Shown piece by piece: positions 1 to 64,000 of a stretch of 64,000 nt of DNA. The notes under the pieces are model-generated. The model had not been told where the DNA came from. It worked only from the letters and a program-made list of their open reading frames with translations, and did not search any database. The stretch is from positions 205,475 through 269,474 of the forward strand of contig JAMWCD010000006.1 in assembly GCA_023818965.1 (NCBI GenBank). Reading direction: 5' to 3'. Made by a program: the position numbers and the translations under genes. Position 1 is the stretch's first letter. Every line of letters begins with the position of its first letter. This stretch comes from Candidatus Omnitrophota bacterium. GTDB taxonomy: Bacteria; Ratteibacteria; UBA8468; B48-G9; DTJG01.

Positions 1-1932
<1,932 letters not shown>

Positions 1933-1935
1933 CTG

Positions 1936-3090
1936 ATGATTGGCTATTTTGATGTTCGAAATGGTTGTGCAGGGGATATGATAGCAGGTTCTCTCGCCAG
2001 TTGTGTGGATATTGGAGAAATCAAAAAGCAACTTAAATTGATAGATTTCCCTACAAAGTATGATATTGAAATAAAACAGGTCATCAGACACACAGGGAAA
2101 TTTCATGGTATCAAAGCCAATCAATTTATTGTAAAACTTGAAGAAAAAGAAAACGATAGAAAATATAGAGAGATTGTTTCTATTTTTAAAAACAGCAGAC
2201 TTAATGAACCTGCAAAAGAAAAAATTTTAAAAGTGTTTGAGACACTTGCAAAGGCAGAATCAAAAGTACACAATGAATGTCTGGATAAGTTGCATTTTCA
2301 CGCTGTTGGTCAAACAGACGCACTTGTAGAGGTTGCTTTTTCTATTCTTGCCCTTGAGCAACTTGGAATCAATGAGGTTTTTGCTTCTCCTGTAGGTGTT
2401 TCAAACATAGCACCAGCAACAATGGAAATGATTTCAGGCATACCTGCGGTTTTCCGTGATATTCCATTTGAAATCACAACACCAACAGGAATTGCCATAA
2501 TTGTGTCTCTTGTTAAATCATATGGTGACAGTCCGCCAGTGATTACAACTGGTTATGGTTATGGTACTGGAACAATTCAAACCGAATTTCCAAATACTGT
2601 GTTGTTTGCATACGGAGAACCGTCTTATCAAAAATATGAGAAAGTAGGAATTATTGAAACATCAGTGGACGATACCAATCCAGTGATTTTTGAATATTTG
2701 ATTGAAACTCTTTATCAGGCAGGTGCGCTTGAGGTATGTTTTTTTAATGCGATAACGAAAAAATCAAGACCGCTGTTCTGTATCAGGGTCTTGTGCAAAC
2801 CCGAACAAAAAGAAATACTTTCAAAAATAATTTTTCAACAAACCACAACGCTCGGTATCAGGTACAGGGAAGAGGAGAGATTGATTCTTGAAAGAAAAAT
2901 TGAAAAGGTTAAAACAAAATATGGAGAAATAAGTATCAAGATTGGATATCTCTCAGGAAAACCAGTGAACATCATGCCCGAATATGAGGATTGCAAAAAG
3001 ATTGCAGCAGAAAAAAATGTTCCTGTTAAAAAAATTATTAATGAAGCACTCAGGCGAGCCATTGAAGAAATGGATGAAAATCGGTTATAA
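1936..3090 (+). CDS. LarC-family (DUF111) nickel-pincer cofactor insertion protein
   Basis: 384 aa. N-terminus MIGYFDVRNGCAGDMIAGSL matches the LarC/DUF111 start pattern (xLYLDCFSGISGDMxLGAL). Length fits LarC. Confidence 0.6.
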   Translation: MIGYFDVRNGCAGDMIAGSLASCVDIGEIKKQLKLIDFPTKYDIEIKQVIRHTGKFHGIKANQFIVKLEEKENDRKYREIVSIFKNSRLNEPAKEKILKVFETLAKAESKVHNECLDKLHFHAVGQTDALVEVAFSILALEQLGINEVFASPVGVSNIAPATMEMISGIPAVFRDIPFEITTPTGIAIIVSLVKSYGDSPPVITTGYGYGTGTIQTEFPNTVLFAYGEPSYQKYEKVGIIETSVDDTNPVIFEYLIETLYQAGALEVCFFNAITKKSRPLFCIRVLCKPEQKEILSKIIFQQTTTLGIRYREEERLILERKIEKVKTKYGEISIKIGYLSGKPVNIMPEYEDCKKIAAEKNVPVKKIINEALRRAIEEMDENRL

Positions 3091-3178
3091 TATAAGTTTG
3101 AAAACAGAAATATCGAACCGTAGAATCAGAGTACATAAAGAAATTTCAAATTGATTTAAAAAATCACAGGGAGCCAAA

Positions 3179-3472
3179 ATGGTTGTTGGCGTGTGGAAGG
3201 TTGAACTGCATATTCCTTACGCTCAGAACCTTAAGGATAAAAGAAATATTCTGCAATCAGTTGTTACGAAAACAAGAAATCGCTTTAATGTTTCTGTTGC
3301 TGAACTTGATTACAAGGATAAGTGGCAGAGATGTGTTATGGGGATTGCCTGTGTGGATTCAGAATACAGAAAAGCAGAAAATGTTTTTTCATCTATCAGG
3401 AAAATTTTTGAAGAGACAGGTTCTGTCATTGTTGTTAAGGAAAACATCAGTTATTATCCGCTGGAGGATTAA
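3179..3472 (+). CDS. DUF503 (YlxP-like) small protein
   Basis: 97 aa. VVGVWKVELHIPYAQNLKDKRN...FNVSVAELDYKDKWQR matches the DUF503 signature. Sits directly upstream of valS. Confidence 0.55.
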   Translation: MVVGVWKVELHIPYAQNLKDKRNILQSVVTKTRNRFNVSVAELDYKDKWQRCVMGIACVDSEYRKAENVFSSIRKIFEETGSVIVVKENISYYPLED

Positions 3473-3477
3473 AAATA

Positions 3478-6135
3478 ATGGTAGAAAGTAACAGATATAA
3501 TCCTGCAGAGATTGAAACATACTGGTATAAACAGTGGGAACAATCAGGTTGTTTCCATCCAGAAGAGTACTCAGGCATACCGTATGTAATCGTTATCCCA
3601 CCTCCGAATATCACAGGATATTTACATATAGGACACGCTTTGAATAACACCATACAGGATATCCTGATACGATGGAAAAAAATGTCAGGTTTTAACACAT
3701 TATGGGTTCCTGGAACAGATCATGCAGGGATTGCAACCCAGAATGTTGTTGAAAGAGAACTGATGAAACAGGGTTTAACAAGAGAAAAACTTGGTAGAGA
3801 AAAGTTTCTTGAACAGGTCTGGTTATGGCGTGAGAAATATGGAAACAGAATTATTGAACAGTTGAAACGACTTGGTGCGGCATGTGACTGGCAACGGCTT
3901 TGTTTCACAATGGACGAAAATTTCTCACTTGCTGTTTCAACTGTATTTGTTAGATTATTTGAAAAAGGACTCATTTACAGAGGAACGAGAATTATCAACT
4001 GGTGTCCGAGATGTACTACTGCTTTATCAGATGAGGAGGTTGAATACAAAGAAGAAAATGGAGAATTGTTTTATTTAAGGTATCCTTTAGAAGATGGTGG
4101 TTTCATTATTGTTGCCACAACACGACCTGAAACAATGCTCGGTGATACCGCTGTTGCAGTAAATCCTTCAGATAAAAGGTATAAACATGTTATTGGAAAG
4201 AAGATTCGTTTACCTTTTGTGAACAGGTTAATCCCTGTGATTGAAGATCAGCAGGTTGAAATAGAGTTCGGTACAGGTGCAGTGAAGGTTACTCCATCTC
4301 ATGACCCTGCTGACTACAATATTGGGAAACGACATAATCTTCCATCTGTCACAGTAATGGATGAAAAGGGTAGAATGAACGAAAATGCAGGTGAGTTTGC
4401 AGGGCTTGATAGATTTGAATGTCGTAAAAAAATTGTAGAGGCATTAAAAAATCACAATCTTATAGAAAAGATTGAACCATATACACACAGGGTTGGTCAT
4501 TGTTATCGCTGTCATACAGTCATAGAGCCGTACATTTCAAAACAATGGTTTGTGAAAATGAAAGAACTGGCTCAACCAGCGATTGATGTTGTAATGAAAG
4601 GAGAATTGAAATTTTATCCTGAGAGATGGACAAAAAACTACCTCAACTGGCTTAACAATATTGAGGATTGGTGTATCAGCCGTCAAATATGGTGGGGACA
4701 CAGAATTCCTGTGTGGTACTGTGAAAATGAAAATTGCCCGCCCATTGCAAGTATTCAAATTCCACTGTCATGTCCACAATGTGGTTCAAAAAATCTTACC
4801 CAGGATGAGGATGTTCTTGATACATGGTTTTCATCATGGTTATGGCCATTTGCTGTTTTTAAATGGCCTAAAAAAACAAAAGATCTTGAGTATTTCTATC
4901 CAACCAGCACTTTGGTTACTGCACAGGAGATTCTTTTCTTCTGGGTCGCAAGAATGGTAATGGCTGGCTTTGAATTCATGGGAGAAAAACCATTCAGTGC
5001 TGTTTATATCCATGGTACTGTTCGTGATGAAACAGGCAGAAAGATGAGCAAATCCCTTGGAAATGCAATTGACCCGCTTGAGATTATTGACAAGGCAGGT
5101 GCTGATGCCCTGCGTTTCGGACTGATTTCTCTTACGGCATTTGGACAGGATGTCTTTCTTCCTGATAAATTTTATGTGAAGGGCAGAAACTTTCTTAACA
5201 AAATCTGGAATTCATTCAGATATCTTGAGATGGTTCTTGAAAAGAACAATTGCAGGAAGGTTGAGATAAAGAATGTTGAAACTTTTTCAAGAAATCTTCA
5301 ACTTGCAGAAAAATGGATTCTTGCAGTTTTGAACCAGAAAGTTAAGCATATCACTGAATGTCTTGAATCCTTCAGATTTAATGAAGCAGCTGAATCTTTA
5401 TATGAATTTTTCTGGCACCAGTATTGTGACTGGTATATTGAGATGACAAAAAGATTTCCAGAAAATGACCCGTATCTTGTTTCAAATGTTATTCCAGTAC
5501 TTGTCTATGTTATGGCGAAATCACTTCAACTTCTTCATCCATTCATACCCTTTATTACTGAAGAACTGTGGAACAGGATGAAAAAATTCACTGATATTTC
5601 TGAACGATTTATAGTGGAAAGTGTGTGGCCTGATTACAGTAATATTTTCAATTTTGATGATGCAATCGAAAAAATGGAGCAGATCAAAAAGATTGTGGTT
5701 GAAATCAGGGATGTTAAAACAACATTTAAAATTCCTGTGACGAGAAAACTTGAAGCATCGTATTACGGAATTCCTGAACTTATTTCAGACGAACAAAGAC
5801 AGATGATTGAATTCCTTTCAAATACTACTTTTTCTCCTGAAGAAAAATCTGCGTCAATTTCTGATAAAAATCGACTGGTAAGAACATGGAAGGATGGTTA
5901 TTTTTCACTCAGGGTTGAAGGTATTCTTGATATATCAGTTGAAAGGGAAAAATTGCTCAATGAAAAAAATAAAATTCTTAAAATTTTTGAGCAGACAGAG
6001 AAAAAACTTTCAAGTATGGATTTTGTTAAACGTGCTCCAGAGCAGGTTATTGAAAAAACAAAAAAGCTGAGAGATGAACTGGAATATGAACTTAAAAAGA
6101 TAGAGAAAAACTTACAACTTTTAACAGGGGAGTGA
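3478..6135 (+). CDS. valS: valine--tRNA ligase
   Basis: 885 aa class I aaRS. HIGH motif (PNITGYLHIGHAL) and KMSKS motif, a ValS-like editing domain, and a C-terminal coiled coil. GGAGG ribosome-binding site 8 nt upstream. Confidence 0.95.
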   Translation: MVESNRYNPAEIETYWYKQWEQSGCFHPEEYSGIPYVIVIPPPNITGYLHIGHALNNTIQDILIRWKKMSGFNTLWVPGTDHAGIATQNVVERELMKQGLTREKLGREKFLEQVWLWREKYGNRIIEQLKRLGAACDWQRLCFTMDENFSLAVSTVFVRLFEKGLIYRGTRIINWCPRCTTALSDEEVEYKEENGELFYLRYPLEDGGFIIVATTRPETMLGDTAVAVNPSDKRYKHVIGKKIRLPFVNRLIPVIEDQQVEIEFGTGAVKVTPSHDPADYNIGKRHNLPSVTVMDEKGRMNENAGEFAGLDRFECRKKIVEALKNHNLIEKIEPYTHRVGHCYRCHTVIEPYISKQWFVKMKELAQPAIDVVMKGELKFYPERWTKNYLNWLNNIEDWCISRQIWWGHRIPVWYCENENCPPIASIQIPLSCPQCGSKNLTQDEDVLDTWFSSWLWPFAVFKWPKKTKDLEYFYPTSTLVTAQEILFFWVARMVMAGFEFMGEKPFSAVYIHGTVRDETGRKMSKSLGNAIDPLEIIDKAGADALRFGLISLTAFGQDVFLPDKFYVKGRNFLNKIWNSFRYLEMVLEKNNCRKVEIKNVETFSRNLQLAEKWILAVLNQKVKHITECLESFRFNEAAESLYEFFWHQYCDWYIEMTKRFPENDPYLVSNVIPVLVYVMAKSLQLLHPFIPFITEELWNRMKKFTDISERFIVESVWPDYSNIFNFDDAIEKMEQIKKIVVEIRDVKTTFKIPVTRKLEASYYGIPELISDEQRQMIEFLSNTTFSPEEKSASISDKNRLVRTWKDGYFSLRVEGILDISVEREKLLNEKNKILKIFEQTEKKLSSMDFVKRAPEQVIEKTKKLRDELEYELKKIEKNLQLLTGE

Positions 6136-6137
6136 AT

Positions 6138-6464
6138 GTGAAAGCGATAATTGGATTATCAGGAAAACAGTTTCAGGTTCAGGAAGGTGATGTTCTTGAA
6201 GTGTTCAAACTTCCATATGAAAAAGGCAAGCAGTTCGAAATTAGAGATATTCTGGCGATTGATAACGAAGGACATTTAATTTATGATAAGGAAGCACTGA
6301 AAAATTTTTCTGTGATTGCTGAGGTTATTGAAGAAAAAAAAGGCAAGAAGATTTACGTTTTCAAGAAAAAGAAGAAAACCGGTTATAGTCGTAAACGTGG
6401 ACACAGGGACTCCCTATCAGTGGTGAAAATTATTAAGATACAGTCATCCAATGCAACATCCTAA
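6138..6464 (+). CDS. rplU: 50S ribosomal protein L21
   Basis: About 109 aa. KAIIGLSGKQFQVQEGDV...KKKKKTGYSRKRGHRD resembles bL21. Likely GTG start with a GGGGAG ribosome-binding site. The six-frame track begins the ORF at 6132. Confidence 0.75.
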   Translation: MKAIIGLSGKQFQVQEGDVLEVFKLPYEKGKQFEIRDILAIDNEGHLIYDKEALKNFSVIAEVIEEKKGKKIYVFKKKKKTGYSRKRGHRDSLSVVKIIKIQSSNATS

Positions 6465-7581
6465 TGTTTTGACAGGTGGCAATATTTCAGGGAAAAGGGC
6501 GGTTGTTGTAGCCTTTAATGAAAAATCCCGAAAGATAAGCGAAGAAAACCTTCTTGAACTGAACTCACTTGCAAAGACACTGGGTGTGAATGTTATAAGT
6601 TCAATTCTTATAAGGCATCCAGAACCAGTATACCCTGCCACCTATATTGGCAAGGGTAAAATACAGGAATTGAAAAATCTTATTCAATCAGAAAAGTGTG
6701 ATTTGATGATATTTGAAAAGGATCTTTCGCCGGTACAGCAAAGAAATCTTGAACATCTTCTTGGTACAGTAGTACTTGACAGGACAGTATTGATACTTTT
6801 GATTTTTGGAAATCATGCCCATACCCTTGAAGGGAAATTGCAGGTTGAACTGGCACAGATGACATATCTTTTGCCACGTCTTGCAGGTTCTTATGGGAAT
6901 TTATCAAGATTGGGTGGTACTATTGGAACAAGGGGACCAGGAGAGCAAAAACTTGAGGTCTATAGAAGACGGGTGAGAGAAAGAATAAGGTTATTGAATC
7001 TCAGAATCAAAGAGATTGAAAAACACAGAAATATTATCAGAGAAACAAGACAGAGGAAAAATTTTCCTGTATGTGCACTTGTTGGTTATACCAATGTCGG
7101 AAAAAGTACTTTACTTAATGCCCTTACACACAAACAGGATGCTGTTGTGGATAATAAGTTGTTTTCCACTCTTGACCCACTGACCCGACTTGTCTATCTT
7201 GGAGAAAAAAGCTTCTGTTTGATGTCTGATACTGTTGGTCTTCTTTCATCCTTACCGCACCACCTTATTGCTGCATTCAGGGCAACACTCGAAGAATTGA
7301 AATATTCGCATCTTTTGATATGTCTTATTGATGTAATAGGTTTCAGCATAGAGAAACAGATGAGTACGATTGAAAACGTTCTTGGAATTATGGAAGTTCA
7401 GGATAAACCAAGAATCACTGTGTTTAATAAGATTGATTTGATTGATGAAGGAGAGTTGAATTTTCTTAAAAAAAGTTTTCCGGATGCAATTTTTATTTCA
7501 GCAAAGACAGGTGAAGGATTTGAACAATTAAAGGGAAGAATCAGGCAGATTGTGGGGGAGTATGCGTATTACAGCACATGA
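6451..7581 (+). CDS. hflX: GTPase HflX
   Basis: 376 aa. HflX-type N-terminal domain followed by a G domain with Walker A (VGYTNVGKSTLLNALT), DTVG and NKID motifs. Confidence 0.85.
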   Translation: MQHPNVLTGGNISGKRAVVVAFNEKSRKISEENLLELNSLAKTLGVNVISSILIRHPEPVYPATYIGKGKIQELKNLIQSEKCDLMIFEKDLSPVQQRNLEHLLGTVVLDRTVLILLIFGNHAHTLEGKLQVELAQMTYLLPRLAGSYGNLSRLGGTIGTRGPGEQKLEVYRRRVRERIRLLNLRIKEIEKHRNIIRETRQRKNFPVCALVGYTNVGKSTLLNALTHKQDAVVDNKLFSTLDPLTRLVYLGEKSFCLMSDTVGLLSSLPHHLIAAFRATLEELKYSHLLICLIDVIGFSIEKQMSTIENVLGIMEVQDKPRITVFNKIDLIDEGELNFLKKSFPDAIFISAKTGEGFEQLKGRIRQIVGEYAYYST

Positions 7582-8569
7582 GAAAAAAATGATCCGGGAA
7601 ATTTCACAGGAAATAAAGACATATAAAAATTTTCTTCTGACAACACATCAAACTCCTGACGGAGATGGTATTGGTTGCGAACTTGCTTTTTTAAGATTAC
7701 TGAAAAAACTCGGGAAAAATGCAATTGTAGTAAATGAAAATTTATCATCATCTGTATATGAATTTCTCCCTGGTTATAATGATATTATTGACGTTGATGA
7801 ATATGCTCAAATGAAATTTTCTCCTGATGTGATCATTGTCTTCGATTGCAGTCTTAAGGATAGAATTGGGAAACTGGTATCCTTTTTTCCTGTTGAATCA
7901 AAAATATTAAATATTGATCATCACGATGGCAATACTTTTTTTGGTGATATTAACTGGGTTTGTCCATCCTGTTCATCAGTGGGCGAAATGTGTTTTTTTA
8001 TTGCACATGACCTTGAATCACTGGATAATGCGATTGCAGAATGTCTTTATGTGGCAATATTAACAGACACAGGTTCTTTCAGACATCATTTTGATCTTAA
8101 AACAATAAAGGTTGTATCAGAATTGATTCGTGCAGGGATTAATCCTGAGCAAATTGCGGACAATGTCTATAACAACAATTCTCTTGCCTGTTTGAAACTC
8201 CTCGGGCATGCACTCATTTCAATTGAGTATGATTCTTCAATTAATGCTGCATGGACGATTCTTTACCAGGATACTTTCAAAAAAACAGGAGCAGTTGAGC
8301 AGGATACAGAAATTGTAATTGATACTTTGCGTACAATTGAACATGTTGATTTTGTTTTTCTTGTTAAGGAGAGAAAAAATGAAGTTAAATTCAGTTTAAG
8401 AAGTAGAAAGGGTGTTAATGTTCGCAAAATTGCTGAAATGTTTGGTGGTGGAGGACATGATAATGCTGCAGGTTTTTCATTGAAGGATATTACTGTGACA
8501 GAAGCATTGGAACAATTTTTGAAAAAATTAAAAGCAAGGACATGTGATGGAAAAAATAAATGTGATTGA
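7562..8569 (+). CDS. nrnA: DHH/DHHA1 phosphoesterase, NrnA-like oligoribonuclease / pAp phosphatase
   Basis: DHH motifs (TTHQTPDGDGIGC, NIDHHDGN) and the DHHA1 GGGGH motif near the C-terminus. Confidence 0.7.
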   Translation: MRITAHEKKMIREISQEIKTYKNFLLTTHQTPDGDGIGCELAFLRLLKKLGKNAIVVNENLSSSVYEFLPGYNDIIDVDEYAQMKFSPDVIIVFDCSLKDRIGKLVSFFPVESKILNIDHHDGNTFFGDINWVCPSCSSVGEMCFFIAHDLESLDNAIAECLYVAILTDTGSFRHHFDLKTIKVVSELIRAGINPEQIADNVYNNNSLACLKLLGHALISIEYDSSINAAWTILYQDTFKKTGAVEQDTEIVIDTLRTIEHVDFVFLVKERKNEVKFSLRSRKGVNVRKIAEMFGGGGHDNAAGFSLKDITVTEALEQFLKKLKARTCDGKNKCD

Positions 8570-9251
8570 TGGTTTTTTGAATGTAAACAAACCGTCAGGG
8601 ATTACTTCATATGATGTCATCAGGTTTATTAAAAAAATCCCTGGGTTTTCTTCAAAAATAGGTCATACAGGTACACTGGATCCTATTGCTTCAGGGGTTC
8701 TTGTTGTATGTATTGGCAGTGCAACAAAGAAAGCAGAAAAATTTTTGAAAATGGAAAAAGAATATCTGGCGACAATGCTTCTTGGACTTTCCACTGACAC
8801 AGACGATATCCAGGGAAAAATTATTTCAAAAGTTGAAGTCCTGCAGGATGCTCTTAAAGAAGATATAATTCATAATACTGTGAACTCTTTCACTGGTGAA
8901 ATTGAGCAGATACCACCGAGTGTTTCTGCATTAAGAAAACATGGTACAAGATTATATAAACTTCACAGACAGGGCAGGACTATTGTACCTGAACCGAGGA
9001 AGGTTCACATTTATGAAATCGAAATAAAAAAAATAGAAATTCCAAGAATCGTGTTCAGGGTTGTGTGTTCCAGTGGTACCTACATTCGTGCACTGTGCAG
9101 GGACATTGGAAAAAAACTTGGATATGGTGCTGTTCAGGAATCGCTGGTGAGATTGAGAGTGGGAAATTTCAGGATTGAGGATTCTGTTGAACTGAACCAA
9201 TTAAATAAAGATACCCTTTCAAAATACATAATACCGGTCTCGGTTGTTTGA
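8544..9251 (+). CDS. truB: tRNA pseudouridine(55) synthase
   Basis: GFLNVNKPSGITSYDVI...GHTGTLDPIASGVLVVCIGSATK matches the TruB catalytic motif, with Asp in the TLDP element. Confidence 0.9.
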   Translation: MMEKINVIDGFLNVNKPSGITSYDVIRFIKKIPGFSSKIGHTGTLDPIASGVLVVCIGSATKKAEKFLKMEKEYLATMLLGLSTDTDDIQGKIISKVEVLQDALKEDIIHNTVNSFTGEIEQIPPSVSALRKHGTRLYKLHRQGRTIVPEPRKVHIYEIEIKKIEIPRIVFRVVCSSGTYIRALCRDIGKKLGYGAVQESLVRLRVGNFRIEDSVELNQLNKDTLSKYIIPVSVV

Positions 9252-10599
9252 AATGGAAAAATTGATCATCAGTGTTTCAGGAATTAGAGGAATATACGGA
9301 ACATCGTTAACCCAAAAGCATGCTTTTGATTTTGGAAAGTCATTTGGATTCTGGGCAAAAAATAAAAACATCATTGTTGGTCAGGACACAAGATTGAGTG
9401 GGTCTGACCTGAAATCTGCTTTGGTCTCAGGGTTACTGGTGGCTGGTAAAAATGTTTATGATGCAGGTATTGTTCCTACGCCTGCATTGACATGGTTTGT
9501 TGAAAAACATAATAACTTTTGTGGTGCTATTATTACAGCAAGTCATAATCCTGTTGAGTATAATGGAATCAAATTAATCAGTCATTCTGGAACTTTTCTT
9601 AATCCAGAAGAATTTTCACAATTGATGAAGATTTATAAAGGTCTCAGAAAAAGGCGTGAGAGAAAACATGGAATCTATTATGAAAATTTTTCAATAATGG
9701 AAGAGTATTTTTCCTCTCTTTTGAATCTTATTGATGTTGATGCCATAAAGAGAAAGAAATTCAAAGTTGCTGTTGACCCTGTGCAGGGTGTGGGCTCTGT
9801 TTTTACAAAGCATTTTCTTGAAAAACTTGGTTGCAGTGTGAAAATGATTAATGATGCACCAGTCGGAGTATTTTCAAGAAATCCTGAACCACGACCTGAA
9901 AATCTTATTTCACTTGCTGAATGTGTGAGAAAAGAATCGTGTGATATTGGTTTTGCTCAGGATCCCGATTGTGATCGTCTTGCTGTGGTTGCAGATGGTG
10001 GAAAAATTATTAGTGAAGAAAAATCTACTGCCATTGCCATTGACTGGATGCTTCAGAAGAAAAAAGGACCTGTCGTTGTTAACCTTGTTACGACACGTCT
10101 TGTTGATGATATAGGTAAACAGAATAATGTTGATGTTTTTCGAACAAAAGTTGGAGAAGTATATGTTGTTGAGGAAATGAAGAGGGTAAATGCTGCAGCA
10201 GGTGGTGAAGGCAATGGAGGTATTATTTATCCTGACTTCCATTATGGCAGGGACAGTTTTGCTGGAATGGCAATAATTCTTGAATTGATTGCAAAAAAGG
10301 AAAAATCATTTTCAGAAATTGAAAAGGATTTTTGTAATTATTACATTGTGAAACATGCAATAAGATATCCATCTGAAAAGATTGATGTTCTTTTCAGAAA
10401 AGCAGAAAAAATTTTTTCTGATGGGAAAATTTCTTATACTGATGGAATAAAGATTGATTTTGAGAATAGGTGGGTTAGTATCAGGCGGTCAGGTACAGAA
10501 TCAATTGTAAGGATTTTTGCTGAGGCAAAAACAGAGAAAGAAGCAACCACGCTTATTAATCGACTCCTTTGCGCTATTTCTTCCCGTAAAAGTTTTTGA
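9244..10599 (+). CDS. phosphohexomutase family enzyme (phosphoglucosamine mutase / phosphomannomutase-like)
   Basis: 451 aa. Active-site Ser loop TASHNPVEYNGIK, a sugar-binding loop, and an overall four-domain alpha-D-phosphohexomutase layout. Confidence 0.6.
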   Translation: MFEMEKLIISVSGIRGIYGTSLTQKHAFDFGKSFGFWAKNKNIIVGQDTRLSGSDLKSALVSGLLVAGKNVYDAGIVPTPALTWFVEKHNNFCGAIITASHNPVEYNGIKLISHSGTFLNPEEFSQLMKIYKGLRKRRERKHGIYYENFSIMEEYFSSLLNLIDVDAIKRKKFKVAVDPVQGVGSVFTKHFLEKLGCSVKMINDAPVGVFSRNPEPRPENLISLAECVRKESCDIGFAQDPDCDRLAVVADGGKIISEEKSTAIAIDWMLQKKKGPVVVNLVTTRLVDDIGKQNNVDVFRTKVGEVYVVEEMKRVNAAAGGEGNGGIIYPDFHYGRDSFAGMAIILELIAKKEKSFSEIEKDFCNYYIVKHAIRYPSEKIDVLFRKAEKIFSDGKISYTDGIKIDFENRWVSIRRSGTESIVRIFAEAKTEKEATTLINRLLCAISSRKSF

Positions 10600-11230
10600 T
10601 GATTTTGATTGCCTGTTGAGGTGTTTCCACAATAGTGAAAATTTTTAAGTCATCTGGAGAAATATAATGGTTTTTGACAAGGGTTTTTTCCATCCAGTCC
10701 ACAAGTCCTTTCCAGTATTCACTTCCCATTAGAATTACTGGAAATTTTGCTGTTCTTTTTGTTTGAATTAAATTGATTGCCTCTGCAAATTCATCGAGAG
10801 TTCCAAATCCACCAGGGAATATTATAAATGCCTTCGCATATCTTACAAACATTACTTTTCTTACGAAAAAATACCTGAAGGAGATAAGGTCTGTGATATA
10901 TGGATTTGGTTTTTGTTCTTCTGGAAGTTCTATATTCAGTCCAACAGAAATACCTTTTTGAAGAAAAGCACCCTTATTTGCTGCTTCCATAATTCCAGGT
11001 CCACCACCAGTAATCACAGCATAACCATTTTTTGCCAGTAACTTTCCTGTCTCAACAGCAAGTTTATACCATTTACTATCAGGTTTTATTCTTGCTGAAC
11101 CCCACACAGTGACTGCTTTTCCAATGCCATCAAGAACTTCAACTCCATCAACGAATTCAGACATAATCCTGAATATTCTCCATGATTCTTCATGATATGC
11201 ATCTTTATTTTTCATCTTTTGTTTCTCCAA
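10574..11230 (-). CDS. LOG family protein (TIGR00730-type Rossmann-fold nucleotide phosphoribohydrolase)
   Basis: 218 aa. Contains the LOG motifs VWGSAR...GYAVITGGGPGIMEAANKGA and PGGFGTLDE. Confidence 0.75.
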   Translation of the reverse strand: MEKQKMKNKDAYHEESWRIFRIMSEFVDGVEVLDGIGKAVTVWGSARIKPDSKWYKLAVETGKLLAKNGYAVITGGGPGIMEAANKGAFLQKGISVGLNIELPEEQKPNPYITDLISFRYFFVRKVMFVRYAKAFIIFPGGFGTLDEFAEAINLIQTKRTAKFPVILMGSEYWKGLVDWMEKTLVKNHYISPDDLKIFTIVETPQQAIKIIKNFYGKK

Positions 11231-12566
11231 TTTCTTCCACAGTCAACATCATTCCCTCAATTTTTTTCACCCTTACCTTTGTTCCTGCTGGAATGTGGTT
11301 GCCACTGCTTATTGCCTTCCAGTATTCGCCATGAACAAAAACAGTTCCCTCAGGTTTTAATTCAGTGATTGTTCTTCCGATTTCTCCAACAATTCCTTCT
11401 TTTCCTGTTGTGACCTTTTTCGAACGAGTTCGTTTAACCAGCATTAATATGGCTGTCACAAGAACTATCAACAGGATGTAAATCAGTAAAATTGTAGTTG
11501 TTGCCAGGTGAAATTCAGTTTGAGGCGAACGAAAGAATAACCATGTTCCAAGTCCCATAGCAATAAATCCTCCTATGGCAAATATCCCGACTCCAGGAGC
11601 AACTACCTCCATCAGAAGCAAAATGATTCCAGTAATAATTAATAGTACTCCTGCAATGCTCTGTGTAAATGTTTGAAATGCAAAAAGAGACAGAATCAAA
11701 CAGATTGTTCCAACAACACCTGGAACAGCAAAACCAGGATGTGAAAACTCAATAATAATTCCAAGGATACCAATGGTCATAAGAAGATATGCAACAGTAG
11801 GATCCCCAATAACATTCAATAATTTTTCACCAAAACTTTCAGTAATTTTTTCTGCAGGGATTTTTTTTGTATCAAGTACAACTGCTCTTCCTGATGCCAG
11901 TTTTACCTCTCTACCATCAATTTTGTTCAAAAGGTCTTCTATATCATTTGCAATAAAATCAGCCACATTGTTTTTTACTGCTTCCTCTGCAGTTATTGAA
12001 ATACTTTCTCTGACTGCCCTTTCTGCCCACTTCTCATTTCTTCCTGTCTGGCGACATATACTTTTGATGAAACTTACAGTATCATTGATAACCTTTTCCT
12101 GCATTATTTTATCCATTTCCTGTCCCATGGCTACTGGATGTGCTGCACCAATATTTGTTGCAGGCGCCATGGCAACAATATGACAGGCAAGTGCAATGAA
12201 AGTTCCAGCAGATGCACACTGTGCGCCTCTTGGAGCAACGAAACACACAACAGGAATTTCAGAATTTAAAATTTCCTGAACAATCTTTCTTGTTGAAATA
12301 AGCAGTCCTCCCGGTGTATCCATCATAAGAACAAGACACTGTCCATGCTGTTTTTTTATAGTTGAAAAGGCATGTTTGATTTTGTAATAAGTAACAGGGG
12401 TTATTGGTCCATCAATTGTTAGAATGAAAACATTCTGAATACTTTTTGCCTCCACCGGAAAATTAGAGAAAAACAAAGCAAAAAAGATACCAAGAAAAAT
12501 TATCGCACCAGTATATCCGGTCTTGACACAGTGATACCATTGATTTCTATATTTTTTTTCGGCCAT
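11205..12566 (-). CDS. NfeD-like membrane-bound ClpP-class serine protease
   Basis: 453 aa. N-terminal signal anchor, a ClpP-like fold (LMMDTPGG, active-site-like GAQCASAGTF), several central TM helices, and a C-terminal OB/NfeD beta-domain. Its start overlaps the upstream gene by about 67 nt. Confidence 0.7.
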   Translation of the reverse strand: MAEKKYRNQWYHCVKTGYTGAIIFLGIFFALFFSNFPVEAKSIQNVFILTIDGPITPVTYYKIKHAFSTIKKQHGQCLVLMMDTPGGLLISTRKIVQEILNSEIPVVCFVAPRGAQCASAGTFIALACHIVAMAPATNIGAAHPVAMGQEMDKIMQEKVINDTVSFIKSICRQTGRNEKWAERAVRESISITAEEAVKNNVADFIANDIEDLLNKIDGREVKLASGRAVVLDTKKIPAEKITESFGEKLLNVIGDPTVAYLLMTIGILGIIIEFSHPGFAVPGVVGTICLILSLFAFQTFTQSIAGVLLIITGIILLLMEVVAPGVGIFAIGGFIAMGLGTWLFFRSPQTEFHLATTTILLIYILLIVLVTAILMLVKRTRSKKVTTGKEGIVGEIGRTITELKPEGTVFVHGEYWKAISSGNHIPAGTKVRVKKIEGMMLTVEEIGETKDEK

Positions 12567-13603
12567 TGTTCATCCTCAGTGATAATCAAAGCAAGATTTT
12601 CTCCTGTGATAATTGTGTCTTCTGATTTTGTGCCTGTGATTGATGGATTCCAGGCAAATGCCTGATTTTTTGTAATAACATCGGATGAATTTGATGTTGC
12701 CCTGTAATATCTTGTTTTGTAACCGCATGGACCACCCTGATGATGTTTTTCCCATTCATCCTGAAAACCTGTTTTATGATATGCATCAATGCCTGCCTTG
12801 AAAACTTCTCCAACTGTTTTTCCTGGTTTTGTGGAAACAATAAATGTCGCATCAACTGTACAAACTGCATGATGCTTCTTTTTAATTTCCTCTGAGAGTT
12901 TTGTGAAACTGACAATTCTTGTCATTGAAACAATTAGCCCTTTTTCATAGACACAAACAACAACCATCACACATTTTTCAATCTTCTTATCAGTTGCAAC
13001 AGGATGTCTGAAATTTGCAATTCTTTCATCAGCAGCAATAAGCAAAACAACTGGAATCGTATCATTTGCCCAGAATTCCTTACTTAATTGTCCTGCAACC
13101 TCATTTTCAGTCATACCTGGTTTTATTTCATAACATATTTGAGAAACAATTTTTGTTACTTTTTTTCCAAGATTTTTGAATCTATCAACTTCAATGTCAA
13201 GCAGCGGAAAGTGTAATTCACTGATATCAAGGTAATCAAATTTTTCTCCAGGTTTATCAATGGCAATTTTTCCATTGATAACGTTGTTTACCTGTTCAAA
13301 TAATCTATCATCTTTGTGCCATGGCAGAACAATAGGTTCAACACCAGTATTTGCGAGTTCTTCTCGCAACATTCTTTCTGACTCAATATTATTTGAAAGA
13401 AGATATATTTTCTTATCAGTGACAAGTAATGATGAAGCACCAAACTCAGTATTCAAAGCAACATAATTTCTTCCACCACCAGTAAACCATGCAAAGTTTG
13501 AAATCCTGTTAATGATAATGCCATCAAATTTTTTCTCTGATAAAAAATTTCTTACTCTTGTCCATTTAATTTCAATTTCGTTTGAAATCATAATCACCTC
13601 CAT
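12500..13603 (-). CDS. M24-family (creatinase/prolidase-like) metallopeptidase homologue
   Basis: 367 aa. Creatinase-N-like N-terminal half and a pita-bread-like C-terminal half. Metal ligands were not verified by eye. Confidence 0.45.
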   Translation of the reverse strand: MEVIMISNEIEIKWTRVRNFLSEKKFDGIIINRISNFAWFTGGGRNYVALNTEFGASSLLVTDKKIYLLSNNIESERMLREELANTGVEPIVLPWHKDDRLFEQVNNVINGKIAIDKPGEKFDYLDISELHFPLLDIEVDRFKNLGKKVTKIVSQICYEIKPGMTENEVAGQLSKEFWANDTIPVVLLIAADERIANFRHPVATDKKIEKCVMVVVCVYEKGLIVSMTRIVSFTKLSEEIKKKHHAVCTVDATFIVSTKPGKTVGEVFKAGIDAYHKTGFQDEWEKHHQGGPCGYKTRYYRATSNSSDVITKNQAFAWNPSITGTKSEDTIITGENLALIITEDEQWPKKNIEINGITVSRPDILVR

Positions 13604-13699
13604 TTACCATATTATAGCACCAAAAAGGATACTGCGAAATTTTGAACATTCTCTTTTATTTGCTAAAATCTACTGTATAAAATTGAACAGGAGGCAATC

Positions 13700-14350
13700 A
13701 TGAAATCTATTCTATTTCTTTGCGGTGGATGGGAAGGACATCAACCAAAAGAATGTGTAGAATTATTTTCAGAAATAATGAAAAATGAAGGTTTTGATGT
13801 GCATATTTCGGCATCCCTTGATATTTTGCTTGATATACAATTTTTGTCAAAGATCAATCTGATTGTTCCTGTCTGGACAATGGGCAGTATTACATCTGAA
13901 CAGGAAAAAAATTTGCTTGATGTTATTAAATCAGGAACAGGTATTGCAGGATGGCATGGTGGAATGGGAGATGCTTTCAGAAATAATCCTTCATATCAAT
14001 TTATGGTTGGTGGTCAATGGGTCGCTCATCCTGGTGGAATTGTTGAATATGCGGTAAATATTCTCAAACCACAGGATCCTGTTGTGAAGGGTATCAAGGA
14101 TTTTAAAATAAAATCAGAACAATACTATATGCATGTTGACCCCTCCAATGATGTTCTTGCAACGACAACATTTACAGGAGATCATATTCCATGGATTGCT
14201 GGTTGTGTGATGCCTGTGGTCTGGAAAAGAATGTATGGAAAGGGCAGGGTGTTTTATTCATCACTTGGGCATGTTAGATCAGATTTTGATATTCCTGAAG
14301 TAAGGGAAATTACAAGACGAGGAATGTTATGGGCTTTGCATCAATTATAA
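13700..14350 (+). CDS. ThuA-like class I glutamine-amidotransferase-fold protein
   Basis: 216 aa. [15 protein letters not shown]...GIAGWHGG pattern typical of the ThuA/trehalose-utilisation family. Confidence 0.55.
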
Positions 14351-14379
14351 AAGTGCGAAAATTTTACAGGAGATGAAAA

Positions 14380-15153
14380 ATGAAAATATATATCTGTACA
14401 GACCTTGAAGGTGCAACAGGTGTTTTTAAATTTTCTCAAACAAGGCAGCATGGCCCAGAATTCATACAGGCAATGAAGTTTCTTATGGGTGATATTGCTG
14501 CGGTTGCCGAAGGATTGAAAGAAGAAGGCGTGAAAGACATTTATGTTCTTGATGGGCATAATGGAGGAAATAATTTTATCCCTGAATGTATGGTTCCCGG
14601 GGTCCGTTATATTACTGGATACCCGAGGCAGGGAAAAATAATGTATGGACTTGATGAATCATTTGATGGCATTATATTACTTGGTTATCATGCAATGAAT
14701 GGAACTTCTGATGCTGTTCTTCATCATACTCAAAGTTCGGTTATTGAGGCAAAATATTTTTATGATGGAGTTGAAAGGGGTGAAATTTATCAGTGTGCTG
14801 TGATTGCAGGACATTTTAATGTTCCAGTGATTCTTGTTACTGGAGATGATGCAGCCTGCAGGGAAGCAAAGGCAACATTAGGTGAAAATTTACCGGTTGT
14901 TGCTGTAAAAAAGGGAATTAGCAGGGAAGCAGCAATTTTGATTTCTCCTGATGAAACAAGGGAAATGTTAAAAGAAGGAGCAAGGGAAGCAATCAAGATG
15001 CTGCCACAATTGAAGCCGTATAAGGTAAAATTACCTTTAAAACTTGTTGTCAGACATCTTGGACCACAGGGTGCAACACCTGATAATCCATATTTTGTCG
15101 AAAAAGAATTTGAAGTGAAGAGTGCTCTTGATATTATAACTGGCAGCAAATAA
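14380..15153 (+). CDS. M55-family D-aminopeptidase (DppA-like)
   Basis: 257 aa. MKIYICTDLEGATGV start, LGYHAMNGTSDAVLHH, and VILVTGDDAACREAK parallel the Bacillus DppA layout. Confidence 0.6.
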   Translation: MKIYICTDLEGATGVFKFSQTRQHGPEFIQAMKFLMGDIAAVAEGLKEEGVKDIYVLDGHNGGNNFIPECMVPGVRYITGYPRQGKIMYGLDESFDGIILLGYHAMNGTSDAVLHHTQSSVIEAKYFYDGVERGEIYQCAVIAGHFNVPVILVTGDDAACREAKATLGENLPVVAVKKGISREAAILISPDETREMLKEGAREAIKMLPQLKPYKVKLPLKLVVRHLGPQGATPDNPYFVEKEFEVKSALDIITGSK

Positions 15154-15170
15154 TTTTCAGAGAGGATTTT

Positions 15171-16046
15171 ATGTTTATTGATATTCATGTACATTCGAGG
15201 AAAAAGCCGATAATGTGGAGAGGAAAATTTTGTTATACTTCTCCTGAACAGTTGATTGAAAGATACGACAGCATAGGTGTGGAAAAGGCAGTATTACTTC
15301 CAGGGATTAATCCTGAATGTTCCCATCAGATTGGTTCTACTGAAGAAATGCTTGAAATATGTCAGATGTATCCTGAAAGATTTATACCATTTTGTAATGT
15401 TGACCCAAGAGCAATAACCAATTCTCCTTTTGCTCCAATTGATGAACTGCTTTTTATTTACAAAGAAAAGGGATGTAAAGGAATCGGAGAGGTATGTGCA
15501 AATTTACCAATTACCCATCCATTATATTTGAATTTTTTCAGGTGTGTAGAAAAGGTTGGTTTCCCTTTAACCTTTCATATTGCCCCGCAGATCGGAAATT
15601 ATTATGGAATTTATGATGAAGTGGGGTTTCCTGGACTTGAATATTGTTTAAACAGTTTTCCGAATCTTATATTTTTAGGGCATTCTCAACCATTCTGGGC
15701 TGAAATTGCTCAACTTGAAAAACCATATGACAGATGTGGATATCCGGATTATCCAGTTAGAAAAGAGGGAGTTGTTCCAAAACTAATGAGAAAGTATAAA
15801 AATTTGTATGGTGACCTTTCAGCAGGCAGTGGTTATAATGCCCTTGCAAGAGACCCTGAATATGCAGTTGATTTTTTAAATGAATTCCAGGATAGATTGC
15901 TTTTTGGAACAGATATATGTGCTCCAGCAACACCTGCACCCCTTGTTGATTTTCTGATAAGGTTCAAAAATGAAGGAAAAATTTCAGAGGCAGTGTTCAA
16001 CAAGATTGCAAGAGAAAATGCATTGAAACTGCTGGGTCTAAAGTAG
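15171..16046 (+). CDS. amidohydrolase-family metal-dependent TIM-barrel hydrolase
   Basis: 291 aa. N-terminal DIHVHS metal-binding motif and later His/Asp positions. Forms a three-gene cluster with the ThuA-like and M55 genes. Confidence 0.5.
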   Translation: MFIDIHVHSRKKPIMWRGKFCYTSPEQLIERYDSIGVEKAVLLPGINPECSHQIGSTEEMLEICQMYPERFIPFCNVDPRAITNSPFAPIDELLFIYKEKGCKGIGEVCANLPITHPLYLNFFRCVEKVGFPLTFHIAPQIGNYYGIYDEVGFPGLEYCLNSFPNLIFLGHSQPFWAEIAQLEKPYDRCGYPDYPVRKEGVVPKLMRKYKNLYGDLSAGSGYNALARDPEYAVDFLNEFQDRLLFGTDICAPATPAPLVDFLIRFKNEGKISEAVFNKIARENALKLLGLK

Positions 16047-16056
16047 TTTAGCCACA

Positions 16057-16743
16057 ATGATTTATTTGATTTTCTTTCTTGCCTGTCTTGTTCAGGGGCT
16101 CGGCGGTTTCGGTGCAGGACTTTTCGCTGTTCCTCTTCTTTCAATGTCCTTTGAACCAAAATTCATTGTTCCACCTTTTGCATTGGTTGTACTACTTTTG
16201 AATTTTTTTATTCTTTCAGGTGTCAGAAATAATGTAGAATGGAAAAAGGTTATTTATATAATTTCAGGTTCTTTTCTGGGACTACCCTGTGGCGTATTTT
16301 TATTAAAGAATATAAATCAGGATGTGATACGATTTTTTGTTTCATTTGCGACCTTTGTCCTTGGAATATTTTTTCTTTCTGGTTTTAAGTTAGAAATCAG
16401 GGATACCAAACTTACATTGCTCATTGCAGGCATTTTCAGTGGAATTCTTTCAGGTTCAGCAGCAATGGTTGGACCACCATTGATTTTTTAATGATGTCAT
16501 TTGGATTGACCAGGGATGTTTTCAGAGCGACACTGTTGAGTTGTTTTTTTTAATGGCATCTATGCAAATATCCTGTATTTCTTAAATGGTCTTTTCAATC
16601 ATGAAAATTTAAAAATTGCATTTATTGGTTTGATACCAGCAGTAGCAGGAACAGTTGCTGGAATAAAAATCAAAAATGTCTTAACAGAAGAAAAATTCCA
16701 TAGAATCACTCTTTTTATAGTGATATTGATTGGCTTGATATGA
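16057..16743 (+). pseudogene. TauE/SafE-family (DUF81) membrane transporter interrupted by two frameshifts at T6 and T8 homopolymers
   Basis: The N-terminal 144 aa (GLGGFGAGLFAVPLL) stop at 16491. The rest of the protein (LMMSFGLTRDVF... then NGIYANILYFLNGLF...IGLIPAVAGTVAGIKIKNV...) continues in two other frames as far as 16743. The frame changes coincide with T runs at about 16484-16489 and 16540-16547. Confidence 0.6.
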
Positions 16744-16813
16744 ATGCTGCGATCTGTAATTCTTCTCAAAAGATATTTGTAACCTACCTTGAAACACAAG
16801 TTTTATTCAACTC

Positions 16814-16842
16814 TTGACATTTTTCAAATTTTGCGGTATACA
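16814..16842 (+). promoter_or_regulatory. putative sigma70 promoter (TTGACA-N17-TATACA) with a TGTATAACA GntR-like palindrome just downstream
   Basis: TTGACA at 16814-16819, a 17-nt spacer, then TATACA. The palindrome TGTATAACA at about 16853-16861 lies between the promoter and the ATG of the GntR/AraR-like regulator. Confidence 0.35.
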
Positions 16843-16871
16843 TTATTAGACACTGTATAACAGGACAAAAT

Positions 16872-18014
16872 ATGAAAATTGATTTCAATAGTCCCCTGTC
16901 TTTACCCGCACAGGTAAAAGAGAAAATTCTGGCAAGGATAGAATCATCTATTTACAAACCTGACGAAAGAATTCCTTCTGAGGAAAATCTCGCCCGGGAA
17001 TTCGGAGTCAGTCGTATGACAGTTCGTCAGGCAATCGTTGAAATGATCGGTGAGAAGAAATTATACAGGATACCAGGAAGGGGTACTTTTGTTTCTGGTT
17101 CATATTTTAAAGAAACACTGAATGAGGCGAGTCAGAAATTTGTTATGCTGGTTGTTCCAAATCTCAGACATTCCTTTTATTATCAGATTATTTCAGGTCT
17201 TGAAAGTACCCTTGCAAAAAATAGTTTCAATGTGCTTCTTCGTTCAGTAAATGAGGATTTTCATGAAGAAAAGACTTGTTTGAACAATGTATTAAAATAC
17301 AGTGTATCAGGGCTCGTTTTGATTGCAGGAAAATACTCATCATCAAATCTTGATTTAATAGAAAAAATAAGACAGAGGATTTCTGTTGTTTGCATTGATG
17401 TTCGTGTAATCGGTGCAAAAACAGATTTTGTTGCTTCAGATGATAGAAAAGGTGGTTTTATGGTTACAGAGCATCTGATTGAACTTGGGCACAAAAACAT
17501 TTTGCATCTTGCAGGACCTGAAGGTGATTCAAGTGCAGAATTCAGATGTAATGGTTATATGGAGGCATTGAAATCATATGGAATAAAAATAAAGAAGGAA
17601 CTAATTAGATATACTGACTGGCATTTTGAGGAAGGTTATTTTGAAACAAAAAAGTTTTTTCTTAATGGGGCTCGTGCGACTGCTGTATTTGCATGCAATG
17701 ATGAGGTTGCAGCAGGAGCATATAAGGCACTGAAAGATTTAAAAATCACTGTACCGGACGAAGTAGCACTCGCTGGTTATGGAAACCTTGATATTGGAAA
17801 ATTTTTTGAAGTGCCACTGACAACTGTGGATCAGGGTGCAAATGAAATGGGCAAAGTTGCAGCAAGAATATTGCTTGAAAGAATTAGAAATAAAAACACT
17901 TCTGAAGCAAGGGAGGTGATGGTACCAACAAAACTTATTGTTCGGGATTCCTGCGGTATCAGGAAGAAGGAATCTGTTGCAAATGCTATTGAAGAATCAC
18001 AAAGTAGGAGGTAA
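16872..18014 (+). CDS. AraR-like transcriptional regulator (GntR-family winged HTH fused to a LacI/PBP-type sugar-binding domain)
   Basis: 380 aa. N-terminal GntR HTH ([22 protein letters not shown]...GRGTFV) followed by a type-I periplasmic-binding-fold effector domain ([21 protein letters not shown]...). Confidence 0.7.
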
Positions 18015-18016
18015 AT

Positions 18017-18775
18017 ATGAAAACAAAAAGAGCAGGATTTACGTTGATTGAACTTCTTGTGGTGATTGCCATCATAGCAATACTTGCAGCGATGTTGCTT
18101 CCTGCATTGAGCAAAGCAAGGGAAAAAGCAAGACAGGCAGTATGTGCTGCGAACATGAAACAATTGATGCTGTGCTGGCGACTGTATGTTGATGATTATT
18201 CAGGTTACCTGCCTGTGTGTGACCCTAATCTTGTGTGGGGATATTATCAGAGAACAACATGGGTACACCTAATTATTCCCTATTCAAACACAAAGTATCA
18301 CACATGGTTCAATCCACCTAATAACCTTTATATGTACATTGATAATAAGGGAAGCATTTTTATCTGTCCATCAGTTGCTAAGTACTATACCCCTGGGGTT
18401 AGCAATGTTATGAATGTTTCCTACGGAATGAATATGTATGGTGTTGGTGGTCGCGATACAGTCGGACTTGGGTACGATTCGTCTTCTACCAAATACAGAC
18501 CTGGAATGAAAAAGGAATCGCAGATCAAAAGACCTGATGCCACACTTGTGTTTGTCGATAGTTTTGACAGGGTAAACCTGAGGAACTTTGATGTTGATCC
18601 ATCCAAACTGCAAACGACCTCATCAAAGGTTGATTTGAGGCATAATAATATGGCGAATGTGGCTTTTGCTGATGGACATGTTGAAGCAATGAACTACAGT
18701 ACCCTTTGTGCACCATATCAGACCCCAGCATATCCATCAATCATTACAAGTTATCTCTGGGGCTGGGGATATTAA
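18017..18775 (+). CDS. prepilin-type N-terminal cleavage/methylation domain protein with DUF1559-like C-terminus
   Basis: [31 protein letters not shown]: class III signal peptide with G/F cleavage site and Glu at +5. C-terminal FADGHVE motif typical of DUF1559 proteins. Confidence 0.8.
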
Positions 18776-18796
18776 ACATTAAATTAACTGCGGAGA

Positions 18797-21745
18797 TTGA
18801 TAATGAGAAAAATTTTCATAGCAGGTGCAGTATTGATTGTTTTTCCGTTTCTTTTACACTCGCAACAGAGACAGATTGATTTCAAACCATTTTTTTTAAC
18901 AAAATCATGGCCTCTTGTAAGTCCTGGATTCAATGATGACTCAGTAAGTGTGGAAACAGGGATTTTTTACAAAAATCCACCATCAATGAAAATTGATTGC
19001 GGTAAAACAAAGACAAAGGTTGTTTCCCTGACTTTTTATTTGATAAGGGAAAATTTTCAATTGTTCAAGGGTAAAAATGTTTGTTTCAGGGCAAAAATCA
19101 AACGGCTTTCAGGTAATAAAAATCCATTTATTCAGGTGAGGTTTTACAACCTGGATGAAAAAGAAAAAAAATACACATATCTTTTTGGAAAAACAGAGGA
19201 AATCAAAATTTCAGGTTCTGAATGGGCAGATGTATCATTTGCAACCGAAATACCCGCACAAGAAAATGTGAATGCTGCAAATTTTCAAATTTATGTGAAT
19301 AATTCTCAGCAGCCGTCTGTGTTTTTAATTGATGAGTGCGTGATTACTGAAACAGGTATCAAAAAGGAGTCGGAAAACAAGACAGAAAAAAGTGTTTCTT
19401 TTTTTTTACCCTCTGCCGTAGATGATAGTCCACTGGAAATTGTGAAGGATGGTAAAGCAATTGCTGTAATTGTGATTTCACCGGATCCAACACCAACAGT
19501 GAAATATGCAGTTGAGGAATTGAATGAACACATTAAATTAAGCACAAAAACAACGTTAAAAATAGTTACAGATGAGAAAGAAACAGAGGTCCCAGCAATA
19601 CACATCGGAGAAACAAAACTTTCAAAAAAACTTGGTTTATCTCCTGACATTTTACCACCTGATACCTGGGTAATAAAAAGAGCAGGAAATTGCTTGATTA
19701 TTTCAGGTGGAGATAATAATCTTAATATTCATCCTCTGGGAAAAAATTTGGTTCCATTCGGAACACTTTATGCCACTTATGAATTCCTTGAGAGATTTGT
19801 TGGTGTAAGATGGTACTGGCCAGGCAATGATGGACGGTTTGTTCCTGAACACAAAAATATCATAGTAAATTCAGTAAACCTGCAGGGTTCACCTTCGTAC
19901 GAAACCCGTTATGTTTTTTATGGAATACCAGAGGGTATAACAGTTGAAGATGCATGGAAATGGTGGAGAAGAATGCGACTGGGTGGAGTATCAGGAAATC
20001 CATTTGGAATGCATTCGTTTACAGATTGGAACGAGAAATATGGCAAGCAACATCCTGAGTGGTTTGCTTTGCAATTAAATGGAGAAAGGTTAAATGAGCC
20101 ACAGGACGACGAGCACAAAAAAGGTCATCTCTGCTATACAAATTCTGAAGTTATCGACAAGGTAATAGAAGAAGGAAGAGAAAAATTTAACAGTCAACCT
20201 GACCTCAAGTATTTCACCGTGATGCCAGGAGATAGTAATGAAAGATATTACTGCCAGTGCAAAAACTGTCAGAGTATGGTGAGACAGAATGAGGTGGAAG
20301 GGAAAAAATATAGTTATGCCATCTGGTCATTTGTGAACAAGATTGCTGAAGAAATAAGGAAGACACATCCCGACAGATTTATTTCTTGCTGCGCTTATAA
20401 TGGATATCGAATTCCACCTGAAGATGTTTATTTTCAGCCAAATGTTGCAATAACATTTTGTGTTCCTGAACATTTAAGAAATCCATGGGCTGATGATGTT
20501 AAGAAAAAATACGTTGATGAAATTGTCGCATGGAACAAAAAGGTTCAAAACCTTTATGTCTGGGATTACTGGTTATATCGATGGTCACAAGGAGTTTATG
20601 GAGCACCAGCAATTTATCCACATCTTCTTTCAGAAATTTATTTGCTTGAACAGGGCAGGGTAAAAGGACATGTGATTGAACTCTGTAACAAGGATGATAC
20701 AGGAATTTTAACAAAATACTGGCAGAACTGGATGATGGACCAGATTAATGTCTATGCTGGATTCAAACTTCTCTGGAATTCTAATCAGAATGTTGATGAA
20801 ATTCTGGATGACTATTACAAATTTTTTGGTCCTGCTGAACAATTAATCAGAAAATTTTATGAATCAATGGAGTATGCTTTTTTAAATCCAGCGACAAAAG
20901 AAAAAAATACATGGGACTGGGAAACATGCTGGAACAAAACATATACAGGAGAGTTTGTAAATCAGGTGATGGGTTATCTCAAAGAAGCAGAAAAATTAAC
21001 AAGGGGCAATGAACCATATCATACAAGGGTTGAAAAAGTTTTGAAAGGATTTCTTCCTTTTGAACTTGCAAGTAAAAAATATTCTTCTGGCGTGAAGAAA
21101 ACAGAAAAAAACAAAAGCATCACTGTTGTTGAAATAAAAAGTACTCCTGTGATTGATGGAAAATTAAACGAACCATGCTGGCAGAATGCATCAATTGCTG
21201 ATAATTTTGTTGACCTTTATAATAACAACTGCCTTGCACAGACGAAATTTTTACTTTTGCACGATGGGAAAAATTTTTACATTGGAATTAGGGCTTTCCT
21301 TCCAGAAAGAAAAATCAAAAAATATCAAAAGGAAGGAATACGGGATGGTACAATATGGGATTCAGAAAGTTGTGAATTGTTTTTCTCACCTGATGGAATT
21401 CAGTGCTATCAGTTTTTAATTGGTCCTGGAAATGTATTTACAGACCTTTATATTCCTGATATTAAAAAATTTACAATGGAAGCAATCAAGTGGAATGCTA
21501 GTGGAATAGAATACTCTACATCTATTGAAAACGAATTCTGGACAGCAGAAATCAAAATACCTTTTACTTCAATAAATTTCACTCCTGGATCGCAGTGGCT
21601 TGTTAATTTTTGCAGGAATTATTACTATTTTGTTGACAATAAAAATAACTGGGCATATGAAGCATCTTCATGGCAGGCTGTTTTTGGTTCATTTCACAAT
21701 ATTTCAATGTTTGGAACATTAAATATTAAAATGGAGGGAAGATGA
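18797..21745 (+). CDS. large secreted protein, possibly glycoside-hydrolase-like, with a C-terminal CBM9/DOMON-like carbohydrate-binding domain
   Basis: 982 aa with an N-terminal signal peptide. The C-terminal approximately 200 aa (TPVIDGKLNEPCWQNASIADNFVDL...) resemble family-9 carbohydrate-binding modules. The catalytic-domain family was not identified by eye. Confidence 0.45.
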   Translation: MIMRKIFIAGAVLIVFPFLLHSQQRQIDFKPFFLTKSWPLVSPGFNDDSVSVETGIFYKNPPSMKIDCGKTKTKVVSLTFYLIRENFQLFKGKNVCFRAKIKRLSGNKNPFIQVRFYNLDEKEKKYTYLFGKTEEIKISGSEWADVSFATEIPAQENVNAANFQIYVNNSQQPSVFLIDECVITETGIKKESENKTEKSVSFFLPSAVDDSPLEIVKDGKAIAVIVISPDPTPTVKYAVEELNEHIKLSTKTTLKIVTDEKETEVPAIHIGETKLSKKLGLSPDILPPDTWVIKRAGNCLIISGGDNNLNIHPLGKNLVPFGTLYATYEFLERFVGVRWYWPGNDGRFVPEHKNIIVNSVNLQGSPSYETRYVFYGIPEGITVEDAWKWWRRMRLGGVSGNPFGMHSFTDWNEKYGKQHPEWFALQLNGERLNEPQDDEHKKGHLCYTNSEVIDKVIEEGREKFNSQPDLKYFTVMPGDSNERYYCQCKNCQSMVRQNEVEGKKYSYAIWSFVNKIAEEIRKTHPDRFISCCAYNGYRIPPEDVYFQPNVAITFCVPEHLRNPWADDVKKKYVDEIVAWNKKVQNLYVWDYWLYRWSQGVYGAPAIYPHLLSEIYLLEQGRVKGHVIELCNKDDTGILTKYWQNWMMDQINVYAGFKLLWNSNQNVDEILDDYYKFFGPAEQLIRKFYESMEYAFLNPATKEKNTWDWETCWNKTYTGEFVNQVMGYLKEAEKLTRGNEPYHTRVEKVLKGFLPFELASKKYSSGVKKTEKNKSITVVEIKSTPVIDGKLNEPCWQNASIADNFVDLYNNNCLAQTKFLLLHDGKNFYIGIRAFLPERKIKKYQKEGIRDGTIWDSESCELFFSPDGIQCYQFLIGPGNVFTDLYIPDIKKFTMEAIKWNASGIEYSTSIENEFWTAEIKIPFTSINFTPGSQWLVNFCRNYYYFVDNKNNWAYEASSWQAVFGSFHNISMFGTLNIKMEGR

Positions 21746-22908
21746 AAAAATATGAAATTCCAGATAGTGAGTTTGAGAAAAGATGGGAGATTGCAAGAAA
21801 TGCAATTCGACAGAAAAACCTTGATATTCTCATTGCCTATTCAAATGAAGCAGATTTTGCAAATGTAAGATATTTTTCTGATTACTGGCCAATTTTTGAA
21901 TCAGCAGGGATTTTGATTCCTGCTGAAGGCGAACCTGCCCTTTTAATTGGTCCAGAGAGTGAAACATTTGCAAGGGATACAAGCAGGATAAAAAATATTT
22001 TTAAAATGATTGAATTCAGAGAAAGTGCCGAACCAGATTATCCTGGAATGAAACTTGATACTTTTGAATCAATTTTTCGCAGCATGAAATTAAAGGAAAT
22101 AAACAGAATTGGCATTGCAAGTAATCAGATATTTCCTGTCTGCATATTTAAAAGTTTGGAAAAGGCAGCACCGTATGCAGAATTTGTGAAGGCAGATGAC
22201 ATCATAACAGATATGAGGATTATCAAAAGTGATATTGAACTGAAAATTCTGAAGGATGCATTCAGAGTATCAGAGGTTGCATTAAAGAAAACAATTGAAC
22301 AGATAAAACCAGGTATGACAGAATTACAGGTTGTTGGAATTATTCAAAAAGAACTTTATATGGAAGGGGCTGAATATGAAGGACATCCTCAGTATGTTCT
22401 TGCAGGGAAAAATTCAACTCATGCCATTGGTAGACCGACATATTCAAAATTGAAAAGGGGACAATTGATTCAATTGAATATTGGAGCAAGGGTAATGGGT
22501 TATTCTTCAAGTGTTGGAAGACCTGTTTGCATCGGAAAAATGCTATCAAAAGTGAAAAAACTTGTACAGGCAGGTCTTGATCTTCATTATAAAACGATAG
22601 AGTGGTTGAAACCAGGAGTTTTAGCAAGCGATGTTGCAAAAAAGTTTTTTGAATATGCGGAAAAAATTGGGGTAAAAGAAAATGTCTTATATGGCCCGTG
22701 TCATGGTCTCGGAATGATGGAGGTTGAAAAACCATGGATGGAATTACATTCAAACTATAAACTTGAGGAAAGAATGACATTTCAGGTTGATACATTTTTA
22801 TACTCTGATGAATTTGGTTTGCGATGGGAAAATGGTGTTGTGATAGGAAAACATGGTGCAGAAATGCTTTCAAGTGAATTGACAGAAATTATTGAAATTG
22901 GGGGTTAA
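21742..22908 (+). CDS. M24-family metallopeptidase (Xaa-Pro dipeptidase / creatinase-like)
   Basis: 388 aa. Creatinase-N-like N-terminal domain plus a pita-bread domain with HGLGMMEVE-type motifs. Confidence 0.6.
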   Translation: MKKYEIPDSEFEKRWEIARNAIRQKNLDILIAYSNEADFANVRYFSDYWPIFESAGILIPAEGEPALLIGPESETFARDTSRIKNIFKMIEFRESAEPDYPGMKLDTFESIFRSMKLKEINRIGIASNQIFPVCIFKSLEKAAPYAEFVKADDIITDMRIIKSDIELKILKDAFRVSEVALKKTIEQIKPGMTELQVVGIIQKELYMEGAEYEGHPQYVLAGKNSTHAIGRPTYSKLKRGQLIQLNIGARVMGYSSSVGRPVCIGKMLSKVKKLVQAGLDLHYKTIEWLKPGVLASDVAKKFFEYAEKIGVKENVLYGPCHGLGMMEVEKPWMELHSNYKLEERMTFQVDTFLYSDEFGLRWENGVVIGKHGAEMLSSELTEIIEIGG

Positions 22909-22909
22909 A

Positions 22910-23647
22910 ATGAAATATGAATTGATGACACCAGATTTAATACGAAGTGCCATAAAAAGATCATTACCTGTGGTATTGCCTGCTGGAGTTATTGAGTACC
23001 ATGGAGAACATCTGGGAGTAGGAGTGGATACACTGGTGATCACAAGGGTGATTGAAGAAATTGAAAAACAAATAGATATTGTTGTTTTACCAGCATTTTT
23101 TTATGGTTCAGCCAGTTATGCGGTAGAGCCACCTGAACAGAAGGGAACAATTCATATTTCTTCAGAAACAGTTTTCAAATTTGCAATTGAATTATTTCAT
23201 GGACTGTTAAGGATTGGTTTCAGAAATATTTATGTGATTGTTCATCATCAGAGTGAAAATTTTACTTCAGGAATGCCAACTGACCTTGCATTTAAACTTG
23301 CGGCAAAACAGGCAATATTTGATTTTCTCGAAAAACATCTTGGCGAGGGATGGTGGGGCAGTTCTGCAAACAATTACTATCAACAACAGAAAAAGGGAAA
23401 AGATCCGTTTAGCTGGATAAAGATTTATCCATTTATGAGTGAGGAAATTCAGAAAAAATTTCCAATAGACCATGCAGGGAAACTTGAAACTTCCCTGATG
23501 ATGGTTCTTTGTCCCGAGGCAGTGAATATGAAAAAATTTTCAGATAAAAACTGGTATACCCGGACAGCAAAACAGGCAACAAAAGATTATGGAAATGAAG
23601 TAAAAAAACATATTATTGAAAATCTTAAAAAAATTTTTTCTGAATGA
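22910..23647 (+). CDS. creatininase-family amidohydrolase
   Basis: MKYELMTPDLI...VLPAGVIEYHGEHLGVGVD matches the creatinine-amidohydrolase family N-terminal metal-binding pattern. Confidence 0.7.
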   Translation: MKYELMTPDLIRSAIKRSLPVVLPAGVIEYHGEHLGVGVDTLVITRVIEEIEKQIDIVVLPAFFYGSASYAVEPPEQKGTIHISSETVFKFAIELFHGLLRIGFRNIYVIVHHQSENFTSGMPTDLAFKLAAKQAIFDFLEKHLGEGWWGSSANNYYQQQKKGKDPFSWIKIYPFMSEEIQKKFPIDHAGKLETSLMMVLCPEAVNMKKFSDKNWYTRTAKQATKDYGNEVKKHIIENLKKIFSE

Positions 23648-23648
23648 A

Positions 23649-25409
23649 ATGAAAATAAGAATTCTTCGTTCGCCATACTCAAATTTTTACCACAGAGACA
23701 TTGAGGATTCAGTTAATACTCATCCTGACTGGTATCTTGAATCATTAAAAGAGCATGGATTTAATGGAATATGGTTGCACTGTATTTTACGAAATATTGT
23801 GCGATGCAGGCAATTTTCTGAGTTCGGGAAAAAAGAAAAAGAGCAGATTGATGCACTTAATAAAATTATTGAAAAGGCAGCAAAATACAATATCAGGGTG
23901 TTTCTTTATTTCTGTGAACCAAGGGGATTTAAAGATAATGAAACCTTCTGGAAAAACAATTCTGATGTAAGAGGACAGCCATTCAGTTTTAAAAACGCTG
24001 GTTTTCTCGACGGAACCTATTATGCTTTGTGTACAAGTACAAATAGAGTCAAGGATTACTTATATGAATCAAGCAGGAACCTTTTTAAAAAGGTACAGGG
24101 ACTTGCAGGAATATTTATGATTACAGCAAGTGAATTTCATACGCACTGCTACTCACATTATCCAAAGTGGAAATTAGATAAACATTCTTATACAATGGGC
24201 TGGTTGAGAAATGAATTTATTTGCGAAAGATGCAGGGAAAGAAATCCATCTGATGTTGTTGCTGAAATAATCACCATCATTAATCAGGGAATCAAATCAG
24301 TAAATAAGAATGCAGATGTTATTGCGTGGAGCTGGAGCTGGAACATTATTGAACCTGATCCTCAAAAAAGATTGATTCAATCCCTTCCAGAAGAAATCAT
24401 TTTAATGTGTGACTGGGAAAGGGGTGGATATAAAAAACTGAAAAACAAAAAATTTATTGTTGATGAATACAGTTTTTCTTATACAGGACCATCTCCAAAA
24501 TTTAAAAAACAATATGCTGTGGCAAGAGAGAAAAATATCAGGGTAATGGCAAAAATTCAGGTCAGCACAACTCATGAACTTGTAAGTGTTCCATATATTC
24601 CTGTTCCACATCTATTGGCTGAAAAGATTGAAAAAATGAGAAAAATGAATCTTGAGGGATATCTTGGTTGTTGGATTTTTGGAGGAGAAATATCGCCCAT
24701 GAGTAAAATAGCAGGAATGATGTCGAAAGACAAAAAAATTTCAAAAAGTGCTGCAATACGACAGGTTGCACAGCATTATTACGGCAAAAACAGTTCTGCA
24801 GTTACAAGGGCATGGAAATATTTTTCATACGCATGGAAATATTATCCTTTCAGTATTCCATTTTTGTATTATGGACCAATCAATTATGCCACAATATACC
24901 CATTTTATTTGAAAAAATCAAAAAATTTTATAATTCCTTCATGGCAACCATTGCCAAGGGATAAAAATTTTCATCTCAGGCAGAGTACAGATTTATCATG
25001 GGCAGGTTCACCTCCTTTTACAGTTCGTGATGTGATTTATCTGTTAAATAAAATGCTTGAAACATGGAAAAAAGGAATTAATCAACTTGAGACAGTAGCA
25101 AAAAAACAACCTTCTTTTTCGATTACGAAAGAACTCAATCTTGCTATTCATATTGGTTTTTTGATTGAAAGTACAAAACACATCATTGAATTCTGCCAGT
25201 TGATAGGACAAATTGAACAAAATAAGAAAGAAGTCAAAAAAATCCTTGAAAGACAACTTGAAATAGCAGAAAAAGAAACAGAGATTATTCAAAGGTATAA
25301 GTTTGGCTATCACCCAGAAGCCCACGAATTTTTTATCACAGTAGAAGATTTAAAAAGAGAAATCAGAATCATCAGGAAACAATTGATGCTTTTGTCAAAG
25401 ATAAGATGA
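23649..25409 (+). CDS. hypothetical protein (possible TIM-barrel glycosidase-like enzyme)
   Basis: 586 aa ORF translationally coupled to the creatininase gene, with no signal peptide. Cys-containing motifs loosely resemble those in the 982-aa secreted protein. Function unknown. Confidence 0.35.
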   Translation: MKIRILRSPYSNFYHRDIEDSVNTHPDWYLESLKEHGFNGIWLHCILRNIVRCRQFSEFGKKEKEQIDALNKIIEKAAKYNIRVFLYFCEPRGFKDNETFWKNNSDVRGQPFSFKNAGFLDGTYYALCTSTNRVKDYLYESSRNLFKKVQGLAGIFMITASEFHTHCYSHYPKWKLDKHSYTMGWLRNEFICERCRERNPSDVVAEIITIINQGIKSVNKNADVIAWSWSWNIIEPDPQKRLIQSLPEEIILMCDWERGGYKKLKNKKFIVDEYSFSYTGPSPKFKKQYAVAREKNIRVMAKIQVSTTHELVSVPYIPVPHLLAEKIEKMRKMNLEGYLGCWIFGGEISPMSKIAGMMSKDKKISKSAAIRQVAQHYYGKNSSAVTRAWKYFSYAWKYYPFSIPFLYYGPINYATIYPFYLKKSKNFIIPSWQPLPRDKNFHLRQSTDLSWAGSPPFTVRDVIYLLNKMLETWKKGINQLETVAKKQPSFSITKELNLAIHIGFLIESTKHIIEFCQLIGQIEQNKKEVKKILERQLEIAEKETEIIQRYKFGYHPEAHEFFITVEDLKREIRIIRKQLMLLSKIR

Positions 25410-25551
25410 TGTTTGAGAAGTTTATTGTGTGGTTATTAAGATATTGTATGAAAATTTGCGTATGATGATAAAAAAATTTTATAATAAGTTTGGAAGTGAA
25501 CCTTAAATAAAAAAAGGATTTTAAAATTGTTCAAAAGAAAGGAGGCAGAAA

Positions 25552-26889
25552 ATGAGAAAGATATTTAAGAAGGTGATGGCTTGTTTTTCAGGAATACTTC
25601 TGGCAGGTATGCTTTTGACAGTAAATGTAATTGGTGCAGAAGTAAAACATAAGCCAATAACTGAGGAACTCATAAATTTGTTGAAAAAGAACCCGGAGAT
25701 TCAGGTAATGCTGGAGAAATCTATTGCACAAGCCAGAAAAATCAATCCTGACCTAAGTACTAATCCAGTTCAAAGTTTATCTGCATATTTTGACTTTGTG
25801 GATGAGATGGCTGATGTTTTTCCGCTTCAGAAACTTGAAAATTCTCAACTCTCTGCCTGCAACCAGATATACCAGAATATTCGTTATTTCTACTTCCTGA
25901 TAGGTCAGCCTGTTCCTGAGTTAGAGGGCAAGAAACTCTATAAAAATTCACTTCAATACTATCCTCCTTTTTCTAAGTGGTTATACCATTTTGTCCAGAT
26001 AAGGGGTAAGTTTTTAGACACAGAGGAATCATGGAATGAAAAGATTTATCAGAGGATTTACAATGATCCTCTTTTTAACCTTCAAAAAGGATGGTATGAA
26101 TCTCCATCCAACTGGAAAACTTTTAATCAATTTTTCGCAAGACGTCTTAAATCACCTGATATGCGTCCAATTGCTTCTCCTGATGATCCATCAGTTGTGG
26201 TTTCACCAGCAGATTCTGTTCCTCAAGGTGTATGGATGATTGATGAAAAATCAAACATTCGGGTAGTGAGAGGATTGAAGATTAAGAATGAGTATTATTA
26301 CAACATTGCTGACCTTCTTGGAAAAGATTCTCCTTATAAAAACGCATTTGCTAATGGTGTGCTTACCCACACTTATTTAAGTGCAGGTGATTATCATCGC
26401 TACCACTTTGCAGTTGGGGGCAAGGTTGTGGCAAAAAAAATCATACCACAGAATGTTGCCTATGAAGTGTTGTGGGTGCCAGAACTGAAAGGATATGCAA
26501 CAGTTGATTCCACTGGCTGGCAGTTTACTCAAACCCGCGGTTATGTAATTGTTGATACCGGAAAATATGGTCTTGTAGCGCTTATTCCTATGGGTATGGA
26601 TATATGCTCCTCTATTAATTTTGAAGATAATGTGAAAGTTGGGAGAACTTTTAAGAAAGGGGACCCATTAGGATATTTTAAATACGGTGGTTCAGATTTT
26701 ATTATGCTTTTCCAGAAAAAGGCAGGATTTGAAATCACTGCTCCTGTGGCAAAGGATACAGAAACAAAATCACTTTATGGCGCACAGAAAGGAGATGAAT
26801 ACAGGCAGGCGGTTTACAAACATATCCTTATGGGCGAAGAATATGGCAGAATGAAAGGAACAGAAAATGCAAAGAAGGAGAAAAAATGA
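25552..26889 (+). CDS. secreted phosphatidylserine-decarboxylase-like (pyruvoyl-dependent decarboxylase family) protein, paralog 1
   Basis: 445 aa with a signal peptide. The C-terminal region GDPLGYFKYGGSDFIMLFQ aligns with the PSD self-cleavage/active-site segment (GxxxxFxxGGST). Has a long N-terminal extension. Confidence 0.6.
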   Translation: MRKIFKKVMACFSGILLAGMLLTVNVIGAEVKHKPITEELINLLKKNPEIQVMLEKSIAQARKINPDLSTNPVQSLSAYFDFVDEMADVFPLQKLENSQLSACNQIYQNIRYFYFLIGQPVPELEGKKLYKNSLQYYPPFSKWLYHFVQIRGKFLDTEESWNEKIYQRIYNDPLFNLQKGWYESPSNWKTFNQFFARRLKSPDMRPIASPDDPSVVVSPADSVPQGVWMIDEKSNIRVVRGLKIKNEYYYNIADLLGKDSPYKNAFANGVLTHTYLSAGDYHRYHFAVGGKVVAKKIIPQNVAYEVLWVPELKGYATVDSTGWQFTQTRGYVIVDTGKYGLVALIPMGMDICSSINFEDNVKVGRTFKKGDPLGYFKYGGSDFIMLFQKKAGFEITAPVAKDTETKSLYGAQKGDEYRQAVYKHILMGEEYGRMKGTENAKKEKK

Positions 26890-28070
26890 AAAAACTAATG
26901 ATCCTGGCGGCTGCAATTTTTGTTTTGTGTTCAGGCATTATCACATCTGCAAACCCGCAGCAAAGTTCAACGGTTGAGTTCCATCCAGTAATTAAGGAAT
27001 TTAATATTCTACTGCAACAGGACCCTATTGTAAGAATGTATGTAACAGAAATGATAGACCAGCTTCCTGAGGGACAAAAAAATGTAAAAGATGTAAATGA
27101 CTTTTTGTCTCAATTGAATCAAATTTTGACCACTGCGCCAAAGTTTAGTAAAGGAGAAGTGGAAGTAACACCCCTTTCCAATCTTCTTGTCGGAATGATG
27201 AATACCCCTGCTGGGTTCCATGCCCTCAGGAATGAGAAAATTAATAATATGCTCAGGAAAATATTAAAAACCTGGGCTGAATTTCTTAATAGCGAAAAAT
27301 CATTATATGTTCTCAATGATTCTCCTGGTGGTTGGAAATCAAAAGAAGCCCAAAAGTTTTTGAAGATGGACGACTATCTCTATGACCCAAACGATAGGTA
27401 CTGGGGATATAAATCCTGGAATGACTTTTTCACCAGAAAGGTAAAACCATCTGCACGACCGATTGCACAACCCGACAATAACAAAATTATTATTAGCCCT
27501 TGCGATACAACCATATTTAACATAAGTTACAATGTAAAAAAGGTTGATAAATTCTGGATTAAATCTCAACCTTATTCCCTTCAGGATATGCTTGACAACA
27601 GTCCATATACTGATGAGTTTGTAGGAGGAAGTGTTATCCAGGGGTTTCTTTCTCCGTTTAATTATCACCGCTGGAACAGTCCTGTCTCTGGAACCATTGT
27701 CATGGCATATGTAAAAGATGGGCTTTATTTTAGTCAGGCAGAATCACAGGGAGTAGACCCATCTGCACAGGACAAATCACAGGGTTATTTAGCCCATGTG
27801 CAAACTCGGGCACTTATTTTTATAAAAGCCGATGACCCTGAAATTGGTTTGATGTGCTTTATGCCTGTTGGTATGGTTGAAGTTTCTTCGTGTATCATTG
27901 ACCCCAAAATAAAACCTGGTTATCATGTGAAAAAGGGAGAGGATCTGGGTTATTTCCAGTTTGGCGGGTCAACACAGTGCTTAATATTCAGGAAAGGAGC
28001 AATTAAGAAATTCACTGCAGTAAAAGGACGGTTTTACAAGATGGGAGAAGAGATTGCGATTGCGAACTGA
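26886..28070 (+). CDS. secreted phosphatidylserine-decarboxylase-like protein, paralog 2
   Basis: 394 aa with a signal peptide. GEDLGYFQFGGSTQCLIFRKG contains a canonical GST processing motif. Overlaps paralog 1 by 4 nt. Confidence 0.65.
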   Translation: MKKLMILAAAIFVLCSGIITSANPQQSSTVEFHPVIKEFNILLQQDPIVRMYVTEMIDQLPEGQKNVKDVNDFLSQLNQILTTAPKFSKGEVEVTPLSNLLVGMMNTPAGFHALRNEKINNMLRKILKTWAEFLNSEKSLYVLNDSPGGWKSKEAQKFLKMDDYLYDPNDRYWGYKSWNDFFTRKVKPSARPIAQPDNNKIIISPCDTTIFNISYNVKKVDKFWIKSQPYSLQDMLDNSPYTDEFVGGSVIQGFLSPFNYHRWNSPVSGTIVMAYVKDGLYFSQAESQGVDPSAQDKSQGYLAHVQTRALIFIKADDPEIGLMCFMPVGMVEVSSCIIDPKIKPGYHVKKGEDLGYFQFGGSTQCLIFRKGAIKKFTAVKGRFYKMGEEIAIAN

Positions 28071-28097
28071 AAAACACAGGAGAGATTACTTTTTTAA

Positions 28098-28230
28098 TTT
28101 TGTTATTATAGTTTTCAGGGAAAGGCAAAACTTGAAATTACAACTTTAAAAGAAATCTCTGCATATAATTATATTCTTATGGGGCAAGAGTATGGAGTAA
28201 TGAAAGCAGATAATTGGATTTTTCTCTAAT
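28098..28230 (+). pseudogene. decayed 3' remnant of a third PSD-like paralog
   Basis: Translation QGKAKLEITTLKEISAYNYILMGQEYGVMKADNW parallels the C-terminal tail of paralog 1 (QKKAGFEIT...AVYKHILMGEEYGRMKGTEN). It has no start codon and no upstream body. Confidence 0.4.
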
Positions 28231-28245
28231 TGACTGAGGGATGAT

Positions 28246-29232
28246 ATGAAACAGAAGAAAAAAATCAATTTGCTTTCAATTTTAATTGCAGTGTATTTTG
28301 TTACGATCCTGCTTTTCATTATATCGTTTCACAACCTGAAAATTAAAAACTCAAGGGCAATGATATCTCTTTTTCAGGGTCTAACTGAAAACAAAATATA
28401 CTATGAGAACCGTAAAGGAAAAATTTTTCAATTTCCTGAAAATGTTAAAAAATATTCTGTTAAGATTGCCAGTCAGTCAGATGCCAATGATTATTATGGT
28501 CTAAAAACAAGTGGATATAAAGACGGCTATGATATTTATTCTGATGACTCGCAGTTTGCAAACGATTGTCAACAGACAATTGATGATGCTCGCAATCTCA
28601 TAAATGTTTTTATGCAAAGCAAACTACTTGAAGCCATACGCAGTCAGGGGAAGAAACCAGCCATTATGTTTGATATTGATAACACGCTGGAATTTTCTTC
28701 CCGAATTGATACAGATTTAAAGGGGCAGGGACCTCCTGTGAAACCAGTGGTGGAATTGGTAAAATATTGCTTAAAAAATGGTATTGAGTGCTATTTCATA
28801 ACAGCGCGGGCTCGAAGTGATAGTAGAGAATTGTCTTCTACAAAAATATGGATGAAACAAACTTTTGGCTTTTCTGACTTTCAACTACGAAAATATGTTT
28901 ATCTTGTTGGTGATCTTGCGTATGGCAGGTACCATAATATTTGCCCTGGCCTGGGAAAAAATGTAAGTATTGCCTATAAAGATGTTTTAAGAAAGGTTTT
29001 AAGTGAAAAAGATGGTGTTGTCTGGATTATGAGTATTGGAGACCAGTTGACTGATGTGTACGGGAAAAATAGTGGCGTTAAAATTTTGGTTCCCAATCAA
29101 TTGTTTGACAATGCTATTGTGCCCAATCCTTATTACGATAAAACCGGAGAGAGGTTGCAGGTGAAAGAACTCCCTTCAGAATGTTATCCTCAAATTAAGG
29201 AAGTAATCCTGAATATCAGTCGTATTGATTAA
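28246..29232 (+). CDS. membrane-anchored HAD-superfamily phosphatase (class B/IIIB acid-phosphatase-like)
   Basis: 328 aa. N-terminal TM anchor, HAD motif I AIMFDIDNTLE, and downstream motifs (FITARA..., GDQLTD). Confidence 0.55.
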   Translation: MKQKKKINLLSILIAVYFVTILLFIISFHNLKIKNSRAMISLFQGLTENKIYYENRKGKIFQFPENVKKYSVKIASQSDANDYYGLKTSGYKDGYDIYSDDSQFANDCQQTIDDARNLINVFMQSKLLEAIRSQGKKPAIMFDIDNTLEFSSRIDTDLKGQGPPVKPVVELVKYCLKNGIECYFITARARSDSRELSSTKIWMKQTFGFSDFQLRKYVYLVGDLAYGRYHNICPGLGKNVSIAYKDVLRKVLSEKDGVVWIMSIGDQLTDVYGKNSGVKILVPNQLFDNAIVPNPYYDKTGERLQVKELPSECYPQIKEVILNISRID

Positions 29233-29373
29233 TTCTGATCAAACTACTGCCAACTAAGAGAGGATGTGATATAAAAACAACAATAAAAGGTCTAATCCTT
29301 TGAAACGAATCTGTCATTGTATCTAACCAAATGCGACCACTATAAGGTTAGATTACAACAACCACAGTTGAAG

Positions 29374-29628
29374 TCAAAATAGGAGTATACCTTTTGATTG
29401 AGTAAAAAGGGCAAACATCCGGTCACCGCCTACAAAGGTTTTACAGTTAACTCTAACATTGAATTTTTTCTCAAATGGCTCAACCATTGTACTCTCTTCA
29501 TAGCCAACCCAGCATAATAGATTCAGTTCCTGCTTGACCTGTGGTTTTTCACCGCATTCCAACATGCCAGAAAATAATACAAAAGCCAGAATTGGGACTA
29601 CCCACTTATTCCCATTTAATTTTTGCAT
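29374..29628 (-). pseudogene. N-terminal remnant of a PotD/PotF-like ABC substrate-binding protein
   Basis: 84-aa ORF with a signal peptide and ELNLLCWVGYEESTMVEPFEKKFNVRVN, which resembles the N-terminus of polyamine-binding proteins. The remaining roughly 270 aa are absent. Confidence 0.4.
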
Positions 29629-29699
29629 GGTTTTTCCTCCTTTAATTTGTATCTTTATTCAGGCAAAATCTCACTGTTTTCACTTTAAGTTATTTCCCT

Positions 29700-30059
29700 T
29701 CATAATACCACTTCATCTTCCACACGCCACGCCGGGTCAACAATACAGAGAAATTTTAAGTCAACATTCCCGATGTTTTTTATGTACTGTTTTGAATGTG
29801 GAGGAATATAGACAGCCTGACCAGGCCGAACTTTTGCCTTTTCATTATCAATATACATCATACCCTCTCCTTCTAAGATGTAATATACCTCTGAACTTTT
29901 TAACATGTGGGGTTGGGAGGTTAGACCCGGTTTAACAACTGCATATGCCAGACTATAACGGAGTTTCAAGTCCGCCTTATCTGGATGCAAAAGTTCCCTA
30001 AGAATTGTATTGTCACCGGCAATAAATTCTTCACAATCTTTCAGGTCTTTGATAAACAT
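29700..30059 (-). CDS. cupin-2 domain protein
   Basis: 119 aa. Conserved-barrel motifs (HMLKSSEVYYILEGEG...PGQAVYIPPHSKQ) typical of small single-domain cupins. Confidence 0.7.
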   Translation of the reverse strand: MFIKDLKDCEEFIAGDNTILRELLHPDKADLKLRYSLAYAVVKPGLTSQPHMLKSSEVYYILEGEGMMYIDNEKAKVRPGQAVYIPPHSKQYIKNIGNVDLKFLCIVDPAWRVEDEVVL

Positions 30060-30098
30060 TGTTCAACTCCTGTTACCGTCAGATGACAGGATTTTACC

Positions 30099-30239
30099 TC
30101 ACAAACTTTTACCTATGCCCTCCAGGAAACCCCCTGTCACCTTTTTCATTTCTTCTTCCGATATTTCAGAAAGCGCCGCTTCCAGTTCTTTCTTCGTAAA
30201 TCTAAAACCGGTCTCATTTGACACTTTTTTCAGTTTCAA
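30099..30239 (-). CDS. micro-ORF resembling a truncated Nif11-type double-glycine leader peptide (possible RiPP precursor remnant)
   Basis: Minus-strand translation (L/M)KLKKVSNETGFRFTKKELEAALSEISEEEMKKVTGG FLEGIGKSL. The segment GFxxTxxELxAALSELSEEELxxVxGG matches the C-terminal half of Nif11/NHLP-type leaders ending in a GG cleavage motif. An AAAAGG ribosome-binding site lies 5 nt upstream of the TTG codon. The ORF ends 40 nt upstream of the cupin gene. Confidence 0.3.
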   Translation of the reverse strand: MKLKKVSNETGFRFTKKELEAALSEISEEEMKKVTGGFLEGIGKSL

Positions 30240-30359
30240 TCAACCTTTTCTGCAATATCTGGAAGTATTTTTGTATCTGCATTCGGTTAGACTTAATTTT
30301 GAGAAAATACATAAGGCACTCCAGTTTCTCACAGCCACTGCCAGCAAGAAAATTATTTT

Positions 30360-31190
30360 TTAAATTTTCGATAAAATTTTTTTGACCAGCAAAACAGAAT
30401 TTTTTGCAGCATAATTCACAAATTTCTCAAAATTAATTTCCGCATCTTCGTCTGCAAGGTCACTGATAGACCTGATAAGTAAAAATGGAACGTTATTTAT
30501 TTCACAAACCTGAGCAACAGCCCCACCTTCCATTTCTGTCGCCATGGCATTAAATGTTTCCAATAACCACTTTCGTTTTGTTTTTGATACAATAAACTGA
30601 TCTCCGGTAACTATGATTCCGCTGACAATTTTCGGAATCCTTACTTCTTCAGATACAATAGTTCCTTCAGGTAATTTATCAAATGTTATTCCACGAGAAA
30701 CAGTCATAGCAATATTTAACAACTTCTCATCTGTTTTAAAATATACACTTTCAATATTGACTTTACCTTCTGGAAGTGTTCCTGGCCTAAAAGGAGAGAA
30801 TCCCTGAGGACCTATGCTTCCATAATCATGCTGAGCTACTTTTGTGGCAATAACCAGATCCCCGATACCAAGATCAGGTGATACTCCTCCGGCAATTCCT
30901 GTGAAAATTATTTTTTCTACCTTAAATTTTGTTATCAACAACTGACTGGTTATAGCAGCGTTCACTTTTCCCATTCCTGCTTCTACTAAAACAATTTCTT
31001 TCCCTTCTAATTTACCTGAATAGAAAACTCTTCCAGCGATTTTTGTTTCTTTCATTAACTTCATTTCGTCTTTCAATAACTTTATTTCTTCATTTAATGC
31101 CCCCATTATGCCAATCTGCGCTGATGCAGATGGATTTATAAATAAAAAGCACCATAACAAAAAAATACTGTATTCCATAAATTGATTCAT
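30360..31190 (-). CDS. exported nucleoside phosphorylase-fold enzyme, MTA/SAH nucleosidase (Pfs/MtnN)-like
   Basis: Signal-peptide-like start (MEYSIFLLWCFLFINPSASA/Q), then IGIMGALNEE...VEAGMGKVNAA...ATEMEGGAVAQV, typical of the PNP/UDP-1 family MTA nucleosidases. The track ORF extends upstream to 31271. Confidence 0.6.
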   Translation of the reverse strand: MNQFMEYSIFLLWCFLFINPSASAQIGIMGALNEEIKLLKDEMKLMKETKIAGRVFYSGKLEGKEIVLVEAGMGKVNAAITSQLLITKFKVEKIIFTGIAGGVSPDLGIGDLVIATKVAQHDYGSIGPQGFSPFRPGTLPEGKVNIESVYFKTDEKLLNIAMTVSRGITFDKLPEGTIVSEEVRIPKIVSGIIVTGDQFIVSKTKRKWLLETFNAMATEMEGGAVAQVCEINNVPFLLIRSISDLADEDAEINFEKFVNYAAKNSVLLVKKILSKI

Positions 31191-31618
31191 TTTGACCATA
31201 TCTATTGCTCCTGTAAGTGTTAGGTGCACTGCATCTGAATTTAATTTACATCTGATAATTTTGCCTGTCAAATTTTGTGTTTACAAAATTAGAAAAACTT
31301 AGAATGCCACGGTCTGATTTTGGAATCCGTTGATAATCTTAAATTGTTCTGTTTTTCCTGTTATATCTAATACTAATTTGCCATCAAAATTGTAGGAATA
31401 CCAAATTGAGTTCGCCAGAGAGCAAGGCGGCAAGGAGAAGGCAACGAGGCATACTGAAGTATGTTGAGGAAGCCGACGACGCAGCCAACGATGCTATATG
31501 GATGAAATCAATTCGGTATAAAAAGACAGGATGATTCGTCGTACTTATTTTGAAAATCCTTTTGACACATTCCTGGAAAAGAGTTAATATTAAAACGGTT
31601 CTTTAACGAGGAGGGAAA

Positions 31619-32383
31619 ATGATGGTATGGGTATTAATCGGGCTTTTTGTATTCATTACAATCTTGACCAACACCATTAAAATTGTTCCTGAATACGAAC
31701 GAGGCGTTGTTTTTCGTCTTGGTAGATTGATGGGACCAAGGGGACCAGGGCTTTTCTTCCTTATTCCAGGAGTTGAAAGAATGGTAAAGGTAAGTTTAAG
31801 AACAGTAACATTTGATGTTACTCCACAGGAAGTAATGACAAGGGACAATGTCCCAATCAAGGTGAATGCTGTTGTCTGGTTCAGAGTGATGGATCCTTCA
31901 AAGGCGATCGTCGAGGTTGAAAATTACCACCTTTCTACAATGCAAATTGCACAGACAACACTTCGCGGAGTTCTCGGACAGATGGAACTTGATGAAATCC
32001 TTTCAGAGAGAGACAAAATTAATCATAAACTCCAGCAGATTATTGACGAACAAACAGATCCATGGGGTATTAAGGTGAGTATTGTTGAAATTAAAGAGGT
32101 TGAGTTGCCTGATACAATGAAAAGAGCAATGGCAAGGCAGGCAGAAGTAGAGAGGGAACGTCGTGCAAAGGTTATCAATGCTGAGGGAGAATATCAGGCA
32201 AGTGAGAAACTTGTTGCTGCTGCCAGAAAACTTTCAGAAGTTCCAATAGCCATTCAACTGAGATATTTGCAAACAGCGTCAGAGATAGCCACAGAAAAAA
32301 ATTCAACCCTGGTGTTTCCAATTCCTCTTGAGATGTTTTCTGTATTCAAACAAATGGCTGAAAAGAAAACAGACCAGACCTGA
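31619..32383 (+). CDS. SPFH/band-7 (stomatin-like) membrane protein
   Basis: 254 aa. N-terminal TM helix followed by a PHB domain ([16 protein letters not shown]..., coiled-coil [11 protein letters not shown]). Confidence 0.85.
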
Positions 32384-32389
32384 GTATCT

Positions 32390-33241
32390 ATGAAAATGTT
32401 TGATAACATCGCGATTGCAGGACTTGGTTTGCTTGGTGGCTCTGTGGCACTTGCCGCACGAAAAAATAATCTTGTCTCTGAAATATTTGGTTATACAAGG
32501 ACACCTGAAACACTGGAAAAGGCAAAGAATTCAGGGATTGTGGACAGAGGTTTTTTGTGTTTTTCAGAGATGGTGAAAGTTGCTGACTTTCTTGTGCTCG
32601 CTGCCCCAATTTCAATTAACATTGAACTGGCAAAAAGTATTGCAAAAATAAAGCCGAACATTCTTTTTACTGATGTTGGTAGCACGAAAAAGTCAATTGC
32701 TGATGCAGTTGAGAAACACTTTAAAAGAAAGCACAGATTTGCAGGTTCTCATCCAATGGCTGGTTCTGAAAAAAGAGGGATTGAACAGGCAGATGGAGAC
32801 CTTTTCAAAGAGAAAACAGTGATTATCACACCTGTGAGGAATGCGGAAAAAAACACTGTTGAAAAGATTGATGAATTCTGGAGAAATACTGGTGCCAGCA
32901 CTGTAACAATGGATGCAGATCAGCATGATGAGATATGTTCATTAACAAGTCATCTTCCGCATCTTGTGGCTTTTTTGCTTGTAGAAATGATTTCAAAGGA
33001 AATACATTCGTCAGAGGTTTTTGCCTGCATTGGTTCTGGATTTCGGGATACTACAAGAATTGCGGCAAGTGACCAGGAAATATGGACTGATATTTTTATC
33101 AGCAACAAACATAATATACTCAAGTCCATAAAAAATTTCAGGACTTCCCTTGAAAATGTGGAAAAGATGATTAAAGCAAAAGATACAGATGCACTAAAGA
33201 AATGGATAGGAGAGATTAAGGAAATCAGGCAAAGAATCTGA
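32390..33241 (+). CDS. tyrA: prephenate/arogenate dehydrogenase
   Basis: 283 aa. N-terminal NAD-binding loop (IAGLGLLGGSVALAA), the catalytic His region (GSHPMAGSE), and a C-terminal dimerisation domain. Confidence 0.75.
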   Translation: MKMFDNIAIAGLGLLGGSVALAARKNNLVSEIFGYTRTPETLEKAKNSGIVDRGFLCFSEMVKVADFLVLAAPISINIELAKSIAKIKPNILFTDVGSTKKSIADAVEKHFKRKHRFAGSHPMAGSEKRGIEQADGDLFKEKTVIITPVRNAEKNTVEKIDEFWRNTGASTVTMDADQHDEICSLTSHLPHLVAFLLVEMISKEIHSSEVFACIGSGFRDTTRIAASDQEIWTDIFISNKHNILKSIKNFRTSLENVEKMIKAKDTDALKKWIGEIKEIRQRI

Positions 33242-33248
33242 ACTTACA

Positions 33249-34082
33249 ATGGGCATAAAACAGGATATGGAATTAAAAAAAAGACAGAAGGTTGTGAAGA
33301 AGATTAAAAAGGTTGTCATAAAAATTGGTACAAATGTTCTCACATCACCTGGACATTATCTTGACACTTCCTTAATGGAACATCTCGGACAGCAAATTTG
33401 CCAGCTTATGGATGAGGGGAAAAAGGTGGTTATTGTGACATCCGGAGCCATTGGTGCAGGAATGCAGATTCTTGGCTGGAAGAAAAGACCGAAAAAAATG
33501 GAAAAACTACAGGCGGCTGCCAGCGTTGGACAGAGTAGATTAATGAGATTCTATGAAAGGATATTTCGTGAAGAAGGTTATAATGTTGGGCAGGTATTAC
33601 TTACCAGGGACATTTTTGAGTCAAAACAGAGAAGGAAGAATGCATTGTCAACCCTTGAAACTCTTTTAACACACAAAATTATTCCTGTGATTAATGAAAA
33701 TGATGCAGTTGCATTCGAAGAAATCAGGTTCGGTGATAATGACATTCTTTCAGCCATGGTTGTTGAACTGATAGATGCAGATGCACTGATTCTTCTCACT
33801 GATGTTGACGGTTTATATGATGCAGACCCGAAAAATAATGGGAAGGTGAAACTTATTTCTGAAGTCACTGGTATCAGTGAAAAATTGCTGTCAATTGCAA
33901 AAAGTGGAAGTCCTTCACGACTTGGAAGCGGTGGAATGGTTTCAAAACTTACTGCAATGAAAAAAGTTTTATCCATGGGTTGTGTCGGATTCATTGCAAA
34001 TGGAAGAAGACCCTGGGTCATCAGGGATATTTTTTCAGGCAAAAAAATTGGAACAATTTTTCTTCCTGGAGAAAAATTATGA
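33249..34082 (+). CDS. proB: glutamate 5-kinase (short form without PUA domain)
   Basis: VVIKIGTNVLT...VVIVTSGAIGAG and later amino-acid-kinase family motifs. Stop overlaps the proA start (ATGA). Confidence 0.9.
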   Translation: MGIKQDMELKKRQKVVKKIKKVVIKIGTNVLTSPGHYLDTSLMEHLGQQICQLMDEGKKVVIVTSGAIGAGMQILGWKKRPKKMEKLQAAASVGQSRLMRFYERIFREEGYNVGQVLLTRDIFESKQRRKNALSTLETLLTHKIIPVINENDAVAFEEIRFGDNDILSAMVVELIDADALILLTDVDGLYDADPKNNGKVKLISEVTGISEKLLSIAKSGSPSRLGSGGMVSKLTAMKKVLSMGCVGFIANGRRPWVIRDIFSGKKIGTIFLPGEKL

Positions 34083-35335
34083 ACTGGAAAAATCACGTTG
34101 ATAATATTGCAAAAAATGCTCGTATTTGTTCAATCAATATGGCAAGTCAGGATACTGAAAAAAAGAACAATTTTCTCAATCTTCTTTCTGAAATTCTGAT
34201 TTCTAACACTGATGAAATACTCAAATATAATGAAAAGGATGTACGTAAATGTCAGCGAAAAAATTTCTCTCAGGCATTCATCGACAGATTACTTTTAACT
34301 CCTGAGAGAATAAAAAAGATGGCAAATTCCCTTAAAAATATTGTGTCTCTTGATGATCCTGTCGGAAAAATCATCTGGGAAACAGTGAGACCCAACGGGC
34401 TTGTAATAAAAAGGGTAAGAGTACCCATAGGTGTGATTGCTATCATTTATGAATCAAGGCCTGATGTTACCATTGAAGCAACATCACTGTGTGTAAAATC
34501 AGGAAATTGTGTTATCCTTCGTGGCGGAAGTGAAGCAATGAATTCAAATTCAGCCCTTGTTCATTGTATAAAGCAAGCCCTTGATAAAGCAGGAATAGAT
34601 GAAAATTCAGTGAATCTTGTTACATCTGGTGGCAGAAGGGGTGTAAAATATCTTTTGTCCCTTGATAATTATATTGACCTTGTAATTCCAAGGGGTGGAG
34701 AATCACTTATCAGGACAGTTGTTTCATTCAGCAGAATACCTGTGATTAAGCACTATAAAGGTGTGTGTCATATTTATGTTGATAAAGATGCTGATATGGA
34801 AATGGCACTTAATGTTTGTTTGAATGCCAAGGTTCAAAGACCTGCAACATGTAATGCGATGGAAACACTTCTTGTTCACAGGGAAATCGCAGGTTTGTTT
34901 CTTCCACGTATGATTGAATTATTCAGGCAGCATAAGGTTGAAATTCGTGGGTGTCAGGAAACAAAGAAAATTGTTCCAGATATTAAATTCGCAACTGAAC
35001 AGGATTGGTATGAAGAATATCTTGACTTAATTATTTCTATAAAGGTTGTTGATAATGTTGATGAGGCAATTACGCATATCAACAGGTATGGAACCAAACA
35101 TTCAGATGCTATTATTACCCGCAATACTCAGACGGCTGAAAAATTTCTTAATCAGGTTGATTCTGCCTGTGTTTATCATAATGCTTCAACAAGATTTACA
35201 GATGGTGGAGAATTTGGTCTTGGGGCAGAAATTGGAATAAGTACTGATAAGATTCATGCCAGGGGTCCCATGGCACTGGAAGAATTAACAACATACAAAT
35301 ATCTTATTTACGGAAATGGACAGATCAGAAAATAA
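34079..35335 (+). CDS. proA: glutamate-5-semialdehyde dehydrogenase
   Basis: ALDH-fold gamma-glutamyl phosphate reductase with catalytic Cys in NASTRFTDGGEFGLGAEIGIST. Start chosen at the internal ATG that overlaps the proB stop. The track ORF extends upstream to 33980. Confidence 0.9.
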   Translation: MNWKNHVDNIAKNARICSINMASQDTEKKNNFLNLLSEILISNTDEILKYNEKDVRKCQRKNFSQAFIDRLLLTPERIKKMANSLKNIVSLDDPVGKIIWETVRPNGLVIKRVRVPIGVIAIIYESRPDVTIEATSLCVKSGNCVILRGGSEAMNSNSALVHCIKQALDKAGIDENSVNLVTSGGRRGVKYLLSLDNYIDLVIPRGGESLIRTVVSFSRIPVIKHYKGVCHIYVDKDADMEMALNVCLNAKVQRPATCNAMETLLVHREIAGLFLPRMIELFRQHKVEIRGCQETKKIVPDIKFATEQDWYEEYLDLIISIKVVDNVDEAITHINRYGTKHSDAIITRNTQTAEKFLNQVDSACVYHNASTRFTDGGEFGLGAEIGISTDKIHARGPMALEELTTYKYLIYGNGQIRK

Positions 35336-35909
35336 ATTGAAAATTGGAATTTTTGGTGGTTCATTTGACCCTGTACATATTGGACATCTTATTATTGCAG
35401 AATCTGCAAGAAATCAATTCTGTCTTGAAAAAATTATTTTTATTCCAGCAGGTATACCACCGCACAGGGATGCACTCATTGCAACAGGTCGGCACCGGCT
35501 TGAAATGACAAAACTTGCGATTGCTGATAATCCCAATTTTGAAGTGTCCGATATAGAAATAAAAAAGGAAGGCATTTCCTATACTTATGAAACCCTTCAG
35601 ATTATCCAGAAGCAATTAAATGCCGAATTCTATATTATTGTTGGCTGGGACGCATTTGTTATTTTACCGTCATGGTATAATGCTGAAAAACTGGCTGAAC
35701 AATTTCCATTTATTGTAGCTCCGAGGATTGTAGAAAAGCAACAGGCATTTCAGTTTCCTTTTCAGGTAAAATATGAGATGCTTGATATTCCGAGAATTGA
35801 AATTTCTTCAACATTAATAAGAAGGAAAATCAAAGCAGGTCAATCAATTAGGTATCTTGTACCTGACAGTGTTTTAAAATACATTTACCAGGAAAAGTTA
35901 TATGAATAA
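35316..35909 (+). CDS. nadD: nicotinate-nucleotide adenylyltransferase
   Basis: IGIFGGSFDPVHIGH (HxGH nucleotidyltransferase motif) and later SSTLIRR. The true start may be the TTG at 35337. Confidence 0.85.
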   Translation: MDRSENKLKIGIFGGSFDPVHIGHLIIAESARNQFCLEKIIFIPAGIPPHRDALIATGRHRLEMTKLAIADNPNFEVSDIEIKKEGISYTYETLQIIQKQLNAEFYIIVGWDAFVILPSWYNAEKLAEQFPFIVAPRIVEKQQAFQFPFQVKYEMLDIPRIEISSTLIRRKIKAGQSIRYLVPDSVLKYIYQEKLYE

Positions 35910-36936
35910 CAATGGTCTTCCTTTCGACATTGAAAAAATTATTGAAGATGCGAGAAATGAACTTGAAAAAATCACTCGCAAGGATGAACTTGAATACTGG
36001 CGAATAAAATATTTTGGAAGAAAAGGTGTTTTTGCGATACTGACATCAAAGATTCCGGAATTGAGCCAGCATCTCAGGCCAGAAGCAGGCAGAAAAATTA
36101 ATGAGGCAAAGAATTTATTAAATGAACTATTACAGCAGAAAAAGATTATTGTTGAATCTGCACAAACTTATAATGACACTGGTCTTAATTATACACTTAC
36201 TGGACTTAAACCTGACTATGGATATTTCAATCCCATTACACTTGTATCAAGGGATATTGTAAGAATTTTTCAGAATCTTGGATTTGGTGTTCATACTGGA
36301 CCTGAAATTGAGACAGATTTTTATAATTTTGAGGCATTGAATATGCCAGAGGACCATCCTGCAAGGGATATGTGGGATACTTTCTATCTTGATGCTGAAA
36401 GGAAATTTCTTTTAAGAACTCATACCAGTCCTGTTCAGATTAGAGTAATGGAAAAATTGAAAATACCTTTTAGAATTATCGCTATTGGAAAAACATTCAG
36501 AAGAGATGCTTTTGATGCTTCACACTCACCTGTTTTTCATCAGGTTGAAGGTTTGATGGTGGGCTATGATATTACTTTCAGTAATCTCAAGGCTGTTTTG
36601 ATATTTTTTCTCAGGGAATTGTTTGGCAGTAATGTCAGGGTGAGATTTCTTCCTTCGTATTTTCCATTTACTGAGCCAAGTGCAGAGATTTCCATTTCCT
36701 GTGTTATATGTAATGGCAGGGGATGTCAGACATGTGGTTTTTCTGGATGGATTGAAATTCTTGGTGCAGGAATGGTTCATCCTGAAGTATTTTTAAAAGC
36801 AGGGATCAAAGAGAAAAACATTACTGGTTTTGCTTTTGGTGCCGGGATCGAAAGGATTGCTATGATTAAATACAGGATTGATGACATAAGACAATTCTAT
36901 TTGAATGATATCAGATTTCTAACACAATTTGAATAA
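35902..36936 (+). CDS. pheS: phenylalanine--tRNA ligase alpha subunit
   Basis: Class II aaRS motifs (FRRDAFDASHSPVFHQVEG, GAGMVHPEV, and GFAFGAGIERIAM). Confidence 0.9.
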   Translation: MNNNGLPFDIEKIIEDARNELEKITRKDELEYWRIKYFGRKGVFAILTSKIPELSQHLRPEAGRKINEAKNLLNELLQQKKIIVESAQTYNDTGLNYTLTGLKPDYGYFNPITLVSRDIVRIFQNLGFGVHTGPEIETDFYNFEALNMPEDHPARDMWDTFYLDAERKFLLRTHTSPVQIRVMEKLKIPFRIIAIGKTFRRDAFDASHSPVFHQVEGLMVGYDITFSNLKAVLIFFLRELFGSNVRVRFLPSYFPFTEPSAEISISCVICNGRGCQTCGFSGWIEILGAGMVHPEVFLKAGIKEKNITGFAFGAGIERIAMIKYRIDDIRQFYLNDIRFLTQFE

Positions 36937-38911
36937 AATGAGATACAGCATAAAAATTCTCGGAGAATATGTTGGCGGTAACTGGACAGAGCAGGATCTG
37001 AAGCAATGGCTTGGTATGTTAGGATTGAATCCTGTTTTTACAAGGGAAAACGAAGAAACTTTTATTGAGATAGAAACACCTGCAAACAGGGGCGACCTTT
37101 TCAGTGCAATCGGGATTCTTAGAACACTTGCGCCATTCAGTGATATAGAAATCAAGTATCCCGAGAAAGATATTATTGAGACATCAGATAGATTTTTACC
37201 GGTTGAAATAGAATGTTTTGATGATTGTTTTTTCTATGCAGGGAGAATTATAGAGTCAGTAAAGGTTGAAGATTCCCCATCGTGGCTGAAAGAAAAACTT
37301 ATTTCTGCTGGTTTTCGCAGTGTTAACAATGTTGTTGACATCACAAACATTGTTTTCTGGGAATTCGGACAGCCACTTCATGCCTTTGACCTTGATTTGC
37401 TTAAGGAAAAGATTATTGTAAGACGCGCTCTTGATGGTGAATTCATTGTAACACTTGATGGTGTTAAAAGAGAACTTTCACCACAGGTTCTTGTTATCTC
37501 AGATTCTGAAAAGCCCGTGGCAGTAGCAGGAGTGATGGGAGGACTTAATTCAGAGGTTACTGAAAAAACCACAAATCTTTTTATTGAAAGTGCTTTTTTT
37601 AATCCGGTCAGGGTAAGAAGATCTTCCAAATTTCTCGGTCTTGTGACAGATGCTTCTGCGAGGTTTGAAAAAAGGGTAGATCCATCCTTGATTATTCCGG
37701 CACTTGATAGGTGTTGTAGATTAATCAATGAAATATGCGGTGGAAAAATTTCGAAAATTATTACATGCGGGAAAAATCCTGACTGGAATAAATCTATTGA
37801 TATTGAAAAGAAAAAAATTGTTCAATATCTTGGCTGTGAAATTCCTGATGATTTCATCATCAAAGTATTGACCAAACTTGGCTGTCGTGTTGAACAGATG
37901 TCTGAGTATTACAGGGTGATTGTTCCTGAAGGAAGAAGTGACCTTGAAAGGGATGTTGATATTATTGAAGAAATTGCGAAATACTGGGGATATGATAGAA
38001 TTCCTGAACAGATGCCACTTGCTACAATCGCCTTTACACCTTCCTCGCAGGAATACCTGATGCTGGATAAATTGCGTGATATTTTTGTAAAACTTGGATT
38101 TACTGAAGCAGTTAATCTTGGTTTTTATGGAGAAATCGAAAGAAATTTATTCGGCGGACAAGTTGTTGAAATTATTAATCCGCTTTCCCGCAATTATGCA
38201 TACCTGAGGAATTCGTTGATACCAGGACTGCTACAGAATTTCAGAGACAATTTTAACAGAAAAATAGATTGCCTCAGTCTTTTTGAGGTAGGAAACATCT
38301 ATTGCCAGAAAGATCATGGATTTTTTGAGAAACCTGTTGCCTGTGCAGGTGTAGTAAATAAATGGGATTTTTACTCTTTTAAAGGAATGATAGAATCACT
38401 ACTGGTAAAAATTGGTTATCATAATTCTGTCCAGAAGGTATCACGTTCAGATACAGGTGACTTTGTTGAATTTTTACAAGAAGGAAAACCTGTAGCAAAA
38501 ATTTATCTGCCTGGCATTCGTATTCTGAAGGCGTATGATCTTGAGCAACAGAACGTTTTTCTATCTGAAATCAATCTTGAGAAATTTTTAATGAATGGTT
38601 TTCCTTTGACTGTTTACAAGCCGGTTTCAAAATACCTTCCTGTGAAAAGAGACCTTGCTCTTATTGTACCAGATTCAATAAACTGGAAGGATGTTGAGAG
38701 GACATTGTTTGAAAACATCCAGGGTCTTGAAAATATTGAAATTTTTGATATTTACAGAGGAAAAGGAATTCCTGAAGGTTGCACAGGCATTGCGATCAGT
38801 GTTGTGCTTGCTAACAAAGACGGTGTCCTTAAAAAGGAAGACATTGATGCAACAGTTCAAAAAATTGTTTCTATTCTAAAAGAATCTTTTTCAATTCTCC
38901 TGAGGCAATGA
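36929..38911 (+). CDS. pheT: phenylalanine--tRNA ligase beta subunit (short form)
   Basis: 660 aa. B3/B4, B5 and class-II-like catalytic-fold domains plus a C-terminal FDX-ACB-like domain. Lacks the N-terminal tRNA-binding domain of long PheT. Confidence 0.8.
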   Translation: MNKMRYSIKILGEYVGGNWTEQDLKQWLGMLGLNPVFTRENEETFIEIETPANRGDLFSAIGILRTLAPFSDIEIKYPEKDIIETSDRFLPVEIECFDDCFFYAGRIIESVKVEDSPSWLKEKLISAGFRSVNNVVDITNIVFWEFGQPLHAFDLDLLKEKIIVRRALDGEFIVTLDGVKRELSPQVLVISDSEKPVAVAGVMGGLNSEVTEKTTNLFIESAFFNPVRVRRSSKFLGLVTDASARFEKRVDPSLIIPALDRCCRLINEICGGKISKIITCGKNPDWNKSIDIEKKKIVQYLGCEIPDDFIIKVLTKLGCRVEQMSEYYRVIVPEGRSDLERDVDIIEEIAKYWGYDRIPEQMPLATIAFTPSSQEYLMLDKLRDIFVKLGFTEAVNLGFYGEIERNLFGGQVVEIINPLSRNYAYLRNSLIPGLLQNFRDNFNRKIDCLSLFEVGNIYCQKDHGFFEKPVACAGVVNKWDFYSFKGMIESLLVKIGYHNSVQKVSRSDTGDFVEFLQEGKPVAKIYLPGIRILKAYDLEQQNVFLSEINLEKFLMNGFPLTVYKPVSKYLPVKRDLALIVPDSINWKDVERTLFENIQGLENIEIFDIYRGKGIPEGCTGIAISVVLANKDGVLKKEDIDATVQKIVSILKESFSILLRQ

Positions 38912-39219
38912 AAAAATATAGAATCAATATACTCGGAAGAAACTGTACAATTGCCACTGACAGGGATGAGGTGTTTATGAGGAAAATTGAATCAGAAATT
39001 AATGAAAAACTTCAACTGCTCAGGTCTTCAATGCCGCACGCGGATTATCTTGATTTATGCATTGTATACTTGTTTTTGCTTTCTGAAAAAATAGATATTC
39101 TTCAAAATACTATAGAAAAGATGAAAAAGTCCTCTGAACAGGCAAAAAAAATACTTTCTTCTGTTCAGCAGGAAATTATCAAGCAGTTGACAAATTCGGA
39201 TAGTCATAATAGAATATAA
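38908..39219 (+). CDS. zapA: ZapA-like cell-division protein
   Basis: 103 aa. Start (KYRINILGRNCTIATDRDEVFMRKIESEINEKL) and length fit ZapA. It is in the conserved pheST-zapA position. Confidence 0.6.
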   Translation: MKKYRINILGRNCTIATDRDEVFMRKIESEINEKLQLLRSSMPHADYLDLCIVYLFLLSEKIDILQNTIEKMKKSSEQAKKILSSVQQEIIKQLTNSDSHNRI

Positions 39220-39224
39220 TTTAC

Positions 39225-39299
39225 TGCGGGGTGGAGCAGTGGTAGCTCGCCGGGCCCATAACCCGGAGGTCGGCCGTTCAAATCGGTCCCCCGCAACCA
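39225..39299 (+). tRNA. tRNA-Met (CAU), initiator type
   Basis: 75 nt, near-identical in layout to E. coli tRNA-fMet. Has three consecutive G:C pairs in the anticodon stem (GGG/CCC flanking CAU), a weak U1:A72 closing pair, the T-loop GGTTCAAATCG, and a CCA end. Confidence 0.9.
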
Positions 39300-39405
39300 A
39301 AAAGAGACAGGTGATGTATCAATCTGGATACAGACAGAAAGCAGGTATTTTGTTCTTATGTTTTAACGAGGCGCCGGAAAATATTCCTGACAGGGATACT
39401 GGTTT

Positions 39406-41157
39406 ATGAAAATAGGCAAGCAAAGGCGACTTGTTTTTGATTTTGGGACATACCATATTCGTGCTATTGAAATCGCGCCAGGTAGAAATGCCAAAAAGTT
39501 CACAATTAACTACTACCAGCAATATGATACCCCACCATTTGCATATGATGCGAGAATTCCTGTTCTCAGGACAGAAGGGAATGAATTTATAAAATCACTT
39601 GGTGTCAAAAGGGCAGCAGTTTCTCTTCCTGGCAGGGGCATTCTTATCAGAGCCATTACTGTACCAAAGGTTCCTCTCGGAAAATTGAGGGACATTCTTA
39701 AATTTGAAATCCAGCAGCAGATTCCATTTCCGATTGAGGTTGTTGCCTGGTCATATCAAATTATTTCTGAATCAGATAAAAGTTTTCAGGTTTTGTTGTG
39801 TGCTGCAAAAAAAGACCTTGTTAATGATTTCATTGCTCATCTCTCACCATTTGCACTAACAATTGAAACCCTTGATACGGATTTCTTCGCCATTTACAAT
39901 CTTTTCCGGATATCACCTTTTTATAAGTCAGATGAGTGTCAGGCAATTCTTGATATTGGTGCTCAAAGTGCAAACCTCATTATAAATCACCAGGACAGAA
40001 TCTTAATGAGGTCATTAACTACAACAGGTGACAGTATTTCGTCCACACTGGCAGAATCAAAGAAAATTGAATTTACTGAAGCAGAAAAAATAAAAATTGA
40101 ACAGGGTATGAAATCATCTGAAATATCCTCACTTGTGGACTCCCTTAATACAGAACTGCAGAATTCAATTGACTACTGGCGCTTTACATTAAAAGGTCCT
40201 GAATTAAACAGATTTTTTATTTGTGGTGGTACTTCAAAAATGATTGGTTTAAAAGAATATCTTGAACAGAAACTCAGGGTTCCTGTGGTTTATCTTGATC
40301 CACTTATGTTCTGTGATGTTGACCCTGAATATCAGGAATATCTTGCCGATAAAGGTCCTGAAATTGCTACTGCCTGTGGTATTGCATTAAGGACAATTAA
40401 ACTTAACCCAATTGAAATTGATATGTTGCCTGTTGAGATTATCAGAATGAGAGAATTTGCTGAAAACAGGCCTTATATATTTTTATCCACAATAATGGCA
40501 GTGTTGCTCACATTGACACCACTGTTTTTCTTGAGAATAGAAAAAACCGGTTATGAGAACTATAAAAAAGAACTTGAGACATCCCTGCAGGAATATGAAA
40601 AGTTTAAACCACAGGTCGAAGCCCTTCAGAAAAGTATTAATGATGTGAAAGGCAAGATTGGAGTTGTTCAGGACTTATTTGAAAAAAAAGCATTATGGCT
40701 TGCAAGAATCATTGAAATTGGCAGTAATCTACCAAGCAGTAGAATTTACCTGAACAATATTTATCCTTCAGGAACTCAGGTTGCTCAGGCTGCTCCTGCA
40801 CCGGCTCCTCAACCGGGACAGCCACCCGGACCTCCTGGTCCTGGAGCAGGTACACCACCTCCACCAGGAGCACCTGGTACTGCAGAGCCACCACCTGCTC
40901 CGGTAGCAGCTCCACAGCCGGCTCCACAACCATCAGCGCAAACAGGGGCACCTTCAACATTACCTGAAAAGATAGATGTACTGACCCTTGAAGGTGAAGC
41001 AATTGCAACCGATATTAGAAGTGCTTTTTCTGATTTGAAATTTTTTGTTCAAAGACTTTCAAGTTTGCCATTTTTTTCTGAGGTTGTTATAAACTCATGT
41101 GAACTTGACAGGGAAACAGGTAAACTGAAGTTTCTTCTAACTGCAAAGATAAAATGA
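39406..41157 (+). CDS. type IV pilus assembly PilM-PilN fusion protein
   Basis: 583 aa. Residues 1 to about 340 form an actin-like PilM ATPase fold (VFDFGTYHIRAIEI...FICGGTSKMIGL). After that come a TM helix (IFLSTIMAVLLTLTPLFFL), a coiled coil, a Pro-rich linker (APAPAPQPGQPPGPPGP...), and a PilN-like periplasmic domain. Confidence 0.75.
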   Translation: MKIGKQRRLVFDFGTYHIRAIEIAPGRNAKKFTINYYQQYDTPPFAYDARIPVLRTEGNEFIKSLGVKRAAVSLPGRGILIRAITVPKVPLGKLRDILKFEIQQQIPFPIEVVAWSYQIISESDKSFQVLLCAAKKDLVNDFIAHLSPFALTIETLDTDFFAIYNLFRISPFYKSDECQAILDIGAQSANLIINHQDRILMRSLTTTGDSISSTLAESKKIEFTEAEKIKIEQGMKSSEISSLVDSLNTELQNSIDYWRFTLKGPELNRFFICGGTSKMIGLKEYLEQKLRVPVVYLDPLMFCDVDPEYQEYLADKGPEIATACGIALRTIKLNPIEIDMLPVEIIRMREFAENRPYIFLSTIMAVLLTLTPLFFLRIEKTGYENYKKELETSLQEYEKFKPQVEALQKSINDVKGKIGVVQDLFEKKALWLARIIEIGSNLPSSRIYLNNIYPSGTQVAQAAPAPAPQPGQPPGPPGPGAGTPPPPGAPGTAEPPPAPVAAPQPAPQPSAQTGAPSTLPEKIDVLTLEGEAIATDIRSAFSDLKFFVQRLSSLPFFSEVVINSCELDRETGKLKFLLTAKIK

Positions 41158-42077
41158 AAAAAATACTGAGTTTTTTAAAAAAGAATCTTGTTTTTGTTTT
41201 CCTTGTGATTGTTCTTGGGCTACTGGGTTTTGGGTTTAATCTTATAAGAAAGACGCAGCAGGAACTTAAGAAGATGGAAGAAGAGATAAAGGCGAAACAT
41301 GATGAAATAAGAAAGTATGAAACTCAGAAAGAACTGGCACCATCACCAGAACTTGTCAATAAATTGCAAAAACAATATACTGCGGTTGCAGAACAGTTTA
41401 ACTCTCTGTTAAACCGTTTTTCCACAACCTATCCAGCAGTACCTGAGTTTAAGGTTTTCCCGAATGTTGAATTTAAGGAATTTCTTTTTGAGACAGGAGA
41501 CCAGTTAAAAAAGAAAGCCAAAAAGAATAATGTAATTATACCCTCATCCTTTGGATTTCAGGAGACAGGTTTTCCATCACCTGACCAGATACCATTATTT
41601 TCGTTACAGATTACTGTAATCAAGCATATTCTTGACCTGCTTATTGATTCAGGTATCAGTGTTGTTAATTCGGTTGTCCCTGGTATTCCATCAACGGTTG
41701 CTTTTTATAAAATCCTTCCTCTTGATGTATCAATTACAGGAACAAGCATTGAAATTATCAGGTTTTTAAGATACCTTAACAATCCTTCATCATTCTTCAC
41801 ACTTGAAAGTTTTGCTGTGACAAAGAAGGACACAGGTTTATTTCAGGGGAATTTTAAAATCAATGCTGTGATGATTGAAAAAGCAGCCGCAGTTGTTACT
41901 TCTGAAATACCAAAAGGGACACAGCCTTCTGCACAGGGAGCACCAGGAAGTCCTTCCGGGCAGCCACAGGGAGTACCAGGAAGTCCTCCTGGAGTTCCCC
42001 AGCAGCCACAGAAAGTACCAGGACACCCTGCTGGTGTTCCCGGGCAGCCACAAGCACCACCTAATCCTGTTAAATAG
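41154..42077 (+). CDS. PilO-like inner-membrane pilus assembly protein
   Basis: 307 aa. N-terminal TM helix, coiled coil, periplasmic alpha/beta domain, and a Pro/Gln-rich tail. Lies in the PilO position, translationally coupled to pilMN. Confidence 0.55.
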   Translation: MKKILSFLKKNLVFVFLVIVLGLLGFGFNLIRKTQQELKKMEEEIKAKHDEIRKYETQKELAPSPELVNKLQKQYTAVAEQFNSLLNRFSTTYPAVPEFKVFPNVEFKEFLFETGDQLKKKAKKNNVIIPSSFGFQETGFPSPDQIPLFSLQITVIKHILDLLIDSGISVVNSVVPGIPSTVAFYKILPLDVSITGTSIEIIRFLRYLNNPSSFFTLESFAVTKKDTGLFQGNFKINAVMIEKAAAVVTSEIPKGTQPSAQGAPGSPSGQPQGVPGSPPGVPQQPQKVPGHPAGVPGQPQAPPNPVK

Positions 42078-42085
42078 GGATACTT

Positions 42086-44695
42086 ATGCAAAAAGATTTT
42101 ATTTCAAAGTGGAAGAATGCGGATAGAAAAGGTAGAAAGAAAATTCTGTGTGATTTTATTGCAGCAAAAAGAAGACAAAAAACAAATGTTTCAGATACAA
42201 GAAAAAAAATCTCATTACAGAATAAATCTGCGAGAAAACCTGTTTTGTCCTGTCTACCGAAGATTCCTGAAATTAAAAGACATGCCCTTGCATTTTGCTT
42301 TTCCTCATCCTCAGATTCACCGACTGGAGCAAGAGATGATAACATTCAGGATTCAGGCGGTGAAGACCAGCCACCAAAGTCGCCTGAAGAACCTTCAAGA
42401 AAATCAAATATGAATGTCGATAAAGGTCCTGAAATTAAAAAAGACAAAGCCCGCCAGGATAAAAAGCAATTACTGATTAGATTTATTGAAGAAAAGAAAA
42501 GGGAAAAAGAAATTGCACAGAAGCAGCGACATGCAGAGAAAGAGGCGAGGAAGAAGTTAGCAGAGGAAGCCAGGAGGCAGGCGCAGGAGAAACTGGCGAT
42601 AGATGCAGAGGCGAGGCGGCAGGCGAAGCAATTGCGTCGGCAGGAGTTATTGAAGGCAAAGATAGAGAGAGAGATAAAGGCGAAAGCAGAGAGGCAGGCA
42701 AAGATAGAGGCGAAGCAGAAGGAGAAGGAGGCGATAGAGAAGAGCCGTCAGGTTGAGCTAGAGGAGAGGAAGAGATTAGTTGAAGAGGCATTGAAATTAA
42801 GGAAGCAGAAGAAGGAATTGCTTGTAGCATACCTTAATGGAATAAGAAGCAAGAGGGAGATAGAGCAGAAGCAACGACTTGCAGAGAAAGAGGCGAGGAA
42901 GAAGTTAGCAGAGGAAGCCAGGAGGCAGGCGCAGGAGAAACTGGCGATAGATGCAGAGGCGAGGCGGCAGGCGAAGCAATTGCGTCGGCAGGAGTTATTG
43001 AAGGCAAAGATAGAGAGAGAGATAAAGGCGAAAGCAGAGAGGCAGGCAAAGATAGAGGCGAAGCAGAAGGAGAAGGAGGCGATAGAGAAGAGCCGTCAGG
43101 TTGAGCTAGAGGAGAGGAAGAGATTAGTTGAAGAGGCATTGAAATTAAGGAAGCAGAAGAAGGAATTGCTTGTAGCATACCTTAATGGAATAAGAAGCAA
43201 GAGGGAGATAGAGCAGAAGCAACGACTTGCAGAGAAAGAGGCGAGGAAGAAGTTAGCAGAGGAAGCCAGGAGGCAGGCGCAGGAGAAACTGGCGATAGAT
43301 GCAGAGGCGAGGCGGCAGGCGAAGCAATTGCGTCGGCAGGAGTTATTGAAGGCAAAGATAGAGAGAGAGATAAAGGCGAAGGCAGAGAGGCAGGCAAAGA
43401 TAGAGGCGAAGAAAATTTCTCCGAAAGTAAAGCCACCAGATATCAGACCAGAAAAAAGAAAAAAATTACTTTCCTTTATCAATGATCTGAAAGCAAAATA
43501 TCAGCAGGAAGTCATAAGACAGAAGATTGCAAAAGATGCCTTGAGGAAGCAAAAAGAAATTGCGGTTCTTGCATTAAAACAGGAAAGGCAGGCAAAAGCA
43601 ATTCAGGCAGCCGAATTCAGGGCACGGAAAAAACAAATTGAACTCCAGAAAAAAGAACTTCTCAAGGCAGAATTACTTCTTGCTGCAAAAAGAAAAGCAG
43701 AAGCAAAGGCAGTTGAGAAATCACGCAAAGAATATGAAAAACAGATTAAGGATTTTTCATCAAAAATTACTGGTGCTGTTTCAAATGTAAGCAAGTTGAC
43801 TGGGGCTGCTCTTACATCAGCAATTTCTTCTGTAACTCCATTTGTTAAGAAAGCCCAAAGTATTAAGGTCCCTGCTGCTGAAAAATTTGCAAAACCTGAG
43901 ATTGTTCCTGCAGAAGTTCCTGCAAAAGCAATACCTGCAAAAGCAGAAAAGGCAAAAAAGTACAGAGAACCAGTAAAGATTGGACCACTGTTGAGAAAGA
44001 ATGCATTCAGAATTCTTTTCTTGCTTTTACTTTTGATGTGGCTTGGCGAAATTTTGTTTTATTCACTGAGATGGCGACCGCCAAGGGAAAAGTTTGAGGA
44101 AATGTTTGGTTCTGAAGAAGCAAAATCCAGTAAAACAGGTTCTACTGAAATAACAGAGGCAGAAACAAAAATAGCAGAATATAAAATTCCTTCCATTAAC
44201 ATTGAAGGGAAAAGAGACCCATTTTCAAGTGGATTGTTGACAATGGAATTGATGAAAAAACCGAAACCAACAGAAATTGTAAAGGCATATCAACCCGAGA
44301 TTATTACAATTTCAAGAGCACCATCAATTGTTTCCTCCAGTGTTCAAAAACCTATAAGAGAAAAGGCAGAAAAGATTACACCGATTCTGAAACCAGAGAA
44401 ACCCGAACCAGCCACTGCAACATTGTCTGAGGCAACAACAACAAAGATACTTCCACCTGCTCCTGTTTCAAAACCTGAAGTTTCGCCATTGATTGTTCCA
44501 CAGATTGAGTGTAATCTTATCTACAGGGGTAGTTTGATTATGGAAGGGATTGAATATATTTTCCTTGAAGGCAAACAGAGAACATACAGGGTAACAGTTG
44601 GTGATGTTGTAGAAGGTTTCAGGATTCTGAAAAAAGAAAAGGGAGTGCTCACATTATCAAAGGAAGGAGTTATAATTGAAATTCCTGCTGAATAA
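42086..44695 (+). CDS. 869-aa bitopic protein: long E/K/R-rich helical N-terminal region containing tandem repeats, one TM helix, a Pro-rich linker, and a C-terminal PilP/GspC-HR-like beta domain
   Basis: No signal peptide. About 640 aa of KEKE-type charged helix. TM at FRILFLLLLLMWLGEILFYSL. The C-terminus (ECNLIYRGSLIMEGIEYIFLEGKQRTYRVTVGDVVEGFRILKKEKGVLTLSKEG) resembles the PilP / GspC homology-region fold. Sits in the pilP position between pilO and pilQ. Confidence 0.5.
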   Translation: MQKDFISKWKNADRKGRKKILCDFIAAKRRQKTNVSDTRKKISLQNKSARKPVLSCLPKIPEIKRHALAFCFSSSSDSPTGARDDNIQDSGGEDQPPKSPEEPSRKSNMNVDKGPEIKKDKARQDKKQLLIRFIEEKKREKEIAQKQRHAEKEARKKLAEEARRQAQEKLAIDAEARRQAKQLRRQELLKAKIEREIKAKAERQAKIEAKQKEKEAIEKSRQVELEERKRLVEEALKLRKQKKELLVAYLNGIRSKREIEQKQRLAEKEARKKLAEEARRQAQEKLAIDAEARRQAKQLRRQELLKAKIEREIKAKAERQAKIEAKQKEKEAIEKSRQVELEERKRLVEEALKLRKQKKELLVAYLNGIRSKREIEQKQRLAEKEARKKLAEEARRQAQEKLAIDAEARRQAKQLRRQELLKAKIEREIKAKAERQAKIEAKKISPKVKPPDIRPEKRKKLLSFINDLKAKYQQEVIRQKIAKDALRKQKEIAVLALKQERQAKAIQAAEFRARKKQIELQKKELLKAELLLAAKRKAEAKAVEKSRKEYEKQIKDFSSKITGAVSNVSKLTGAALTSAISSVTPFVKKAQSIKVPAAEKFAKPEIVPAEVPAKAIPAKAEKAKKYREPVKIGPLLRKNAFRILFLLLLLMWLGEILFYSLRWRPPREKFEEMFGSEEAKSSKTGSTEITEAETKIAEYKIPSINIEGKRDPFSSGLLTMELMKKPKPTEIVKAYQPEIITISRAPSIVSSSVQKPIREKAEKITPILKPEKPEPATATLSEATTTKILPPAPVSKPEVSPLIVPQIECNLIYRGSLIMEGIEYIFLEGKQRTYRVTVGDVVEGFRILKKEKGVLTLSKEGVIIEIPAE
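42500..43408 (+). repeat. 2.7 copies of a 348-bp (116-codon) in-frame tandem repeat; copies 2 and 3 are essentially identical at the nucleotide level
   Basis: Repeat unit (Q)KQRLAEKEARKKLAEEARRQAQEKLAIDAEARRQAKQLRRQELLKAKIEREIKAKAERQAKIEAKQKEKEAIEKSRQVELEERKRLVEEALKLRKQKKELLVAYLNGIRSKREIE. The mirrored antisense ORFs at 42483, 42834 and 43182 confirm the 348-bp period. The coding strand is purine-rich and GC-rich relative to its surroundings. Confidence 0.9.
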
Positions 44696-44739
44696 CTTGA
44701 CTTATGTTCAATTATCACGGTATAATACATGGAGGGAAA

Positions 44740-46635
44740 ATGAGAGGAATTAAAAAGACAAAAATCGCATTATTATGTTTTTCGCTGGCACTCTGGGGAT
44801 ATGTCTTACCTTCAATGGCTCAGACAACAAAAACATTTGCCACTTCCACAACAGAACTTGACCTTCTTTATAGCGATGCCATCAAAAGTTATTATCAAAA
44901 GGACTATGCAAGAGCAATAGCGCTTTTTAAACAGATCCAGGGTCTTTCTCCTGAATATAAAAAATCGCAGATCAACCATTATGTCAGAACTGCTGAAAGT
45001 CGTCTTGGCAAGACAACTCCTGTTACTGTTTTCAAGGTTCCTGGACAGCCGACAAAAGAAATAGAAATTAATAAAGAAGGTGAACTTGAAGCAATGGCTG
45101 AAGAAGCACAGAAAGTGCTGCTAAATACAGCCAGTTATCTGGATTCAGTAGAAAAAGAAGGCAAACTAACTGAGTTTCAACTTGTTGGTCCGAAATCATC
45201 CTTGAAAATGGCAAAAGAAGCATATGAAAACAGTCAATACACAGAGGCGATACGACTTGCCAATAAAGCAAGATTCCAGATTGACCAGTTTATTACTCAG
45301 AAAAAACCAGGTATCGTTCTTGGAAAATATGCTGACTATCCTGTAACACTGAATCTTACAGATGCAGATTTAAGCCAGACATTAAAATTGATTTATGATT
45401 TAACAGGTGCCAATATTGTATTGATGCAGGGTATTACCGGAAGGGTTTCAATCAATGTCAAGGACCTTCCCCTTCAGAGGGTTCTTGATCTTATATGTGA
45501 GGCGAACAATCTGAAGTATGTTGAGGACAATGGTGTAATAAAAATAATGACAGCAGAAGAATTTAATAAGTCCGCTGCAGCAGTGAAAGCGCGGTTGCGC
45601 AGGGTTTTCCAGGTTTACTATGGAGATGCCTTCAGTATAATGAAGGCACTAAAAGAAACATATCCAACTCAGACGATTGTTCATGATCCAAGAACAAATT
45701 CAATCATTGTTGAGGCATCTGATGAAGAAACTGCCGCAAGAATTGGAGAGATTGTTTCTTCACTTGATACACCGATTTCTCAGGTACTGCTTGAGGCAAA
45801 ACTTGTTGAAATTGTACTTTCTGATGAGAATACATTTGGTATTGACTGGCTTGTAAGTTCACGACTTGTTTCTGCTCTTGGTTCAGGCGGAACTCTAACA
45901 GGACCAAGATTCGGGGATAATCCGAATTTTACTCCTGGAGTATCCTCTTCCTTACCTCAGGGAACATTTTCTTTTGGAATAACAAATTATGATGTAAATG
46001 CCTTGATTCAGGCATTAAGTGCAAAGGGACAGGTGAAACTATTGCAGGCACCAAAGATTATGTGTCTCAATGGTACAACAGCAGTGATCAGTGTACAGAC
46101 AAACGTACCATATTTGATACCCCAATCAACTGTATCACAGCAGCAGCAAACCATTACGACAACCGCAACATTCAATGTTTTTGAAGACCAGGTTGGAACA
46201 GAGTTTACTGTTACTCCTATTATTCAGAGAAACAGGAGTATCTTTTTGAACCTTAACATCTATGATGCACGTTTGATAGAAATTAAACGATTGACAGCAA
46301 TCGCAGGAGGACAGCAATATTCAACAGACCAGCCCGTGATTTCAAACAGGGAAACAAACCAGAGTATTGTTGTTTATGATGGTCAAACCTTGATTATCGG
46401 TGGTATGATTCAGGATAGGAAAGAACTTAAAACTACAGGTGTTCCTTTTCTCCAGCATATACCACTATTGGGATATCTTTTTAAGAAACCAAGTTACAGC
46501 AGTGCAAAAAGTGAGATGTTACTGTTTTTGACACCAAGGGTAGTAAGTACATATGAGGATGCTAATGCTGTCAGTAAGCCAGATGTACAAAAACTGGACA
46601 AAAAGATTGATGCCGGTATTCTTGAAAAGTACTGA
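44740..46635 (+). CDS. pilQ: PilQ-type secretin
   Basis: Signal peptide, TPR-like helical segment, secretin N domain (VTLNLTDADLSQTLKLI...), secretin core (VLLEAKLVEIVLSDENTFGIDW), and the C-terminal signature GVPFLQHIPLLGYLFKKPSY...LLFLTPRVV. Confidence 0.85.
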   Translation: MRGIKKTKIALLCFSLALWGYVLPSMAQTTKTFATSTTELDLLYSDAIKSYYQKDYARAIALFKQIQGLSPEYKKSQINHYVRTAESRLGKTTPVTVFKVPGQPTKEIEINKEGELEAMAEEAQKVLLNTASYLDSVEKEGKLTEFQLVGPKSSLKMAKEAYENSQYTEAIRLANKARFQIDQFITQKKPGIVLGKYADYPVTLNLTDADLSQTLKLIYDLTGANIVLMQGITGRVSINVKDLPLQRVLDLICEANNLKYVEDNGVIKIMTAEEFNKSAAAVKARLRRVFQVYYGDAFSIMKALKETYPTQTIVHDPRTNSIIVEASDEETAARIGEIVSSLDTPISQVLLEAKLVEIVLSDENTFGIDWLVSSRLVSALGSGGTLTGPRFGDNPNFTPGVSSSLPQGTFSFGITNYDVNALIQALSAKGQVKLLQAPKIMCLNGTTAVISVQTNVPYLIPQSTVSQQQQTITTTATFNVFEDQVGTEFTVTPIIQRNRSIFLNLNIYDARLIEIKRLTAIAGGQQYSTDQPVISNRETNQSIVVYDGQTLIIGGMIQDRKELKTTGVPFLQHIPLLGYLFKKPSYSSAKSEMLLFLTPRVVSTYEDANAVSKPDVQKLDKKIDAGILEKY

Positions 46636-46707
46636 TAAACTGATCACTGACAAAAAACGTCTAAAAATAGAAAGCCGTGGAAGCAAAAATACGGCAGGAG
46701 GTGTGAT

Positions 46708-47514
46708 ATGAAAAAAATTGCTGCATTGGTTCTGATTCTGGTACTTGTGTTTTTCTGTATTGATTTGTTTGCTCAAACAACATCAACAAGGACTTCAACT
46801 TCAACCGGTTCATCAAGAACGAGTTCCCGGACATCAAGGACAGGGACAGGTAGTACTTCGGGTTACGATACTACTGGTAGTGCGGACTTTGTTATTTCAG
46901 CTATTGCAGGCATGTTAAGACATCGTGACAAAGAAGTGAGAATACAGGCATTGCAGGCACTTGTTGGTGGTATGACACTTGGAACTACAACAACATCCTC
47001 GTCTTCAACAACCAGTACAGGGATTGGAGATATTTTTGGAATGAGGGGAGGAGGAACCACAACTTCCTCTTCCAGTTCGACTTCTGTCCAGGGACTTGGA
47101 ACTACTGTACTTATTCCTGAATTTTTTACAATGCTCTCTGACCCAGACCCTGAAATCAGGGACCTTGTTTCAATTGCCCTTGACCAGATCTTTGGTACAG
47201 ATGCAAGTTTAATCAGGTTTCTTCATGACCCGGATCCTGTTGTGAGAAAATATGCAATGAGATTATTTGTAATCAGAACCAGGGAAGATAGCCAGTATCG
47301 AACAACAACATCATCATCTTCAGGAACAACATATACAAGAAGTGCCAATGATATTTTGATTATGAGAATTCTTTTGAATATGATGAAAGACCCTGACCCT
47401 GATGTGAAAAAGGTTGCAACTGATGCTCTTGAAAAATTCATTTCTGACCTTGAAAAAAGATACGAAAGTACTATGGGAACAGGTCAACCAGGTGTTCAGC
47501 AACCACTGAGATAA
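46708..47514 (+). CDS. small secreted protein with Ser/Thr-rich low-complexity linkers and three HEAT/PBS-lyase-like repeats
   Basis: Signal peptide. Poly-S/T/R tracts (TSTRTSTSTGSSRTSSRTSRTGTGSTSG, TTTTSSSSTTSTG, TTTSSSSSTS). Three DPDP-x-[VI][RK]..A..AL motifs (DPDPEIRDLVSIALDQI, DPDPVVRKYAMRLF, DPDPDVKKVATDALEKF). Confidence 0.5.
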   Translation: MKKIAALVLILVLVFFCIDLFAQTTSTRTSTSTGSSRTSSRTSRTGTGSTSGYDTTGSADFVISAIAGMLRHRDKEVRIQALQALVGGMTLGTTTTSSSSTTSTGIGDIFGMRGGGTTTSSSSSTSVQGLGTTVLIPEFFTMLSDPDPEIRDLVSIALDQIFGTDASLIRFLHDPDPVVRKYAMRLFVIRTREDSQYRTTTSSSSGTTYTRSANDILIMRILLNMMKDPDPDVKKVATDALEKFISDLEKRYESTMGTGQPGVQQPLR

Positions 47515-47535
47515 TTTAATAATTTTGGGAGAACA

Positions 47536-49095
47536 ATGCTATCAAAAAAATTTGTACTGTGTCTTGTATTGATGTTTTCAGTTTGTTCTTTTGCACAGAA
47601 GCAATTTACATTGAATTTTAATAATGTTGATATACTGACATTTATTAAACTTGTCAGTGAGTTCACAGGTGAAAACTATGTCATTGACCCTGCTGTGAGA
47701 GGAAGTGTAACAATCATTTCTCAAAAACCTGTTGAAAGTGAAAAATTATACCAGGTTTTTCAGGCAGTATTGAATCTTTATGGATTCACAGTTGTGAAAA
47801 GGGATAGTGTTTCATTTATCATTCCTTCGACAGATGGCAGAGCAAGGTCTCCAGTTGTTAACTATGGAGATATTGGCGATGACAAACTTGATATACATAT
47901 CACCCAGATTATTCCAATGAAATATTATACGGCTGACACTGTGACTCAGATTTTAACACCATACATTTCAAAGGCAGGACAGATTTCTTTTGATAGTAGA
48001 AGTAACACAATCTTTATTTCTGACTTTGGCTCAAATATAAAAAAAATTCTTGAAATAGTCAGGGCAATTGACCAGCCAAGTCCTCCAGGAAAAGAATCAT
48101 TAAGGGTCTTTAAACTTCAAAATGCTAATGCTGAGGATGTTGCAAAAACACTTAGTGATATTCTTGCCAAAAAAAGGGTTCAACCAGCAAGACCAGGTCA
48201 GGTTATTGTTCAACCTGCAGTCGTTTCTGTGAAATCGACAAATTCTTTGATTGTTTATGCTGAAGCAGATGATTTCACCAATATCGAAGGGCTTATTAAA
48301 GAACTTGATGTAATGACAAATCAGGTACTCATAGAAGCATTGATTGCTGAAGTTTCTTACAAGAGAGAACAGGACATAGGGATACAGTGGGCAACAGTTC
48401 AGGATTTTCACCATGATAAGTATTCTGGTTCTGCACAAACAAAGTTCGGGGTTGAAAACGTTACAAATGGCTTACTTATCGGTTTTACAAATGCCCAGAG
48501 TTTAATTGATTATGTAAAAATAGCACTATCAGGAAAAGATACACAGTTTAAGATTTTAAGTACTCCCCAGATTATGACAGCAGATAATACAGAGGCAACA
48601 ATCAATGTAAGTGAAAATACACCTTATTTGAAAGAAACAAGGTTTACAACAGGAACCGGTGGTACTGGTACTGATACAATAAGAAGTTATGATTACAAGG
48701 ATGTCGGAATTATTCTGAAAATAACACCACAAATCAGTCAGGATAGATATGTTCGTTTGAAATTGCATCAGGAAGTCACAAAGGTTATTACTGAAAACAC
48801 TGAAGGAGCATTAACAACAGCCAAACGTGAGGCAGATACCACACTGATTGTCCCGAACCATCAAACAGTTGTACTTGGAGGTCTAATTCGTGATGATAAT
48901 GAAAATACCATTAACAAAGTCCCTTTTCTTGGAGATATCCCTGGAATTGGAAAATTGTTCAGAAGGGAAACAAAAGGTAGTGTAAAAACGAATCTTTTGA
49001 TTTTTATCACGCCTCGTATTATTACGAATTTTGAAGAAGCAGAAAGAATAAAGCAAGAGAAGGAAAAAATTTTTAAAAATGAACAGAAAAATTAA
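47536..49095 (+). CDS. gspD: GspD-type secretin (type II secretion outer-membrane channel)
   Basis: Signal peptide, GspD N0 domain (FNNVDILTFIKLVSEFTGENYVIDPAVRGSVTIIS), N1-N3-like repeats, secretin core (VLIEALIAEVSY...GIQW), and the C-terminal VPFLGDIPGIGKLFRRE...LLIFITPRII. Confidence 0.85.
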   Translation: MLSKKFVLCLVLMFSVCSFAQKQFTLNFNNVDILTFIKLVSEFTGENYVIDPAVRGSVTIISQKPVESEKLYQVFQAVLNLYGFTVVKRDSVSFIIPSTDGRARSPVVNYGDIGDDKLDIHITQIIPMKYYTADTVTQILTPYISKAGQISFDSRSNTIFISDFGSNIKKILEIVRAIDQPSPPGKESLRVFKLQNANAEDVAKTLSDILAKKRVQPARPGQVIVQPAVVSVKSTNSLIVYAEADDFTNIEGLIKELDVMTNQVLIEALIAEVSYKREQDIGIQWATVQDFHHDKYSGSAQTKFGVENVTNGLLIGFTNAQSLIDYVKIALSGKDTQFKILSTPQIMTADNTEATINVSENTPYLKETRFTTGTGGTGTDTIRSYDYKDVGIILKITPQISQDRYVRLKLHQEVTKVITENTEGALTTAKREADTTLIVPNHQTVVLGGLIRDDNENTINKVPFLGDIPGIGKLFRRETKGSVKTNLLIFITPRIITNFEEAERIKQEKEKIFKNEQKN

Positions 49096-50620
49096 TCTTT
49101 CACTAACCAGTGAAGAAATTGAAAAACTTATTGACTCTGAATTGCTTCCAAAATTTCCATATTCTTTTCTTGAAAACTTTTCACTTTTACCATTAAGGGA
49201 TGCTCCTGGCAGGGTGTTATTTGCAACAAGCGACATTTCAAAAATTGATGCAGGAGAAATTGAACAATTTACAGGAAAAAAGGTTTCATTTGTGATTGTT
49301 GATAAACAGATTATTAGTGAACTTCTGAAAAAACATTATTACAATCCTGCATCATCCCAGAAAATCATTCAGGAATTAACACGTGATGAAGCAATGTTTG
49401 AAGAATCAATTCCAGAAGAACTTCCTTCACAAAATGGAGACCTTCTCGATCTTGCAAATCAAGCCCCTATTATACGACTTGTCAATCAGATTTTTTACAG
49501 GGCGATTTTGATGAGGGCAAGTGATATTCATCTTCAAAGTTTGGAAAACTATCTCAAGGTAAGATACAGGATTGATGGAATGCTTCATGATGTTCTCACA
49601 CTCCCTGCAAAATATCAACCTGCTGTGATTTCAAGGGTAAAAATCATTTCTGACCTTGATATTGCAGAAAAAAGAATTCCGCAGGATGGAAGAACAACAA
49701 TCAGAATTGATGATAGACAGATTGATGTGAGGGTATCAATTATTCCAACCTTTTTCGGAGAATCTGCAGTTTTGCGTTTACTTGACCAATCAACATATAA
49801 TTTTGGACTTAATGAACTCGGTTTTTCTGAAAATGATCTGGTGAGATTTGACAGGTTAATCCATTACGACCATGGAATAATACTTCTTACAGGTCCAACT
49901 GGTAGTGGAAAAACAACAACACTGTATGCGGCTCTTTCAAGGATTAATAATCCCCAGATTCATATTATTACGCTTGAAGACCCTGTTGAGTATCAACTTG
50001 ATGGAATTAACCAGATACAGGTTAATCCAAAGGTAGGACTTACATTTGCCAGTGGATTGCGTTCAATTTTGAGGCACGACCCTAATGTTATTATGGTTGG
50101 AGAAATACGAGACAGGGAAACAGCAGAAATGGCAATTCAGGCATCTCTTACAGGACATCTTGTTTTCAGTACCCTTCATACGAATGATTCGACAAGTTCC
50201 ATTACTCGTCTTCTTGATATGGGCATAGAGCCATATCTTATTGCTTCCTCTGTCATTGGAATTATTGCCCAGCGACTGGTTCGCCTTAATTGTGTTAAGT
50301 GTTCTGAACCTGTTTTGTATCCTGACGAACTTTTAAGGGAAATTGGACTTGACCCTTCTGCTGATGGATATAATTTTAAAAAGGGAAAAGGTTGCGAAGT
50401 TTGTTTAAATACGGGCTATCACAAAAGAACAGGTATTTTTGAATTTCTTGAAATTGATGACGAAATTCGTAATCTTATTATGAAGCAGGTTTCAGCAGGA
50501 GAAATCAGAAGATATGCCCTCAGCAAAGGATTGAGAACCTTACGGATGGATGGAGCAAGAAAGGTTGCTGAAGGGCTTACAACAATCAGTGAAGTCCTCA
50601 GAGTAACCCAGGAAACCTGA
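49079..50620 (+). CDS. gspE: GspE/PilB-family secretion ATPase
   Basis: 513 aa. Walker A (LLTGPTGSGKTTTLYA), Asp box, Walker B, His box, and a tetracysteine zinc motif (CVKCSEP...CEVCLNTGY). Confidence 0.9.
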   Translation: MNRKINLSLTSEEIEKLIDSELLPKFPYSFLENFSLLPLRDAPGRVLFATSDISKIDAGEIEQFTGKKVSFVIVDKQIISELLKKHYYNPASSQKIIQELTRDEAMFEESIPEELPSQNGDLLDLANQAPIIRLVNQIFYRAILMRASDIHLQSLENYLKVRYRIDGMLHDVLTLPAKYQPAVISRVKIISDLDIAEKRIPQDGRTTIRIDDRQIDVRVSIIPTFFGESAVLRLLDQSTYNFGLNELGFSENDLVRFDRLIHYDHGIILLTGPTGSGKTTTLYAALSRINNPQIHIITLEDPVEYQLDGINQIQVNPKVGLTFASGLRSILRHDPNVIMVGEIRDRETAEMAIQASLTGHLVFSTLHTNDSTSSITRLLDMGIEPYLIASSVIGIIAQRLVRLNCVKCSEPVLYPDELLREIGLDPSADGYNFKKGKGCEVCLNTGYHKRTGIFEFLEIDDEIRNLIMKQVSAGEIRRYALSKGLRTLRMDGARKVAEGLTTISEVLRVTQET

Positions 50621-50621
50621 A

Positions 50622-51818
50622 ATGCCGGTATTTTCCTACGATGGCTTTGATAGGCAGGGGAAACATGTTTCTGGCAGAATTGAAGCCGATAATATTTCCA
50701 TTGCCAGAGCCATGGTTAAGGAAAATGGTATCTTTATAAAAAAAATTGTTCCTTTCAATCAGCCCAAACGTTTTCGCACTGAAAAGGTTAAAATGGATGA
50801 TTTTGCGCTTTCAATAAGAGAACTTGCTACATTGCTTAATTCAGGATTAACCCTTGATGAAAGTGTATCAGGAATTATTGCCCAGATGAAGGAAGGGAAA
50901 CTTAAAGATGTTTATACAGATATCCAGAAGCAAATCAGGGAAGGTAAAAGTTTTTCAAAGGCAGCATCACAGTATCCTGAACTTTTTTCAGATATCTCTC
51001 TTTCAATGATAAAGTCAGGAGAGGCAAGTGGAACACTTGGACTGGTCCTTGAGCACATTGCAAAATTTTTGGAAGAATCAATTTATTTCAAAAATAAGGT
51101 TCTTGGTATTATGACCTATCCAATTATGATGGCTATTGTTGGCACATTTGTCTTGATTTTTGTCTTTACTTTTGTTACACCAACAATCACAAGAATTTTT
51201 TCAGAAATTTCCCTTAAACTGCCTTTACCGACACTTATTCTGATAAAGTTTTCATCTTTTTTAAGGCACTACATCCTTGCAGTAATTGCATTTATACTGA
51301 TTGCAGTATATCTTATTGCAAGATACATTCATTCAGAAAAAGGAAAAGCAAGTTTCGCAAGATTTAGAAGGAAAATTCCATACCTTGGTGAGATTTTTTT
51401 CAAAAGTGAGATTGCAAACTTTACTGGTACTTTAGGAACACTTCTTCAAGGAGGTGTTGAAATTCTTACCAGTTTCAACATTGCACAGGAGGTTGTATCG
51501 AATCCTGATTTAAGACAGCAGATTGACAGGGCAAGAGACCTGATTTCACGTGGACAAAGTGTTTCATCTGCACTTCGTAAAACAACAATGTTTCCTTACA
51601 CTGTCATTCAACTGATTTCAGCAGGGGAAAAAAGTGGAACAATGCCACAGATGTTGATGAAAATCTCTGTAAATTTCAAAGAGGAAGTTTCTCAGAAGGC
51701 AACAAGATTCGTAACAATTCTTGAACCATTTATGATTCTTTTTATGGCTGTAATTGTGGGTTTTGTAGTTATTGGAATCATGCTGCCGATTTTTCAAATC
51801 AGTCAGAGTATAAGATGA
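50622..51818 (+). CDS. gspF: GspF/PilC-family inner-membrane platform protein
   Basis: 398 aa. Two repeated GspF domains separated by TM helices, plus the conserved start PxFxYxGxDxxG. Confidence 0.9.
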   Translation: MPVFSYDGFDRQGKHVSGRIEADNISIARAMVKENGIFIKKIVPFNQPKRFRTEKVKMDDFALSIRELATLLNSGLTLDESVSGIIAQMKEGKLKDVYTDIQKQIREGKSFSKAASQYPELFSDISLSMIKSGEASGTLGLVLEHIAKFLEESIYFKNKVLGIMTYPIMMAIVGTFVLIFVFTFVTPTITRIFSEISLKLPLPTLILIKFSSFLRHYILAVIAFILIAVYLIARYIHSEKGKASFARFRRKIPYLGEIFFKSEIANFTGTLGTLLQGGVEILTSFNIAQEVVSNPDLRQQIDRARDLISRGQSVSSALRKTTMFPYTVIQLISAGEKSGTMPQMLMKISVNFKEEVSQKATRFVTILEPFMILFMAVIVGFVVIGIMLPIFQISQSIR

Positions 51819-51893
51819 AAAGTTTATTTAAACCATTTTTTAATTTCCCATTTTACAAAGGTGGATAAAGGAGGATTTTAACAGGGAGAACAT

Positions 51894-52349
51894 ATGAGAA
51901 ACAGAAAAGGATTTACCTTCATAGAATTGATGGCTGTTGTAATAATTCTTGGAATTCTGGCAATGTATGTAATGCCAAAGATATTTGGAAGGGTTGACGA
52001 AGCAAAGGTAACTGCAGCAAAGATTCAGATAAAAAGCTTTGAACAGGCACTAAAACTTTTTTATCTGGATAATAATTTCTATCCTTCTACAGAACAGGGT
52101 CTTGAGGCTCTTGTAGAAAAACCAACAACAGGAAGGATTCCTGAAAAATGGCGAGAAGGTGGATATCTTGAAAAAAAGTCAATTCCTCTGGACCCATGGG
52201 GACATCCTTATGTATATTTATCCCCGGGAAGAAATGGTGAGGACTATGAAATTATTTCATACGGGAAAGACGGTCAGGAAGGTGGAACAGGATATGATGC
52301 AGACATCTCAAGCAGTGAAATTGAACCCACAGAAAAACCATCTCAATAA
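51894..52349 (+). CDS. gspG: major pseudopilin GspG
   Basis: RKGFTFIELMAVVIILGILA prepilin leader, and the GspG-specific body ...EQGLEALVEKPT...LDPWGHPYVYLSPGRNGEDYEIISYGKDGQEGGTGYDADI. Confidence 0.9.
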   Translation: MRNRKGFTFIELMAVVIILGILAMYVMPKIFGRVDEAKVTAAKIQIKSFEQALKLFYLDNNFYPSTEQGLEALVEKPTTGRIPEKWREGGYLEKKSIPLDPWGHPYVYLSPGRNGEDYEIISYGKDGQEGGTGYDADISSSEIEPTEKPSQ

Positions 52350-52808
52350 AGGGTTTACGCTTTTTGAACTGATGGTAGTAATCCTCATTATTAGTTTTTT
52401 TTTGTCAACATGGCTCGCTACTCAACATTTTCTTTTGAAGAAAAAACCAAAATTCCTGAGATTGAGGAAATCATCAATCAAGCAACCAGCACATCTTTAA
52501 GTTCTGGAAAGCCATATATTTTATTTTTCAACATTGATGAACAATCGTATGTCCTGGTTGAAAGAGACCAGACAATTTTAAAAAATGTTCCTGATGGGGT
52601 TTCTTATAACAAACTATCAGGAGATTTTAAAATCATTCGTATCACAGTAAATGGCTATAACTATGAATCAGGTTGTCCTGGAATTACATTTTTTGCTGAT
52701 GGAAGTCGGGAATATGCAGAGATTGAATTAGAAAGTATTGAAGGAACAAGGTGGACTGTTGTTTTGAATCCTTACTCATCAGTTGCCGAAATTACTCAAT
52801 CATCGTAA
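52294..52808 (+). pseudogene. gspH: GspH-like minor pseudopilin interrupted by a frameshift in a T10 homopolymer (52393-52402)
   Basis: The prepilin leader NKGFTLFELMVVILIISFF is in the frame of ORF 52159..52500. The C-terminal body (ORF 52410..52808) is in another frame. Inserting one T in the T10 run joins them as ...ISFFFVNMARYSTFSF... Confidence 0.5.
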
Positions 52809-53191
52809 TGAAAAGAAAAACTGGTTTTACGCTTCTTGAAGCAATGGTGGCAGTTGGAATATTTGCAATACTTGGTATTGTTTGTCTTGAAAATTATCTT
52901 CTTAATGCAGGTATTGCCCAGAAGATTATTGATGACCAGACATGTTTGATTCTTGCCAGGCAAAAGGAATTTGAGTACTTACAGAATCCTGAAAATATAA
53001 GTGAAACAGGTGATTTTGGAGATATTGACCCAGAAGCGAAATATCAAATAGAGACAAGTGATATATCAGTAAGTGAAACTGTGACTGTTGACAGTGAAAT
53101 TACTCTCAACTTTACTGTTGTGAGGATGATTGTGAAAAAAAGAAGTTCAATGGTTTCTTATCCTTTTTTAATAAAACCAGCGACAGAATAA
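52808..53191 (+). CDS. gspI: GspI-like minor pseudopilin
   Basis: MKRKTGFTLLEAMVAVGIFAILGI leader. About 127 aa, the typical size for GspI. Confidence 0.65.
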   Translation: MKRKTGFTLLEAMVAVGIFAILGIVCLENYLLNAGIAQKIIDDQTCLILARQKEFEYLQNPENISETGDFGDIDPEAKYQIETSDISVSETVTVDSEITLNFTVVRMIVKKRSSMVSYPFLIKPATE

Positions 53192-53212
53192 AAACAGCAA
53201 GGATTTTTTGAA

Positions 53213-53764
53213 ATGATGAATTACACAATGGAAAAAAAGAATGCAGGTTTTACATTGATGGAGATGCTTGTAGTTATTGTGATTGGTTTTATTATTGTAC
53301 TTCTTGTTTATCAGACGATGCAATCAACAATTCGTGTTTCTGCGGTAATACAGGAAAAAATTACTGATATGCAAAGAGTGAATTTTTTTCTCACATCATT
53401 TTCATCCCGTTTATTATGTATTGTTCCTGACAGCAAGAACAATAGTTTTACCAGCAGTAAAGTTTCCATTGAACTGGACGAATATAATTCAAGAAAAATT
53501 ATTACCTATGAAATTGAACCAGATGAAACAGGAAAATTTGGCCTTACTGTTGGTGAAAAGGATATTCTATTAAATACAGAGTGTTCATATCCTGGATTGA
53601 GTGGTCTTGATAGCATAGAATTTTCATTTTTTGATGGTGATTCGTGGTTGACTGATTGGGATAAAGATACATTACCACAGGGAATAGCCATTACATTTGT
53701 GAGAAATGGTTCTAAAATATTTTTTCCTGTGAAACTTGACATTCAAAGTGTGCAGGAAACATAA
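53213..53764 (+). CDS. gspJ: GspJ-like minor pseudopilin
   Basis: KKNAGFTLMEMLVVIVIGFIIVLL leader and a GspJ-like C-terminus (...WLTDWDKDTLPQGIAITF). Confidence 0.65.
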   Translation: MMNYTMEKKNAGFTLMEMLVVIVIGFIIVLLVYQTMQSTIRVSAVIQEKITDMQRVNFFLTSFSSRLLCIVPDSKNNSFTSSKVSIELDEYNSRKIITYEIEPDETGKFGLTVGEKDILLNTECSYPGLSGLDSIEFSFFDGDSWLTDWDKDTLPQGIAITFVRNGSKIFFPVKLDIQSVQET

Positions 53765-53785
53765 TGATGAAATTCTCATTTTCCT

Positions 53786-53940
53786 CTTTTCCACCTTCCC
53801 TTCAGGAAGGAGGGAATGCAAGGGGAGGTTGAAATCTCCCAAAAATCCCCCTCTGTCCCCCTTTGAAAAAGGGGGAAGAGAAGGGGGATTTTAGAAAAGG
53901 GGGCAATAGAGGGAAAAATTGAATGGAAGGGGAATTTACA
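53786..53940. repeat. cluster A of G/C-rich hairpin repeats (C5T3-loop-A3G5 family) in the gspJ-gspK intergenic spacer
   Basis: ccttcaggaagg palindrome, tccccctttgaaaaaggggga hairpin, and repeated gggggatttt / aagggggaa motifs. Strongly G/C-biased compared with the flanking AT-rich DNA. Confidence 0.6.
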
Positions 53941-53998
53941 AGAGGGTAAAAAATATGGTTAAGTTTGGCAGAACCAAAAAGAATATGGAGTTAAACAG

Positions 53999-54898
53999 AT
54001 GAAAAATGGTTTCATACTCATTACCACGCTGGCATTTCTTGCAATTCTTGCTGCAAATGCTGTGCTACTATCGGATTTTATTAGATTTCGTGCTGAACTT
54101 CAACACAATCAGAATGCACAGTTTCTTGTTGACAAAATTGCAAGGGCAGGAATCAGTGCAGGTGAAACAATTTTACTTCTGGATAAAAACTCATATGACT
54201 GGTTTACTGATATATGGGTGAAGCCAAAACATCTTGAGTTTCCTGAAGGAAGTGTTGATATTACCATTGAGCCACTTGATACAAAATTCAATGTTAACAG
54301 TATTATTGGTCGTGATAAATCAATAAACACTCAGGCAAAAAACATTTTCAGTAATCTTTTGTCTGTTATGGGTTTTCCTTCATCCCTTCTTGATACACTG
54401 CTTGACTGGCTTGATAGCGATGATTTTCCAGGAGTTTTCGGAGCAGAATCAGAATATTATGCAACCCTTGTACCACCGTATAAACCTGCCAATGGACCTT
54501 TGAATGATACATTTGAACTTGCGTATATCAAAGGGTTTACACCTGAAATTTTAATCCGTAGCGGAGAAAGACCAGGGCTTATTGATTTGCTTACAATCTT
54601 TTCTGATAATAAAATAAATGTTAATATGGCTGACCCGATAATATTACAGGCACTCGGGTATTCATCTGCTTCTGTTGAGAAGATTTTGAATGAAAGAGAA
54701 CTCAGACCATTAACAATGAATATTCTTATGAGGATTGACAGACGGACGACAGGATCTCTTACAAGGGTAATAAAATTTTCAAGCAGTTTTTTTAAGATCA
54801 CTGCCCATGCAACATGTGCTGGAATTTCATCTACGCAATCACTTGTTGTTCAGAGGGCAAATAACAAAATCACAAGATTGAGATGGGAAAGAAATTGA
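53999..54898 (+). CDS. gspK: GspK-like minor pseudopilin
   Basis: 299 aa. N-terminal hydrophobic prepilin-like segment (GFILITTLAFLAILAANAVLL) and a GspK-like body (KFNVNSI...ADPIILQALG). Confidence 0.7.
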   Translation: MKNGFILITTLAFLAILAANAVLLSDFIRFRAELQHNQNAQFLVDKIARAGISAGETILLLDKNSYDWFTDIWVKPKHLEFPEGSVDITIEPLDTKFNVNSIIGRDKSINTQAKNIFSNLLSVMGFPSSLLDTLLDWLDSDDFPGVFGAESEYYATLVPPYKPANGPLNDTFELAYIKGFTPEILIRSGERPGLIDLLTIFSDNKINVNMADPIILQALGYSSASVEKILNERELRPLTMNILMRIDRRTTGSLTRVIKFSSSFFKITAHATCAGISSTQSLVVQRANNKITRLRWERN

Positions 54899-56148
54899 AC
54901 TTAATTGTCTATATCAGGGATAAGGAAAGATTTTATTTATCTACAGGTGAAAAGAAGATTTCATCTGTATTTGAAAATCATCCGGATATCTCTTCATTTT
55001 TCGAAGAAAATCATGTGACACATGTTACTGTTATCTTCGGTCGGCCTGCGATTTTTATCAGAAAAATTGAATTTCCATTTTCTTCTCTGAAAATGATTTC
55101 GCAGGTAATTTTAGAAGAAACATCTCCACTGTTCCCTGTTTCAACCGAAGAACTTGAACTATTCTGGTATCCTGTGTTAAAAGAAAAGACAAAAACCATT
55201 GTATCAATTCTTGGAATAGAAAAAAGCAAGATCGAGAAATGGCAAAAATTGAGTGCAACCCACAAATTCAAACTCAATATTTGTTTTGAACCATTTATTC
55301 TTTCCAATTATGTATCAAAAATCACAACAGAACGAAATTTTATTCTTGTTTTCGTTGACCATAATTACTTTGCCCGATACATTGTGAAAAATAAAATGGT
55401 CGTTGAAAGTAATTCTTCATATATTGAACCTGATACGATTGAAAATGTGCTGGCAGATGTTGTCAATAATAATGATGAAAGACATCCAGTTTTTTGTATA
55501 ACAGATTCAAAATTTTCTGCAAGAACCGACCAGTATACACTTTTGATTCCGCCTGCTTCAGAATCGGTCTCATCGGTTCTTTTTTCAATTTTTGAATCAA
55601 AGAAGAATTTATGCAAGCCATCCCACAGAGTATTTTCAGTTTCACGTTCAGAACTTGCGGTCAATCCTTTTGTCCTGCTGGCTGTGATTTGTTATCTCAT
55701 CATTGCAGGATTGATGTTCAGACCATTGTTGATAGCAAGGCAAATTCAGGAAAAGGTGAATGATACAGATAAAAAAATGGAACAAATTTTCAGGGAGGCA
55801 TTTCCTGATGTAAAAAAAATTGTTAATCCTGTTATACAGGCGAGGGAAAGGTTGAGAAATATTGGTGATGTTCAGAAAGTGGTTCCAAAAATTTCAGTAA
55901 TTTCTATAATGAAAGAAATTTCAGATATTGTTCCTGCCAATTTTCCTTTTAAAGTATCCCAGATGAGTTTGCGTGGCAGTGACCTTTTTTTAACCTGTTC
56001 CACTGATACACTTGAAAATGTTGAGTTACTTACGCAGAAATTTACCAGGTCCAGTATTTTCCAGAATGTAAAAGTGGGTAGCATTGTTCCTGAATCAGGA
56101 CAGATTACATTCAACCTGTTGATGAAAGTTAAATATGAAAAAAATTAA
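54883..56148 (+). CDS. gspL: GspL-like inner-membrane protein (cytoplasmic actin-like domain, TM, periplasmic domain)
   Basis: 421 aa. Approximately 250 aa cytoplasmic domain, TM helix (FVLLAVICYLIIAGLMF), and a periplasmic approximately 140 aa domain. Position between gspK and gspM. Confidence 0.55.
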   Translation: MGKKLNLIVYIRDKERFYLSTGEKKISSVFENHPDISSFFEENHVTHVTVIFGRPAIFIRKIEFPFSSLKMISQVILEETSPLFPVSTEELELFWYPVLKEKTKTIVSILGIEKSKIEKWQKLSATHKFKLNICFEPFILSNYVSKITTERNFILVFVDHNYFARYIVKNKMVVESNSSYIEPDTIENVLADVVNNNDERHPVFCITDSKFSARTDQYTLLIPPASESVSSVLFSIFESKKNLCKPSHRVFSVSRSELAVNPFVLLAVICYLIIAGLMFRPLLIARQIQEKVNDTDKKMEQIFREAFPDVKKIVNPVIQARERLRNIGDVQKVVPKISVISIMKEISDIVPANFPFKVSQMSLRGSDLFLTCSTDTLENVELLTQKFTRSSIFQNVKVGSIVPESGQITFNLLMKVKYEKN

Positions 56149-56632
56149 TTACAAAAATTTGTTGCTTGGGGGCTTTCTTATTCTACTGTTGCTTTATCAA
56201 TTTGTTTGTGCGCCAGGCATAAGAAAGATCAAAGGCCTCAACAAAACATATATTCAGAAGCAAAAAGAACTTGAAACATTGAACAATTTAATATCCCAGT
56301 ATAAGGCAAGGACAACTCAATCAACCACCTTGTTTGCTCCTTCCAATTTCAACCTTTATCTTTTTGTTTCTAAATCCATTGATATGATTGATTCAAAGGC
56401 ACGTATTTCAAGAATAACACCCGTGACAGAAAGTATTCTCTTAAATGCCATTGAACAACACATTACAATTGGAATTGAAGAAATTGAACTTGAGAAACTT
56501 TTAATGTTGCTTGATGAAATTGAGAAAAGGGACTTTTTGAGATATGGTTATCTTCAGATTTCTCGCAATGCCCAGAAACCCTTTGTTGTTAAAGCAGAGA
56601 TGGAAATTATTTCTTATAAGCCAGTCCAATGA
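56135..56632 (+). CDS. gspM: GspM-like inner-membrane protein
   Basis: 165 aa. Single N-terminal TM helix (LLLGGFLILLLLYQF) and a small periplasmic domain. Positional inference. Confidence 0.5.
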   Translation: MKKINYKNLLLGGFLILLLLYQFVCAPGIRKIKGLNKTYIQKQKELETLNNLISQYKARTTQSTTLFAPSNFNLYLFVSKSIDMIDSKARISRITPVTESILLNAIEQHITIGIEEIELEKLLMLLDEIEKRDFLRYGYLQISRNAQKPFVVKAEMEIISYKPVQ

Positions 56633-59016
56633 ACAAGATTTTTCTGATTGATGCCAATAACATTATCTACAGGTCTTTCTTTGCGATAAAACCATTTACC
56701 ACTTCAACAGGTCAACCGACAAACGCAATATTTGGATTTGTTTCCACACTTTTGAAAATTTTCAAACAATATAACCCGCAATACATGGCAATTGCTTTTG
56801 ATACACCTGTTCCAACATTCAGGCATCAAATTCTTGAACAATACAAAATTTCAAGGAAACCAATGCCTGACGAATTATCATCACAGATTCCTGTCATAAA
56901 AGAAATTATTAATGCATTTGGAATTACATCAATTGAAAAAGAAAAATTTGAAGCAGATGATTTGCTTGCCTGCCTTGCATTAAAATTTTCTGAACAAAAT
57001 TATGATGTTGTTATTGTCTCAGGAGACAAAGATATTCTTCAACTTTTATCAGACAAAATTTCGGTCATCAATCCTGCAACATGGGAGATGATTGATTCAA
57101 AAAAATTTTTTGAAAAATATTGTTTCAGTCCAGAAAAGATTGTTGATTTTCTTGCTCTGTGTGGGGACGCATCTGATTGTATTCCAGGGGTACCAGGGAT
57201 AGGAGAAAAGACCGCCTTGCAACTGGTACAACAATTTGGAACAATTGAATCAATTTATGAAAACATTGATAAAATAAAAGGCAAAAGGAAACAAATACTT
57301 CTTGATGGTAAACAATCAGCATTTTTAAGTAAACGCCTTGTTGAACTTTCAAAACAGGTGTCGTGCGAGATTGGTATTGATGAACTGAAAGTAAGAAAAA
57401 TTGACATTGAAAAAATCAGACAGATTTTTCAAAAACTTGAATTTAGAAAATTTGAGTCGCAAATATCAGAAATTTTTGGCAAGCACAATTTACATGAAAT
57501 TTCAAAGGATTTGTTTGCTATTGGAGATGAGATCTTTAATTTCAATGAAATTATGAAAGACCCGCATTTGTTTAAAGAAAAATTGGTTGATGAGAAGAAA
57601 ATAAAAATTTCATGGAACTTAAAAGAAAAGATCAAGCGTCTGGCATCAAAAAATATTGATATGTGTCCACCATATTTTGATTTTGATGTCGCATCATTTC
57701 TTTTAAATAATGTCATTTATGATTCTGACATTTTAAATCTTTATCAGAAATATCGGGAAAATCTCAAATCGCAGGAGATGTCTTTTCTTTCTGAAAATAT
57801 TGAGATGCCACTTATTGAAGTGCTTGCCTTTATGGAAATCAATGGCATTCTTGTTGACAAGCATTACCTTGAAAAACTGAAAAATGAATATGAAAATGAA
57901 ATGAATCAATTACAAGAAAAAATTTATTGTTTTGCAGGAGAAGTTTTTAATATTAATTCTCCATCGCAGGTTGCAAGGATTTTGTTTGAACGATTAGGGC
58001 TTCCTCCAAAGAAAAAAACAAAAACTGGTTATTCAACAGATACCAATGTTCTTGAACAATTACGTAATCAGCATCAGATTGTTGACCTGATTCTTCAACA
58101 CAGAGAACTTGCAAAACTGTGCAGCACTTATATTGATGGATTTTCTTCTTACATCAATCCAGTTGATAATAGAATTCATCCTGAATTTCAACAGACAATT
58201 GCCTCGAGTGGTCGTATTGTATGCCACAATCCAAACTTACAGGCAATTCCTGTAAAAACAGAAAAGGGTGGAAGAATAAGAAAAATTTTTGTTGCACCTG
58301 AAAATTCAATGTTATATTCATTTGATTACAATCAAATTGAATTAAGAATTCTTGCTCATTTTTCAAAAGACAAAAATCTTGTAGAAGCATTTAAAAATCA
58401 CAGGGACATACACCTTGAAACAGCAAGACAACTTTTTTCATTTGATTCGCAATCACTTTTTGGAAACCAGGAAATTGATATTTACCGTCGCATAGCAAAA
58501 ACAATAAACTTTGGTATTATCTACGGGATGAATAGTTATGGTCTTGCTCAACGACTTACATGCACTGTTGACCAGGCGCAGGCATTTATTGAGTCATATT
58601 TCGCAAAGTTTCAGGGAGTTAGAAGTTATATTCAACAGGCAATTTCAGAAGCAGAAAAACTTGGTTATGCAAAAACACTTTTTGGAAGAAAAAGATATTT
58701 ACCGGAAATTCATTCTGAAAACAGAAATCAGGTGGCATTTGCATCAAGGGTTGCAATCAATATGCCCATTCAAGGCACTGCAGCAGAATTGATAAAACTT
58801 GCAATGATTCAGATTCATAATTTCATTAAAAAAAATAAGATGAAAACAAAAATGATTCTTCAGATTCACGATGAACTTGTTTTCGAAATCCCTGACTGCG
58901 AAGTAGATATTGTTAAGGAAATCAAGAGAATCATGGAAAATGTGTACCATCTTATTGTGCCATTAAAGGTGAATGTTCAAAAAGGACAAAATTACCTTGA
59001 TATGCTTGAAATTTAA
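56629..59016 (+). CDS. polA: DNA polymerase I (5'-3' exonuclease plus polymerase; about 795 aa, Taq-like size)
   Basis: N-terminal FEN-like domain (FLIDANNIIYRSFFA). Pol A motifs A/B/C (DYNQIELRILAH, RRIAKTINFGIIYGM, ILQIHDELVFE). ATG overlaps the gspM stop (ATGA). Confidence 0.9.
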   Translation: MNKIFLIDANNIIYRSFFAIKPFTTSTGQPTNAIFGFVSTLLKIFKQYNPQYMAIAFDTPVPTFRHQILEQYKISRKPMPDELSSQIPVIKEIINAFGITSIEKEKFEADDLLACLALKFSEQNYDVVIVSGDKDILQLLSDKISVINPATWEMIDSKKFFEKYCFSPEKIVDFLALCGDASDCIPGVPGIGEKTALQLVQQFGTIESIYENIDKIKGKRKQILLDGKQSAFLSKRLVELSKQVSCEIGIDELKVRKIDIEKIRQIFQKLEFRKFESQISEIFGKHNLHEISKDLFAIGDEIFNFNEIMKDPHLFKEKLVDEKKIKISWNLKEKIKRLASKNIDMCPPYFDFDVASFLLNNVIYDSDILNLYQKYRENLKSQEMSFLSENIEMPLIEVLAFMEINGILVDKHYLEKLKNEYENEMNQLQEKIYCFAGEVFNINSPSQVARILFERLGLPPKKKTKTGYSTDTNVLEQLRNQHQIVDLILQHRELAKLCSTYIDGFSSYINPVDNRIHPEFQQTIASSGRIVCHNPNLQAIPVKTEKGGRIRKIFVAPENSMLYSFDYNQIELRILAHFSKDKNLVEAFKNHRDIHLETARQLFSFDSQSLFGNQEIDIYRRIAKTINFGIIYGMNSYGLAQRLTCTVDQAQAFIESYFAKFQGVRSYIQQAISEAEKLGYAKTLFGRKRYLPEIHSENRNQVAFASRVAINMPIQGTAAELIKLAMIQIHNFIKKNKMKTKMILQIHDELVFEIPDCEVDIVKEIKRIMENVYHLIVPLKVNVQKGQNYLDMLEI

Positions 59017-59057
59017 ACCTCGGGTAAGGGATATACAAGGATGAATTTCAGGGGGTC

Positions 59058-59086
59058 TTGACAAAAAAAAATACGTCTATTATAAT
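59058..59086 (+). promoter_or_regulatory. consensus sigma70 promoter TTGACA-N17-TATAAT upstream of the tandem pilin-like genes
   Basis: TTGACA at 59058-59063, a 17-nt A-rich spacer, then TATAAT at 59081-59086. A second TTGACA follows at 59091. The GGAGGTG ribosome-binding site and ATG follow at 59131-59146. Confidence 0.55.
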
Positions 59087-59143
59087 ACTCTTGACAATGG
59101 AGAAAAAAACCATTAACATTAATAATGGAAGGAGGTGATAAAG

Positions 59144-59803
59144 ATGAAGAGAAAAGGGTTCACGCTCATAGAACTTCTTGTGGTAATCGCGATCATAGCG
59201 ATTCTTGCAGCAATGTTGCTTCCTGTTCTTTCGAGGGCAAGGGAAAATGCAAGACGTGGTGTTTGTATGTCAAACTTAAAGCAGATTGGTCTTGCATTAA
59301 AGATGTATGCCCAGGACTGGGATGAGTTTTATCCTTATGTGAGTGGTGGAACTTCTGGTGAAACAGGTCATGCATTCTGTCTGCTTTATGGTAGATTACG
59401 CGATACTACAACAAAACTTACTGTGAATTACCTGAAAAATACTGGAGTTCTTGTTTGTCCGAGTTCAAATGACACTGTTTACACTGTTGACCCTGAAGAC
59501 CTGTCTCAACCTTTCAGTCCATTGTTCACACGTGGAGCAGGAAACTGTTCTTATGCTTATGCCTGGGGTCTTGATGAAAAGACCTTGCCTGAATCAGCTG
59601 TTGTTTGTGACAAGGTGTATGGAGAAGGAGACCATGCTCTCTGGTCATGGACGGTTCAGGTGACAGATGCAAATGACAACCATGGTAAAGATGGAGTTAA
59701 TGTTCTTTATGTTGGAGGCAACGTTAAGTGGGCAGCAGCAAATACCAGCGGTTATCTGTCTGCTGATGATTTTCCGAACTACATGAGGATTATGAATCCA
59801 TGA
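59144..59803 (+). CDS. prepilin-type (class III signal peptide) DUF1559-like protein, tandem paralog 1
   Basis: [58 protein letters not shown]... followed by a variable C-terminal body. Confidence 0.8.
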
Positions 59804-59856
59804 GAATTTGGTTGACTATGAATACAAAAAAATTTTGTAAAAGGAGGTGAAAAAGA

Positions 59857-60573
59857 ATGAAAAGAAAAGGATTTACCCTAATAGAACTACTTGTGGTAAT
59901 CGCGATTATAGCGATTCTCGCAGCGATGTTGCTTCCTGTTCTTGCAAAGGCAAGGGAAAAAGCCCGTCGTGGTGTGTGTATGTCAAACCTGAAACAAATT
60001 GGACTTGCCCTCAGGATGTATTCACAGGATTTTGATGAATCATTTCCTTACAGAGGTGGTGCTACAGGTAGTAATGAGACAGCATACGCCTATTGTCTAT
60101 TGTTTGGAAGGGTTTATGGTGGGGCTGTGGGAACAAGGGATGGTAATAAGGTTTGTCCAAACTACTTAAAGAACACAGGAATGCTTGTTTGTCCGAGTTC
60201 AAAAGACATCAAGTATATGGTTGATCCTGAAGATACATCAGTAGTATTCCAGCCGACATTTAACTTTGTTGCACCAACAGACAGAACCCATTGTTCCTAT
60301 GCTTATGGTTGCGGGCTTGATGAACAGACAAATATTGAATCAGTTCTTGCAGCAGACAAGGTAACAGGAGAAGGTTCAAACACTTTGTGGGGAACCACAG
60401 ATGGAACAGTGGTTGTCCGCATTGGTAATGACAGCCATGGTGCGGATGGAATTAATGTTCTTTATGTCAGTGGTAGTGTAAACTGGGTCGCTGCTGACAG
60501 GAATGGAAATCTGCCAGTGGACAAACTTGGTGGTGGTCAGGTTATTAATGCTACAAGCATCAGGAATCCATAA
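59857..60573 (+). CDS. prepilin-type DUF1559-like protein, tandem paralog 2
   Basis: First approximately 60 aa nearly identical to paralog 1; the C-terminal body diverges. Has its own AAAGGAGGTG ribosome-binding site. Confidence 0.8.
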
Positions 60574-60627
60574 TGGATTTATGGAGAAAAAATGAAAAAA
60601 AAATAAAATGAAAGGAGGTGAAAAAAG

Positions 60628-61314
60628 ATGAAGAGAAAAGGGTTCACGCTCATAGAACTTCTGGTGGTAATCGCGATCATAGCGATTCTCGCAGCGATGT
60701 TGCTTCCTGCACTCGCAAGAGCAAGAGAACAGGCAAGAAGGAGTGTTTGTATTGCAAACTTAAAGCAGTTAGGTCTTGCTCTGAAGATGTACGCTCAGGA
60801 CTACAAGGAATACTACCCTGCATCAACGTATTTTGCACTTGGAGGATCAGCACTGGATGAGCCATCATCTGTTACTCCACTTTCACTGCTTTATCCACAG
60901 TATGTGTCAACAGGAAAAACATTTATCTGTCCATCTGACTTAGGTCACCACACTGCAGGTGCTCCTGTTTATAACAGCGCACCTCTGGTTGATACAGTTG
61001 GTGGAACAGATAATGCAGGTTGTTCCTATGCTTATGCACAGTACTGCAATGAGTCAGTTGATGTTGACACAGTGGTAATCGTGGATAAATCCGTTGGTAC
61101 GCTTGGTGCATGGGGTTCACAGTGGTCATCCACGCTTGTGGTTCTCGGTACTTCAGGTGGAAGAGACAACAACGTTAACCACAAGACAGATGGAATTAAT
61201 GCCTGCATGGTTGATGGCCACGTAAGATGGGTCCCGAGCGGAAAGATTGCTGATCTTATTCCGAACAGGAACAACTCTGGTACTGGTGTAATAGCGAAGA
61301 TTATTAACCCGTAA
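60628..61314 (+). CDS. prepilin-type DUF1559-like protein, tandem paralog 3
   Basis: Same leader and N-terminal helix. The body is the most divergent of the three and ends with VDGHVRWV (DUF1559-type DGHV motif). Has its own ribosome-binding site. Confidence 0.8.
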
Positions 61315-61331
61315 AAATTACCACGTCAAAG

Positions 61332-61367
61332 GAAAGCCCCTCTGAAAAGAGGGGCTTTTCCTTTTTT
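61332..61367 (+). terminator. rho-independent terminator
   Basis: Perfect 10-bp stem aagcccctct / agaggggctt with a GAAA loop, followed by ttcctttttt. Confidence 0.85.
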
Positions 61368-61632
61368 ATTGTTTCCCCTTTTTCAAATCCTCCCTCCATT
61401 CCCCCTTTCATAAAACCTCCCCCTCCAATTTCCCCTTTCGTAAGGGGGGACTAAGGGGGATTAAAATCTCCCCCAGCCCCCTCTTTGGGAAAGAGGGGGA
61501 ACTTGGGCACGAAAAATCCACCCCCACCCTCCTTTATAAAAGGAGGGAGAAAATTCCCCCTTTCCAAATTCTCTCCATCTTTCCCCCTCATAAAGGGGGA
61601 CTAAGGGGGATTTGAGATGCAAGAGGGATTTT
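61368..61632. repeat. cluster B of G/C-rich hairpin repeats (C5T3-loop-A3G5 family)
   Basis: Units tcccctttcgtaagggggg, ccccctctttgggaaagaggggg, ccctcctttataaaaggaggga, ccccctcataaaggggga, and two copies of aagggggactaagggggatt. Confidence 0.6.
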
Positions 61633-62898
61633 TTATTTTCTTTCTTTTTCTATTTTCTTCTGATAACCACTTTCAATATATGCTTCAATTGGGTCAACAG
61701 GTACATTCATTTCAATTCTTGCCTTTGCTACTATTGGTCTTGCATCAGCATTGATGATTGCATCATTGAATAATCTATTCGCGAGAATAATTTCATCCGC
61801 ATCCTGGTATTGCTCAAGTTTTTTTGAGTTCACAAGCATCGCCTTTGCGAGGGATAATTGAAGTGAATCAACAGAATGCAGGAGTGCCTGAATCCTGTTT
61901 TCTCTTCCACCGCACTGGTCAATCATATATGCCCAGTTTTTCTTTTCATCTTTATTTACGACAACATTTCCCTTGACAAGTTCATAGAAAATTCTTGCCA
62001 TTTGCTGGTTTGGTTCAACTGCATGGTCATCATCAGCAGCATATCTTGTGTTAAAATGGAATCCACCAGCCATATTTTCAGAAATCAGTGTCATCACAAT
62101 CTGCTCAATGTTTGTTCCATGATGGTGATGTCCTAAATCGACAAGTACTCCAGCATTTGGTCCGAGTTGTTTTGCTAAAGCAAAAGATGTTCCCCAATCA
62201 GGAATTGTTGTGCTGTATGTCCCTGGTTCAAAAACCTTGTATTCAATAAGAATCAAAATATCCTTCGGCATATTTTCGTATGATTTTACAAGGCAGTTCT
62301 TAAGTCGCTGGTAAGTTTTTTTCAGGTCAACCTGACCTGGATACATTGAGCCATCAGGAAACCAGAGTGTCACAATGCCATTACAGAGTTCCTTTGCAAT
62401 TTTTCCTGCCAGTATTGTTTGTTCAATATATCTTTGTTGAGTGTTTTTATCAGGTGAGGTGAAACTTCCCATATGAGAACCAGCAAGAAAATATGTTGGA
62501 TTCACTGCACCAAGTTCAATTCCCCTGTCTTTTGCTTCTCTTGCCACACGTTGTGCAATATTATAATTGGCAACCATTCCATCAACTGAAAAATCCCATA
62601 GCATATGTGTGGCAAATCTTTTTGTAACACCAGTAAGTTTAAAGATAAAAGCCGCATCATCAAGTTTCTCTTCAATGTTTCTTGCAGCACCAGGATAAAT
62701 ATATCCACCAAATCTTCCTCCGCCAAAAGTTCCAAGAGCCCATCCAGGAATTTCGACCTGGAATTTTTTTACAGCATCAATAGCATTTCTTACTGCTTTT
62801 TCTCCAAATTCTTCGCTTAACATTTCAATACCGTTTTCAATCCATTTCATGCTTTTTCCCATTTTATCCTCCATTTTTATTTGTTTTTCTTCTAACAT
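61633..62898 (-). CDS. TIM-barrel sugar isomerase (probably L-rhamnose-isomerase-like, xylose-isomerase fold)
   Basis: 421 aa. Metal-binding-like clusters (DLGHHHHGTN, AADDDH). Size and pattern are consistent with rhamnose / xylose isomerase-like enzymes. The specific family is unverified. Confidence 0.45.
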   Translation of the reverse strand: MLEEKQIKMEDKMGKSMKWIENGIEMLSEEFGEKAVRNAIDAVKKFQVEIPGWALGTFGGGRFGGYIYPGAARNIEEKLDDAAFIFKLTGVTKRFATHMLWDFSVDGMVANYNIAQRVAREAKDRGIELGAVNPTYFLAGSHMGSFTSPDKNTQQRYIEQTILAGKIAKELCNGIVTLWFPDGSMYPGQVDLKKTYQRLKNCLVKSYENMPKDILILIEYKVFEPGTYSTTIPDWGTSFALAKQLGPNAGVLVDLGHHHHGTNIEQIVMTLISENMAGGFHFNTRYAADDDHAVEPNQQMARIFYELVKGNVVVNKDEKKNWAYMIDQCGGRENRIQALLHSVDSLQLSLAKAMLVNSKKLEQYQDADEIILANRLFNDAIINADARPIVAKARIEMNVPVDPIEAYIESGYQKKIEKERK

Positions 62899-62934
62899 AA
62901 ATTTTACTATTTTTTTGAAAAAATTTCATCTTCA

Positions 62935-63185
62935 GGAATTAACCTCCCCTTAGTCCCCTCCTTTCAGGAAGGGAATTAAAGGGGAGGTGACCCCTTTTCA
63001 AAAATCCCCCTCCACCTTCCCCCTTTCGTAAAGGGGGACACAGGGGGATTTTAATCCACCCCAACCCTCCTTTATAAAAGGAGGGAGTGGAAGGGTTGAA
63101 AAGGGGGACTAAGGGGGATTTAAAAGGAGGGAGTGAAAGGGTGGTAAAGGGGATACAGGGGTATAACCGAACTTTGAAAGAGGAG
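62935..63185. repeat. cluster C of G/C-rich hairpin repeats
   Basis: cctttcaggaaggg, tccccctttcgtaaaggggga, ccctcctttataaaaggaggga, and aagggggactaagggggattt are shared with cluster B, partly in inverted orientation (cctccccttagtcccc). Confidence 0.6.
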
Positions 63186-63190
63186 AAAAA

Positions 63191-63961
63191 TTAGACACTA
63201 ATTTTTCTCCCAGTGATTAGATAGGCAGTATGCCCAACCATTACATCATTTGGCCTCAGCCGTTCAGGATTGGTTTTATATTTTCTCAGCAGTATTTCAC
63301 AAACCCCAACATCAATTACAGGAAGTGTTTCTGAAATTTCTAACACTGTTGAGACCTGATTTGTTGTTGGGACAACGATTCCAAAACTTGCACCACAGGA
63401 CAGGCAACTTATAACTTTATCAAGGTAGTCCTGTGGATTTTTGATGTCAATAATCGCAGAATCAAAATTGTTTTCTTCAATGCCATCTGCGATATTTTTT
63501 GTGTGAAATACAACCCTGTCTGAGAGATTTAATTGTTCAATAAGATGTTTTGCCTTTTTTGAAAAATTTTCTCTTTCTTCATAGGTATAGATTTTTCCAG
63601 TTTTTCCGACAAAATACGCAAGAGCAAGTGTCATTGCACCAGAGCCAGTTCCAATTTCAAGAATTTTCATTCCTTCTTTTATCCCAAGTTTCAAAATCAA
63701 ATATCCTGCGTCTTTCGGATAAATAATCTGGGTACTTCGTTTAACATAATGAAGAATCAATTCTTCAATAGAAGGGATAAAAAAATAGAGTTTGTGGTTT
63801 GTACTTGTCATTACAAAGCCACCAGGAGATTTACCAGTGATACTATCCAGATTAATTATTCCATTGTGTGTGCTGAAATTTCTTGATTCAATTTTCACAA
63901 GCCATTTTTTGCCGTCTTCAGACAAAAGACAAACAATATCACCTTTTTCTAATGCTTTCAT
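63191..63961 (-). CDS. trmI: tRNA (adenine58-N1)-methyltransferase TrmI (Gcd14 family)
   Basis: 256 aa. N-terminal beta domain followed by a SAM-MTase fold with QIIYPKDAGYLI and EIGTGSGAMTLALA motifs. Confidence 0.8.
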   Translation of the reverse strand: MKALEKGDIVCLLSEDGKKWLVKIESRNFSTHNGIINLDSITGKSPGGFVMTSTNHKLYFFIPSIEELILHYVKRSTQIIYPKDAGYLILKLGIKEGMKILEIGTGSGAMTLALAYFVGKTGKIYTYEERENFSKKAKHLIEQLNLSDRVVFHTKNIADGIEENNFDSAIIDIKNPQDYLDKVISCLSCGASFGIVVPTTNQVSTVLEISETLPVIDVGVCEILLRKYKTNPERLRPNDVMVGHTAYLITGRKISV

Positions 63962-64000
63962 AGAATTTTTTCTCTTTCAAGTTCACTGAACAGGCATCCA

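Follow-up and report, generated by a model that had tools for sequence, protein, structure and literature searches.

To our knowledge, the BoxC class of bacterial repeats has been studied for its biophysics, and its origin, spread and function have been without an explanation since 1992. The first copy was seen in that year next to envM/fabI of Escherichia coli (Bergler 1992), and the repeats, also named PIT or TMECO, were treated later by Hoyne & Maher (2000) and Holder et al. (2015, PMC4666352). A unit consists of a C arm of 9 nucleotides, a loop of 3-6, a G arm of 9, a loop of 3 and a second G arm of 9; units are intergenic, occur in both orientations and in inverted pairs, and are unstable at the strain level (Holder 2015, PMC4666352). 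Formation of an intrastrand triplex by a single strand was observed in vitro by CD and NMR for the E. coli TMECO only, in vivo footprinting gave no triplex signal, and no promoter or terminator effect is cited (Holder 2015, PMC4666352). The authors of this main survey argued that triplex motifs induce a possibly adaptive instability, and never found mobility genes or a mobility function nearby (Holder 2015, PMC4666352).

Other described systems invite comparison with the repeats reported here. Correia elements, the small dispersed repeats of cyanobacteria and MITEs are non-autonomous inverted-repeat elements, intergenic and often nested or truncated. RAYT genes, the partners of REP sequences, are typically present in a single copy. 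Vsr-like homing endonucleases of 'fractured genes' have reportedly been described, and the protein of PDB entry 3r3p is, we take it, I-Bth0305I, of the Vsr-like EDxHD homing endonuclease family. For REP sequences, the defining feature according to PMC3733652 is a tetranucleotide, GTAG or CGTC, that is conserved at one of the palindrome ends.

We analysed a stretch of 64,000 nucleotides (the window). Three of its intergenic spacers, at positions 53786-53940, 61368-61632 and 62935-63185 (clusters A, B and C), hold repeats that belong to the BoxC/PIT-type intrastrand triplex motif class, an assignment that we consider established. We give a probability of about 0.55 to the reading of these spacers as arrays of BoxC/PIT-type units that derive from a selfish element associated with a nuclease and lack its gene.

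Repeat units in three spacers of the window

About 13 repeat units were identified in the three spacers, in addition to one decayed copy, and none elsewhere in the 64 kb (Table 1). The 18-mer GGGGGACTAAGGGGGATT had exact matches at 61445, 61595 and 63103, and matches with two mismatches at 53844 (minus strand) and 63033, for an expected number of 0.02; five matches were reached in 0 of 100 shuffles. A second motif, CCCTCCTTTATAAAAGGAGGG, was exact at 61527 and 63065 (expected, 0). The three spacers, which represent about 1% of the sequence, contained 23 of the 31 runs of at least five G or C bases of the window. Scanning for a C-arm, a loop, a complementary G-arm, a linker and a mirror G-arm, with arms of 8 nucleotides, gave 31 register hits, corresponding to about 13 units and confined to 53796-53890, 61465-61612 and 62942-63100, and 0 hits over 20 block-shuffles of the window. 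These counts bear out the sequence-only reading, which had placed a family of hairpins at these positions. DNA folding of the two-sided units gave values between -16 and -20 kcal/mol, with z between -4.1 and -5.5.

A CRISPR-like array was ruled out by the irregular spacing. Formation of G-quadruplexes was treated as a by-product, since there are only two G runs per unit; four or more were present only in the right part of cluster C.

Table 1. Coordinates of the repeat units and of the neighbouring terminator in the window. LE, left-end; RE, right-end; L numbers designate compared loci.
Feature	Position	Strand	Basis and remarks
Decayed LE-type unit ATTTCCCATTT-TAC-AAAGGTGGA-TAA-AGGAGGATT	51843..51877	+	Member of repeat family D3, 70% identity; stem degraded; gspG start codon 16 nt downstream
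Cluster A, imperfect unit TTCCCTTC-AGGAA-GGAGGGAA-TGCA-AGGGGAGG(TT)	53796..53830	+	Pattern scan, 1 mismatch per arm; gspJ-gspK spacer
Cluster A, two-sided 47-nt palindrome AATCCCCC-TCTG-TCCCCCTTT-GAA-AAAGGGGGA-AGAGAA-GGGGGATT	53844..53890	.	Perfect scan hits on both strands; DNA fold -19.9 kcal/mol, z = -5.5; same sequence in L219 and L220
Cluster A, degenerate G-run remnants (AAAAGGGGGCAATAGAGGG...GGAAGGGGAATT)	53895..53936	+	G runs; no intact hairpin
Intrinsic terminator of DUF1559 gene, 13-bp stem then T run	61331..61370	+	Terminator scan; outside the repeat family
Cluster B, truncated C-rich half-units (AATCCTCCC-TCCA-TTCCCCCTTT-CAT-AAA / ACCTCCCCC-TCCA-AT...)	61374..61429	+	No G arms; look like nested or recombined copies; variants in L222-L224
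Cluster B, LE-type unit TTCCCCTTT-CGT-AAGGGGGG-ACTAA-GGGGGATT	61430..61462	+	Exact 18-mer; hairpin formed in fold, third arm free or pairing with neighbouring unit; head-to-head LE-AA-RE dimer with next unit
Cluster B, RE-type unit, + strand AATCTCCCCC-AGC-CCCCTCTTT-GGG-AAAGAGGGGG	61465..61499	-	Perfect triplex-motif scan hits; RE type found after DUF559 in L119-L127; missing in strains L223 and L224
Cluster B, RE-type unit AATCCACCCC-CA-CCCTCCTTT-ATA-AAAGGAGGG(AG)	61515..61549	-	Exact CCCTCCTTTATAAAAGGAGGG match and pattern scan; RE type also located after DUF559 in L132
Cluster B, LE-type unit CTTTCCCCCTC-ATA-AAGGGGGA-CTA-AGGGGGATT	61579..61612	+	Exact 18-mer and pattern scan; also in L001
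Cluster C, two-sided unit AACCTCCCC-TTAG-TCCCCTCC-TTTCA-GGAAGGGA-ATTAA-AGGGGAGGT	62941..62989	.	Scan hits on both strands; DNA fold -15.8 kcal/mol, z = -4.1; also present in the short L002 and L206 alleles
Cluster C, two-sided unit ATCCCCCT-CCACCT-TCCCCCTTT-CGT-AAAGGGGGA-CACA-GGGGGATTT	63004..63051	.	Pattern scan; DNA fold -16.3 kcal/mol, z = -4.4; missing in L002 and L206; plus-strand reading forms LE-TT-RE dimer with next unit
Cluster C, RE-type unit AATCCACCCC-AA-CCCTCCTTT-ATA-AAAGGAGGG(AG)	63053..63087	-	Exact CCCTCCTTTATAAAAGGAGGG match and pattern scan; missing in L002 and L206
Cluster C, LE-type unit truncated to its G arm, linker and third arm (AAAGGGGGA-CTA-AGGGGGATT)	63100..63120	+	Exact 18-mer; no C arm
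Cluster C, degenerate units, minus strand ATACCCC-TGTA-TCCCCTTT-ACCACCC-TTTCA-CTCCCTCCTTT	63121..63170	-	No G arms; kept in all alleles; left anchor of the variable segment

The units are hairpins with a mirror third arm

The unit, of about 33 nucleotides, comprises in order a C-rich arm, a loop of 3-5 nucleotides, a complementary G-rich arm, a linker of 3-6 nucleotides and a second G-rich arm mirroring the first, as in TCCCCCTTT-NNN-AAAGGGGGA-CTA-AGGGGGATT. The initial description as short GC-rich palindromes in both orientations was correct, but the unit exceeds a hairpin, the mirror-repeat third arm having been missed. In this arm, AGGGGGATT has T in place of the A of AAAGGGGGA, a replacement with which nine triads (C-G*G / T-A*A / T-A*T) would be formed. 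Mirror arms covaried, as in AAAGAGGGG/GGGGAGATT and AAAGGAGGG/GGGTGGATT. The units may form an intrastrand triplex in vivo, the folding used here modelling Watson-Crick pairs only. The arm sequences of the window are CCCCCTTT, CCCTCCTTT or CCCCTCTTT, and the unit ends are AATCCCCC / GGGGGATT. TCCCCCTTTCGTAAAGGGGGACTAAGGGGGATT is a unit sequence that includes the third arm. Units occurred alone, as two-sided palindromes of 45-50 nucleotides, and as head-to-head left-end/right-end (LE-RE) dimers (61430-61499 and 63017-63087).

The assignment to the BoxC/PIT class is based on the hairpin consisting of a pyrimidine arm, a loop of 3-6 nucleotides and a purine arm, on the mirror second purine arm, which completes the five-part layout, and on the multi-copy, strictly intergenic distribution in both orientations. 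The window units also share with BoxC/PIT/TMECO the frequent inverted, head-to-head pairing of two sequence types, loops more variable than the arms, and hypervariability between close strains. In contrast, the arms are CCCCCTTT/AAAGGGGG in the units and CCCTCNCCC/GGGNGAGGG in TMECO, indicating that the units are not of the TMECO subfamily; the TMECO pattern CCCTCNCCC-N3-6-GGGNGAGGG-N3-GGGNGAGGG was not matched by the window units. Further differences from BoxC/TMECO are the AT-rich, Omnitrophota-like host, a core shared across phyla, the many two-sided palindromes, and a recurrent partner gene encoding a DUF559 protein, published work having reported no associated mobility gene.

Gene context and the possibility of a role in RNA

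Cluster A occupies the gspJ-gspK spacer, inside a type II secretion system (T2SS) operon. Cluster C had been placed downstream of a gene end; it is indeed downstream of a TrmI-like methyltransferase gene, but it is also upstream of an isomerase gene, the two genes being arranged in tandem on the minus strand. Transcription of the units is therefore probable in the T2SS operon (cluster A) and in the 5' leader of the isomerase gene (cluster C), and the hairpins are stable, as would be expected if the units acted as mRNA-stabilising or processing hairpins, as partial terminators, or as one multi-hairpin structured RNA. We nonetheless consider such a role improbable. The units of each spacer face both ways, whole units vary between strains with identical flanking proteins, a relative with 81% identity is devoid of units, and more than 80% of the copies contain no sequence with which the conserved third arm could pair as RNA. 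A search of Rfam, for the whole window at the gathering threshold and for positions 61300-63250 under permissive conditions, detected no family for the units, the only matches being tRNA-Met and weak, sub-threshold miRNA-like hairpin noise. The terminator scan of the spacers revealed no intrinsic terminator among the units, which have no T tracts; the only strong stem is that of the separate terminator listed in Table 1, and the other sites were weak stems of 5-7 bp, located in the linker after the unit at 61515-61549 and within the stem of the terminator (61331-61360). PIT elements are also cited in the literature as having, in E. coli, neither terminator nor promoter activity. One structured RNA and an array of protein-binding sites were both suggested at the outset; they are unlikely in view of the two orientations in each spacer, the turnover of units between near-identical strains and the absence of an Rfam match. 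The units are best explained as non-coding elements acting at the DNA level and not as an RNA gene, an operator array or terminators.

Turnover of the units between strains

The unit content of the spacers varied between strains displaying at least 99% identity. Spacer C has a length of 292 nucleotides in the window and in L001, of 182 nucleotides in L002, and of approximately 130-160 nucleotides in L206, and all these alleles are located beside isomerase proteins that are at least 99% identical. In the syntenic, 81%-identical relative L210, the spacer is reduced to 83 nucleotides and contains no unit. In cluster B of L222-L224, the unit RE1 was gained or lost and different downstream DNA was joined. 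Cluster A was stable, in comparison with the three alleles of spacer C and the unit indel and differing junctions of cluster B. A target-site duplication could not be defined, as unit boundaries abut other units.

Cluster B is a point of contig breakage and rearrangement, three other assemblies breaking inside it. Contigs of several assemblies thus end within this cluster, and many of the genome hits are located at contig ends, which could point to an artefact of assembly or sequencing (chimeric joins or collapsed low-complexity reads). The probability of such an artefact is negligible. Identical units with unique linkers recur across independent samples and assemblers, L001 overlaps the join of the window up to 61465, and homologues are present in MAGs assembled to chromosome level or to megabase contigs as well as in finished genomes of isolates. 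The same sequences in independent assemblies from other samples indicate that the clusters are not assembly artefacts. The best explanation of these observations is that the units behave as selfish, unstable DNA, which is inserted, lost and recombined, and mark rearrangement points.

A nearly identical core is present in many phyla

Searching beyond the window, proposed initially as the test of repeat-family status, located the exact 18-mer at more than 116 genome loci in many phyla, in MAGs and a few isolates, for about 17 loci expected for a random 18-mer according to our own estimate. The core was almost letter-for-letter identical between phyla and the flanks were unrelated. An 8-bp hairpin was present in 98 of the 114 cross-phylum instances, although it was outside the search pattern, and the third arm had a Watson-Crick partner in only 18 of them. 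The suggestion of a dispersed intergenic family of GC-rich palindromes, clustered as in BIMEs and outside the REP consensus, was therefore upheld; that of a lineage-specific repeat was not, the identical core being present in MAGs and a few isolates of many phyla. Transfer by phages was not evident since the 18-mer was found in only six viral contigs, with no DUF559 gene at any of these loci.

A DUF559 gene, not a RAYT gene, is the recurrent neighbour

Short GC-rich intergenic palindromes, clustered in alternating orientation, are also expected of a classical REP/BIME family mobilised by a RAYT protein (an IS200-like Y1 transposase), and a search for such a partner had been proposed. Using E. 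coli RayT as the query (tblastn and phmmer, against about 210 loci and the window), we obtained a single hit, at L089, which was weak and non-adjacent. No GTAG or CGTC tetranucleotide was conserved at the unit ends, and the recurrent neighbour was the DUF559 gene. Mobilisation by RAYT is accordingly very improbable. The likeness to REP/BIME extends to the clustering of intergenic palindromes in both orientations, but the architecture is of the BoxC type and no RAYT was associated with the units at the loci searched.

A DUF559 gene (product of 112-124 aa) was present at 8 of the 116 listed loci of the motif, next to it in six cases. Conversely, units were found at 46 of 63 independent metagenomic DUF559 loci versus 3 of 207 control segments; the metagenomic query was built from motif-adjacent genes, and the proportion of 73% therefore holds for that subfamily. 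This association has a polarity. The upstream unit had its third arm towards the DUF559 gene at 32 of the 63 loci (other orientation, 9), and a downstream unit was present in the inverse orientation at 30 of them (other orientation, 8). About 27% of the DUF559 loci had no unit and about 20% had flipped polarity. LE units and reverse-complemented RE units were more similar within a locus (median score of 27) than between loci (16; p = 1.6e-8), and the DUF559 stop codon abuts the RE unit or falls inside it.

The module was conserved as a whole in unrelated contexts. For pairs of DUF559 proteins with at least 60% identity, the LE and RE units were conserved (median scores of 34 and 29), whereas scores for the DNA located 140-320 nucleotides away were at background (17 and 17). 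The protein displays 69-72% identity between Chloroflexota, Planctomycetota and Zixibacteria, where its gene lies beside identical units, and the LE-DUF559-RE layout was also found in finished isolates of Picosynechococcus, Pseudanabaena, Deinococcus and N. gonorrhoeae. At one orthologous site, downstream of a carA-like gene, both states were observed, filled by DUF559 in L126, L097 and L136 and occupied by units only in L032. The 64-kb window contains no DUF559 gene, and its head-to-head dimers consist of the LE and RE types found around DUF559, without the gene.

DUF559 is a Vsr-like PD-(D/E)XK nuclease (PF04480) in which four residues of catalytic type (D51, E62, D64 and H68) show no variation. 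Its profile matched PDB entries 3hrl (E = 6e-33) and 3r3p, annotated as 'Mobile intron protein' (E = 1.7e-5). PADLOC returned weak nuclease-domain hits only (DpdF and a methyl-directed REase), leading to no assignment to a defence system. We found no publication on the repeat sequence itself or on ycjD in combination with REP; the full text of the DUF559 literature revealed no work on repeats, and the literature after 2010 on intrastrand triplexes and TMECO revealed no link to a nuclease.

E. coli K-12 has a DUF559 gene, ycjD, with a degenerate unit at its stop codon, TMECO no. 9 at 168 nucleotides downstream and no upstream unit, so that the sequence of this locus provides weaker evidence for LE-RE flanking. 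The gene is absent from about 38% of complete E. coli genomes. In genomes lacking ycjD, a query that included TMECO no. 9 gave 2-5 matches, which were not mapped to the TMECO part of that query; if these matches are TMECO copies, their maintenance would be independent of ycjD. E. coli was considered as a clean empty-site test and was uninformative on mechanism: the ycjD locus of O157:H7 has undergone a complex replacement and not a clean excision, other genes occupying the region and the junction being devoid of units.

Discussion

The units of the window would be the gene-less form of a compact module consisting of an LE unit, a DUF559 endonuclease gene and an RE unit. The repeat would be recognised, by its structure or its sequence, and nicked or cut by a Vsr-like DUF559 nuclease whose gene lies elsewhere in the genome or was present in the past. 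Units would subsequently be copied, converted or deleted through repair or recombination, either in a homing-like gene conversion or in trans, as with RAYT. We infer an action of DUF559 on the repeats, which would drive their spread.

An alternative is that the repeats are structural DNA maintained by the host, modulating replication, recombination or supercoiling and spreading by ordinary recombination only. DUF559 would in that case be a nuclease used by the host for repair or processing, which resolves or repairs these structures, and the units flanking its gene would be its own regulatory sensor and not transposon ends. Vsr-type enzymes are known as repair nickases, and the E. coli genomes lacking ycjD retain matches to the query containing TMECO no. 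9. The possibly adaptive instability and the absence of nearby mobility genes argued for by Holder et al. (2015, PMC4666352) point in the same direction. This alternative appears unlikely, although less so than a role in RNA or mobilisation by RAYT. It does not account for the conservation of LE, gene and RE in unrelated surrounding DNA, for the high identity of DUF559 proteins encoded beside identical units in distinct phyla, or for the presence or absence of the gene at an orthologous site, three observations that together indicate a moving module and not a housekeeping gene.

The selfish LE-DUF559-RE element has partial counterparts in known systems. As in REP/BIME-RAYT systems (REPINs), GC-rich intergenic palindromes occur singly, in inverted pairs and in clusters, a small enzyme gene lies between inverted repeat copies, and gene and repeat sequence co-vary between lineages. 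The differences are the lack of the GTAG/CGTC tag, the extra mirror arm, and the nature of the partner, a PD-(D/E)XK Vsr-like nuclease (PF04480) instead of an HUH Y1 transposase. With free-standing homing endonucleases, the element shares a related nuclease fold (that of 3r3p), a small nuclease ORF located between the halves of a presumptive palindromic site, the existence of gene-less sites (the LE-RE dimers) and, for the DUF559-bearing form and not the window copies, presence or absence of the gene at an orthologous locus. However, the putative target is a multi-copy dispersed repeat and not a unique conserved gene, and no intron or intein is involved. MITEs and other small dispersed repeats resemble the units by their inverted LE and RE ends, their non-autonomous nested or truncated copies, their intergenic location and the existence of a gene-bearing relative; in contrast, the units have only 33-50 nucleotides, no target-site duplication was identified, and the putative autonomous form encodes a nuclease and not a DDE transposase.

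Extension of this reading to the whole class is tentative, and we place it slightly below even odds. BoxC/triplex-motif repeats would be non-autonomous copies of a widespread, horizontally transferred selfish LE-DUF559-RE element, whose nuclease would recognise the hairpin-plus-mirror-arm structure and drive the spread, conversion and loss of units. The element would span Omnitrophota, Chloroflexota, anammox Planctomycetota, cyanobacteria, Deinococcus, Neisseria and E. coli (ycjD).

If the proposed relationship is correct, it would explain one cause of genome instability between strains and of broken contigs in metagenome assemblies, and for annotation it would mark the units as giving rise to mis-joins in MAGs and to spurious ORFs (encoding peptides such as PPF.KGG..GI). 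The small DUF559 nucleases, including E. coli YcjD and the protein of solved structure 3hrl, would be the partners of the repeats, and a very common domain would gain a function. The element would then represent a second enzyme-plus-repeat symbiosis beside RAYT/REP, based on a different mechanism.

Hairpin units in three intergenic spacers

The window has a GC content of 36% and contains a type II secretion operon (gspD-E-F-G...J, then K-L-M), polA, three tandem prepilin/DUF1559 genes, and genes for a TrmI-like methyltransferase and a RhaA-like sugar isomerase, the closest named homologues of the latter being found in Candidatus Omnitrophica MAGs (84% identity). G5/C5 hairpins crowd three spacers, designated clusters A, B, and C. 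The packing of these spacers, reported by the sequence-only reading, was confirmed. They contain 23 of the 31 runs of at least five G or C bases of the window. GGGGGACTAAGGGGGATT has three exact and two two-mismatch occurrences in the window (expected 0.02), and CCCTCCTTTATAAAAGGAGGG has two exact occurrences (expected 0). In the same window, the genes for DNA polymerase I and type II secretion appear to share a transcript, and the 869-aa ORF looks like a repetitive protein, probably surface or secreted.

Features of the window
Feature	Position	Remarks
Cluster A	53786-53940	
Cluster B	61368-61632	
Cluster C	62935-63185	
Head-to-head dimers	61430-61499 and 63017-63087	
Decayed fourth copy		upstream of gspG
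Genuine intrinsic terminator of DUF1559 gene	61331-61370	separate from the units
polA	56629-59016	starts 4 nt ahead of the gspM stop codon
Three tandem paralogous prepilin-type N-methyl/DUF1559 genes	59135-61314	after polA; 76-77% DNA identity at 5' ends
Fourth relative of these paralogues	18017-18775	41 kb upstream
869-aa ORF	42086-44695	
Three tandem 348-nt repeats inside this ORF	42456-43451	100, 90, 79% identity; GC raised to 0.44; strong AT skew (0.40)
Short periodic repeat (33-42 nt)	41932-42034	just upstream of the 348-nt repeats

Each unit comprises five parts: a C-rich arm, a loop of 3-5 nt, a complementary G-rich arm, a linker of 3-6 nt, and a second G-rich arm mirroring the first, as in TCCCCCTTT-CGT-AAAGGGGGA-CAC-AGGGGGATT. 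The third arm tracks the hairpin arm in mirror register (AAAGAGGGG with GGGGAGATT and AAAGGAGGG with GGGTGGATT), with T or A opposite A. When the window was scanned for this pattern using arms of 8 nt, 31 register hits (approximately 13 units) were obtained, all located inside the three clusters, and 20 block-shuffles yielded zero matches. The units were one-sided, two-sided, or arranged as head-to-head dimers. Two-sided units are palindromes of 45-50 nt in which both third arms pair into an outer stem; their DNA folds at -16 to -20 kcal/mol (z = -4.1 to -5.5). In the dimers, a forward unit with a GGGGGATT end is separated by 2 nt from a reverse unit starting with AATC(C/T/A)CCCC. Nested and truncated copies are also present.

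An Rfam search revealed no family matching the units. They share their five-part layout with the E. coli BoxC repeat, which made its first appearance in the 1992 sequence paper of envM (now fabI) and was renamed PIT element and later "intrastrand triplex motif" TMECO; the TMECO pattern is CCCTCNCCC-N3-6-GGGNGAGGG-N3-GGGNGAGGG. The 23 TMECO copies of MG1655 are all intergenic, occur in both orientations, and include five inverted pairs of two sequence types (Holder et al., 2015; PMC4666352). The same authors reported triplex formation by the single strand in vitro with no triplex signal in vivo, that no promoter or terminator activity is known, that TMECO loci display raised variability between strains, and that mobility functions were "never found" nearby. 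The window units display all architectural and genomic traits of the BoxC/PIT/triplex-motif class. Since their arm sequence differs from that of TMECO, they are a newcomer to the class rather than TMECO itself. Judged by sequence, the units thus belong to a class that was already known.

Distribution across phyla

The possibility of a lineage-specific repeat was not borne out. The exact 18-mer core of the units was present in more than 116 stretches of a species-representative genome collection, against approximately 17 expected for a random 18-mer by our own estimate. The matches listed, which have unrelated flanks and GC contents between 27% and 64%, included Dehalococcoidia and other Chloroflexota, anammox Planctomycetota, Omnitrophota, Nitrospirota, Riflebacteria, Leptospiraceae, Trueperaceae, CPR groups, Bacteroidota, and Zixibacteria, with a few isolates (Marivirga, Cyclobacterium, Pseudoxanthomonas). 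Only six viral contigs harbored the 18-mer. The 8-bp C-arm hairpin, which is not part of the search pattern, was present in 98 of the 114 listed instances with sufficient flank. Only 18 of these 114 possess a 5' arm that could pair with the third arm, indicating that the third arm, although conserved, has no Watson-Crick partner.

A DUF559 gene between inverted units

Clustering of the ORFs of the 116 motif loci listed revealed, besides generic ATPases, a sole recurrent family, a DUF559 protein of 112-124 aa (PF04480, E = 1e-33), which is a Vsr-like PD-(D/E)XK nuclease. It was present in 8 of these 116 motif loci, in at least five phyla, and adjoined the motif in 6. In PDB, the DUF559 profile matched 3hrl (E = 6e-33) and the "Mobile intron protein" 3r3p (E = 1.7e-5), which we take to be the homing endonuclease I-Bth0305I. 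The layout is uniform. Upstream, a forward unit ending in ...GGGGGATTAG (left-end type, LE) lies 0-60 nt before the start codon. Downstream, the stop codon touches or forms part of a reverse unit, TAATCCCCC-N4-TCCCCCTTT-loop-AAAGGGGGA (right-end type, RE).

As an independent sample, 80 metagenomic DUF559 loci were fetched and the 63 with both flanks were analyzed. Units were found at 46 of the 63 loci versus 3 of 207 control segments. A unit within 150 nt upstream had its third arm facing the gene at 32 loci and the other orientation at 9; downstream, the inverse orientation was found at 30 and the other at 8. The upstream flank resembled the reverse complement of the downstream flank of the same locus (median score 27) more than that of other loci (16; p = 1.6e-8). 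Arm sequences varied with DUF559 sub-lineage (CCCCCC, CCCCTCTTT, CCTTCCCCC, CTCCCTTTGGGAGAG). Between loci whose proteins share at least 60% identity, LE and RE were conserved (median scores 34 and 29), whereas DNA 140-320 nt away was at background (17 and 17). Thus, the conserved module consists of LE, gene, and RE, in unrelated contexts. DUF559 proteins beside identical units were 69-72% identical across three phyla, which points to horizontal transfer.

A RAYT transposase, sought as a partner of REP-like repeats, was not supported: among approximately 210 loci, the only case was an IS200/RayT-like ORF in a Ca. Brocadia MAG (L089, 570-971; E = 2.5e-5 against E. coli RayT). This ORF is situated 1.4 kb away from a DUF559 gene with the exact 18-mer unit in its flanks. 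Elsewhere, four tandem RE-type units (AATCCCCCCAGCCCCCCTTTGCGAAAGGGGGG, period 43 nt) directly follow a DUF559 stop codon (L049, ~6900-7090). In a Bacteroidia MAG (L067, 1011-1845) and N. gonorrhoeae (L214), direct repeats of approximately 140 nt, each containing a unit, bracket DUF559 in addition to the inverted units, suggesting duplication or recombination there.

Outside MAGs, in finished genomes, two-sided flanks were found in N. gonorrhoeae, Picosynechococcus PCC 7002, Pseudanabaena (its TAG stop codon being the RE linker), and, with flipped polarity, Deinococcus proteolyticus; Synechocystis sp. B12 has a unit only upstream. E. coli K-12 ycjD provides only partial support for this layout. 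Its stop codon lies within a degenerate unit and TMECO no. 9 is located 168 nt downstream, between ycjD and fabI; the upstream flank contains no unit, and the downstream copies are in the forward, not the RE, orientation. Between ycjD and TMECO no. 9, part of the ycjD 3' end is found again as a duplicate (L199, 5041-5828). The ycjD region is missing in approximately 38% of 5,426 complete E. coli genomes, and O157:H7 has TetR/RND genes upstream of fabI in its place.

In related Chloroflexota, a site downstream of a carA-like gene is filled by DUF559 in three loci (L126, L097, and L136), whereas its empty counterpart (L032) lacks the gene but contains the same units, RE-type and then LE-type. 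The difference stops exactly at the RE inner edge.

Strain-level turnover

Spacer C had three alleles behind isomerase proteins that were identical or 99% identical: 292 nt in the window and L001, another assembly; 182 nt with one different complete palindromic unit in L002; and approximately 130-160 nt with only the outer degenerate units left in L206. In a syntenic relative at 81% identity, the spacer measured 83 nt, was AT-rich, and contained no unit. In cluster B, the RE-type unit RE1 was present or absent between strains. This cluster leads into different DNA in other strains (L222-L224), and three other assemblies have contigs that stop within it. The isomerase gene is instead followed by the mraZ operon (mraZ-rsmH-ftsL) in relatives. 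Comparison with L207, L210, and L222-L224 places a synteny breakpoint at cluster B, the DUF1559 gene and repeats being followed by unrelated DNA in other strains. L001 overlaps the join of the window, unique linkers included, and therefore supports it for this strain. Cluster A was stable across samples. These behaviors match those reported for TMECO loci.

Origin of the clusters

The head-to-head dimers of the window combine the LE and RE sequence types that surround DUF559 elsewhere, the gene being absent. The evidence best supports reading the clusters as copies, devoid of the gene, of a nuclease-associated selfish module. Several observations count against this reading: a DUF559 gene was not found within the 64-kb window, 27% of the sampled DUF559 loci have no units, some have the opposite polarity, no target-site duplication could be defined at the units, TMECO copies may persist in E. 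coli genomes devoid of ycjD, and the "empty" ycjD locus of E. coli is a complex replacement. In the searchable literature, the coverage of which is incomplete, we found nothing connecting BoxC/triplex motifs with DUF559, and an earlier description may exist elsewhere.

As copies of a selfish module, the gene-less clusters could be non-autonomous copies or empty sites. DUF559 would recognize and cut the units, thereby driving their copying or loss, and the mirror arm would matter through triplex formation or protein recognition. The units put stable hairpins into the type II secretion operon transcript and the isomerase leader, with no regulatory role indicated. Stop-to-stop DUF559 ORFs of three loci (L097, L117, and L126) run through units, generating peptide tails such as IPLSPPFSKGG...RGIL, and repeats of this kind are likely to give rise to false or overlong protein predictions when MAGs are annotated.
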